From Eledone cirrhosa (taxonomy: Eukaryota), in assembly GCA_964016885.1 (NCBI GenBank), contig OZ024743.1, positions 189,906,001-189,970,000 of the forward strand: a stretch of 64,000 nt of DNA. Direction: 5' to 3'. The notes under the pieces are model-generated. The model had not been told where the DNA came from. It saw only the letters and a program-made list of their open reading frames with translations, and made no database searches. The translations under genes and the position numbers were made by a program. Positions 1 through 64,000 of the stretch are shown here, piece by piece; within the stretch, counting starts at the first letter, position 1; each line of letters begins with the position of its first letter.

Positions 1-3000
1 TATTAATTGTTCGTTGAATCCATACGTACATATATATATGTGTGCATGTATGTATATATATATACATACTACTGTACGTCTGTATACATATATGTATGTA
101 CGTATACATATTTATATTTAAGTAACAGCCGTACTAAGAGTGAGAAATGAAATTTTGGTTCATACTTTCCGTTTATCGTTTCGGTATGCCCGTCCGATTA
201 ACTCACTCGATATGCAAATTAGGCTGCTCATCCGTTAATATGCATAAGGAAAGTATATACTTTCAGACGTTCAATCATCTGGCAGGAAGGTATAATTTGC
301 TGACGATAGCTAATAAGCTTGAAACTAGTACAGCGTTCCTTTGTCAGTGTTGAATAAATGAGCAACGATGGTTGCTAAACACTGTACGGCTTAATTCGGG
401 ATGTTTGTTTACAAACACACCGAGCATTATAAAAAATGTTCGGTGAATCCATACGTATACATATATATATGTGTGCATGTATGTATATATATATACATAC
501 TACTGTACGTCTGTATACTTATATGTATGTACGTATACATACATATATTTAATTAACAGCCGTACTAAGAGTGAGAAATGAAATTCGTTTCATTTTTTCC
601 GTTTATCGTATCCGTACCCCGGCCGATTAACTCTCTCGGTATGCAAATTAGGCTGCTCAGCCGTTTATATGCATAAGCAAAATATATACTTTCAGACGTT
701 CAATCATCTAGCAGGAAGGTATACGTTGCTGACGATAGCTAATAAGCTTGAAACTAGTACAGCGTTCCTTTATCAGTGTTGAACAAATGAGCAACGATGG
801 TTCCTAGACACTGTACGGTCTAATACGGGATGTTTGTTTACAAACACACCGTGCATTATAATAAATGTTCGTTGAATCCATACGTACATATATATATGTG
901 TGTGCCTGTATGTATATATATATACATACTACTGTACGTCTGAATACATATATGTATGTACGTATACATACTTATATTTAAGTAACAGCCGTACTAAGAG
1001 TGGGAAAGGAAATTTCGTTTCATTTTTAACGTTTATCGTATTTGGTGCACGCGGCCGATTAACTCACTCGATATGCAAATTGGGCTACTCAGCCATTAAT
1101 ATGCATAAGGTAGTATATACGTTCAACAATCTGGCAGGAAGGTATGTTGCTGATGATAGCTAATAAGCTTGAATCTAGTACAGAGTTCCTTTGACAGTGT
1201 TGAACAAATGAGCAACGATGGTTGCTTAATTCGGGTTGTTTGTTTACAAACACACCGAGCATTATATTAAATCTTCGTTGAAACCATACATACATATATA
1301 CATGTGTGCATGTATGTATATATATATTCATACTACTGTACGTCTGTATACATATATGTATGTACGTATACATATTTATATTTAAGTAACAGCCGTACTA
1401 AGAGTGAGAAATGAAATTTCGGTTCATACTTTCCGTTTATCGTTTTCGGTATGCCCGTCCGATTAACACACTCGATATGCAAATTAGGCTGCTCAGCCGG
1501 TAATATGCATAAGGAAAGTATATACTTTCAGACGTTCAATCATCTGGCAGGAAGGTATAATTTGCTGACGATAGCTAATAAGCTTGACACTAGTACAGCG
1601 TTCCTTTGTCAGTGTTGAATAAATGAACAACGATGGTTGCTATACACTGTACGGCTTAATTCGGGATGTTAGTTTACAAATACACCGAGCATTATAAAAA
1701 AAATGTTCTGTGAATCCATACGTATATATATATATATGTGTGCCTGTATGTATATATATATATACATACTACTGTACGTCTGTATACTTATATGTATGTA
1801 GGTATACATACTTTTATTTAAGTAACAGCCGTACTAAGAGTGAGAAATGAAATTTCGTTTCATTTTTTCCGTATATCGTTTCCGTACCCCGGCCGATTAA
1901 CTCACTCGGTATGCAAATTAGGCTGCTCAGACGTTAATATGCATAGGGAAAGTATATACTTTCAGACGTTCAATCATCTGGCAGGAAGGTATACGTTGCT
2001 GACGATAGCTAATAAGCTTGAAACTAGTACAGCGTTCCTTTATGAGTGTTGAACGAATGAGCAACGATGGTTGCTAGACACTGTACGGCTTAATACGGGA
2101 TGTTTGTTTACAAATACACCGAGCATTATAAAAAAATGTTCTGTGAATCCATACGTATATATATATATGTGTGCATGTATGTATATATATATACATACTA
2201 CTGTACGTCTGTATAGTTATATGTATGTACGTATACATACTTATATTTAAGTAACAGCCGTACTAAGAGTGAGAAATGAAATTTCGTTTCATTTTTTTCG
2301 TATATCGTTTCCGTACCCCGGCCGATTAACTCACTCGGTTTGCAAATTAGGCTGCTCAGACGTTAATATGCATAAGGAAAGTATATACTTTCAGACGTTC
2401 AATCAACTGGCAGGAAGGTATACGTTGCTGACGATAGCTAATAAGCTTGAAACTAGTACAGCGTTCCTTTATGAGTGTTGAACGAATGATCAACGATGGT
2501 TGCTAGACACTGTACGGCTTAATACGGGATTTTTGTTTACAAACACACCGAGCATTATAATAAATGATCGGTGAATCCATACGTACATATATATGTGTGC
2601 ATGTATGTATATATATATACATACTACTCTACGTCTGTATACATATATGTATGTACGTATACATACTTATATTTAAGTAACAGCCATACTAAGAGTGAGA
2701 AATGAAATTTCGTTTCATTCTTTCCGTTTATCGTTTTCGGTACCCCGGCCGATTAACTCACTCGATATGCAAATTAGGCTGCTCATCCGTTAATATGCAT
2801 AAGGTAAGTATATACGTTCAACAATCTGGCAGGAAGGTATACGTTGCTGACGATAGCTAATAAGCTTGAAACTAGTACAGCGTTCCTTTGTCAGTGTTGA
2901 ACAAACGAGCAACTATGGTTGCTGGACACTACGGCTTAATACGGGATGTTTGTTCACAAACACACCGAGCATTATAATAAATGTTCGTTGAAACCTTACA

Positions 3001-3153
3001 TACATATATATATGTGTGCCTGTATGTATATATATATATATATACATACTACTGTACGTCTGTATACATATATGTATGTACGTGTACATACTTATATTTA
3101 AGTCACAGCCGTACTAAGTGTGGCAAATGAAATTTCTTTTTATTTTTCCGTTT
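1..3153 (+). repeat. Tandem array of ~425-bp hammerhead-ribozyme-containing units (putative non-LTR retrozyme); 7 HHR copies, runs off the left edge
   Basis: Unit recurs with CTGANGA cores at 300, 729, 1150, 1565, 1999, 2428, 2847 (spacing 415-434 bp); array ends at ttttccgttta followed by (TA)n; no consistent ORF. Confidence 0.92.
723..765 (+). ncRNA. Minimal type I hammerhead ribozyme (representative copy of the array unit)
   Basis: Stem I acgttg/cagcgt, core CTGACGA, stem II agct-aata-agct, GAAA, palindromic stem III ACTAGT, predicted GUA cleavage after 759; intact copies also with cores at 1999, 2428, 2847. Confidence 0.9.
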
Positions 3154-3893
3154 ATATATATATATATATACAGGGTGTGTCTTATTGTGTATGAGTGTCT
3201 TTTTCTATGAGTAAGAGTTCATCGTTTCATCGTGCAATTAACTTGGCAATCCAATAAGAACAATTATCATAGAAAGCAGCTGTTTAATTCCCACTCGTAC
3301 ATTGTTTAATGAGTAATACCACGAAGAATCATCAACGTGAAGCTATAAAAGAACAAGAGACATTTATCATGAAGTTTTGTATAAAAATCAATGGCGAACT
3401 TGTGTTGTATTCCACTATTATATTTACTCATTATAATTCCACTATTATATATACTCATTATAAATAGACTGCTTCCTATCAAGAGAAGTTTTCAGATTTA
3501 CTTCTGCTAATTATGTTCAACACGAATATCGTGTCTAGCATGTTAAATAATTATAATACAACCTTGTCCAATTGTAAGCTGTTTCAATTACATGATGTTT
3601 AACGTGTCAATTATTGGTTTGTCAATTGATACACCTGAGTGCAATCATCAGCAAACAGTTTCTAATGGGAGAAAGAATACACAAGCACTAACATCCTGGA
3701 ATTACATGTCATATAATATTCAATTTCTTTTATCTTGATTATGAGCTTCAGCCCTGTTAATTGTAATATAAATTTTATCCTTCCAAATGTAACATACTAT
3801 TGTGAATTTAATCGACAGAAGATCTTGCCTGCAACGGCAGGATCGTGCTAATAGCAGCCCCACACACACACAGATAAAGATATATATACAGAT

Positions 3894-4038
3894 ATAATTG
3901 TTTCCACTTATGGAACAAGGCCAGCAATTTATTTTATCGAAGGCAAAGTTAACCTCGGCGGGATTTGAACTCAGGGCCGTAACTCTATGCGTCAAAGCAT
4001 GGCGTCCAACCTTCTACCGATACTGCCAATCCACCGCC
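3894..4038 (-). mobile_element. tRNA-derived SINE family 1 (internally deleted)
   Basis: Reverse complement has A box ggattggcagtatcgg, B box gagttcaaatccc and 3' aaacaattat as in the other copies. Confidence 0.85.
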
Positions 4039-4689
4039 TATATATCTATATATTATATTATATATAGAAAGAGATTCATGTTTTGTGAATATAAGTTTAA
4101 AATTTGAGCGAGATACGTCTCATTTCAAAACCGAAGACTGGTAAATACAACACTCCATGAGCAACTGAAGTCCTTTAATGGTTGACTCGTTTTTATTATT
4201 GGATGATTCGTGTAAAGGAAGAAAACATTAACATTATTATTATTACTTATAATTGAATGATTAACAATTATTCTATTACGGTAGCTATAGATTCAAGATA
4301 AATATACGTGATATGAGTTAAAAGAAAAAAGACATTGAGACAATTGAGTCCCACCAAGATGTATCTATCATTGTTAAGAATTACCTATCGATTTCTAAAT
4401 GATTATATATGCTTAGAGTCAGTTTCTTCTATAGATTCTCGTCTTCTCTCCAACGTTTTGATGACCCAATCCTTGGTAAATTCGAATGCGGTGTCAACGT
4501 TAGACTCTCTCCAGTGTCTCGTGACATGGTTGCGTTGCCTAAACGATTTAGGGACCTAGGACTGTGTAAATTCTTGTTTCTGTCTCTTCCCTGTTGTTTT
4601 ACTTCATCCATACTTGTTGCCCTCTGGTGGGTAACAACTTTTCCTTTCTAAAATGGGCTAGTTTCAAAAGAGCAGTGGATGAAGCTCTA

Positions 4690-5420
4690 CTATATTTGAG
4701 GGAGCTAGGTTTGCCAGTCCTAATAGAGAGTAGAATAAACTGAAGCAGAGAGTTTAGGACAATTTACGTTCGTGAAAAATCTTCAAAACTCACTTTGATC
4801 AATCTGATCAATTTTCAAGGTGTCACTTAATTTCCGCGAGTGCACATTTCTCTGGAGACTAAAATTGGTGGCTACTCAGTATGGATGAGCCCCACATCTC
4901 TATTGCACACAGAATGAGAGTTGATATCTGTGGGGTATTGAAATGTCGCTGTTGTAGATCCCTTGATTCTACAAGTCGCCATAGCTTGTCTAATCGCTTG
5001 AATGCAGATTGCTTCTCTCGTAATAACTTAATTACTAATCAGGCATACGCTTGGGTAAATATCCACTTAAAAGAGCCGGTTGGGGTGACCGGAGTTGATG
5101 GAAAGAGACCAGATGATCTCAAGCTTTGTCCCTTATTTGGGACACCACACTCAGCGTCTGTTTAGTGTCTTCACACATACTGGATGCTGCAGTAAAATCA
5201 GGGGTCACTGCTCCTGTAGCCGAACGGAATAAAGTCCTAAATAACCCAGAATTACTGGCAAACTATTTATTCCAATCTGTGGCATTCGAGACGTTTAGGG
5301 AAGCTGGATCACTGACAACGAAGTTCTTATCATTGGTGCCTTATCAAGGCATCCGGTGATCTCCCTGGTGATGCTTGGTTGTTCTAGCACCCCAACCTCG
5401 GTAATATTACGAGAGCATCA
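4690..5420 (+). pseudogene. Decayed 3' part of a CRE-like non-LTR retrotransposon (C-terminal restriction-like endonuclease)
   Basis: Translations give C-x-C..RH..N, EP..DGKRPD, LIWDTT and AFETF motifs across frameshifts. Confidence 0.7.
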
Positions 5421-5970
5421 GCGTGATCTGATATATATTAGAGGGAGACCCCTGCGCCTTTTATTGTGTGTGACCGATTGCCACATATTTCGTAATTCTC
5501 TTTCGTTTTGAATTTATATTTTTACGTATTGTATATATTATTTGTAAAGTTAAGTTACAATGTAAATAGCTGAATAAATATTAAACTACAAGGAAAAAAT
5601 ATTTTGCGTCACTTTATTATGATAAGTAACGGAAATAAATTTAATAAATTTTAGAGGCTTTCTTTCCTTTGACGAAATGTATATATAATATGATTCAATA
5701 AATATATTATTTGTATAAAGGAATAAAATTGTGTCGTGAAACAATGCGTGAATATATGTACAATTACTTCTCACACACTTATACAAATATATTTTCTCAA
5801 TTTTACTTTTGAAAAGCATAAGAACTGTGAAACCGGTAAAGGAAATAAATAAATATTCTTAAAAATACTCCACTTGCATTTTCAATTTCTTTTCCTTTTA
5901 CTTTCTCCCATGTAGGATATCTCGTTTTTTTTTCGTTTTTTTTTCGTTTTTTTATTAAAAAAAAACATGT

Positions 5971-6009
<39 letters not shown>

Positions 6010-6011
6010 GA

Positions 6012-6057
<46 letters not shown>

Positions 6058-6247
6058 CGAAAGAGGTGTGGTAAGGAGCCAGATGGACCATAACGCACCA
6101 GAGTACTCAATATTTAGGGTTTTAGAGTGGGTAATAGGAAAATGTCTGACCCCGACGGCAGAACTCAAGCCGTTTCGACGGCTATTTCTGGACTCCAGAT
6201 ATAGCTGTCGAAACGGCTTGAGCTCTGCCGTCGGGGTCATACATTTT

Positions 6248-6252
<5 letters not shown>
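6058..6252 (-). mobile_element. Short (TA)n-flanked PLE terminal-repeat fragment with a 119-bp palindrome (6134-6252)
   Basis: Near-perfect inverted repeat centred on 6193; contains hairpin + GAAA-CGGC-TT, the 3' half of an HHR. Confidence 0.65.
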
Positions 6253-6288
<36 letters not shown>

Positions 6289-6544
6289 GTGTGTGTATGT
6301 GTGTGTATATATATAAATATATATGTTTATTTATTAAGGGCAGTTACTACAATGGAGTCATACCAAGTACGTATGTTTTGTTGGTCCGGTGCACCAGCAG
6401 CTTGTTCCACCTGTGCCGCTGAAAACAAACTGGAAATATAAATCTAATTATATTAGAACTTGCCCTAGTGTGTTGAATTGCACTCTAACTTTGATATATT
6501 TACCAAACTATTAGTTATGAATAGACCTATATTTTTTCTAAAAA

Positions 6545-6700
6545 CCTGTTTTCCAATTCCACCCCGCCCGGCCCTTCAATCTTTCTAATTTCTCATTCTT
6601 TCTTCTGATGAAGGACTAACCTGCTATTTCAAGCGTTAACCTAATATTCCTTCCGTATACTGTATTGATTGTGTTGTTATTTCTGTTTACCTTTTACACA
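6545..6700 (+). mobile_element. PLE terminal-repeat fragment (family shared with 8790-8970), HHR partly deleted
   Basis: Clear similarity to 8790-8970; tctt-CTGATGA-aggac at 6601-6616; ends at (CA)n. Confidence 0.55.
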
Positions 6701-6784
6701 CACACACACACATTTCTCCCCCCCCCCCCCTCTCTCTCTCTCTCTCTTTAAAAATATATATATTTATAAAATTTTCCCATGTTC

Positions 6785-7225
6785 TATATCATGAAGATCA
6801 AAGGTGTGAAACGTTCTGGATTGCGGGGAAGTGTGCTAGAGAAAATCTCTATATGGCTGGAGTAAAATATGTCAGATATGATTGGGGTGCACCTGCTCTG
6901 ACTGATGCAGAGTAGAGCGAGGCATGGAAGTCTTACCACGATAGACTGTTGAACGAAAGGTTTAAATGGCACAGTGAGGAACTTCCCTGCGAATACGCAT
7001 CTGATGGACTAGTCATAAAAGTTCAAAGCCTTGTGATAGTCAAATCAATTTAGTATATGAAAGCAAGGAAGTCAGCTTGAGAAATTGTTGTAGTTGCCGA
7101 ATTGCTAAAGATATCGAGCATGGTAGGTTACGAACTACAAATACACAATTAATCAAGTAATTCTGGATGATATCATACGTAATGAAAATGCAGTGGTTGT
7201 ATCATTACAGACTGCTACAATCGAG
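6785..7225 (+). pseudogene. Old RTE-type LINE remnant
   Basis: Translation AWKSYHDRLLNE..., MKARK..., multiple stops. Confidence 0.5.
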
Positions 7226-7259
7226 GAAATTCACGCCAGATAGATTGGTTTCAACGTGA

Positions 7260-7910
7260 ATGGAAATGTAGCCTTTAAAGAAAGTGATAAGCTCTTTTCT
7301 AAGCCTCTCAATAGGTCGGGCTCCACACTTAGTCATAGTCAAAAGAACATCATCGGTACAGACCCCCGCCTACATTAGGGAATCCATCCTTGATGGAAAA
7401 GAGTAAAAATAAAGCAATAAGGTCTGTGACTACCGCTGAATCGCTGGTACACATGCTCACGTCAAATGAGGTACTATTTGATTTCTTAAGTCAAATAGAG
7501 TTGCCGAAATTATCAGAGATTTATTTAAGTGGAGAGCAACTTCGGAATCCTCCGTGAGGGTTTTGGGGGAAATTAATATCTCTAAGAAGGAGTGGTAAGT
7601 TGATGGAAAAATAGTAGTTATTGACGTTGAATTAGATAGAAAGGGGCCACATCTCTAATTTTGGGTATAATCCTAATTAAAAATCTTTTACTAAACCTAC
7701 TTAAATTAGACATAGTGGGGTTAATGAGCCGAATAGATGCGCTTTTTAAATTGAAATTTAGTTTATGATCCTTCAGAGTAAAATGAACAGAAATAGTGTC
7801 CAGAGATTCAGTCAGGTCCTGGATATTAAGTTCCGAAGTGATTTTTAAACCAGCGTTGTTGATGTCGTTAATAACATTCCGATCGATTTTCCCTTAATCT
7901 TTGGTCACGC
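7260..7910 (-). pseudogene. Decayed Penelope-like RT fragment
   Basis: Minus strand encodes HKLNF..SIRLINPTMSNLSRFSKR..RIIPKIR and a frameshifted GGLYRDD, colinear with the 19420-20358 and 18678-19442 ORFs. Confidence 0.78.
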
Positions 7911-7927
7911 CATTATGTAGCAAATTA

Positions 7928-7989
<62 letters not shown>

Positions 7990-8789
7990 TCACGTGTGTG
8001 TATGTATGTACGTGTCTACTATTACATCTCACAGCATAACTCAGTATTCCGTGCAACAGCTGCAGTCCGTATTTTGAAACGCACTAAATAGGATGTTGAT
8101 GACTTGCAGAACTGACTAGTAGTCATCGGTTTTAGTATCTGAAATGTGATTACTTATGCATATAAATGTATTCAGTCTTAAAGTAATGTTACATTTACTG
8201 TTATCTTTATTGTTAAATTATGCAGTAGAATTAGTGTCGGTAGATGTGATAGTCGTTAACAAATTGCAAAAATAGTATTGGCGAATTTAATCAGACCATA
8301 TATATACAACACACACATACATGAATAAAACATGCATTTGGGCGCGCACTCGTGCTCATGAGCACGCACATGCGCACACATGCACATACATATATGATAA
8401 CTCTATATCTCTATATACACGGAATAGAATTAGATAAGACTGCGTAAAGGTGTATATAAATTTATACCCTTTTGGTGTATAGATATATAATCATGCCAAA
8501 TATACGTATCCCCTTGTAAATTGATAAATGGTAACCATCTTGAATTGATTAACGAATCTAGTTGCGTTCCATACCAGAGGGGGAACGAGGGAAATACAGT
8601 TAACTAACGCACTCAGTACATTAATAGAAAAAGGTTATATTCATTTTATATAGAAATGACTTCTACGGGACTAGAACTCTTCCTTTCATTTCTATATGAA
8701 ACGAATAAACAAATAAGTAAGGAAATAATACACACACAGACACACGCATTTATATATATAAAGAGATGGGAACTTGTATGGACCTGTTG

Positions 8790-9087
<298 letters not shown>

Positions 9088-9122
9088 GCATGCAGTCAAA
9101 AAAAAAAAAAAAAATCTATATA

Positions 9123-10023
9123 CGAGGTGTGTTAGAAAAGTTGAAGGACTGATGTCACAAAGATTTATTTCAAACCCAAACTTCACACTAAGAGTTTTCT
9201 CCTTCAAAGTAATCCCCCTGGAGTATGTGACTGTAATCTTAGCTCTCTGCAGCGATCAAACTTTTTTCTTCATAATTTTATATACATATCCTCTGTTTCA
9301 GGTCATCAAGCAATGAGCACAGAGCAACGAACAAACTTGAAAACTCCGTCAGAAGCACTGGGATTGCTGCGGCAAGTGTATGGAGATGAGACGATGTCAC
9401 GCTCATGTGTTCTTGAGTGGTGCAAGAGGTTTAAAGAAGAACGCGAGGACGTGGAAGATGATCCCAGGAGCGGAAGGCCCTTAACAACTAGGACTGAGGT
9501 CAACGTTGAGCGCATCAGGCAGATTGTGCGTAGCGATCGTCGGCTGACTGTTCGACTGATGGCAAATGAGCTGGGCATGAATCGGGACAGCGTCTGGAAG
9601 ATTCTCACTGAAGATTTGGACATGCGGAAAGTCTTCGCGAAGATGGTGCCAAAACTGCTGAACGATAACCAGAAGGGTCGACGCATGCAAGTGTGCCAGG
9701 ACATCCTCTGCGTCATGAAACCGAACCAGACTTGCTAGGGACAGTCATCACCGGTGATGATTCATGGATCTTCGAGTACGACCCGGAGGGGGCCCGTTTT
9801 GAAGACGAGGACGACATCAAAAATCAAAAAGGCCCTGACGACGGAACTGCGGAGGATCCCGGAAGAATCCTTCCAGGAGTGCATGCAAGCGTGGCAGAAA
9901 AGGGTGGAAAAGTGCATTAGACTCCAGGGGGATTACTTTGAAGGAGAAAACTTTTAGTGCGAAGTATGGGTTTGAAATAAATCTTTTGTGACATCAGTCC
10001 TGGAACTTTTCTGACACACCTCG
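9123..10023 (+). mobile_element. Mariner (Tc1/mariner) transposon, internally deleted, TA target duplication
   Basis: TIRs cgaggtgtg...cacacctcg flanked by TA; transposase motifs EDDPRSGRP, KMVPKLL, ITGDDSWIFEYDPE, GDYFEG; frameshifted and lacking most of the DDD domain. Confidence 0.95.
9313..9957 (+). pseudogene. Mariner transposase pseudogene
   Basis: ORFs 9313-9738, 9693-9920, 9754-9957 join into an HTH region, first catalytic D and C-terminus. Confidence 0.92.
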
Positions 10024-10749
10024 TATGTTTTAGAAAATGTGTGAAATCCTTTGTATAGTTAGGTATGTTTGAAAAAATGAAAAAGACTTCACTTGTAGTT
10101 CTAAACAATTTAACCTTATAATATTACAATTTTACAATTGAACAGATACGTATGAATATATACAGTTTCGTATAGATAGAGACATGCTCCTGCACACGTA
10201 TTCACGCGTGTGTGGGTGAATGTAGACGTCTATGCATATGTGTATCTATATGTCAAATGAGATATCCATGTGCGTATATGTATGTATGTGGGTACATATG
10301 TGTACATATGTATGAATCTACATACATATGTGTGTATGTGGATATAGACGTGGGCCGCGTGTTCATATATGTGCATATGAATATACATGCTGTTAAAAAT
10401 GTGTATATAAATTTACTTCTGCATATATGTATATATATATGTGTTCACATGCATATATGTAAATGTATGTATGGGTCTATGTGCACGTATATGTGTATGC
10501 TTGTTTGTATGGACATACATGTGTGCATGTATGTTTATAGGAGTGGTGACACGTAGCTTGGTGACTTGGGTATTCTACTCACGACTGCAAGATCATGATT
10601 ATTTCACGTTTCCCCTCAGTTGTACCTATAACTCAGGAGGGTCAGCCTTGTCACACACTGTAGCACACTGAATCTCCCTGAGATACATGCCAAGGATACT
10701 TGTGTTTGTGGAATGTGTACATGGGGGTATATGTAGGTGTGTTTGTATG

Positions 10750-10810
<61 letters not shown>

Positions 10811-11673
10811 CTTGCGCGTACGGGTGCATGTATGTGTATGCATGTTTATATATGTGTGTATGTTTATGCATATGTGTGTAGAGGTGTAGCTATGCATATA
10901 TGTGTATGTATATGTGTGTGTATGTATGCGTGTATGTGTATGCATGTGTGTGTGCATGTATGTACATATGCGATGACAGTGGGAGTTCGGTTCTTCCACG
11001 TTCGGTCCATATCGTTGAAATAGTTGTTGATGTGCTTGTTGACGTTCTCTTCGTCACTGACGTTGTTACGGTCGTTATCGTCTACGTCGTTGTTATAGAT
11101 GTCGTTATAGCCGTTGTTGTTGTCATCGTCGTTAAAAAGCATTTGGCCATTATAATTCACTAGTATTTTATTCACCAAAGGGCATCTATTGAAATGGAAC
11201 CAGCAGGGGAACCTTTACAACCCTTTTCTAAAACACTCATTAACTTTGCCTCTAGGGACCAAATCTGACCATCACATCCGGTTCCCTGAAACCCAACACC
11301 TCTCAACTCCACTCTCAATCAATAAACTTGCTTTTACTATTTTCTGTCGTCTTTTTGAATATATATTCTTTAATTCCTTTAAATCTTCATCAACACTCCT
11401 TCACTTCCATCGTCATTACCCCCCTCCCCCCAAACAAACACACACCAATATCTCATATATAAAGTCACACATTGCAACGCAACTTTAGATCAGTTTGACA
11501 ATAACCACCGACGAATGCGACAAAGTTCCACAGGAAAGTTAACCAGGAACCTTAAAAAAACCTTCACACCGAAGTTAACAAAGAACTTACTAGATTTACA
11601 TACCAAAATTGTAAAATTGTAATATTATAAAATTAAATTGCTTAGAACTACAAGTGAATTCATTCTTTTCTTT

Positions 11674-12282
<609 letters not shown>

Positions 12283-12299
12283 AGAGAGAGAAAGAGAAA

Positions 12300-13380
12300 T
12301 AGAGAGAGGTCCCTCCCAGTCAACACTGCTTTAGTGCAATCTAACAGGGAGATTCCAAGTCTATATAAAAGAGAGATGTACCTCATAGATAGACAGCTTA
12401 GCTAGAAGATTATCATACCAGACATCGGAAAACGCTTTGTTGATATCAAGTTCAATGACATTGCTTTCACTGAATATCAACGTCGAATGGCCACTCTAGA
12501 ATGGCATAGGAGAGTCGATGCAGAAGTAGATCTGGCCCGAGAGAGGGTGTGCTGTGTTACTGTGTAGATAATCGTTTATTGTTTCGGGCATTTCTCACTA
12601 ACTACAATAGTCACGTACTTTTTCTGGTGGTAGATTTATCACTCCTCTGTTTTATACTGTTGGAGGAGAGATGAAGAATATGACATAAAACATTTGGGAT
12701 GCCTCAAATAAGAACGACAAGTTGATAACTAACTGGGCCAGAATGATTGTATTTCTTTGGAAACATAAATGTTGTAGCATGTTTAGCAGATCAGAGTAGT
12801 TCTCTATAGAGTGAGAGAAATATTTCAGATATTGTCCAGAATACAGGAGAGTAATGGACAAGGAGTTATCGGAATTGATGGCAGCCTTATTGATTTGAAG
12901 TGGTTTCGGATTAGGTGTTGATGTGTATGTGCTTGTAGAACCTATAGAAGGAGAGCAATTTTAGACGAGTCTTGTTGAAATAGAGGCAAAGGAGACAGAA
13001 AATATTCTCCACTAGAGTGCTATTCATGAAGTCTAATTGAAGTGGATAGGGTTTTTTCTCAAATGAATAGAGTTCCTTTTTTTAAATGACTAATAACAGT
13101 CTGCAGTTTGGGAGATGGGAGTGTTTTCAGGCTACGAAATGTGCACAAGCTACCTTTACATCTTGGTTGGTTCGTAGTCTAAGGACTTCAAAGGTAGATA
13201 AAATATGCCTTTTGATAGAGAAGAATTAGCTTCTCCAAATATTTCATGCCGTTTTCGTTATCGTATGACAAGTGATAAACATGTGATAAACTACCGGAAA
13301 GGGTACCGCTATATATCAGGAGCTTGACGTATCTCGATGAATACTTCATTAATTTTGTAATGCAGTTATTCCTTAAAATC
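12300..13380 (-). pseudogene. Old CR1/Jockey-group LINE RT remnant
   Basis: Minus strand near 12380-12460 encodes ELDINKAFSDVWYDNLLAKL (LDISKAFDRVWH-like). Confidence 0.6.
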
Positions 13381-14539
13381 ATGTATTATATTGTCTTTTC
13401 GCTTTTGTTTTGCCCTAGGTGAACTGGTTGCAGTACGTTAGTATAGTACAACATCTAGTAATGTGTTTATATTAAAACAAAAAGATTTATTATAAAATTA
13501 AATATCATATACTTTACTAAATGGAAAATAATCTTTGGATAAACAATATCTTAATTAATCTTTAAGATATAGTAAAATCACCTAGTGAATTCTGTTTCAA
13601 TATGACATTCACTCTTTTGTTTTTATCAAAAGCATACAAAATGTATAAAAATAAATGAAACAATGTTGATGATTCCTATTAACTGCATATATGTGATAGG
13701 CCTGTCATTTGTTATAAGAATAGAAAGTTAAATATAAAAATAGAAAGTTAAGAAATTCATAAATGAAAATGCTCTAACAATCTTAGACTTTTGGCACCAA
13801 ATCTTGCTATGCATTTCACTAATTAGTTTCATGTTACCTGAACAAAAACTTTGAAGGAGACAATTCTAAAAAGTAACAGACATCTTCAGATTTCAGTCTT
13901 ATATTATTTTATTGATATTTGGTTGAGATTTGTAGTATGACATATTTCTGTAAAATACATATTACTTGCCAATGTGCCTGATAGTTTTCTTATAGATTAA
14001 CATTTTACTAACGGTTACTCATTTTATAGCAATCACGTGTAAAATAAAATTCATAGTTTCTAAACAAGCGATGAAAATGATTGAAATTTCTAAGTGATAA
14101 ATTTTGTTTGTATTAATATATTTGCAGTAAACATAAAAGTTGAAACCTGCACTTGATCAGTAAATATAAAACATGCGTTACGCTTACTCCTGGTATTTTA
14201 GAATTAATTAGGATGAATCCCAAGACGACTGAATTTAGAACAAATTAATATATGACATCAATTCTATCTTAAAACCGATTAACATTGATGATTAAGAAGA
14301 TAGGTTCAGGCCTTCCAAAAGAAAAAAAAAAAGAAAAGAAAGAGACGTTTTGAAAAGATAGATTGAAATTCAAATTCGACAATTTTATGCCTGATATGTT
14401 TAGAAGAAAATATAGAAAATAATATGTTTATTATATATGTAATTGCATAAGTATTTAAATAGAGATTTACAGAATAAATAGTTTAAATAAAATTCTCTTA
14501 CGTATCTCTCACAGTTATTCTATTTATGTTTTTTACTCT

Positions 14540-15080
14540 CAATTCGGTTTTGAAGGGTTAACGGACATACACAATTATCTATTTGAGTTGGTAAATTCTC
14601 TTTGCGTGGAGTGGCTGTCAGTAATAACAAAAATGTGTAGATAATCAGGTGTAGCTGAGTCACAAAAGAGCAGAAACTGTCTCAGTCCGCCTCTCATAGT
14701 ACACCATATGTTGAACAATTCGCTCGGTGGATAACGAAATTTGTGGTGTGCTCAAAACGTAAGTGAAGAAGCACTATGCCTTTGCCAGATGATTTCGAGC
14801 CACAAATTAAAGATTTTGTTCAAAATATTTGGCTTCCTGCTATCACTGGCAAAGTTACTATCAATTAAAAGTGATATTTTAAAGCATGTGTATATATGTA
14901 ATGAGTAATGGAAACATGTGCTGTTCTCAGGACATGGGTGGCAGTAGAAATAAGCTACACAGGCATGGAAAGATAGTTCATCATGCGGCGCGTTTGGGAT
15001 AGGAGGTGAATGGATATTCCCCATTCCTACGTCGACAACTAGCCTCTCAATAGGGATTTATCGAAATGTGATTTGCTAGT
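14540..15080 (+). pseudogene. Very old LINE RT C-terminal remnant
   Basis: Weak motifs KLKILFK, FKACV..VME, LRRQLAS with many stops. Confidence 0.35.
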
Positions 15081-16849
15081 AATTCTCGTTTATTCCTATC
15101 ATTATTATGATCAGATTAAAGGTGGTAGATTGCCTGTGTCGTTAGAACATCGGGCAAATGCTTAGCGTTATTTGTTCTAGCTCTTTACAGTCTGGTTTCA
15201 AATCCCGCTGAGGTTAACTATGCCTTTCATCATTCCAAGGTTGATACAGGATAGTACCACTTACGTACAAGGATCAATGTGTTGGCATTATGACTAAATT
15301 AGACACCTTGGCAGAATCATTACAGAGTTGGACAAATGCTTAGTAGCATTTGATCCGGATCTTTACGATTTGAGTTCAACTCAAGATGAGGTTGGTTTTG
15401 TCTTTTATCTTTCGAAACAATGATGTACCAGTCAAGTACAGTCGTCGAAACAATCGACTTTCCCTTCTACCCCAAATCTTATGCCCAAAGTAAAAATCAT
15501 TGTTATGAGCAAGCTAACCATAAATATTTCAGTAGAAAATGTATCACAGCAAAAGTGCTTTATTTCAGCAGTAAAATGAGAATAGAGTATCAAAATAAAT
15601 AGAACGTATAACTATTTCTTAACCAGCTACCAGAGTTCAATTCTTGCTCTGGTCAGTTTAGCTATTCATCTCACTGTGAATCAAGAAAACAAATAGCAAC
15701 TAAATAGTCATTGAAACCTGTTGTCAAAACTCTGAAGAATGAAACTAATATGTGAATATTTTAAATATTCCGATATCTAATCGTAGGCAGGGTACATAAA
15801 TACTTTAGCGATGTTCCTATCTATTTACTACTGCAATACACTTTCCACTTTTATTAGTTGCTATTCTATTTAATTCACAATAGTATAAATACTTAATAAC
15901 ATTTCGAGAACCACCCTTCTAGGCGTCCATCCTCCTCAAATAATTTGAAGCTCTATAGAACAGAAAAGAAAAAAGTAAAGAACTATTGTTTGGAAATTTT
16001 AATTCGAGAGTTTTTAACAAAGATATATTCCATATGACGTAATGCAATTTGCGTTCAATTGAATACGTATATAACATTTAAATAGACAAATGCGATTCTC
16101 TTACAGGGAAACAAATTGTGGCTTTACTCTTTTGAAATTTAGTACAGTTACATCAATTGGCGACATTTTCTTCACAAACCCCGATTGTGTTTTCTTTTAT
16201 TTCCTAAATTCAATGCGTCAGTAGACATGAACATTCGAATTATACTGACTTATCTATGAAATGCAGTGTGGCATTAAGTTATTTCGCCGTCCGTTTTCAC
16301 ACGACGCAGTTGGTTTAAATTTTCCGAAAATAGTTTAGGGATTCTATATTCTCGAAATGCAACGGAATTTTCATGACTAAATCATGTGATATCTACGGTT
16401 TTTCTTATAGCTTATATATACAACTGGCACTCCGTGGTCTCTACGACTAAATGTCTAGTACGCGGACGACGCAACACTGGGTAGCTTGGTCAAATCTATC
16501 GTATAGGGCTTCAAGCTAGTCATCCTAGCTATATCTCACTTTAGACTTGAGATCAACTCCTACAAGTCCGAGGGGATAAATGGTAGCTACGATGAAGCTG
16601 AAATGCAAGACACCGTACTCAGCATACAATCTGTTCTGACTGGGACATGGCTAACACTGAAATGTGGTGCATACACACCCGGAGCCCCAAACCTCTCGAA
16701 AACCATAACAGAGTGACTGGAGATCATGCAATCAGATCTGACGAGGATGACAGAGAGAGATTGTGACACTTTGACGTGGTGCTGACCTGCTTTTGATGTC
16801 CCCCACTTCCCCTTTTTTGTTGCATTATTTTATTTATGTCTTATGTCTA

Positions 16850-17040
16850 GGGCGGTGGATTGGCAGTATCGGTAGAGGGTCGGACGCCATGCTTTCCAGC
16901 ATAGTTACGTCCCTTTACGATCTGAGTTCAAATCCCGCCTAGGTTGACTTTGCCTTTCATCCTTACGGGGTCGATAAAATAAAGTACCAGTAATGCACTG
17001 GGTAATTGCTGGCCTTGTGCCTAAAGTAGAAACAATTATT
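16850..17040 (+). mobile_element. tRNA-derived SINE family 1 (full length)
   Basis: A and B boxes, core gttgactttgcctttcatcc...gtcgataaa, 3' aaacaattatt; over ten copies in the window. Confidence 0.9.
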
Positions 17041-17274
17041 TCATTTATCTCTTCCTTCTCTTCCCTTTTCTCTGTCTGTCTCCTTTCGTTATTGTAAACC
17101 ATAAATATGAAAATAAATTGAAAAATATTTTTCATATATGAAATAAAAACATATATTATACGTAAATATCTAAAACAAATGTAAGATATTATTGAAGGTG
17201 AGAAAGGGAAGTAATTCTTTGAATATAGGTATAGAGATAGATTAGATAGAATGAATTCTACGTCATTTTATGTG

Positions 17275-17318
<44 letters not shown>

Positions 17319-17470
17319 AGGGAGTGTAACTTGGAGTTACTGTAGGTTCACCCGATTGAGCACTCGATGTTTAGGTTCACTTCTGTGTCGAGGTGGAGAG
17401 CTAGACAGAGTGTATTATAGTGAAAAGACAACAAGGACGATTGGTTACTCCTTCATTACATTTATTGTTT

Positions 17471-17555
17471 GGTGACGCGTGTTTCGCCACTTACCAGCTC
17501 AAGGTTCGATCTGCATCGCTCTTACCCGACTCTATAATCTGCGGCTCGTCGGACC
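17471..17555 (-). ncRNA. HHR-like motif with non-canonical core CCGACGA (copies at 20555-20639 minus and 21477-21555 plus)
   Basis: ggt-CCGACGA-gccgc..~50 nt..gtggc-GAAA-CACGCG-TC-acc. Confidence 0.65.
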
Positions 17556-18315
17556 CCTTGTAATGCTAGTAGAAAATGAATACATGCTGTATGATAAAGT
17601 CAGAAGTTCATATGTTGGTCAATAAAGTTTGTTTTGATTGGTGGATTAGTTCAGAGGGATGTTTTTGCCTGTAGTGTATGTGAGATGGGTGGGTGTGGTG
17701 ATAAGATGGTGGTGACAGTCACAGGCTGGAGTGGGCGGTAGTGTGGGGGTGCTGGTTGTCGGTAGACAGATTGGCATGTAGCTGTGGTGTGGGTGTGGTG
17801 TTGTTGTTTGTGGTAAAGATGTGGTAGCGGTGTGCATGGTGATGTGATGAATGTGTTGGTGGTGTGATGAATGTGTTGGTGGTGTCAATTTCAATAAGGA
17901 GATACATACATAGACACACTTAGTCTGATAAATACGTTGTATACATACACATGTGTATATATATATATAGAGAGAGAGGTCCAGTGGAGACGGCGTTGTA
18001 CAAATAAATATACTTACACACACACACACACATGCGTTGTTTAGGGAGATGAGACAGGGTTGGTGATGTTGATGATTGTTGAAGTATGGAGATGTGCCTG
18101 GTAGTGGCGGTGGTAGTGGGAGCGACAAAATATTTACAGGATCGAATTTTACTATGGATTGCAGGTTAAAAAATGACATAGGGAACACAGGGAAAACAAG
18201 GTTGTGAATGAGGGATGGTGGACGTATAGCGATGTGTATGGTGGTGGTGGTGGTAGTGGTGGTGATGGAGTGATATGTTCGACATTATATTTACAGGATC
18301 GGATGTTACGATGGT

Positions 18316-20358
18316 TTACAAGGTAAAACCAGACTGAGAGGACAGATAGAAAACAATGGTACTGTGATGAGGGATGTATGGCGATGTGTCTGCTGTCCTA
18401 TTAGTGTGTGCTATCGTGTCGTCTAGATTTGGTGCTGTGGAGAAAGAGAATTTGACAGTGTGTCTATTGAAGTGCTTGTGGTATTTATGTGTGTGTGGGA
18501 AGGATTGTTCCAGGGCTCTGAAGAAGGTTCCCCGTATATTGGTGGCTACGTGTATAGAGTACGGGGCGTTGTACCATGTCACAGGTCTACTTCGGGCTTT
18601 ACGGTGTTTAGTGTGGTTGTGGTTTGGTTGTTGGGTGGGTGCGTTTTGGCCAGGCGTATTTGTCATAGGGTTTCCTACTATTCTATTGGCGTTGTGTCTC
18701 GGGTCTCTAATACTACGTATTCGCGTGCGATATTCAGAGTCCTTAATGGGTTGGAGAGTATAGCTTTATCTCGTGGGCAGTTGTGTGTAACGCTGCCTGT
18801 CGTGCCGGCTAAGGTGGGCCTTAGGTTAGTATTTGTTCTAGGTGTGGTGTCCTTGTTTATGTGCGTTTCTAAGGGTCTGAATAGGTTTAGCAGCGTTGCG
18901 GTTCTCGTTGGGTCATTGTAAGATATCTTCTCAATGTAACCAACCTTTTCAAGTGCGGAGTTATAGTATTCCGCGTGCTGGTTGAAGATAGTTCTATTTG
19001 CCGACAGGGTGGACAGTCTATAGGAAACGCTTTTCACTATTGAGTTACTTATGCTCCTAGGGTGGTTGGAGTGTCTGTTGACATATCTGAGGTTTTCATT
19101 TGGTTTATGGTAAGGGCGGTAGAGACCTGTGTCTAATTCTAAAGTGACACCTAAGAAGTTTACTGTCCTACTGTTGGGTTCTATTTCTACCGCTAATCCT
19201 TGGGTCATAAAGATATATCTAAGGCGTTTGTGTAGTCTATCTAATTGGCTATTATTGAGTCCACGGGCCATGAGTAGGGCGTCGTCACGGTACAAGCCAC
19301 CGCCCATGGTGGGGATCTCATCTATTAATATATTTAGGAGGTATAGGCCTACTATATCGGTAACCTGTGCGGAGTCGGTCGAGCCCCCTTTTAATGTCGA
19401 AGCTATCTGGTCTATTCTGTCATTCCCATAATTTACCGTCAAATTCTAGTAAAGTTTTCCTACTTACTAGTATGATGTCCACCTCCTTTCTGGTGAGGAT
19501 TGATCTGTTTATGGCTGAGATCAGTGCCTTGTTAAGGATGACTGGAGATATAGAGGCGTAGTAGTTCACAATGTCCATTTGGACTAATCGAATGTCCGAC
19601 TTGGTTTCAATGCCGGAGAACCAGTCGATTACCTCTTTTGTACACAACCAGAGGCTGAGTTTAGTCCTATTTCTAAGTTCTGGTATAACTCGGTCAATGA
19701 TAGATTTGCTTAGTCTACCTAGGTCTGATTTAGAGGGAGCTATGAGTCTGACCGGTAGTTTGGACTCGAAGTCCGGTTTGTGGTCTTTAATAAATATCCT
19801 CGGTGTCCCAGTTTTGTAGGATTGAGACCTGTCATCTATGCTCAGTTCCGTCATTATTGTTTTCGCCTGTTTGTTTATGTGTGCTAGATTTTCCCGTGTT
19901 GATGTTTTGTATATTTTAGCTATTTCGTTTGTGATGCATTTCTTGTATGTTTTGTACTCCAAATTATAGATGTTTCCTGTTTTATCGGCCGGAACAATGA
20001 TGCCAGGGCTTTTCCTGACCTCTTTTACAGTAGATGCAAGCCCAGACAAGAATGCAGTTCTGTCAGGGTTTCGTGGTGGTTTTCTGAATTTAATAGTCCG
20101 GACCATGGTAATAATCCTGTCCTCAAACTCCTGTAGGAGTGGGTTGTGCGGTGGGTTTTTTCTCGATTTGAATAGTTTTTTCATGTGGTTGGTGGAATTG
20201 TCGTCGGATCCAGGGGCCCTCCTGTTGTTGTAGTGGTAGGCCCTCCAACATATCCTTCTAATGAAATTGTTGGTCTGCATTAGTAAAAGGTTCATGTATA
20301 CATCATCCGAAGGTATAGGTATGTCTTTTAGGGAGGAAATGTTGTAGAACAATTCCAT
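18316..20358 (-). pseudogene. Penelope-like (Naiad-type) reverse transcriptase, frameshifted, GIY-YIG domain absent
   Basis: Motifs SSLKDIPIP, PADKTGN, KDHK, MDIVNYYASI, GLYRDD, VNFLGVT, PYHKPN, SNHP, WYNAPYS, HKHFNRHTVKFS. Confidence 0.93.
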
Positions 20359-21691
20359 GGTGTTCCAGGTAAGCGCTCGACTAAGTAAGGTGCTAAATAT
20401 CCAGGGAGTGTAACTTGGAGTTACTGTAGGTTCACCCGGGTGAGCACTCGATGTTTAGGTTCACTTCAGTGTCGAGGTGTAGAGCTAGACAGAGTGTATT
20501 ATAGTGAAAAGATAACAAGGACGATTGGTTGCGCCTTCATTACATTTATTGGTTGATGACGCGTGTTTCGCCACTGATCAGCTCAAGGTTCGACCTGTAT
20601 CGATCTTATCCAACTCTGTAATCTGCAGCTCGTCGGACCTCTTGTAATGCTAGTAGAACATTAACATGCTGTATGATAAAGTCAGAAGTACCATTGTGTT
20701 CTATCTGTCATCTCTTTCAGGTTTTACCTTGTAAAACCATCGTAACATCCGATCCTTTAAATATAATGTCGAGCATATCACTCCATCGCCACCACCACCA
20801 CCACCACCATCACCACCATCATACACATTGCTATACGTCCACCATCCCTCATTCACAACCTTGTTTTTCCCGTGTAATCAAATCGTAAAATTCGATCCTG
20901 TAAATATTTTGTCGCTCCCACCACCACCGCTTCCACCAGCCATATCTCCATACTTCAACAATCATCAACATCACTAACACATATCATCCCTCCCTAAACA
21001 ACGCATCTGTGTGTGTCTGTGTGTAAGTATATTTATTTGTACAACACCATCTCCACTGGTTTTCTCTCTATATTTATATATACACATGTGTATGTATACA
21101 ACGTATTTGTCAGACTAAGTGTGTCTATATATGTATCTCCTTATTGAAATTGACACCAACAATACATTCATCACATCACCATGCACACCGCTAGCTCATC
21201 TTTACCACAAACACCACCACCACACCCACACCACACACAAAAATCAGCCTCAGCTACATGCCAATCTGTCTACCAACAACCAGCACCCTGCCACCCACGC
21301 CCATTTTAGCCTGCGGCCGTCACCACCATCTTATCACCATACCCACCCCCACATGCTCTACAGGCAAAAACATCCCTATGAACTAATCCACCAATCAAAA
21401 CAAACTTTATTGACCAACATATGAACTTCTGACTTTATCATACAGCATGTATTCATTTTCTACTAGCATTACATGGGGTCCGACGAGCCGCAGATTAAAG
21501 AGTCGGGTAAGATCGATACAGATCGGAGCTGATCAGTGGAGAAACACGCGTCACCAACCAATAAATATAAGGAAGGAGTAACCAATCGTCATTGTTATCT
21601 TTTTACTATAAATATATATATATATATATATATATAAGCAGTAAACGGAAACATATACAGACACGCGCACGCACACTCATTCGCACATGCA

Positions 21692-22052
21692 TCTATATTA
21701 ATAAAGCTGACGACCGTATGTATGTAACAAACTTTTCGCCACCAAACGTCTGTACCAAACGGCACCAAATTTGCACCATAGACGTAACTTTTTCTAAGTA
21801 AGAAAGTGAGGGTAATTTTATCAACTAAATTTCGTTAAAAGATTAAATATATTTTATTGTTAATTTAAATATTCACCTCTTTAAAATTCTCAAATGTCAA
21901 CACTTCCGGTTAACGATAACTTATACGACATTCCTCTCTCTTAGTCTGTCGTTTTAGATAGATACATAGCTATAACGTCGCGCCGTTATAATATGTCTCT
22001 GTATGTTTGGCTGTCTGCATTATGAAAACCGTTCTGTACATTGACTTTGCTA

Positions 22053-22084
<32 letters not shown>

Positions 22085-23258
22085 TATATATATATATATA
22101 GTGTGTATATATATATATATATAATGTGTATATATATATAGTGTTAGTATCATGAATCAGAGACAGTTTAATTTGTAGATTTTATTACAGCATTCCTTTA
22201 TACGTATATATACATACATAAACATGTTATTTACAGTTGTATAAAAAAGAAGGATAATTGTTTCTACTTTTGGCACAAGGCCAGCAATTATACTAGTACA
22301 TTACTGGTATTTTATTATATATAATATATATAATACGACATTCCTCTCTCTTTCTTACTCTGTCTTTTTAGAAAGATACATAGCTATAACGTCGTGCCCT
22401 TAAAGTTTTTCTCTGTCTGGCTGCCTGTCTGCATTAATTTCGCTTCTAACCAACTTTTAATTAATTATACATATATAATTATATATTCGTGTACACATTT
22501 TCAACAGTAATACTGTACTATATATTTTCAACAGTAATACTATACTATATATTTTCAATAGTAGTACTGTACTATATCTTTTCAACAGTAATACTGTACT
22601 ACATATTTTCAACATTAATACTATACTATAATATATCCGAAATAAATTTAGTTAATTAAATTAAATTAAAGGAGTCATGTCCGAGACATGCGCCATATAT
22701 CCACTGTAGAATAAGCTCAAAGATTCCACTGAATAGATCCGAGCATTTTATATCAACTAGAAATTGATTGACATATATATATATATTTTAAATAAACACA
22801 TGAAACAATCACAGGGGATAATTTGTAAAGTGTGTAATCACACACAGCTAGGTAGGTAACTAATTTAAGTTTAACTAGATCTTCAAATATTACCTTTTAA
22901 AAGATGATTAATCCTCCTTGTATATATTTCATTAAAGAAATATATTTCACTAAAAATCCGTAAAGTCACAGTGGTTAAATCTTAGATCATCAGCAAGGAG
23001 GAAGAAATAACTGTCTGTGTTTACGCATCAAAATCATTTTTTAAAAGGTAATATTTGAAGACCTATTATATATTTGTGTACATATTTCCAACAGTAATAC
23101 TATACTATATATTTTCAACAGTAATACTAAACTACATATTTTCAACAGACGGCTTATGGTCTGTTTATCCACGCGAGGCTAGGTACGTCAGCTATATATA
23201 TCTGGATGTCGTAGAACACGTCAATGGTAGCCGGGCCCAAGCCGGACGGGCCAGCTAG
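21692..23258 (+). mobile_element. Non-autonomous Helitron
   Basis: A|TCTATATTAATAAAGC 5' end, 3' GC hairpin ccgggc-ccaa-gccgg then CTAG|T; internal 27-bp minisatellite and a ~100-bp duplication. Confidence 0.75.
22913..23001 (-). ncRNA. Type I hammerhead ribozyme inside the Helitron
   Basis: Perfect 8-bp stem I cctccttg/caaggagg, CTGATGA, long irregular stem II, GAAA-TATA-TA. Confidence 0.72.
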
Positions 23259-23265
23259 TATATTA

Positions 23266-23324
<59 letters not shown>

Positions 23325-23328
<4 letters not shown>

Positions 23329-23739
23329 AGTCTTTTGGAAGCCTCGACAATGCAAATGGGTAAATCTCCGGGTAACAAGGTCCGGTGGTGGAGAGAGAGA
23401 TGTAAGTGGGTGTACGTTGAGATGCGTGGTGTGTATAAGATGTGTGAGATGTGTAGAATGAAGGGAAGAGTATAAAGGGTAAAATAAAAATAACAACACA
23501 AGAGAGAGTTACCTTGGGAGAGATTTAATAGTCCCTATATATTTCGGATCCACATCCATCAACTGGGGTTTTTTTCCGGGGTGGGGAAAAGGTTGTCTGT
23601 CGGACAAGTCCGGAACGCGTCCTTCGCGTCCACCGGACCTTGTTACCCGGAGATTTATCCATTTGCATTGTCGAGGCTTCCAAACGACTTAAAGATATTT
23701 ACTTATTGTTCCACAATGCTTCAAGCAAACTTCAATACT

Positions 23740-23742
<3 letters not shown>
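23325..23742. mobile_element. (TA)n-flanked PLE terminal-repeat fragment with inverted arms 23325-23388 / 23630-23693
   Basis: Inverted repeat read directly; HHR-shaped motif at 23533-23568 on the minus strand. Confidence 0.65.
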
Positions 23743-23795
<53 letters not shown>

Positions 23796-23797
23796 TA

Positions 23798-24160
23798 CAA
23801 TATATTAATAAATGGAAACTATATTTATAAAACCATAACTATTTTATTATATATATTTCAAGGGCAACCAAGGGAAATTATGGTGTGCTTTCATCAGATA
23901 AAATACAGATTTGTTTTATAAATAAATATTGACATGCCCGGAAAAAAGACAACCTTAACGGTTGAAGCTTCTTCGATAGTCACCATAATTTGCCTTGGTT
24001 GCCCTTGAAATATATATAATAAAATAATTATGGTTTTATAAATATAGTTTCCATTTATTAATATATTGAATATTTACTCCACTAACTTGTTGAGTGCTTT
24101 ATATCAGTTATAAAAATGTTTAAGCTTGTTGAATCCCAACAAATTAAATATAACCTCTGC
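23798..24160. mobile_element. (TA)n-flanked PLE terminal-repeat fragment with inverted arms 23798-23885 / 23981-24068
   Basis: 88-bp inverted repeat; complete HHR in the left arm. Confidence 0.72.
23840..23905 (-). ncRNA. Minimal type I hammerhead ribozyme
   Basis: tattttat-CTGATGA-aag...ctt-GAAA-TATATA-TA-ataaaata; perfect 8-bp stem I. Confidence 0.82.
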
Positions 24161-24179
24161 ATATATATATATATGTATA

Positions 24180-24223
<44 letters not shown>

Positions 24224-24704
24224 ATACATATATATATATATATGTGTGTGTGTGTGTATACATATATATATGTTTGTGTGTGTATGTATATATATATCCA
24301 CCCTCTACCTGTTGTGCTCGATTTGTGGTCCCACCACGCTTTAATATCTACTCTCTCCTTCTCTCTCTCTCCTTTTTGCTCTCTCTCGTTCTCTCCCTCC
24401 CCTCTCTCTATCCATCTGCTCGTTTTCGATCATTTACGACATGTTTCACACATGCGTATTCCATTGTCCTGTCTCCGCCCCACTTCATTCGGTTTGTTTA
24501 CTTCTTTTTTTCCTCCCTCTTCCTCTCTCCTCACTATTTTTTCTTTTCTTCCCCTCTTCTTCTTCTTTTCTTTCCCTATGATCTGCCGTTAACAGCTGAC
24601 CAAGGGATCCTTCTCTTGTTTCGTCCACATTACCATCTTAAACTTTGTTTACAGTAACCACATAGCTCGCTTCGTTTATTGTAATTTGGTATATATATAT
24701 ATAT

Positions 24705-25877
24705 AAATTAATAAAAACAATGAATAAAAACAAAGAACAAGTTCCTTATATTAAAAAATTCATCATTTTACGATCGTTTCTAGGATATATATGTGTGTTG
24801 GTAGGTATATCATATGTAAACATTTTACAAACTATCAGAGGAAATATACATACCTTCACATATATATGCTGTCTTCAGAAATAATGATATTTGTTTATTC
24901 AATAAAACCAACAAAGATTTAATATAATAGGTCTGTTTGGGAACAGGTTTTGAATTGACCAATAGAAAAGTAGTAAGAGGTCAAGTTGATAGAATAGTAG
25001 TAGTAGAAATTTAATTTAGGGGTAGAGGAATGCAGACTTAAGTTTTGAATGGAAAGAATACTTTGAATGAAAAGAATACTTTGGGGATGAAAAGAGGTCA
25101 AGCCGGTGAAAGGTACACGAAAATTTGATGCTATTAAAGAATAATGGTAATGTTAAAACCGAAGGAGAATAAAATTTTAGGGTAAAGGTGTTAGTGAGAA
25201 ATATATTTTTTTACTAATGATGCCAATGTCAGATTTGGAAGGGCATATAAGTCTTATAGAAGGATTAGAGTTAAAGTTAGATTTGTGATCTTTCAGGTTA
25301 AAGTGTGGTTTTTTCAGTGCCAAAGGTTCAGTTCTGTCTTCAATATTGATTTTATTTACTATGTTGTGTGTTTTGTTGTTGATATTGGTAAGAGCCGCAT
25401 TATTTGTTATTTTATAATTTTTCCTGAGTTCTTTATAAATGAACTTATTGTAATTATCAATATCCATGTGGTATAGATTTCCAGTTTTGTCAGAGTGGAC
25501 GTGGACTTTGTTAGATTTTTTTAGATCCAATAGGGTAGAGTCAAGATCCTTTGGAAAATTAGATTTATATTTCTTAAATTTGAGGTGTTTGATTAAGTTA
25601 AATAGGTCTTTCTCGGAGTTTTCAAGCAAGGAGTTGTGTGGTGGGTTCTTATAAATATTTCTTATCCGTACATTTTTTTTTTTTTATCAAAGTGGTAGGC
25701 CCACCATCTGACCCTTTTGATGAATTGGTTGGTTTTTTGTATCATAAGAAGTAAGAATTCATCCCTAGAAGGTATTGGTATATTCTTTAAAGAAGTTCCC
25801 AAGTATTGTGTTTCCATTGTAATATGGATAATGGAGAAGAAAGAGAGCTCAACTACATATATAGGGAGTTATAAAAT

Positions 25878-25880
<3 letters not shown>
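24705..25880 (-). mobile_element. Internally deleted Penelope-like element (N-terminal ORF part + 3' terminal repeat)
   Basis: METQYLGTSLKNIPIPS..., HSDKTGN, LKDHK, RLICPSKSDIG in 25177-25818; HHR downstream; (TA)n flanks. Confidence 0.88.
24761..24886 (-). ncRNA. Type I hammerhead ribozyme with ~90-nt stem II
   Basis: cattattt-CTGAAGA-...-GAAA-CGATCG-TA-aaatgatg; stem II includes atatatatgtg/cacatatatat. Confidence 0.8.
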
Positions 25881-25908
<28 letters not shown>

Positions 25909-25962
25909 TATTAAAATATGAATACCTGTATAAAATTAGGAGCAAAGTATGTAGATGTATCT

Positions 25963-26007
<45 letters not shown>

Positions 26008-26636
26008 GTTTCGGTATTAAACTGTAGCTGATACAAAACATCGGTGTCAGTTTCAATCCACTACTCCAAGACTTTAATCCATAGGCCAAAGCTTACAGTA
26101 GATGTTCCAATATCACATCTATCACATTTGAAAACAAGTTTATCGAAGTGCCGTAAAACGGTGGGGCTACACTGGTAGAAGCAAGAAATAGTTCGTTATA
26201 TTTACTATCTGACTTTTAAGTGGGAATTATGGATAAAATATAAAAGGCTCGTTTTTTTTAGATATGCATAAAAAAGAACAAACATTTCGATATATTATAT
26301 ACTTGGAAAGTTAGTCTATCGAATTCCTTTGATTGGCACCAGAGAAGTAAGATCATTTCTGTATTGTTTCTATGTCCGCAACTAGGTTACCTGGGTGGTA
26401 ATAGGGAAGTGTATGATGCTACCTAAGCTACTACGGTTCTAATGATATACTGGAGGCAAATCCATCACAAATATTTCAGAAAAGTTGTACCTTGGCAAAT
26501 AATCGTCCTTATGAAAATATGAATTAACAATGAAAATATCTGGAAATTTCATTACAACTTGTGTATCGATGGATGCGTATCACAAGTGAAAGAACACCTG
26601 ATTTTGACATTTATTTATTTTTCTGTGTAGAGGAAA

Positions 26637-27984
26637 CACGGGTGAAGTCCCAGAAGACTGGAGAAAAGGAGCGGTTGTCTGTATGTCCAAGAAGGGCAAC
26701 CTTGTCGATTGTGACAACTGGAGGGGAGTGACACTTCTCTCCATACCAGGGAAGGTCTATTGTCTAGTGATCCTGAACCGCATGCGTGGCATGGTAGACC
26801 GGCAACTGCGAGAACAACAGGCAGGGTTCCGACCAAAACGTTCCTGTGCAGAGCAGATCTTTACGCTACGCCGCATCATTGAGAGGTACAACGAATTCCA
26901 GAGACCCCTCGCCATCAGCTTCATCGATTTCTCCAAAGCATTCGATAGCATTCATCGACCGTCGCTCTGGAGCATCATGCATGAGTATAGTCTGCGCCAG
27001 AAAGTCATTTCGGCAATCAAACAGATTTACGCTAACTCCAAGAGCTGCATACGGACAGAGGATAGTTACAGTGACTGGTTTGAGGTGGTTACTGGCGTGC
27101 GTCAAGGTTGCTCGCTCTCTCCATTTCTCTTTGCCATAGCCATTGGCTGGGTACTGAGAAGAGCGTCTAAAGACCAGGGTATATCTTGGGTGGGAGAGCA
27201 AATGTTGTCTGACCTGGACTTTGCGGACGATACTGCTGCACTTGCAGAGAGCAAAGCTGACCTGCAAATCATTGTGAACAATATCAATGTCGAAGCAGGA
27301 AGCTTAGGTCTCAATATCAGTGCCAAGAAGACCAAAAGCATGTTATCTGAGACACACCCACCACCAACCAGTGTCTTCATTGAACAGGGGGAGGTGGAGA
27401 TAGTGGACAACTTCACCTACCTAGGAAGCTCCATTAACAATGAGGGCACCATGGACAGTGAACTGCATTTAACCAGCTTGACAAGATCTGGAAGAGCAGG
27501 AAGTTCACCCTCAAAACAAAGATGTGATTCTACAACAGCAATGTGCTGTCCACACTCTTGTACGGAAGTGAAACATGGCACCTTAAGACCAGCCAAGAGA
27601 AGAAGTTGGACGCATTCGATTCCAGATGTGCGAAAGATCCTGGAGATTAAATGGAGTGACCATGTAACAGACCAGGAAGTCAGGAACCGCACCAACCAGC
27701 AGCTAGTCTCTTCCACCATCTGCAAGCGACGCCTGGGCTGGTTTGGACACGCTTTGAGACTTCCCCCGGAGAGACTGGCGAACCAAGTACTTAAATGGAG
27801 CCCGCAGGGAAGCAGGCGGAGAGGGTGACCCAAAATGAACTGGCGCCAGACAGTTGAGTGGGACCTGCTAGCGACAAAGCGACAATGGCGGGACGCTGTG
27901 CAACTGGCTGCGTACCGAACGCGATGGAACACTATGATTGCCTCATGCGTCGCAAGACGCAGGAGCTTCTGAGTCTGAGTCTGA
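26637..27984 (+). mobile_element. 5'-truncated RTE-clade LINE with (TCTGAG)n tail and TSD gtagaggaaa
   Basis: ORF 26683-27828 with NWRGVTLLS, QAGFR, FIDFSKAFDS, GVRQGC, FADD; TSD at 26627-26636 and 27985-27994. Confidence 0.95.
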
Positions 27985-28567
27985 GTAGAGGAAATATATA
28001 GAACATTCAAGTACTCGTATTATAGTCCATTCAATCGACATTATCTGTGCATTAAAAACCTGTCGGCTATGTTCTAAAGTATGAAATCAATGTTGTTTAA
28101 TATATTCAATATTCTGATATGATGACTAAGGCAGATAAATCAGTTTTGCTAAGCTCCTAGCAAGTCACAAGAACAGCATGTGGATTACTCCAGCTGTAGT
28201 TGCTTGATTTAAATTCTAAAGTATAAACACTTAATAACGTCGATCCTTATCCCTGCAAGCTTTCCTAATCCCCTATAAATTTGAAATCTTGTTTAAATTG
28301 AAAAACAAAATCTTCTCTTTTCCGATATTTTGGATATTTTCTTTTGAAATTATTAAATAAGGAAATATTTCAATAGAATACAATTTGCGTTTGTTTTAAT
28401 ATTGTTTAAATATAGAAACAAGATACATTTAAAGTTTTTCTTCTTTTGAAATGTGTATACTATGACATAATAACACACAACATATTCTTTTATTTCAAAA
28501 CTTAAATGTTCCAGCACTATGTAAATTATGTAAATTATGCTTCGACAATTAAATCCATCATCAACAG

Positions 28568-28687
<120 letters not shown>

Positions 28688-29239
28688 TAAAATATTGTCA
28701 GTTTGTCCTGAAACAACGACGACATTTCGCCATTAATCATCACAAGGTTTGGTACGGATATCACTGATATCGAGATGTATCTAAGAATAATACTACATGA
28801 AGTATATTTTAAATCGGGTATCTCAATTACAGGAAATAAGGATTTTCTTTAGTAGGGAGAGAGAAAGAATTAACGTTCTGTTAAAGAGAAGTTGATATGG
28901 AGAAAAGAAAGAAGACAAATCAAACACCATTTCCAGATACATGCATGCCTTTTTTGTCTTTCTCTTCAACTCAAGTTATCTCTCCGTGTCTCGATTCATT
29001 TCTCCCACTCTCTCTCCCTCTCTTGCACCCCCCCCCCCCCCCACACAATCATCTCATTCAGACAACAATATTGATTTGGTTGTAAAAACGAGAAAAATAA
29101 AACTGGTATATAATATTTTTTCATTATAGCCATCAATTTAGTATAAAGGACTTATCAAACTCGATAAGAGTTTTAATGTAACTATCTTTCTATCTATCCC
29201 CCTCCCTATATATATATGTGTGTGTATAACGTCTTCGTC

Positions 29240-30250
29240 ATCCACTTATTATTGGGATAGTCGTGGGTGCAGAGTCCTCAGACACGCTTTCCAGAACGTC
29301 CTATCGGAATCAACTGTTTCTAACTCATCCTGCTTATCTCCATGTGAGACCATATGAGCTCTTTGTCTACCTCTAATTTTCCTACTGGTTGGCTTTGCCT
29401 GTAAAATATGTCTAGCGATTCTTTCCTTAAACATTCTAAATATATGTCAGAAATATCGGAATTATGATCACTTGATTCAGAGAAGTAGCGGCTCTCTAGC
29501 CTACAAGCAGATACAGTAGAAAGCGCTGAATGATGAGCAGGTCAGGGTTAGGTATGCATATACTATTACATCCAAATTCGAATGCAAGCGGCCGAAATGG
29601 GATTCCTGTGAAGGGGTTTTGGAGTAATGTTACTCCATCGAATAACATTACGCTAAAGATCCTTCACTTTTGTGGGTTTTCTGAACTTTATTTAGTCTCA
29701 GGCTGCAGATAACTTGATGATGCTTGATTGACAGCTCAACTCCTCACTTAATATGAACATCCAGCCCAGAATCGAAGAGATCAGCGACAACAAAATAAAA
29801 TACTGATATCTGTCATCGATTTCCTTTACACCATGTATACTTATAGATGTCTTTGTGCTAGAAAAATGTCTTCATAATAAAAAAGCATATTATTAGAACA
29901 GAAGTATAGTAGGATCTCCCCTTTCGCATTTAGATCAAGATAACCGTTCCTTCCAATCACTCCATTCTGTGTCAAGTGATCAGTGCCAATATGTCTATTT
30001 AAGTCTCCCATTAGTATATATGACTCAGTTTAACTATATCCAATGCTGCAGTGACTTCATTAAGGAAGGATCTAAATTCGAATACTCTGTTTGGCACATA
30101 AACTTGCACAATCCACAGAGACCTATCTTTCAGCTTAAGCTCCAAGAGGTAAATCCTGCCTCCGAATGAGATCCATTCCATAACATATGTCAAGTGTCAG
30201 GAAATTGTGAGTGATTTCTGGCCACGTACCTGAGAGCTAACCCATTTCAC
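29240..30250 (-). pseudogene. Old RTE-like LINE remnant
   Basis: IVQVYVPN..FLNEV (APE-like) and ARHILQAKP..RGRQR..W C-terminal motifs. Confidence 0.55.
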
Positions 30251-30327
30251 CATCTCTTCGAGTAGCTTATCGGTGGTTGGTCAAGTGTTGATTATTTGAT
30301 CGGAACAAATTCACTTATCTGATGACC

Positions 30328-30669
30328 GAAAAACAGAAAAAAGAAAAAAGAAAAAAGAAAAAAGAAAAAAAGAAAAAAGAAAAAAGAAAAAAGAAAAAAG
30401 AAAAAAGAAAAAAAGAAAAAAGAAAAAAGAAAAAAAGAAAAAAAGAAAAAGGAAAAAGAAAAAAGAAAAAAAAAGAAAAAAGAAAAAAGAAAAAAGAAAA
30501 AAGAAAAAAAGAAAAGAAAAAAAGAAAAAAAGAAAAAAGAAAAAAGAAAAAAAGAAAAAAAGAAAAAAGAAAAAAGAAAAAAGAAAAAAGAAAAAAGAAA
30601 AAAGAAAAAAAGAAAAAAGAAAAAAGAAAAAAGAAAAAAGAAAAAAGAAAAAAGAAAAAAGAAAAGAAA
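30328..30669 (+). repeat. (GAAAAA)n polypurine simple repeat
   Basis: ~340 bp of G(A)4-8 units. Confidence 0.97.
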
Positions 30670-30985
30670 TGTGTATATAGAAATATACTAGAGTAAAACA
30701 TGTCCAGAGAATCAATTGATAATATATATACATCATCTCTATTCCCAATCAGCATAATTAACCACACAAAAAATCAATTAGACCAGGCTATAAGAATAAA
30801 AGGCATCTATGAAGAAATAGTAAATAAATATACCATTGCGGCGTCTTAGCGCACAACCGCTATAGAATATTTACCCAACATTTCAACAGCACGTGGAAAT
30901 TAATTAAATATACGGTCAACCATACATAATTAGGTAAAAATTAATGTTAGAAATGCTTATATACATACCAGGATTAAATCACTAA

Positions 30986-31063
30986 ATCCCGACCCTCAGG
31001 TTTCGTTCACTTTTGAGATACCTTATTAAGGAAATACTCGAGTGTTAGAGCTCTTCAGGGGAC
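30986..31063 (-). ncRNA. Type I hammerhead ribozyme
   Basis: gtccc-CTGAAGA-(47-nt stem II)-GAAA-CC-TGAG-GG-TC-gggat; GUC site. Confidence 0.72.
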
Positions 31064-32270
31064 AAACTCGCTATTATTTTCCGAAGTGGCCCCCGCCAAA
31101 TATATTTATCTATATTTACATATATATATATTCCTATGAAAAGAGCCAGGGCCCCTCGGATAACCTCCGGACGTTTCGACAGCTAGATCCGTATTCATAT
31201 ATATATATATACACACACACTTATGTGTGTGTGTGTGTGTGTGTGTATGTATTTGTTTTGCAAGATTCCTGATATGAATTCGTGTGTTGAAAACAGATAT
31301 TGTTATATTTGGGGATGGTCCTGTTGCCAGTATTGCCAATAAAATACACACACGCACCATATGATTTACAGGTTCTCACTTTACTTTTATTACTAGTTAT
31401 TGGTTACTTCGTCTACCTCTGCGTGCTCATGCATCTGTGTATATTTCTTCGTAAATTTATGTTATGTATAAACTGTGATAAAAGCCTTACATAGTTATCA
31501 CATAATTTAATCATTTCGGTTTTGATGAATTTACAATGTGTAGAATGTCTAAACGGATTTGGTAATTGTAGAAAATCGTTGTTTATTTGCAGACATTGAA
31601 ATATCTTAATGCTGAGTCACATTTAATTGAGGAGACAAGTCAGTATAATTCCAATGCTTATGTCTATTGAATTACTGAGTTTATGAAATAAAAGAAAACA
31701 CTGTCACGTTTTCTTAAGAAAATGTCACCAATTAATGCGTCATAATAGAAACATTTCTAGAGAAAAGTCACAATTTGTTTTCCATTAAGTTAGTCTTATT
31801 TGTCTATTTAAATGATAAATAAGTATTAAAATGAAAACAAATTACTTTGTCATACAGAAATATTTGTCTGAAAAGTTTTGAACGTAACTTTCCGAACAAT
31901 CAGTCAATAACTTTTTATAGGAAAGGAAAGAATCTCGAAATGATAGGTTTACAAATGAGATTAAATGTTCATCCTTTTGTGAATTAAACACAGAAGCAAC
32001 AGGCATGAGAGAAGCTAGGGTTCATTGCGAGATGATAAGAACAACTCTCAAATTTTCCCCTGTTTTCGTTAAGATAGAATATTCAAAATATTCGTTGATA
32101 TTGATTTCATACTTCAGCATCTGGCTGATTGCTTTTTATGAAATAATTATAATGCTTAGCTCAAGGAAAAATGTGAGGCTAAATCGACTACAATCAGAAT
32201 AGAACTTAGATAGATGGTTAAAAAATAAATGTTCATTTTTTTTTTTATGAAACAAATTTCAATTAAATTA

Positions 32271-32458
32271 TGTGGATTGGCAGTATCGGTAGAGGGTCGG
32301 ACGCCATGCTTTCCAGCATAGTTACGTCCCTTTACGATCTGAGTTCAAATCCCGCCGAGGTTGACTTTGCCTTTCATCCTTACGTGGTCGATAAAATAAA
32401 GTACCAGTAATGCACTGGGTAATTGCTGGCCTTGTGCCTAAAGTAGAAACAATTATTT
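32271..32458 (+). mobile_element. tRNA-derived SINE family 1
   Basis: Near-identical to 16850-17040. Confidence 0.9.
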
Positions 32459-34546
32459 ATTGTTTGCAACACAAAAGAAAAAATAAAGAAATTAAATATC
32501 GAAATTATAGGGAAGGTAGGAGAGAGCAGCAGATTCCACATCCGGTCTAAGTAGTATATCTAAGCTGTGCCCTACTGGCAGATTTGTGAAGGCATTGACA
32601 CCCGCTTCGAATGTGATATTCAAGTAAAAGCTTTATCCACAGATGGTGTTCTGTGAACACTACTAACTGACCCAATATACAATAGGATATCTGCAATAAC
32701 AAGTACATCTAGAAACATAGTTATAAAAGCAATGCAATGAAAATTTAATAGTTCTTGGTATCCAATCCTAACGTTTGGGGACTTGAACGACCACTTTATT
32801 TTCATTCTGGCTGCCGTATAGAGCTCCTGTGTCCTATGTCACCAAACTGCCCCTTTCCATCGCAAAATTGGGCGGAGTATACCCCGCTTGAAGAAGGAAC
32901 ACCGGAGGTGAAGTGGTTGCTGCAGCAGGTGTCACAGGCTGTTCTCCACGGCAATGACATTGTTATTTGGCCTGCGGGATGCAGCTGAGTGACACCACCT
33001 AGTTTGGGGGTGTAGAGTATGCTGCTTACTCCCGTTTTCCCTTACTTTCCATATCTATTTTTTTGTCTGTTTCCATCTCTGTTTTATTGCAAACATTATA
33101 TAATTCCATTGAAATTCATGATGTAATATTAGCATATCATTTAATAAGCTGTAATAAAACATTCGAAAAAATGATAATATAAATGAAGAATTTGGGATGG
33201 ATCCATTCAGCAAATACAAATATAAGATTTTTATCTTCTTTTCACAATATTCATCAAAGAGTAGCGCACTCCATATATCAGTAGGAATAAATTAGGTGAC
33301 TCACTGTTATGGCAAGGAATCTGACCCATTCAAAATTCTCACATGTACTCTGCAGGACTGTGTTTTATCCCAAACCTTTTAATTTTAGCATGTAGATACA
33401 CATCTACACACTAGCTTTCCAAAAAGAAAAAAGTGGGCACATCACATTTCAATGCACACAATAACTTCACACAAACGACCTCACACATGTTTCATCTTCC
33501 AATGATTATCTTTTCTTGGCCCTCTCCCACCTGAAGCAATCCATTATAGCATTTAATTCTGAAAATAGATTTTGTTTGAATTTATGCAATTGATTAATTA
33601 AAAATAAAAAAAAATCGTAAACAAATCTATTTCAAATAACATTATAGATATTTAAAAACGGAAAATAAAGGAAAAGGCAAGGGCTTTAGGGTCACAGAAT
33701 ATTAGGAGGGGAAAAGGGAGAGTGATGGGCTCAAGGCCTAGCATGTGGTGATGTTGGGACTGTGCTCCACGGACAAGACTGCAAAAGTATTTCCACGGAA
33801 TCAATTAAACGAAGAATTTGAAAAGAGTTAAACATTAAAAAATGGACATTTACAACTACAACTTATTTTATTGACGGGAATTAATATATACTCCATTATA
33901 GCATTTCTATGTATTAATTAAACCAAAATTTCTTCTATCATTTAATTTGTGGAAATAAATTTATTGAACAACCATCTTAAGTGAACTTTTAAGATATTTT
34001 GTTTAGATTCTGTTTCCGAATAAGAAAGTTTATTTTATATTAGATTTTATTTCAGAAAAGGCTGCGAATTGGCAAAGTCATTAGAATGTTGGATAGAATA
34101 ATTTGCAGAATTCGTTCCGGCTCTATTTTCTTTGAATTCAAATTCTGCTGGGGTCAATTTTGCGTTTCATCCTTGCGAGGTCAATAACAAAAGTAAAAGT
34201 CCAGTAGTAGGGTTGAATCTTCCTTTATATCGCTTTTTCCCTTCCCCACTCTCAATCCTTCTCTGGAAGAAATTTGATGTGTTGATACTTGGAGAGGGAT
34301 GGGTTCCACCAGGTTTTAAATGCCCCCAAAACGCTGTATGCCACTACAGCATCTCTAGGACTCCACCAGGATTTACAGGACTATAGCTTACCAATTTCAG
34401 AAAACGCACGAAGGTTTCGGAGTGTATTTCATCTGAAACATTTTTTTCTCTTCCATTGTACACTTCATGATTGGTCAAAGGATTTTCCTAAGTTAATTCA
34501 TGGAGCATTTACTGGTATTTAACACACACATATATCGGCATGCATT

Positions 34547-34580
<34 letters not shown>

Positions 34581-34583
<3 letters not shown>

Positions 34584-35020
34584 GTTTCATTTTTTCCGTT
34601 TATCGTTTTCGGTGCACCCGGCCCATTAACCCACTCGATATGCAAATTGGGCTACTCAGCCGTTAATATGCATAAGGTAAGTATATACGTTTAACAATCT
34701 GGCGGGAAGGTATACGTTGCTGACGATAGCTAATAAGCTTGAAACTAGTACAGCGTTCCTTTCTCAGTGTTGAACAAACGAGCAACGATGGTTGCTAGAC
34801 ACTACAGCTTAATACGTGATGTTTGTTTACAAATACACCGAGCATTATAATAAATGTTCGGTGAATCCATACGTGCATGTATATATGTGTGCATGTATGT
34901 ATATATATATATACATACTACTGTACGTCTGTATACATATATGTATGTACGTGTACATACTTATATTTAAGTAACAGCCGTACTAAGACTGGGAAATGAA
35001 ATTTCGTTTCAATTTTTCCG
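34581..35020 (+). mobile_element. Single copy of the ~425-bp HHR unit between (TA)n tracts
   Basis: Same unit as 1-3153; intact HHR core at 34720, predicted cleavage after 34750; ~18-nt terminal redundancy. Confidence 0.92.
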
Positions 35021-35122
<102 letters not shown>

Positions 35123-35650
35123 TATAGATAGATAGATAGATAGATATGTATATATATATATATGTGTGTGTGTGCAAAAAATAAACAAAACTAACAAACC
35201 AAAAGACAATGAAGAAATAACGCTTGATATAGTAAGAAAAGAATCTTTCCATTTCAGAAACTAGTCCTTCATCAGAAGATAGAATGATTGCAAATGCCAC
35301 TTCTTAACCACGTTGCATCAAAATAAATAAAAGAAGAGTAATATAGTATATATTGAATATTTTAACAAATCTATTAATATCGTTTCCAATGTGTAAAATG
35401 TTGTGTTGTTTTTATTCAATTTTTAAAGAAAGTCTTCATTATATAAAACACTTATTTTAGTTAAGTCTTGAAGTATTTTCCTAAATGCATCATTGATTGC
35501 AGATATAGCTGTCAAACTTGATTTAAGTGGTCCATCCTCAGTTTGGACTATAAATTTTGTAAATTGGAAAAAAAACCATATCCTAAAAGATAAATATTCT
35601 AACTTTACACTTAGATGAACTGGCTATCAAAACTGAATGTGATAATATAA

Positions 35651-35830
35651 ATAATTGTTTCTACATTTGGCACAAGGCCAGCAATTATCCAAGTGCATTA
35701 CTGGTGCTTTATTTTATCGACCCCGTAAAGTTAACCTCGGCGGGATTTGAACTCAGAATGGCAAGGGCCGTAACTCTATGCGTCAAAGTATGGCGTCCGA
35801 CCCTCTACCGATACTGCCAATCCACCGCCC
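35651..35830 (-). mobile_element. tRNA-derived SINE family 1
   Basis: Reverse-complement match to family consensus. Confidence 0.88.
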
Positions 35831-36789
35831 TAATGATTAGAAATTAATGTAGGAAAATAAGTTGCATTTAAATTTCTAAATAATTTTGATACCTGAAATA
35901 TTAAGCCATAGCTCTACAATTTCCAAATATATAGAATAGCTAATTAAATCATGTATGCATATATTTTATAATGAATTTAACTACAACAACACCTGATGAT
36001 CTCTTAAATTTCCTTCTCATTGACTCTAGCAATCTGTCATGAATTGTTGCAGTTGTATATAGATGAGAACTATGTTCAGAAAGTAAGGATATATAGAATG
36101 TTTACATTTTTATATTAATATTATTCTATCATTTCGCTACTCTGATAATTCTAATTGATGATTTATTATTTAGATTTTACTTTCAGTATGTAAATATCCT
36201 TTCCATGACTTCAGGCACAATGAAGGAAGAAGAGCATCATGTAAAATAAGCTAGTAAGACAAAGTTAACAAAGTAAATATTTCAATTTCTTTCATGTAAC
36301 TAAGTTACCAATTGAGATGATTACTGTATTTCCCAGCGTCAAAGAAGCTACTTTTTTCCTAAAATAAGTCTCAAAATCTACCATGCGTCCGGAAGGCCAA
36401 AGGTTGTTTATCATTTATTCTTTTTCAAATTTTGGGTTGTCAAAATTAGGGTGCGTCCTCGAGGACGAACCATCTTCAGTATCGATCTGCTCGTCAGACT
36501 GGTGATCCAACAAAAGATATATTTTTGTTGTGGTATGTGAGCCGAGAAGGTATATATATATATATATAGGCATTGGCCCTATTATTTTGTGCGTTGGCGT
36601 TTGTGTGAATTTTGGTGTAATTGGTGATGCAGCAATGCGGGTGTGTATTCACCGATATTCATGAGCACACGAGCAATTAAGGATTTGTGTGCGCATGTGT
36701 GGGCACGTTTTGGAATGTATATCGGTTAGTCAAAGACTTGTTTTGGTGTAAATAGGAAGCAGAGGTTTGTAAGATGTGTCATGCTTGTG

Positions 36790-37005
36790 TCGGTGCTAGT
36801 TTTAGCTAGGTATTTCCCCTGCATTTGCTTCCACTGATCTAGAAGCAGTCAAGTGATTGTCTTGTTTTTTGAAGAATGAGCTACAGATAGATAAATCATT
36901 GACATCATAGAATTCCAGAAGCCTGAAAACCTCCTCATATCTAGCACCGAATCCACAACCCCCATGGATCCCCTCAAAGCAATCACAGTATTGCCCAACA
37001 TGCCC

Positions 37006-37008
<3 letters not shown>
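36790..37008 (-). pseudogene. RTE-type LINE endonuclease remnant
   Basis: NGHVG...GIHGGCGFGAR...RLLEF...SFFKK. Confidence 0.7.
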
Positions 37009-37056
<48 letters not shown>

Positions 37057-37057
<1 letters not shown>

Positions 37058-40005
37058 GAGTGGGAAATGAAATTTTGTTTCATTTTTTCCGTTTATTGTT
37101 TTCGGTGCACCCGGCTGATTAACCCATTCGATATGCAAATTGGGCTACTCAGCCGTTAATATGCATAAGGTAAGTATATACGTTCAACAATCTGGCAGGA
37201 AGGTATACGTTGACGACGATAGCTAATAAGCTTGAAACTAGTACAGCGTTCCTTTGTCAGTGTTGAACAAACGAGCAACGATGGTTGCTAGACACTACGG
37301 CTTAATACGGGATTTTTGTTTACAAACACACCGAGCATTATAATAAATGTTCGGTGAATCCATACGTACATATATATATATGTGTGCATGTATGTATATA
37401 CATATACATACTACTGTACGTCTGTATGCATATATGTATGTACGTGTACATATTTATATTTAAGTAACAGCCGTACTAAGAGTGGGAAATGAAATATCGT
37501 TTCATTTTTTCCGTTTATCGTTTTCGCTGCACCCGGCCGATTAACCCACTCGATATTCAAATTGAGCTACTCAGCCGTTAATATGCATAAGGTAAGTATA
37601 TACGTTCAACAATCTGGCAGGAAGGTATACGTTGCTGACGATAGCTAATAAGCTTGAAACTAGTACAGCATTCCTTTGTCAGTGTTGAACAAACGAGCAA
37701 CGATGGTTGCTAGACACTGTACGGCTTAATACGCGATGTTTGTTTACAAACACACCGAGCATTATAATAAATGTTTGTTGAATCCATACGTACATGTATA
37801 TATGTGTGCATGTATGTATATATATATACATACTAATGTACGTCTGTATACATATATTTATATACGTGTACATACTTATATTTAAGTAACAGCCGTACTA
37901 AGAGTGGGAAATGAAATTTCGTTTCAATTTTTCCGTTTATCGTTTTCGGTGCACCCGGCCGATTAACCCACTCGATATGCAAATTGGGCTACTCAGCCGT
38001 TAATATGCATAAGTTAAGTATATACTTTCAGACGTTCAACAATCTGGCAGCAAGGTATACGTTGCTGACGATAGCTAATAAGCTTGAAACTAGTACAGCG
38101 TTCCTTTGTCAGTGTTCAATAAACGAGCAACGATAGTTGCTAGATACTGCGGCTTAATACGCGATGTTTGTTTACAAACACACCGAGCATTATAATAAAT
38201 GTTTGGTGAATCCATACGTACATATATATATGTGTGTGTAGCGGTTGTCTCCCTTGTTTTGATTGGGATCCTGACGGGAGGTGGAACCCTTTCTGCGACT
38301 TCCGGTCAGAGCCCTATAAAACTAACAACTTTAAGCTTCCTCCCTCTCTTTGCCTTTTCGGCACCAGGTCGAAGAGCCTCTCATTTGGCTCTGCCATTAA
38401 TTTGGCCAACTTGCTACATATTTTCATTTCGATTTTTATACACTAAAATTCTGGCGGGAGGTTATGTAGCGGTTGTCTCCCTTGTTTTGATTGGGATCCT
38501 GACGGGAGGTGGAACCCTTTCTGCGACTTCCGGTCAGAGCCCTATAAAACTAACAACTTTAAGCTTCCTCCCTCTCTTTGCCTTTTCGGCACCAGGTCGA
38601 AGAGCCTCTCATTTGGCTCTGCCATTAATTTGGCCAACAGGCGCCTGGCCTTCGCCAGGCGCCCTCTGCCAGCCGCGTTTGCCTGGCAATCAAAACGTTC
38701 ACACCAATAATTATGCTGATTGAAGCCTTTCTTTTTCATCATTGTCACTTTCAAAATTGCACTATCATTTTCTCGCGCGTTAGAAATATTATTTTTTTTC
38801 AACCTTGTATTGGCACGTGTAGGCAGCACAAATTCTCGATTCACAGTGATGTCTCTACTCACAGACAGCCGCACGCCAGAGATATCATTTATCACCAGGG
38901 ATTCTTCAGCCTTAAGCTATATCCTTCTATTTGCCGGTTTATAAATTTACAATGTAAATTTACAGTTGATAACCGCGCATTTATTAGGAATGCTTATTTC
39001 TCTGGTCGCTGGCCTCTTGACCCTTCCAGGTCAACGCATTCTCAACATCGACTGCTATTTCTAGCACTTTGCGCAACTCATTTTTTCTAAAAAAAATTTT
39101 TTTACTGTGAATTTAAACACCGAATACGCTCACTCAGCGAGACAACAGCAGCAGCAACAGCAATACATCAATACAGCTTCACCAAAGCCAGAGAATTCAT
39201 TTTTGCAGCACTCTTCCTGTGAGAAAATCCATTCGGAGGTTGGAAATTTGACGATATACCACAGAACAGAAACCACCTGCATTCATTCTCTGGAACACAC
39301 TTTCTTTCCTGCTGTCATGTGATTGCACACCTGTGAACTATATTTTGAACTTTGAGCTCTTCTATTACTTTTACTTTATTACATTGTATCTTTGGGTGAT
39401 GGATAGATGGATGTCCAGTCGTTCTCTGGCCAAGAGCGGTTGGCTACCTTGATATCTATCATTGATTTTTCCAGACATTCTTTTGTCGTAATTTTCATGC
39501 CTGTTACAACATTCTCGCCAACTTGCTACATATTTTCATTTCGATTTTTATACACTAAAATTCTGGCGGGAGGTTATGTAGCGGTTGTCTCCCTTGTTTT
39601 GATTAGGATCTAGACGGGAAGTGGAACCCTTTCTGCAACTTCCGGTCAGAGCCCTATAAAACTAACAACTTTAAGCTTCCTTTCTCTCTCTTTGCCTTTT
39701 CGGCACCAGGACAAGAGCCTCTCATTTGGCTCTGCCATTAATTTGGCCAACAGGCGCCTGGCCTTAGCCAGGCGCCCTCTGCCAGCCGCGTTTGCCTGGC
39801 AATCAAAACGGTAACTACTAACTTTGTTTCATTCTAACATCTATCTTTGACATGTCAAGTATTCTATCTACCGTTAATTAAATATTATATACACAAACCA
39901 TGTCTCGTTTTGTTACATTCATGCAACCCAGTATCCTCGCTATATGTGCATGTATGTATACATACTACTGTACGTCTGTATACATATATGTATGTACGTG
40001 TACTC
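37057..40005 (+). repeat. Three-unit array of the ~425-bp HHR unit, last unit split by an LTR element
   Basis: HHR cores at 37213 (mutated ACGACGA), 37635, 38065; unit sequence resumes at 39945. Confidence 0.9.
38237..39944 (+). mobile_element. Small rearranged non-autonomous LTR element (three LTR 5' ends), 4-bp TSD tgtg
   Basis: TGTAGC starts at 38237, 38465, 39577; last two preceded by purine tract ggcgggagg; end GCTATA; TATA-like ctataaaa; TSD 38233-38236 / 39945-39948. Confidence 0.7.
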
Positions 40006-40397
40006 GCATATATGAAGGGAGGTTTTGGTTGTTGTGGAGGACGATGAGAAACACGAAAGATACTTACAATTCTGATTGAATATATATCTTTCCTTCACTT
40101 CAGCAAAAAGGAAAAAGATATGCTTACTTTGAATCGTAAATATATTTGAATATAGTGTTCACAAATGAATATAGTGTTCAAAAAGGCTTCTGTGTTGTGC
40201 AAGATTCTCTTTATTTACAATGAGATGTTGCCTTAAAAGAAAAGCGAAAAGTAATAGTCAGACAGTACGTACCAACAGAGGTAGTAGTAAAATCTTATAT
40301 GATGAGATTCTGCTGTACAAGCGAAGTAGCAGTGAACTGTGTCGTCTAGGAGAAGAGGCAGATGACTAAATATTAGGCCCACATGGCAGTCTATTTA

Positions 40398-40568
40398 TAA
40401 TTATTTCTACTTTTGGCACAAGGCCAGCAATGACCCAGTACATTACTGGTATTTTATCGACCCCGTAAGGATGGAAGGCAAAGTTGACCTCGGCGGGATT
40501 TGAACTCAGAATGGAAAGGGCCGTAACTCTCTGCGTCAAAGCATGGTGTCTGACCCTCTACCGATATT
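40398..40568 (-). mobile_element. tRNA-derived SINE family 1
   Basis: Reverse-complement match; flanking gtctatttataat duplication. Confidence 0.88.
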
Positions 40569-40731
40569 GAGTCTATTTATAATGATTACTAATTATTTTT
40601 TATAGATAACAGATGGCCCAAGAATATCTTCTCTTTCCTCTTAAAACATACCATCAGGAGAATTTATTTTTTGTCTTCTCAGCAAGGTCGTTGGTCATCA
40701 TTTACTTGGTGGCCATGTCCATACAGGAAAG

Positions 40732-40829
<98 letters not shown>

Positions 40830-41019
40830 AAAGGAGAGAGAATTAGGGTGTTTGCTCCACCATAGCTGTATGCATACAAGTATGTAAGGTTTGTATACTG
40901 AATAATATATATGTTTACGAATATACATTTGAAAGCCTTTAGCTATGAATTTTAAACATTGTATATTATTCGATATGTGTGTATATATATATATATATTA
41001 AAGAGTTAAACAAGATTCA

Positions 41020-42764
41020 ATGAGTACATCAAAGAATGAGTTTTACAGTAGATTGGAAGCACTCTACAGTCAATAATTTTCCAGAGTTATTAATATTAAT
41101 TAGATTGATTGCTCCATCCAAATCGGATATTGGAGTAATCAGTAAAAACCCACTCTTAAATTGAGATCTAATTTGAGCTTGTGGAAAGATACAAATGAAG
41201 TCATAGAATGGTACAGGAATATAGATAATAAGAAAAACCACAAATTCATCCAGATGTACATTACAAGCTACTATTCTTCCATAATACCTAACCTTCTAAA
41301 TAAGGCTCTTTCATATGCTTATAAGCATACTGATATAACTACGGATGAAATTGATATCATACTAACAGCCGGAAGAACTCTTATTAACTTCAACAATGAA
41401 TTTTGGACCCGCTCAGATAGAGATAGAAACTTTGATATCACTATGGGGGCATCCGATTCCGCGCAAATCACAGATCTTCTGGGAATTTTCATATTAAATA
41501 TGATAAATAGAAAACTGCCGGAGATTACCGGTGGTTTATATAGGGACGACATTTTATTTACGGTGGTCAAACACAACAATATAGAACTAAATAGAGTAAA
41601 GAAAAGTATAATAGAATTCTTTAAAATGTATGACCTTAAGTTGGAAGTAGAAAATGGTACCAAAATAGTTAATTTCCTAGATGTTACGTTTAACTTAAAC
41701 ACTGGCTTTTATTACCCTTTTCATAAGCCCAATGAAAACTTCAACTATGTTAGTAACCATTCCAATCACCCTAAATCTGTAAAAAAAAAAGCTATAGTAA
41801 ATAGTGTGCAAAAACGAATTAATAAAATATCAGCTAATAAAGCTATATTTGATGAAAACGCTGAATACTACAATAACGCGTTAAAAAGAGCAGGATATGT
41901 GAATAATATAGAATATGTAGATAATAATAATCCAAGTATTAATCTTGATAAAAATAATAACATATATAAGAGAAACTCTAATAATTATAATTCAAACACC
42001 CATACGCCAAATAAATTGAGGAAAAGAACTAGAACTAAATCAGTCATATAGTTCGTCCCCCCCCCCCTGCTTCGGTCGCAGTTAGAACACCAATTGCAAA
42101 ATTATTCTTTAATGCTTTGGACACCTCTTTCCCTACTCAACATAAATACCATTCCATTTTTAATAGACACACCATTAAATTCTCGTATTCTACAACTATG
42201 AACATGGCCCAAAACATTGCCAAATTAAACACTAAAATTCTAAAACAAAACCACCATAATGATCTTGATAATAGCATTAACATAAACGATACTAAACCAA
42301 AATGTAATTGTAGAAACAAAACTGACTGCCCTCTGCAAAATAATTGTCTAGATAGTAATTTGGTTTATAAAGGCACCGCAAAAACTGATCACAACACATA
42401 CAACTACATAGGATCGACTTCTTCTACATTTAAAGCCAGATTTGCGAACCATAAATGCTCATTCTCGAACTCCAAGAGGAAATCATCCACTTCTTTATCA
42501 CAGCTCTTATGGTCATTAAAAGAGTGGAATTTAAAATACTCCATTCTTTGGACAAAACTTCGGAATTGTGGAGTTTACCGCAACTCTAGTATATCAAATA
42601 ACTGCGCGCTCTGTACAATGAAGACCCTGTTGATTATTAATAACTATGAGACCCTAATTAACAAAAAAAGTGAATTATTCTCTAGTTGCCTTCATAAAGT
42701 TACGTCTACATTCTTAGCCTCCCACAAAACCAGAAAAAAAGAGGAAGAAACACTAAACCATTAA
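41020..42764 (+). pseudogene. 5'-truncated Penelope-like (Naiad-type) RT + GIY-YIG endonuclease, disrupted
   Basis: DITMGASDSAQITDL, GLYRDD, VNFLDVT, SNHP; then CNCR..CPL..CL, LVYK..YIG, RFANH, CALC, LINKKSE, CLH; stop and frameshift near 42050. Confidence 0.93.
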
Positions 42765-42916
42765 AAACTTGGTTTTCAGACGTAAATAACCAACAGCGAA
42801 AAACATTAATGGCATTTAATATTGCATTATCTTATAACTATCTATAGAAGAAATAACGCTCGATGAAGGACACTTATTCTATAACACGCTAACACGTTCA
42901 TATACATAACATATTG

Positions 42917-43292
42917 GGCGCCGTGCTTTCTAGCATAGTTACGTCCCTTTACAGTCTGAGTTCAAATCCAGCCGAGGTTAACTTTGTCTTTTATCCTTAA
43001 GGGGTCGATAAAATAAAGTACCAGTAATGTACTGGGTAATTGCTGCCCTTGTGCCTAAAGTAGAAACAATTATTAACTTTGATCCATACCATTATTTTTT
43101 AAGGGTGGTAGATTGGCAGAATCGGTAAAGCGTCAGACACCATGCTTTCTAGCATAGTTACGTCCCTTTACAGTCTGAGTTCAAATCCCACCGAGGTTAA
43201 CTTTGCCTTTCATCCTTACGGGGTCGATAAAATAAAGTACCAGTAATGTACTGAGTAATTGCTGTCCTTGTGCCTAAAGTAGAAACAATTAT
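42917..43292 (+). mobile_element. Two tandem SINE family 1 copies
   Basis: 42917-43073 (5' truncated) and 43102-43292. Confidence 0.88.
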
Positions 43293-44316
43293 TTCTCTAT
43301 CTTTATTTTCCTATCTAAGTTTTAAATTTTAGTTTAAATATCCAACCCGTATATTTTTACGGAACTTATTTTTAACTGTGAATCATTCATGTGTTTACAT
43401 TTTTTTAAATTATAGTATGTATGTATTTAACTGTAACACGTTGAAATCTATTATATAAGATTACCTAAAGTATACTGTATCACTAATACTTAATATATAT
43501 CTATATATACCTCTCTCTATCTCTCTATACATACTTTTTAGATAACTTCTCTAAATTTTTAGATTATTATTTATTTTGAACTGTGAATAATTCATGCATT
43601 TACACCCTTTTATATTCGTTATCATTTACCTAAAATATACTGGCTCATTAATATATCTCTACATACCTAATCATTATTTAAATTTTTCTAACAATAAGTA
43701 CTTCATAAGCTTTACATACCGAAAATGTTGACATTTTTATAGGTAATCTTCGTTAAAGATTACATTTAGGAAATATTTCAACAGTGTAAATTTTCCTTTC
43801 GCTGGCCAGGTTAAATCCTTTAAATTTTATCCTCATAAAATTCAGAAGTTTAGAAATGTTAACACACTTATAGAATTTATAAAATTAATAAATATAAATA
43901 ACCAGCAACTTTTAAAAGAAAACCTAAAATCTTGATTCTTCACCCTTAAAATAACGTAAATTAAATATTTTGAAACTTAACCGTTTAGCTTTTTGGAAAA
44001 AAATCTCTTTCTGCATATATTACTCCCCTTTATCTGTTCCCTCTCTTTAAATCCTCTTTCAGCGGACTTCATAGACAGTTATAATTCATGAGATGTTTTC
44101 CTAGATAACCATAACTTGTAGTATCCTACATTTTAAAGATCTCTATAGCTGTCACATTAACCAACGTTTTTTCTTACTCACACATTCTCTATTGAATTTT
44201 ACGTTTTCGCATTTTCTCATTATTAGGGTATACATGTTAAGTTTTCTCTTAGGTTAATCACTACCTTGATTAAATCTTAACCATTTAACATCTCAGGGTA
44301 TGTCATGTATCATTAT

Positions 44317-44369
44317 ATTTTGTCTGATGAGGACGTACTGTTGTACCTCTGAAATATGTATAATAAAAT
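44317..44369 (+). ncRNA. Minimal type I hammerhead ribozyme
   Basis: attttgt-CTGATGA-ggacgtac-tgtt-gtacctct-GAAA-TATGTA-TA-ataaaat, ~30 bp upstream of (TA)n. Confidence 0.75.
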
Positions 44370-44416
44370 TTAATTGATCAAAAGAACATCTATTTTAATA
44401 TATATATATATATATA

Positions 44417-44744
44417 TCATCATCATCATTATTTCATTTTATATCCGCTTTTCCCTGCTTGCAAGGGTGGGACGGAAACTGATTCTGGGTTGATTTCTAC
44501 AGCTGGATGCCCTTCCTAACACCAACCTCATTTACAGTGAGTGCTGGGTGCTTTTTTGCCATGGCACCTCCACGACTACTTTTGTAGTGGAATGATAGGG
44601 ACCCCAGTCTACAGCTGAGTAAACTGGAGCAATGTGAAATAAAGTGTCTTGCTCAAGGAAACAACACATCACCCGGTCTGAGAATTGAACTCACAACCTT
44701 TCAATTGCAAGGCCAATGCTCTAACCACTAAGCCATGTGCCTCC
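44417..44744 (-). mobile_element. tRNA-derived SINE family 2 with (ATG)n tail
   Basis: tggcttagtggttagagc A box, gagttcaattctc B box, ccttgagcaagacactt core; copies at 49942-50286 and 55214-55550. Confidence 0.88.
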
Positions 44745-44746
44745 AA

Positions 44747-44843
44747 GGTGTCCCCAAAAATGTATACACACCAGACTGTGCATTCTAATAAATATTGCCT
44801 GCACAGGTAATCAAAGTGTGTATACATTTTTTTGAGAACACCC
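44747..44843. mobile_element. Tiny Tc1/mariner-type MITE
   Basis: Inverted termini ggtgtccccaaaaatgtatacacac / gtgtgtatacatttttttgagaacacc. Confidence 0.6.
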
Positions 44844-45257
44844 AATATATATGACAATGAACTAGAAACAAGTAGGTTTGAATTTACCTCCTTTTATTGA
44901 TTACTAATAGCTGTTATACATATTATTGTAGTATACAGGCCTACATGTATATTTTGTCAAGTGCTCAATCCTGTGTACACCCGTATCTGTTGACTTATAA
45001 TAGATTAACTAACACAAAATATACCAACTATATATATAAATATATAAATATAAAATATATTCTAAGTAAAAGCATCTCTGTGTGTGTGTGTTTGCGTAAC
45101 ATTCCCATAAACATGTCTTATATGCTGCTTTCCTTCTGTTTCCATCAATGTCAAATTTTGATTTCATCATTTCCATTTTCATTAAATAAACTTCTAGTCA
45201 AGTATTGGGATTGAATTTATTGCCTATATTATCCCCTGCCCTCAAAAGAGTAAATAT

Positions 45258-45765
45258 AATTGTTTCTACTTTTGGCACAAGGCCAGCAATTATCCCAGTT
45301 TATTACTGGTACTTTATTTTATCGACCCCGTAAGGATGAAAGGCAAAGTTAACCTCGGCGGGATATAAACTCAGACCATAAAGGGCTGTAACACTTTGCT
45401 GCAAAGCATGGCGTCCAACTCTCTACCGATACTGCCAATCCACCGTAAATATAATAATATCAAAATTTGAATAAATTCAATATTATTATAGAAGTAGATT
45501 AGTATCTGTTTTGCCCATTCTTCTATGAAATTAAAGAATACACATTATCCTTTATTATAGATATTATACTAAGGGCAGTGGATTGGCAGTATCGGTAGAG
45601 GGTCGGATGCCATGCTTTGCAGCAAAGTGTTACGACCCTTTATGGTCTGAGTTCAAATCCCGCCGAGGTTAACTTTGCCTTTCATCCTTACGGGGTCGAT
45701 AAAATAAAGTACCAGTAATAAACTGGGATAATTGCTGGACTTGTGCCCAAAGTAGAAACAATTAT
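45258..45765. mobile_element. Head-to-head inverted pair of SINE family 1 copies
   Basis: 45258-45445 minus and 45573-45765 plus. Confidence 0.9.
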
Positions 45766-47359
45766 AGATATTATACTTCTTTGAAACATATGAAATGCAA
45801 GGAACTAATGATAATTGATTTAATTGATATTTTTCTTTTATGATCGTGTATGAAATATTCAAGATATGATAAGCAGAGTAGTTTAGTTTTTAAAGTTTAA
45901 TTGATTTTTGCTAAATTTATTTTTAATAGATTAGAAGGATATCAGTATTTTGTGTGTTATGCCTCTGGCTATTTTAAGCTTGTTGTATTTTGATGTTGTG
46001 TAGGAATGTGTTAGAAGTTATATATATTGTATAATGCCTAAATGCACTACTGAGTATAGAGTACTAATTTATCTAGTAGCCACAACTGAACATAAACTGA
46101 ATATTGAAGATGATGACGTCGTCCTGATGAAGTTTATCTTCTCACTACCAGTATAGTGGGTTGGCTTTAATTTAATCTAACTGGGTAATGGTATTTTGAA
46201 TGGTACATTTTTGACCTGTATAGGTTTGTTGTATTTAGTTTTTAGGTAGAGTTAAGTTAGAAAAAATTATGTATATTGTATTATGCTTCTTCTACTGTGT
46301 CAACTAATATCCTGGTAAAAAGGCCTCTGGTACAAAGGCTCCTTTTGTTGTATTTCAATTTTATTTAAATGAGTAATTGTATTTTGGCCAATTTGGGCTT
46401 TTTGTATTTGTAGTTGGGCATGGCTGTGAAAGAAAAACGATATATATTGTATTGTGCCTCTTATACTGTGTGGACTTAGATTTCTATTGAATGGTCATTG
46501 GAACAAAAGACATTTTTTCAATTGATAAGAGCAAGCATTTTGTACACTACAGCATATATGGTACTAATTCATCTATTAGCTGTAAGTTGACAACATCCAA
46601 ATATTTAGGGCAATTGTTGCCTAATAAACGTCATCCTCTTACTACCAGCATAGCTGGCTGATTTTAATTTTAAATTTATGTAACTGGGTAATTGTGTTTT
46701 GGGTGGTGAATTTTGACTAGTGTGGGCTTGTTGTATTTAGTTGTTGGGTAGGGTTGAGTAATGAAAAATTATATGTTTTATCATGCAAAAGGATGGGAAC
46801 TACATTTTTGTAATTACTTGTATGCTCAAACATGAAAAGACCCCCCAAAAAACAACTATTTTAGAGATTAAATTAATTTAAATAACTTTCAAAATATGAT
46901 GAAAAACGTATTTGATGTATTGTATAAGACATATTGATATATTCAACAATGTATTGTGGATGATTTAGTAAATTATACTTAAAGTAACAAAATATTATGT
47001 TGGATGATGATTATTTTACAAAGAAGAAGGGAAGGAATTGATTGACAAGATCTCAGACATCATTCATTTACGGAATTGGGTGGAACTCATCAAATTGGAC
47101 CAAGGAAACAATGTTTCCATTAGTCTTTCATTGCTAATACTATCTACATGATGCAATTCCTGGTCTAAAGAACACCGTGAAATAAAGTGTCTTGCTTAAA
47201 AAGATAACACATCCCCCAGTCCAGGAAACAATCTCACAACCTTACAATTGTGAATCCAATTCTCTAACCACTAAGCCAACTATTTCTCAACTGTTTCCCT
47301 CTACCCAAATTTTCTGGCCTTGTACTTATTACTATTGTAATTATTGATATTACAGGTAG

Positions 47360-47810
47360 AGCAGTGGATTGGCCCAATTAGTTGAGCTTCAGATAAAATG
47401 CATTGTCGCATAAATTCTATTTTATCCATTCTAAGTTCAAAGCCCACCAAGTTCAACTTTGCCTTTCATCCTTCTGGGGTCAATAAAATAAAGTTCCAGT
47501 CAAATACTGGGGGTCAATAAACCAACTTTACCTTTGCCACAATTGCTGGCAATGTGCCCAGATAGGAAATCATTATAAATCCTAAGGCTGGGCAGTGGAT
47601 TAGCAGTATAGGTAGAGTGTTGGATAACAAGTTTTGTAACAGTGTTACATCCCTTTATGTTTTGATTTCAAATCCTGCTGAGGTTAGCTTGTTGGCCTTT
47701 CATCCTTACAGGGGCAATAAAATAAAGTACCAGTAATGAACTGGTGTTGATGTATTCAGCTTTCCCTTGCAGAAAATTGTTGGCCTTGTACCTAAATCAG
47801 AAACCATTAT
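47360..47810 (+). mobile_element. Two older tandem SINE family 1-related copies
   Basis: Diverged A/B boxes and gcctttcatcc core. Confidence 0.75.
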
Positions 47811-49941
47811 TAATCCTAACACTCTTCTAAATACTGAGGTAAACAAATTCAACAAAGGTACTCCACAAGGATTGCTAAAATTCATAATGCCCTCTGTCAT
47901 CTCTTGGAACTATCTGATATCACACCGTCAATCCATCAATAATGCTCTCTCCCTCAAGTCATCATGAGAGGTTGATGTAAAGCGATATCTGCTTGCATTG
48001 AAATATAGGAGTACTTGTATAAGCTGATCACAACAGCATCATGGCATCAGAAATATCAGAAATTGAAGTAGACATCACTATATTGAGGTATAAGAAACTA
48101 TAACAAGAGCACACCCACCAAATCACTAGACTTGCAATTCAGAGCAAATCCTATTATATCGTTTTAGCCTGTTGTTGTGCTCTAGACCTATATGTAGTTA
48201 AAAATTGGAAAACGTTTTCATAATTTTATTTATGTCATATAATTTATAGAATAACATTATTCTTTCTTAACTCATAAATGATTCAATGTAAATGTAAATT
48301 TTTCAAGTTGTTTTTCCTTTGATAATTTGCAATTGTTTTCTTTATGTGATTAATAATCACAGTCTTTATAAAAGAACTCAAAATCTAGCACTTAGACAAT
48401 CACAGGGAGTTAAATTAGTAATCGCAGAGTTGTTTCTGTTCAATTACTCATTAATAAAAAGAATGAAGTGTGCAGCTTCTAATTATTGCATGAATGAGTT
48501 CTATCCTCAGTGCTGCAACTATTTGTTTAAAGGTTGACACAACATGAAGAAAATATTAGAAAGGAGAGATGCAAATTATTGCAATTGCTTTCCTGTATTA
48601 ACTAAAATACGGTGACAAAATGGTAGTCAGAAGAATGCTCTGAGTTAAAATCCTGTCGAGTTCAACTTTGCCTTTCACTTTTATGGTCGATAAATTAAGT
48701 ACTAGTACTGGAGTCAATTCTTCCTTTATATATCTTTCTCACTTTCTCTCTATAACATTCTCTCTCTTTTTCTAGAAGAAAGTGACTGTGTTCAGACCTG
48801 GAGAGAGGATAGCTCTGGCAGGTTTCAAATGTTTAAGTGCCACTATGACTCCATCAGGAATTTCAAGTTCATACTTATATATTAACTAAAAGATGCACAA
48901 TTGTCTGATATTCTGTTTTAATCATCTTCATCTTAATTATTCAAAGTAACGCGTAAAATAAATATCAGAAGTGTACCATGATCGATCCTATCAACTATAC
49001 TCCGACTCTACAAAAATGTTTCTTGAACAACTGATGTAAGAACATAACATTTAAAAAAAGTAATTGATGTGTTGACAAGATCGCTCATTCGAACAGTGAT
49101 ATTTGATTCAATATATCAAAATAAGAAGTAGTTACTATTAGTTGTTGGCATGAATCATTCAACCAAAAGGCAATACTTGTTAATTCTATAAACTTCATAA
49201 GGATTTAAGAACTCGCCAAGGTTTGCTAATATAAAAAATGACAAATACTGATGTAAATCTATTTACATCTTATAAAATGTTGCTGTCAAGAGCAGCACTT
49301 TTTTAAATATATTTTCTGGAAGCAATATATTGTGCAAATGGAATGGAAATTAATAAAGTGTAAATGCGAATGATTTGTACAGGCTTACAATTATGGTTAA
49401 CTTTCAATATAAATATGGCTATGATGACACAAGTATATTAAGAATATAAGATCCATTAACTTGAAATTACTTTCACTTTAATATATCTGAGTATATTTTA
49501 ATAGAATTTATAGATATTACACATGTAAAAGTAAGTATTTGGGGTGGTATTTTATGTATAGATGTTATAGTGGTATTTTATGTATATCACTGAAGCCATA
49601 TTGCTCCCACAACTCTGAATCAAGTAGAGGCGTTTCAATAGTTGTCACATAGGTTTCTTTATAAAGAATGAAAATACTTTAATATAAATTTTACACTCTA
49701 TGAAAGCAACAAAGAAGCATCTTCAAGTGGCATGGTGCATAAAGAATATCCACGTTTCCCATAAATCACACCCTATCATCATAAAATGTGAAGGAGGAAT
49801 TGGATAATATGCTTCTAGCAATGATGCATCTGGAAAATGAAGAGAAAATGCTCATGACTGACCTAGGGCTGAAGAACAAAACAAAAATTGTACAATTCAG
49901 GAATGTAGACCTACAGAGTAACGAAAATTAGTAATTCTTAT

Positions 49942-50286
49942 TCATCATCATCATCATCATCATTTTACATCCGCTTTTCCCTGCTTGCAAGGGTGGGACG
50001 GGAACTGATTCTGGCTTGATTTCTACAGCTGGATGCCCTTCCTAACACCAACCTCATTTACAGTGAGTGCTGGGTGCTTTTTTGCCGTGGCACCTACACG
50101 ACCACTTTGCAGTGGAATGATAGGGACCCCAGTCCCTATCATCTCATTTCTACAGCTGAGTAAACTGGAGCAATGTGAAATAAAATGCCTTGCTCAAGGA
50201 AACAACACATCACCCGGTCTGAGAATTGAACTCACAACCTTTCGATTGCAAGCCCAATGCTCTAACAACTAAGTCATGTGCCTCCA
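49942..50286 (-). mobile_element. tRNA-derived SINE family 2
   Basis: Near-identical to 44417-44744. Confidence 0.88.
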
Positions 50287-50920
50287 TAAAGATAGAAATT
50301 ATTTTTACCCAACTTTTTAGTCATTCTAATTCTGTTGGGGACAAAGTTCATTGACGTGTTATTTTAAAATATCCTTGGATCATCCTGAAGTCAAACGTTC
50401 AGATTTAATTAAGCTTTTTGATACCAATCTTCTTGAAACTGCCTTTGGTTCTATGATACAAAGCTATCCATTTTAAAGTGTTTATTATTATATTAAAATC
50501 TTCCCACACAATTTTATGTAAAGTATTTTTGCTACATAATGTTCTACATCAGCATGGTAGTGACAAAGTTAGTAATATTACTAAACTCCTCCATTTTTCT
50601 TATTTATTTTGAAGTTAATTGAAAAACATTAACAGTTTAGATTTTTAGAAACATGGTAATAAACGAGCTAAAGGAAAATAGTTGACGAGATTAATATTTA
50701 ATTCAAGGAAGTAATTTACACTTTCATTTCTCTAGAGTCAGTCAATAAGATTGATCTATGAAAGTGCTCTGGAGAGTTCTTCAAATCATTATCAGGTTTT
50801 CAGTATTAATGAGATTTGCTTTTGCTTGTATACTTTATGTTTTCATGTTCCATACCGATAGCTGATTGAAGCCACTAAATTTCACTCCATCTATATAGAC
50901 TAGGCATGAATGACACAGAA

Positions 50921-52281
50921 TCTCTCTCTATATAAAATTATTTGTCTGTCTGTCTGTCTTTATGCATTCTCAAATGGCTCAACCAAATCAAATCAAATTT
51001 TACAAGGTATTAGACCCTGGGATTAACATGTAACTTTTATTTCCATTTTTATTAAAACAATATAACACTTTATCTAGAATAATGTACTATATAGACAACT
51101 AAGTAAAAGGATATTTTATAACACGACAATGGCAAAGATGTCACATTTTGTATATGAGTGTGTATATGTCTGTGAGTGTGTGTGTTTGTGTGTTTGTTAC
51201 ATACGTTACGCCTTAGTAAGTTAAATAGACATACATCTTCACGTAAATATTTAATCAGGTACACAGAGAATTAAACAAACACACATACGTATTTACACAT
51301 GCATGTGTGACGATTGACAAATTTATGTGTGTGAGTATATGTGAGAGAGTATGTGTGTGTGAGTATACATACATTTCTGTGACAACTGACATAACGAATG
51401 CTGGGGGTAAAACTGTCTGCATTTGTATGACTGTATGTCTGTATGTGTTTTTTATAAGATGTTTGTGTTTGTATGAACACACATACATATACATATGTGA
51501 CGACTGACAAGCATATGTGTGAGTGTGCGTGTGAGTGTGTGTGTGTGTGAGAGTTAATTTACACTGCATACAAAAATAGAGATTTAACATATATTTCTTT
51601 TGGATGTTGCTACTTATTTGTTTACAATATTGAAAAAAATGCCTTTATTCCAAAAATTCATCCCATACCTACAGATGTACCATTTGAATTTAAGAGGCTT
51701 CAGTTTCCAGTCAAACTAAGTTTTGTTATTTCAATTAACAATTGGCGGTGGATTAGCAGTATCGGTGAGGGTCGGACACCATGCTTTTCAGCATAGTTAC
51801 GTCCTTTACGATCTGAGTTCAAATCCCACCGAGGTTGACTTTGTCTTTCATCCTTACGGGGTTGATAAAATAAAGTACCAGTAATGCACTGGTAATTGCT
51901 GGCCTTGTGCCTAAAGTAGAAACAGTTATTTCAATTAACAAATCTCAGGGTCAATCCCTCAAGGTAGTTGGACTTGATCTCTCTACTACATGCTTCTCCC
52001 ATGGTCAACTCTATGTTGGTTGCTCATGAGTTGGAAGCAGCAAGAATTTATTCATTTGCACACCAACAAAAAATTACACAATGAATATTGTTCACACTGA
52101 GATGCGTAAAGATTAACAAATTTTCATTTCTAAATTCTATTATCATACAATTTTGATATTTTGAAAAATAAAATATAGATATTTTGAAATAATTGAGAAA
52201 TAAAAGATATATTCATATTTATTATTTACTAATCTGAATAAGAACATCAGTAACCCAGGCAAAGCCAGGTCATTCAGCTAG
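50921..52281 (+). mobile_element. Internally deleted Helitron with PIF1-helicase remnant
   Basis: A|TC..TATATAAAA 5' end; 3' hairpin cccaggc-aaa-gccagg then CTAG|T; 51640-52070 encodes PTDVPFEFKRLQFPVKLSFVISIN / [23 protein letters not shown]. Confidence 0.85.
51741..51924 (+). mobile_element. SINE family 1 inserted in the Helitron helicase remnant
   Basis: 16-bp TSD gttatttcaattaaca at 51725-51740 and 51925-51940. Confidence 0.9.
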
Positions 52282-55213
52282 TCCAACATAAATGAAGATA
52301 TATATTTTTTGTAAATCAATCGTTAACAATGATTTTATGATAATCTGGCTGGTTGTATTCTGAATATTATTATTATTATGCACATATTCATGAAAATAAT
52401 ATCTGTCCTCATCATATTTCCTTCTTGCATCACTATAATCCTTATCACCTCCTATCTGCAACTGGTAGACTGAGTCTATATAGTAAATCAACTGTTATAT
52501 AATGATGATAATATAATACCCTGAAGCCTAGATAATTAGGATAAACAGTTTTGAAGAATAATATTTCTCCTTTATACCAATTGTAGAAAATTAATAAAAT
52601 GCAAACCATATAGCTGGATAAATATTAGATTTCTTAAAGAATTCATACAGCAAGTGTAATTTTGTTTCAATTATTTTGATATTTTGCTTCTCTTATTTAT
52701 TCATGAGTTTGAAATTTCATATTGATAAAACAAAGACGTTTTACATAAACTGTATTGAGAAGAGAAAAATAATCTGAAACTAAAAAATGAAATAACTCCA
52801 ATAGTAATTCAATAAGAAATTGTAATTTCATTATCAACTGAAATTTAAATTTCAATGTTTATTGAATTCTGAGGGAAATGACAAAGTGACAAACAATTAC
52901 ATTTTAATCAAAAATTCTTTTCCTTTGTGATTAGAATCCTTGTATCAACAACTGAAATTAACATATTTGTCATCATAGATTTCATAAAAAAAAAGAAAAA
53001 CCCAAAACGATGAAACTTAATGATAATGCATGTAGTTAAAAAGAGAAATGTGTTTATGGATTTGGGGCAGAGTATTTCTCTTTGATGGTAGGTGTAAGGA
53101 AGGAAAATCTCAAGTTAATAAATCTGAAATGTTTTACATAATAAACAAAAATGAAAACAATGGACAGCTTAGGAAAAACGATTAAAGCTTGCATTTTCTT
53201 CTTTTATTTAGTACTGTATATATCTGCATAGTCATATTCACTGTTAAAATCTATCTTAAACAAGAAGATGATATAATATATTGATGATACATTTTCTATT
53301 TTTATTATATTAAAATATCTTAGTTTCTATTTAGAAATATAAAAAAAAAAGAAATAAATTCTTCATCTAAATATCTTGCCTTGTCAGTGAATTTCCATAT
53401 TCAGAAAGAGAAGTGTATGTTCCATAATCTGAATAATGATGGAAATGGAGTTCATTGTTGAAGCTAGAAGAAATATTTTTTACCCCATGTTTCTACTAAA
53501 ATTTTAATTATATAAAATTCATTACATCCTTACTTCTTAGGCTTTCAACTGATTTAACAATAACAAATACAGATAACGTATTTGAAATGAATACAAAAAG
53601 TGATTGAATATTTGGTTCACATCAAAATCAATTCCAAGTTATTGAATCTCATGAATGTTACAGCTTATTTCAAGCTCTCAATTATCTAAATAAAAATGAG
53701 TAGTTTATGGTTAAATTCTGAAATAGTCTCTTATATAAACAACATATGATTAATTTACAAGTTGGGGAACTTTGAAATTTGAAAATATGTTAACCACATT
53801 GTAGATAACTATAACAGATACTTGATAGCTATGAATAACAGGTGAATTAGAGAGACAGAAAAAGGTGGACAGAGTGAATCTCTATTCCCTTTTTTCTATC
53901 TTCAGAAGTACTCTATCTGAGATATTCTACAATTATTTATAGTTATCTAAATGTATTCAAATAGCTTATTAAATATTTGTAACATTTGGAATTAACATTT
54001 AGAATAGCAGATAATAAGCTAATGATTCTACTGCTCAGTTGCATTCTCATCTCATTTATGCTCAAAGCTATGTTTTGTAAGATTATATTTTATATATATA
54101 TCACATTCATGTTCATTTGATTTCACTTTGCATGCTACACAGTTTCTCACACCTTTTCATATAGTTTATGTTTCTTATAAAATGTGACAGGATTTATTTG
54201 TGAACAGAGGTATCAGTTCTCCAAATTAATTCCCCCTAATTCCCATTATGAATTAATTATCTAAACTATCAGTGGAAGATGTTACTTTGCCAGACTATAG
54301 ATAAGAATAAGAACATTGCACACTAACACACAAATAAATGGCTTAGGAAATTTGAAGGAATTAACAACAGAAAATGTAACCACACAATATCCTTAAGTAA
54401 TCTAAATACTTAAATAGAATGTGGTCATGCTCAATTTCCAATTTAGGCATAAGGTCAGAAAAATTGATTAAATTAATCCCATTACCTGTCTAGCACCTTA
54501 TTTATCAACCATTGAACGATAAAAAGCAAAGGTGCCCTTGACCAGAAAAATACCACAATATTTGATGCTCTACCAATTCTGCCAGTCCAGCGACCTTACC
54601 ACTAATATAATTAATCTAGAACAATTTTACTCCTAGTAGCACTGATAACATAATCTCAGCTCTATAATTCCAGTTGTCAATTGTAGAGTGTTGCCATTAA
54701 TAGCAAGTAAAATAATACATTACTGGTAAACTCTATATTACTGGAATAACGTTTTTTTTAAAATTTATTTTCATTCTTTACTTTTTTATTTTGGAAGTAA
54801 AGTAATATTCTTTTGATGAAATATAAATTTTAGTTGAATTCAATTAACTACTCCTAACTGATCTATTAAAATTAATATTAAATAGAAATGTTAAAATGTT
54901 TGATGAGAAAATTAAGCACCATTCAGCTAAGGTTGACTTTGTGACAGGTGAGCACTGATTTACCAGAACAATGATCTAATAGATTATAGCAGCTGTGATA
55001 ATTCCATTAGTCCCTAGGTGTAGTGCACCTCGAATCACACAATACAATGTGGCTTTCAAACATATCAAACAACCACTTAAATCATCACTCATTGACTTGG
55101 TTCACATCATGTTGACAGAATGTGAAACACTGATCACACTTATGGCTACATAGTACAATTTTCACTTAGTTAAAGATGGTTGCAATCCACTAGCAGAGAA
55201 AACAGACATTAAA

Positions 55214-55550
55214 GCTTAGTGGTTAAAGCATTGGTCTTGCAATCGAAAGGTTGTGAGTTCAATTCTCAGACCGAGTGATGTGTTGTTTCCTTGAGCAAGA
55301 CACTTTATTTCACATTGCTCCAGTTTACTCAGCTGTAGAAATGAGATGATAGGGACTGGGGTCCATATAATTCCACTGCAAAGTGGTCATGGAGGTGCCA
55401 TGGCAAAAAAGCACCCAGCACTCACTGTAAATGAGGTTGGTGTTAGGAAGGGCATCCAGCTGTAGAAATCAAGCCAGAATAAGTTCCCCTCCCACCCTTG
55501 CAAGCAGGGAAAAAGCGGACGTAAAATGAAATGTTGATGATGATGATGAT
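55214..55550 (+). mobile_element. tRNA-derived SINE family 2
   Basis: Matches 44417-44744; (ATG)n tail. Confidence 0.88.
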
Positions 55551-55618
55551 ATATATATATATACACATTCATACCCACGCACACACAAATATATATATAT
55601 ATATATATACACACACAG

Positions 55619-55698
<80 letters not shown>

Positions 55699-56834
55699 AA
55701 AATAGAAAAGAGAAAGAGAGAGAAAGGGGAGAAAGAAGAAAAGAGAGAAAAAGAAAGGAAGAGAGAGATTGATAGAAGAAAATATATCTATCTAGTATGG
55801 CTTCTGTCTGTAAAGTTCTTTTGATGAAATTATTAGAAATATTGAAAATAGAAAGTCTTAGAAATATAAGTTAATAAAAAGAAATTATGCATCTCACTTC
55901 TATATGTATTTAAATATAATACACACAGATATATGCATAAACATATGCAGGAGGAAAAGTGCAGTGATTATATCAGTTATCATTATCATCGTCATTTACT
56001 GCCTGGTTTCCCTGCTAGCATGGATTGGACAGATCTTCACAGACCAAATCAGTACTCACGTGGGGTGTTCACATCTACTTTAGATACAGTCCCATGCTGT
56101 ATCATGTGCATTTTATCGTGAGACCAGCTCTGAAGAGATTGTAATGTTCTCCCAATTTTTTGTTTGGTAAGCTTCTTACAGCTGAATGCCCTTCCTATAA
56201 CTAGCCACTTTACAGCATGTACCTGGTATGTTTCATGAAGATCACCAGCATTAGAGAGGTTATCTTGCTGTTGACACTACTAAAGGGTTCCCTCAACCAT
56301 TTTTGCATGGTTTCTACAGCAGGCCGCACTTCCTATTGCCAACCATCTTACAGGGTGTACTGGGTGTATTTTCATGGCACCAACACTAGAGAAGTTGGCA
56401 GTTCTTGTCCCAACTGAAGAGCTTTATCTGCTCTGTGGGGCTGGAGTGGAAGATGTTTTAAATGTATAGCTTTCAATGTGAGATTTGACAGGATGATGAG
56501 TTAGAAGGAAGGGGCAATCTCCAATAAAATAGTGTAAGAAGTAACAGGTGTATTAGGATATTTAGAGAGAGGAGGTAGTAATGGTGAGATAGCTATATAG
56601 GTGATAGTGGTGGGGGAGTAGGTGGAGTGGTAGATAGTGTGGGTGGGTGGTAGAATGCACCACAACAGTGAGTAGAAAATATCTAAGGAGTGGTAATGTA
56701 GGGAGCAGGGATGGAGTGGGGAGCACAGGTTTGGAGAAGGCTGCTGCAAAGGTGTGATAGTGAGGATCTCCAAAGAGTGATAGTGGAAGTGACATGGATG
56801 GGATGGGTGAGCAGAGAGGGTGAGGACAGGTCCC

Positions 56835-57340
56835 AACCACTGTCAGCTTTCATACACATCACATGTCAATACCAATGTAGTATTTTCTTTTGCAAACTAT
56901 ATCCAATTTCTCTTTTGCCAAGTTTTCCTCCCAGCACACTAATATTACACATTTATTGGAGCATACTTGCTTGATTTGTTTTCTAGCCTTTGCATGTTTT
57001 CTGTGATGAAAATACGTGTCTCACTGTCATGTAGCATTGCAGCTTACAACCAAGCATCATACTATCTATCCTTCACTTTAAGAGAGAAGGCCCTTATTGT
57101 CAGCTGGTACCAGCTCCCTAAACTTCTTGCAGCCTATTCTCATCCTTGATCAGAGCATCTTCCCCCATTGCTGATTAGGCCACCTAGGTAACAAAATCCA
57201 TCATCAAATTCTAAGGAGCCTTCCTGGTAACTGAAGGAATCTATTTCACATGTTTTCTTACTGCTTTCTTCTTCTGTGCATCTGCCACACACATCTTTTG
57301 CATTAACACGCTTACAACCCCATTTTATCTCTAGTGCATC
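56835..57340 (-). pseudogene. RTE-type LINE 3' remnant
   Basis: CGRC...FCYLGGLISNGG motifs; homologous to 60080-60730. Confidence 0.7.
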
Positions 57341-58595
57341 CATAGATTATACTGTGTGCATCAAATAGATTTTCTGCCAATTGTTTTGTCATAAGTTTGC
57401 AGCAAGTCTTCTTCTTCTTGGGGGAACAGAATCTAGAGACATGTATTCCAGAACCTTCTATTGGAAGCAAACATCACCAAATGATCAGGCAGGATCCCAA
57501 AGCATGATCAGCCGAGGTTATGAGTTTTATTCAATTATCTTTCTCATGGTCTCTCTCTTCTGCCAGTTGGTCTTACCCATAACATCTGTCCTATGATTCT
57601 TTCCTCGGCCATTCTAACGGTATGTCTCTAGTGTTGGAGCTTTGACCTCTCAATATGGAAAAATAGATTAACCTGTAGAGTTCCTGATCTCTGAGCTATG
57701 CAACTTATCAAGTAATGTTATTCCAGATACCTTTCTGAGGAACCTATTTTGGCTGTTTATATTCACAATCATATACTCTCAGTCAAGATTTATGACCATA
57801 GGTAAATGTAGGTATGAATACTGAATTGAAGATAGTGAGTTTGGTTTTTATATCTATTTCCCTTTTTTTATTATGCTGTGTAAAAGCTGATGCATTATTA
57901 CACCAGCTTCAGTGATTCTTGCATTTAATTCAGGTCTTTTGTTGTCTTTCATCAAGAAATATATTAAAACCTTGCTTATAGATATTATAAACATTTGAAT
58001 TAACAAACTCAGTTTAAGATATTTATTGCTACATCATTACAGGATGTTATCATTTAATAAGAGCTATTGATATCAATATAAGATAAATTTTCTCCCTGAA
58101 AAATATGCAGTGTGTGTGAAGTAAAATTAAAATATTTGAAGTTACAGAAAACAAAATTTATTCTTTATTTTCTGTAATTGCACTTACTGACACTATCAGT
58201 CTTGGTTAGGCTTGAAATATTTATCAGCATCTTCAATTTACACCAATAATATATCCTAATGACTTTACATTCAAATAAAACTAATATCTCAAAAGTTTAA
58301 GTGTGATTCTAACTTAATTATGCAAATGTATGTATTCTATTTGGTTTAGTAATGAAGCTACTAATATTTTTAAACTGATTGCCACATTGCTCATATTTAA
58401 ACGTCAATATTTAAAAGGAGGATATTTGCATGTGAATAAGTATTTGGTTACCTGGTTCATATGAATCCAGAAACAGTACTATCTTTGGCTAGCTTGTTAC
58501 TCTAGTCAATCTCAGAATGTCTTTTATTTTTATTTATTTATTTCATAGATAGTGTATAAGGCACAGCTTTCATGATAGTAAAACTTGGAGGAATC

Positions 58596-58850
58596 TTCTT
58601 CTTCTTCTTCTTCTTTGCCCACTTATTCCTGAGATGGTCGTGGGGGCAGACCCCTCAAACATTCCTTCCAGCGGATCCTGTCAGAAGTAACCATCCCCAA
58701 CTGATCCAGCTGGATCTCCAGGCCTGACCAACCAAACTCATGGATATTATCCAACCTTCTTGCTCGAGGTCTACTCTTGGGTCTCTTGCCAGTTGGTTTT
58801 GTCTATAAAATCTGTCCAGCGATTCTTTCCTGAGACATGTCCATAGTACC
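58596..58850 (-). pseudogene. LINE 3' end with (AAG)n tail
   Basis: ARQIL..KPTGKRPK..PR.RW-like translation followed by (AAG)n. Confidence 0.55.
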
Positions 58851-59343
58851 TGGAGGATAGGTATATGCCATTATGCCATTAATGTTGCATACACTAGGCA
58901 AAGTTCAAGTTTACAAATAAATCCTATGTTCCTTATTGCTGATACTATAAACGGGTTCTTTTTCTCCTTTGGAACAGTTTTTATGAAAATTTGATGGATG
59001 TAATAGTCCTGACAAATTTCTTTTGATAGATGCAGATGCAAATTTATTTACCTAATCTAATTCTTTGTATTTGAAAGCTCCATCATATACATAAATGTGT
59101 ATCCATAGGATTACTACTAATGGTATCATAAATCAAATCTTATACTACCAGCAGAGGTTTTCATATTCACAGTTGGCTTTACTACAGATATAACTACATA
59201 ATGTTATTTCATGTATATTGAAAGCTTAATTTTAATGGTGTTATCAAAAATCCTGACATCTGTCTGTGACATAGAGAAAATCTTTGACAAAGCAAACTAG
59301 TCACTTCTCTTATACCAGAACATCAAATATTATGAATGCTATT

Positions 59344-59378
<35 letters not shown>

Positions 59379-59575
59379 CAGTGGGGTTTAATTAATGCCA
59401 AAGCATTCTTTGGGTGAATACAAGCTAGACAAATTAATATTAGAAGGTTTTGCTTACATCGTCTCCCTCACTATGAACCTGTCATGCTGTCCTGATATAC
59501 ACCATTCAATAAGTAGTCAAATGATGCATGTGTTATTCAACACACCATGCTGAATATTTTTCTATTTCCAAATAA

Positions 59576-59816
59576 TCCCTCTGATGAATAAATTTCTTCC
59601 AATATTGGTTATCTTAATTTATTAGGATAATTAATTGTTTCTACTTTTGGCACAAAGCTAGCAATTATCCCAGTGCATTACTGGTACTTTATTTTATTGA
59701 GCCCGTAAGGATGAAACGCAAAGTTAACCTCAGCAGGATTTGAACTCAGACCGAAAAGGGACATAACTCTAGGATAATTAATATTGTTTATTAATTCCAG
59801 AAACTGCAATTAGGGA
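59576..59816 (+). ncRNA. Degenerate hammerhead ribozyme interrupted by a SINE in stem II
   Basis: tccct-CTGATGA...GAAA-CTGCAA-TT-aggga; SINE 59636-59769 (minus) with TSD taggataattaat. Confidence 0.6.
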
Positions 59817-60079
59817 CAAGAAATGAGGGAAAAACCTAGTATTCAATTGTCTAGCTTGTATTTGCTCTAATGGATGTTTTGGCATTTGTTAACCCATTTT
59901 AAAAGCTGTTCTGATTTGATGCTTATCTCTTCACTGAGATGTCCAAGTATATTAGTGACAAATAACTTTCTTTTTGATGTACATGCATATCTATATCTAT
60001 ATCTATACAATAATAATAATAATAATAATGAGCCACACAATTTGATACTGTCTAGGATCATATATATATATATATCCTA

Positions 60080-60730
60080 AATGCAAATAAGGGTATGCAA
60101 GAGATGTAGTAGTATCTCAGGAAGTTTAGCTATGAATGTAGGCTTTACATGTAGCAGCTGCACTGGGACAGTAAGCGGCAAATGACCACAAGAAACAAGC
60201 ACTACCAAATTCTGGAAGGACTGGGTAGACACAGTATACATCTCCTGTTACTTATGTGACTGAATTAGCAACACGGATGGGTGTTCTGAAAGTAAAGTAG
60301 CCAGAGTAAGAACGGGATGGAAGAAGTTCAGGGAGCTACTAGCACTGCTAGCTGCAAAGGGCTTTTTCCTCAAAATGAAAAGCAGACTGTATGATGCATG
60401 AATACGAATAGTAATGCTGCATGGCAGTGAGACATGGGCGCTGTGTACAGAAGACTGCATAGATTGGATAGATATGAAGCTTGCATGCTTCGATGGATGT
60501 GTAATAGTAATATAAATGAACAGCAAAGCATAAACGAATTGAAAGAGAAACTAGGCATAAAAGGAATCAAATATTGTGTGTAAGAGAGGAGACTGTGTTG
60601 GTATGGACATGTGATGCATATGAAGGATGACAGCTGCATAAAAAGGTACAGAGCACTCAAAGTCCATTGGAGCCTTGGAGTGGAGAAACGCAGGAAGACT
60701 TGGGATGAAGTGATAAAATTGACCTTGCCC
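60080..60730 (+). pseudogene. RTE-type LINE 3' remnant
   Basis: RVRTGWKKFREL, MLHGSETW, MLRWMC, WYGHV, RKTWDEV. Confidence 0.85.
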
Positions 60731-60865
60731 AATTGCCTCTCTCAAAGGCGAAGTAACAGGCCGAAACTGCAGGCCGAAACTGAAGCATATACAGTATGCA
60801 CCACTCCACAACACACTCCCATATAACTACCATGAGTGTAGTACGAAGTATATATCCAGTGAAGC

Positions 60866-61240
60866 TCCCAGCCCACACTGTAAAGTGGTCGTAATGGTGA
60901 CATGGCAAAAAGCGCCCAGCTCACACTGTAAAGTGGTCGTAATGGTGACATGGCAAAAAGCACCCAGTTCACACTGTAAAGTGGTTGTGTAAGTGTCACA
61001 AAAAGCATGTAGTCCACAATGTGAAGTGGTAGTGTGGGTGTCACGACAAAAAGCACCCAGTACTCACTGTAAATTAGGTTGGTGTTAGGAAGTTTTCCAG
61101 CTATAGAAACCAAGCCAAAAATAGTCCTGTTTGAATAAGGCATGGTCATCTGACCTAGCATTGCCTACAATAGGACAACCTATCTAACCCATGCTAGCAT
61201 GGAAAAATTGATGTAAAACGGTGATGATGATGATGATGAT
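60866..61240 (+). repeat. ~48-bp minisatellite expansion within a SINE family 2-like 3' tail
   Basis: About five copies of cagctcacactgtaaagtggtcgtaatggtgacatggcaaaaagc, then the SINE tail and (ATG)n. Confidence 0.75.
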
Positions 61241-64000
61241 ACATACACATACATTGTGTCTCTATCTGTTTCTGAAAGAGCATTAGAGTAGGGTAATGAA
61301 CTGCACTTATTAGGATTATATCATTATCAGTACTCTAAGGTCAGATGTATGGTGTCAGAAGATGCCTGAGTTGGAGTGGTGTTTCAGCTGCACCCTGCAT
61401 ACAAAATGGCTAGGTATTTCAGTTAGGAAGCGGCCATGAAACACTTTTTGATTGAACTGCTTACTTAAATCTCTTTTTGTAATAGCCCTCAGTTATAATT
61501 TCTTTGTTTATAATTATAGTTTCAAGATAAATACTTTAACTCCTTACTTTCCTTTCTAATACAGTCATCAATAATATATAATCATTCACTACTCATATCA
61601 ATTTTTCATGTACTAACTTCAAAGATAAAATTGTTTTCTCTTCAGCATTATCAAGAATTTGTAATTATATAGTTCAAGGTTGAGGTCTGTAAGGTCTCTA
61701 CATGTCTTCATTCATTAGAGAGAGATGCAGTTGATATTCAATATGAATATTTCTAGGTAGATACATGAAGGTTAAGCATGAGGAAGTGAATGGCTACAGA
61801 TTAGAAAAAGAAGTATTACACAAAGTGTTAGTACAGTTTGTGGTGTGTGACACAATAGAGATATAAATATCTGAGAGATAAAATGAAATGGATTTCAGTG
61901 GAGGCAGTAAACAGCTTGCTCATTCATTAAACCAGGAAGAGAAAGGACACATGTCAGTGTGGTAGTGTTTTTATGTTGGTTGGTTGGTTTGTGAAGACTT
62001 TCAAATCAATTGTATTAGCCTTTCTCTGGATGTGAACTAATTTGCTTGTGTATAACAATAACATCATCCAAAAATATATGAGAAGTACTCTATAATGGTT
62101 ACAGTTGTTCATTCTAGAGGGTGATCAGTTGTGAAGCTAATTTTGTGGGCCTGAAAAGGAGGCCTTGTCTAGGTGCTGTAGTTAGACTGCATAGTGGAGA
62201 TGCAACTTATAGTATATTCTAAAGCTAAGTGTAAAATTTACTTGTGCTTATGTAGAATTTTTCTTCTAAATCTAATCAATATTTTTGAAGTATTAATTAT
62301 GAGTTGTGTCAAAAAAATGAAAGTGTAAGAGAGATCACACATCTCCTTTGTCTCAAATTGAGTTAACTATGATATTATTAAACCTTATCTTTCATCTTCA
62401 TTTATTATTTTAGGGTTGTTCTTCCCTATAAGTTTTCTTCTACATAAACCATAGATGAATGGTTGGCTTACTCCAGAATTTCTTCCATATAACATTTGTT
62501 ACACATACATTTTAGTAAGATTGAATCTGTGGGATGTAAATTACTTTTTGACAAGTATAAGTTTTCTCCACATATTTTGCTGTGTTATTCTGACACCTTT
62601 TGTACAGGCACTTAGAATAGTATGCTACAATTAATAATATTATTCATTTGCTCACTTCCTCCCAAACACAAATCATCAGACCTGCCAACCTATAAAAACT
62701 CAAACGTGAAATAAAGTGGCCCCAAACAAGGAGAAATGAGGCAAAATGGGAAGATTTTATATAATGAAAGCTATAACCATTTTCACAAAAGAAGACATCT
62801 CCCACCCATCCCAAAGTGGAGATCTGACAGGTCTGAATCATAATAACTGACTATTTCTTTTTAGAAGGATTTTAATATCAGTTTTCTTATGTATATACAC
62901 ATATAATTGCTGTTATTTAGTGTTAATTCATTAAACTATAAGGTCCCAATAATTTATCAACAACAAAGATCTTGTGTGTGTGTATGCCCACATGTGTGAT
63001 GTGTGAGACTGAGTGAGTGTGTTTATATGTGTGTGTGTGAGGGGGGAGTTGACAGTAAGTATATATCTTGTTGGATGAAATAAATTGTCAAAACTGGAAA
63101 GTGTTCTATTTGTATCAAAATAAATTTTTAATGCTTTTACTGCTTACAATATAATACATTTTCAGCATTAACTTCCGGAGTGCTATTAAACAACAATGTG
63201 CTAACTTTGGTTAGATTATTATAAAGATAAAAATACCCAAATAATTTATTTATAATTCTTATTTTTTTAACCATTTTCAGCTTATTCAAACATCTAAACA
63301 GCATTTGATTCATCGAAATGTTGCTTAACACTAAAGAATATTTAAAACAGTATGCCTTTGCCTTCTGTGTGCGGTGGGAAATGAAATTTTGTTTTTATCT
63401 ATTACCTTTTTATTGATCTTCAGAAGCTTGTATTCAAATCTTCTTCTGTATCCCCCAAAGCAATTCATTCAAATACAATTTATGTATATAATTCACAACA
63501 GATTTACAATGTATTCTAAGTTTTAATCTTTCTGGCATTTTCTTTCTGTACATTCTGAATATTCAAGCTTCACCTTCACTGAAACTATTTCAGTTTCCAT
63601 ATATAAATTTCTCTTTCTTTGAATTTAGTAGTGGACAGTGTATGCCCCTAGCTCTTTATGAAATTCAAAGTCATATTGGTTATTAGCTCATAACATGAAA
63701 GTATGTTCCCAAATAATATTACTTTTTTCCTCTTATTTACAAAACAGGTCTTCCATGTGAAGAATGGTACAAAATGGGTACCCTTTCAGTAAAGAGAATG
63801 AAAATAGAATTAATTGGGAAACTGAGGATGATAGAAAATGCTAGCAAAATAGATAAAATAGAATTTGATAAAATTAGAAGTCATATGTATAGTGATGTAA
63901 AATTCGATGGCACCGAAAACTGCTGCTAACTCATCTAAATGTGGCTAGCATAGTAAAAAATGATTCTTTTTAATTTCATTCTTTTAGTTATTATATTTTG

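Follow-up and report, generated by a model that had tools for sequence, protein, structure and literature searches.

The 440-nt copy at 34581-35020 of the window (the whole 64,000-nt stretch of Eledone cirrhosa DNA that was analysed) belongs to a family that, by every sequence feature tested, is an animal non-LTR retrozyme. Arms of this family end at two fixed 3' sites, here called A and B, and where two arms lie head to head they almost always carry one end of each kind. As the same two-end, two-arm, (TA)n footprint is left by Penelope elements of this genome, a helper of the Penelope class is well supported. More specifically we favour, at a probability of about 65%, a reading in which a Penelope-like enzyme, probably of the Hydra type, primes on both ends of a break in (TA)n, one end at each site, on an RNA circle that is probably monomeric.

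The retrozyme unit and its copies in the window

Unit length ranges from 422 to 456 nt, and monomers as well as tandem arrays occur at many loci. No open reading frame (ORF) of at least 100 aa was found on the sense strand of the copy at 34581-35020, and none combining a reverse transcriptase (RT) with GIY-YIG in the 422-nt unit, which resembles a Penelope dependant and not an autonomous Penelope-like element. Neither an LTR nor, by eye, a PBS or PPT was found in the unit, whose ends are a variable 5' end and two fixed 3' ends set in microsatellites. A type I hammerhead motif lies at 34714..34756 on the plus strand with predicted cleavage after 34750, and we number the unit from the first base past this site (c1). 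The motif comprises stem I acgttg/cagcgt, the core segments CTGACGA and GAAAC, stem II agc/gct with a U-U at its base, and a stem III formed by the palindrome ACTAGT (ACUAGU), a design suited to cleavage as a dimer, as in amphibian retrozymes (PMC7229834). Genome-wide (3.0 Gb), the exact 31-nt core has 10,046 matches and the 30-nt motif preceding site A has 32,658. Each of the 6 positions of stem I is paired in 93-98% of 239 distinct instances, with position 3 pairing as U-G in 149, G-U in 42 and A-U in 35; since the core was used to select the instances, its own conservation is no independent test. An Rfam search of the copy returned no hammerhead at the gathering score.

An older homologous retrozyme family (L288:1850-6345 and L312-L340) has the hammerhead CTGATGA agggtaatgaccca GAAACATGTT. 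It is ~77% identical to the unit over the aligned part, keeps the hammerhead design with changed stems, and ends at a place homologous to site B; at L288 a young copy is inserted in an internal TA run of this older family. Another tandem family, with a unit of ~270 nt by eye, occupies L221:6140-8001 (G000:C1:5544140-5546000), where it adjoins (TA)n and has a short inverted arm; its minus strand contains CTGAAGA..taataa..GAAACGCGTA, which resembles a hammerhead core.

The copy at 34581-35020 (plus strand) is a B-ended single arm without a visible A arm and has its 5' stop at c253. It exceeds the 422-nt unit by 18 nt; its first bases are ttcgtttcattttttccg and its last are ttcgtttcaatttttccg. 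These two 18-nt ends differ at 1 of 18 positions, where 3 of the 127 corresponding motifs in the sampled arms carry the A allele. Its nearest relatives elsewhere are 97% identical. The (TA)n run on its 5' side (34550..34580, with (TA)16 at 34550-34581) is likely one half of the insertion target, and on its 3' side (TA)n is followed by (GA)n and (GATA)n (35021..35146). The initial annotation had read the element as one unit plus ~18 nt between (TA)n runs, with neither end at the ribozyme cleavage site, and on these points it was right; the terminal redundancy that it pointed out is not a defined structure but a variable 5' stop. A B-primed arm would have been copied once round plus 18 nt and then joined to (TA)n. 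The flanks matched nothing in 1.39 Mb of fetched loci, the check on shared flanks that had been proposed, and are single-copy by contig depth (~10, versus 1e5-1e6 for the unit); segmental duplication of this copy is therefore refuted. For the empty allele, no contig joint across the element was found, contigs breaking at repeats.

The 3' part of a ~13-kb array (~31 units) occupies 1..3150 on the plus strand, extends ~10 kb upstream of the window and ends at site B with ttttccg (3144-3150) followed by tttatatata, so that the 3' end is indeed shared with the single copy, as had been claimed. Shared variants recur at every third unit, which shows that this array is not a single copying product; it is older and has a three-unit higher-order structure. 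Variable 5' starts, likewise claimed, are exemplified by a 2.8-unit copy after (TA)n at 37057..38236 (plus strand), which stops at c236, 17 nt further 5' than the copy at 34581-35020, and which has no native 3' end, being cut at 38236 by an unrelated repeat. That repeat (38237-38700) starts tgtagcggttgtctccc, a sequence with two occurrences ~230 nt apart, and looks LTR-like by eye. A 61-nt unit fragment (c146-206) lies at 39943..40003 on the plus strand. The window also holds a (GAAAAAA)n tract of ~340 nt (30328-30669), a LINE-type RT fragment (PF00078) at 26608-27828 and a mariner-like transposase fragment at 9145-9738.

Two fixed 3' ends and head-to-head pairs

Ends were mapped in three sets of loci, each drawn from the first 100 matches of one query: the exact core (79 loci once overlaps had been taken out), the 30-nt motif before site A (33 loci, from the part of the matches that was fetched) and a young-subfamily motif (37 loci). 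Contig C1 holds all sampled loci. Any arm that reached the edge of its locus was discarded, and the pieces of arms interrupted by an internal microsatellite were merged before counting. The 3' ends of the resulting 262 arms fall at site A in 99 cases (c205-223, mode 216), at site B in 120 (c259-278, mode 275) and elsewhere in 43. Thus 219 of the 262 end in windows that cover 39 of 422 positions (9.2% expected); these windows were chosen with the first set already in view, and the second and third sets repeat the pattern. Only 18 of the 262 5' ends lie inside either window.

Sites A and B are 59 nt apart. Site A (c213-216) is held in the loop of a computed hairpin, ACTTA-TATT-TAAGT, at 34959..34972 on the plus strand; the copy at 34581-35020 runs through it, and contig loose ends with (TA)n are found behind 34966. 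Site B (c269-275) lies just 3' of the computed hairpin ggaaatgaaa/tttcatttttcc (34992..35025, plus strand). The initial annotation had placed a single fixed start next to this aaatgaaa/tttcattt hairpin: the endpoint plot and flank table proposed for checking it gave 3' ends that are far from random and a fixed site where it was expected, B, together with a second one, A, in the loop of the other hairpin. Exact junctions with (TA)n number 3,459 genome-wide for B and 1,430 for A, the latter from a pattern that includes a subfamily allele and is not comparable with the B count. The motif just before site A (window 37416-37459) is common to contigs of another organism, where both flanks are unrelated; it is perhaps a recognition motif kept across families.

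The supposed (TA)n target preference is borne out, (TA)4 or more being present within 40 nt of 194 of the 219 A/B ends versus 2,458 of 19,396 random flank positions (12.7%). Both sites carry TA-like bases matching the target, and the 3' ends are strand-polar and keep away from c120-200, where the unit is richest in TA. Synthesis of the (TA)n by the enzyme was considered and is not supported: 3 B ends run into (CT)n, others continue, in a shifted register, as (TTTA)n or simple AT-rich DNA, and the insertion at L288 lies in an older 14-nt TA run, true empty sites being too few. With regard to 5' ends, 20 stops fall at c248-277 versus 10 expected (p 0.004 for one of six windows, chosen post hoc), and 8 versus ~6 expected in the two sets not selected by the core, a weak hint that copying may halt where it runs into its own cDNA or into the hairpin. 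The stop of the copy at 34581-35020, c253, is inside this post hoc zone.

We found 82 head-to-head inverted pairs, of which 59 are A+B, none A+A and none B+B, the other 23 having at least one unclassed end; dropping two duplicated pairs at L273 leaves 57 A+B pairs. Outside the three sets we met one B+B pair (L007, from a best-hit set) and one A+A pair (L341, from the A-junction list), and the one-of-each rule is accordingly near-absolute, not absolute. Many insertions consist of a single arm, B-ended in 51 cases and A-ended in 31; of 64 such singles inspected, 22 are bordered by (TA)n on the 5' side as well. At L273 (G000:C1:19618400-19625100) two different two-armed insertions have each been duplicated in full; the inner junctions are identical, and the (TA)n flanks apparently mediated the duplication. 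The two-armed insertion at L221:2408-6070 has the same 27 nt of a Penelope ORF beyond both ends in inverted orientation and looks as if inserted in the tip of a palindrome, the sole such case in 145 insertions checked.

Template and enzyme

The main template was not a cut linear monomer, since stops do not pile up around c1 (4 in 2,326 nt at risk, with ~5 expected, and 3 in 1,282 nt in the two sets not selected by the core) and 105 of the 219 A/B arms exceed 440 nt, which also upholds the earlier proposal of copying past one unit length. We compared haplotypes at 11 polymorphic sites, using only arms at least ~90% identical to the unit. Of 215 comparisons between successive units 12 show a difference, as do 5 of 132 between the two arms of an insertion, versus 36.6% between loci and with a background of 2.2-2.6%; the template within one insertion was usually one haplotype. 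Nearest-neighbour identity was no guide here, the divergence inside an insertion being no larger than that from the closest other locus for only 18 of 47 arms and 14 of 40 pairs. At L274 all units of both arms that cover the site carry one variant, and the 8 matches of the haplotype in the genome all fall at the L274 locus itself, with no source array in the assembly. Of 11 rare variants common to all passes, 10 arise at A/T, versus 107 of 334 for pass-specific variants (p 1e-4), and scars of RNA editing were not evident among the rare shared variants, with A>G versus T>C at only 4 to 2. The L308 haplotype was rejected as private, being found at 10 loci, among which are several homogeneous arrays that might serve as linear templates. 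Mosaic insertions occur at L006, L064, L271 and L303, and variants are shared between alternate units at L285 and L294; the two- and three-unit patterns of L285, L294 and the big array fit multimer templates or later unequal exchange.

The strongest competitor of the circle retains two-site priming by a Penelope enzyme and supplies as template an uncleaved linear multimer from a homogeneous source array, the uniformity of insertions coming from the source and from later conversion. Haplotypes shared across homogeneous arrays speak for such a multimer (L117, L118 and L119 are nearly identical, and the L308 haplotype recurs as described), as do the mosaic and alternate-unit arrays, the weakness of stem III and the finding that a Poseidon element in vitro mainly used unprocessed RNA as its substrate (PMC11167929), but the L274 variant stands in both arms without a source array in the assembly, the rare all-pass variants differ in spectrum from pass-specific ones (n = 11), and related retrozymes are mostly circular in vivo (PMC7229834). 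We regard the linear multimer as rather unlikely, if well worth keeping in mind, and from these sequence patterns we lean to a circle at somewhat better than two to one. The circular or multimeric template of the initial annotation is thus upheld as far as read-through of the cleavage site and a single haplotype in most insertions are concerned, with its circular form now favoured.

Turning to the enzyme, a decayed, two-armed Penelope-like element at 17316..21611 (minus strand) is of the Hydra type by comparison of its motifs with those given in PMC8557442; its direct arm ends at a downstream site and its inverted arm ~105 nt earlier at an upstream site, both in (TA)n. Penelope-like sequence of a second family, also of the Hydra type, lies at 40992..44396 (plus strand), with the inverted arm ending at a fixed site, 40992, and the direct arm at ~44380, again both in (TA)n, and we infer that the two ends come from one insertion. 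The terminal repeat of this second family contains a hammerhead-like CTGATGAGGACGTACTG..CTGAAA at window 44324-44360, seen at several loci. In three Penelope families of the genome the two ends are ~105, 98 and 70 nt apart and lie nearly always in (TA)n, a few in (TC)n, and A+B pairs of Penelope elements were found at L238, at L142 and in this window. These A+B two-armed insertions, shared with the retrozyme, are much stronger evidence for a helper of the Penelope class than the shared (TA)n from which the initial annotation pointed to the Penelope elements of this window, here no more than candidate helpers.

Intact Hydra-type ORFs of 877-916 codons are present at L171, L172, L173, L175 and L176, and their repeats are 97-100% identical (99.6-100% in some families), which suggests that these elements were likely active recently. 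The L172 ORF, from a family related to those with mapped ends, has RWK, DKT, LYRDD and VY..YIG, the Hydra-clade motifs described in PMC8557442, and its neighbours in the Atlas carry GIY-YIG/HTH_animal; a C-terminal GIY-YIG, the RWK and DKT motifs and (TA)n targets are all present in the candidate helpers (Hydra clade). A Pfam search of the Penelope ORFs gave no relevant match, and a PDB sequence search with the L172 ORF gave none. The unit, compared by blastn with 70 fetched Penelope loci, some of them redundant, matched only nested retrozyme copies; these loci represent the families reached by two protein queries among tens of thousands of candidates. The retrozyme tail aligned with four Penelope end regions no better than shuffles did. 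None of 29 loci of the older relative leads into a Penelope ORF, and 2 have unrelated ORF pieces nearby.

Copying of the RNA by a LINE or another non-Penelope RT, with inversions made by L1-style twin priming, appears very improbable. In its favour, the window contains a LINE-type RT (26608-27828, PF00078) and no sequence link to Penelope was found among the loci fetched, but both arms have a fixed 3' end, one at each site, and overlap in sequence, poly(A) and a 3' tail repeat are absent, arms pass through the start sites, and the pattern equals that of the Penelope families in the genome. L1 twin priming leaves one fixed end and non-overlapping parts. Spread of plain satellite DNA by segmental duplication, unequal crossover or reinsertion of circular DNA, with ends set by TA-like recombination, is refuted as the main route and scarcely credible in general, for local duplications and higher-order repeats after insertion (L273, the big array) and the short TA-like bases at A and B would suit it, but the 3' ends are strand-polar and avoid c120-200, A+B pairing stands at 59 to 0, and the flanks of 34581-35020 are unmatched in the 1.39 Mb of fetched loci and single-copy by contig depth.

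In the favoured reading of Penelope priming on a circle, the unit would be transcribed, its RNA would cleave itself as a dimer through the palindromic stem III, and the cleaved monomer would be ligated to a circle. The Penelope-like, probably Hydra-type, enzyme would make a double-strand cut in a (TA)n run, and reverse transcription would be primed from both DNA ends, one at A and one at B, aided by UAU microhomology. Copying would stop at a constant rate of about 0.22 per 100 nt, and the two cDNAs would be joined head to head. It is tempting to speculate, though only tentatively, that one Penelope dimer grips a single RNA circle at the two sites and that both RTs roll round it; arrays would then be born whole, with up to a dozen units per arm, and the retrozyme would need RNA shape, not sequence kinship. 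The family offers thousands of natural products of a 422-nt substrate with two mapped start sites and very young identical copies, and with intact Hydra-type ORFs in the same genome both retrozyme spread and the inverted, tailed insertions of Penelope become testable in vitro. It also points to a possible enzyme that writes tandem DNA from an RNA circle into (TA)n.

Comparison with known systems

Circle-templated copying, with Penelope elements as a strong candidate, was proposed by Cervera and de la Pena (2020; PMC7229834), and Li, Clavereau and Pollet (2026; bioRxiv 10.64898/2026.07.22.740005) describe Penelope co-occurrence and terminal-repeat trees and call the mechanism open. Like the metazoan non-LTR retrozymes of these two papers, the present family has short non-coding units (150-450 nt in the papers) with one type I hammerhead each, exists as monomers and arrays, is low in GC, lacks LTR, PBS and PPT, has thousands of copies and co-occurs with Penelope elements. 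Axolotl offers close parallels to the ribozyme, the U-U at the base of stem II being as in HHR_Amex2 and the palindromic stem III as in HHR_Amex1. In the accessible text of those papers the case is built on co-occurrence and terminal-repeat similarity and no ends are mapped, whereas here two 3' ends are mapped and A+B insertions are counted; in contrast to the terminal-repeat similarity reported there, the unit showed no similarity to any of the Penelope terminal repeats fetched here. The literature searched, the main texts of openly available papers, yielded no end mapping of retrozymes and no such two-end footprint for a retrozyme.

For Penelope elements, Craig et al. (2021; PMC8557442) describe as typical an inverted truncated arm and a 30-40 bp tail that is often at one end only. 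In vitro work on the Poseidon element PAc by Frangieh et al. (2024; PMC11167929) identified the tail as the sequence that separates two internal start sites; both strands of the DNA were cut and extended, and the enzyme is predicted to act as a dimer. Priming in that system took place without homology to the cut DNA, in contrast to the retrozyme, where sites A and B are both TA-like. With the EN+ Penelope elements of the Hydra clade (PMC8557442) and with Poseidon PAc (PMC11167929) the retrozyme shares an inverted 5'-truncated arm, a tail at one end, partial tandems, a pair of internal start sites that lie within or close to a stem-loop downstream of the hammerhead, and AT-rich or (TA)n targets. 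It differs from them in a unit without an ORF and in the many whole passes of one short unit, and its tail of 59 nt compares with 30-40 in the papers and ~70-105 in the three Penelope families here. Chlamys MRC1, as described in PMC8557442, is likewise a non-coding Penelope dependant with multicopy head-to-tail insertions; the Chlamys non-autonomous elements of that paper resemble their helpers at the 3' end and are, for the most part, without a canonical hammerhead, whereas the retrozyme unit has one.
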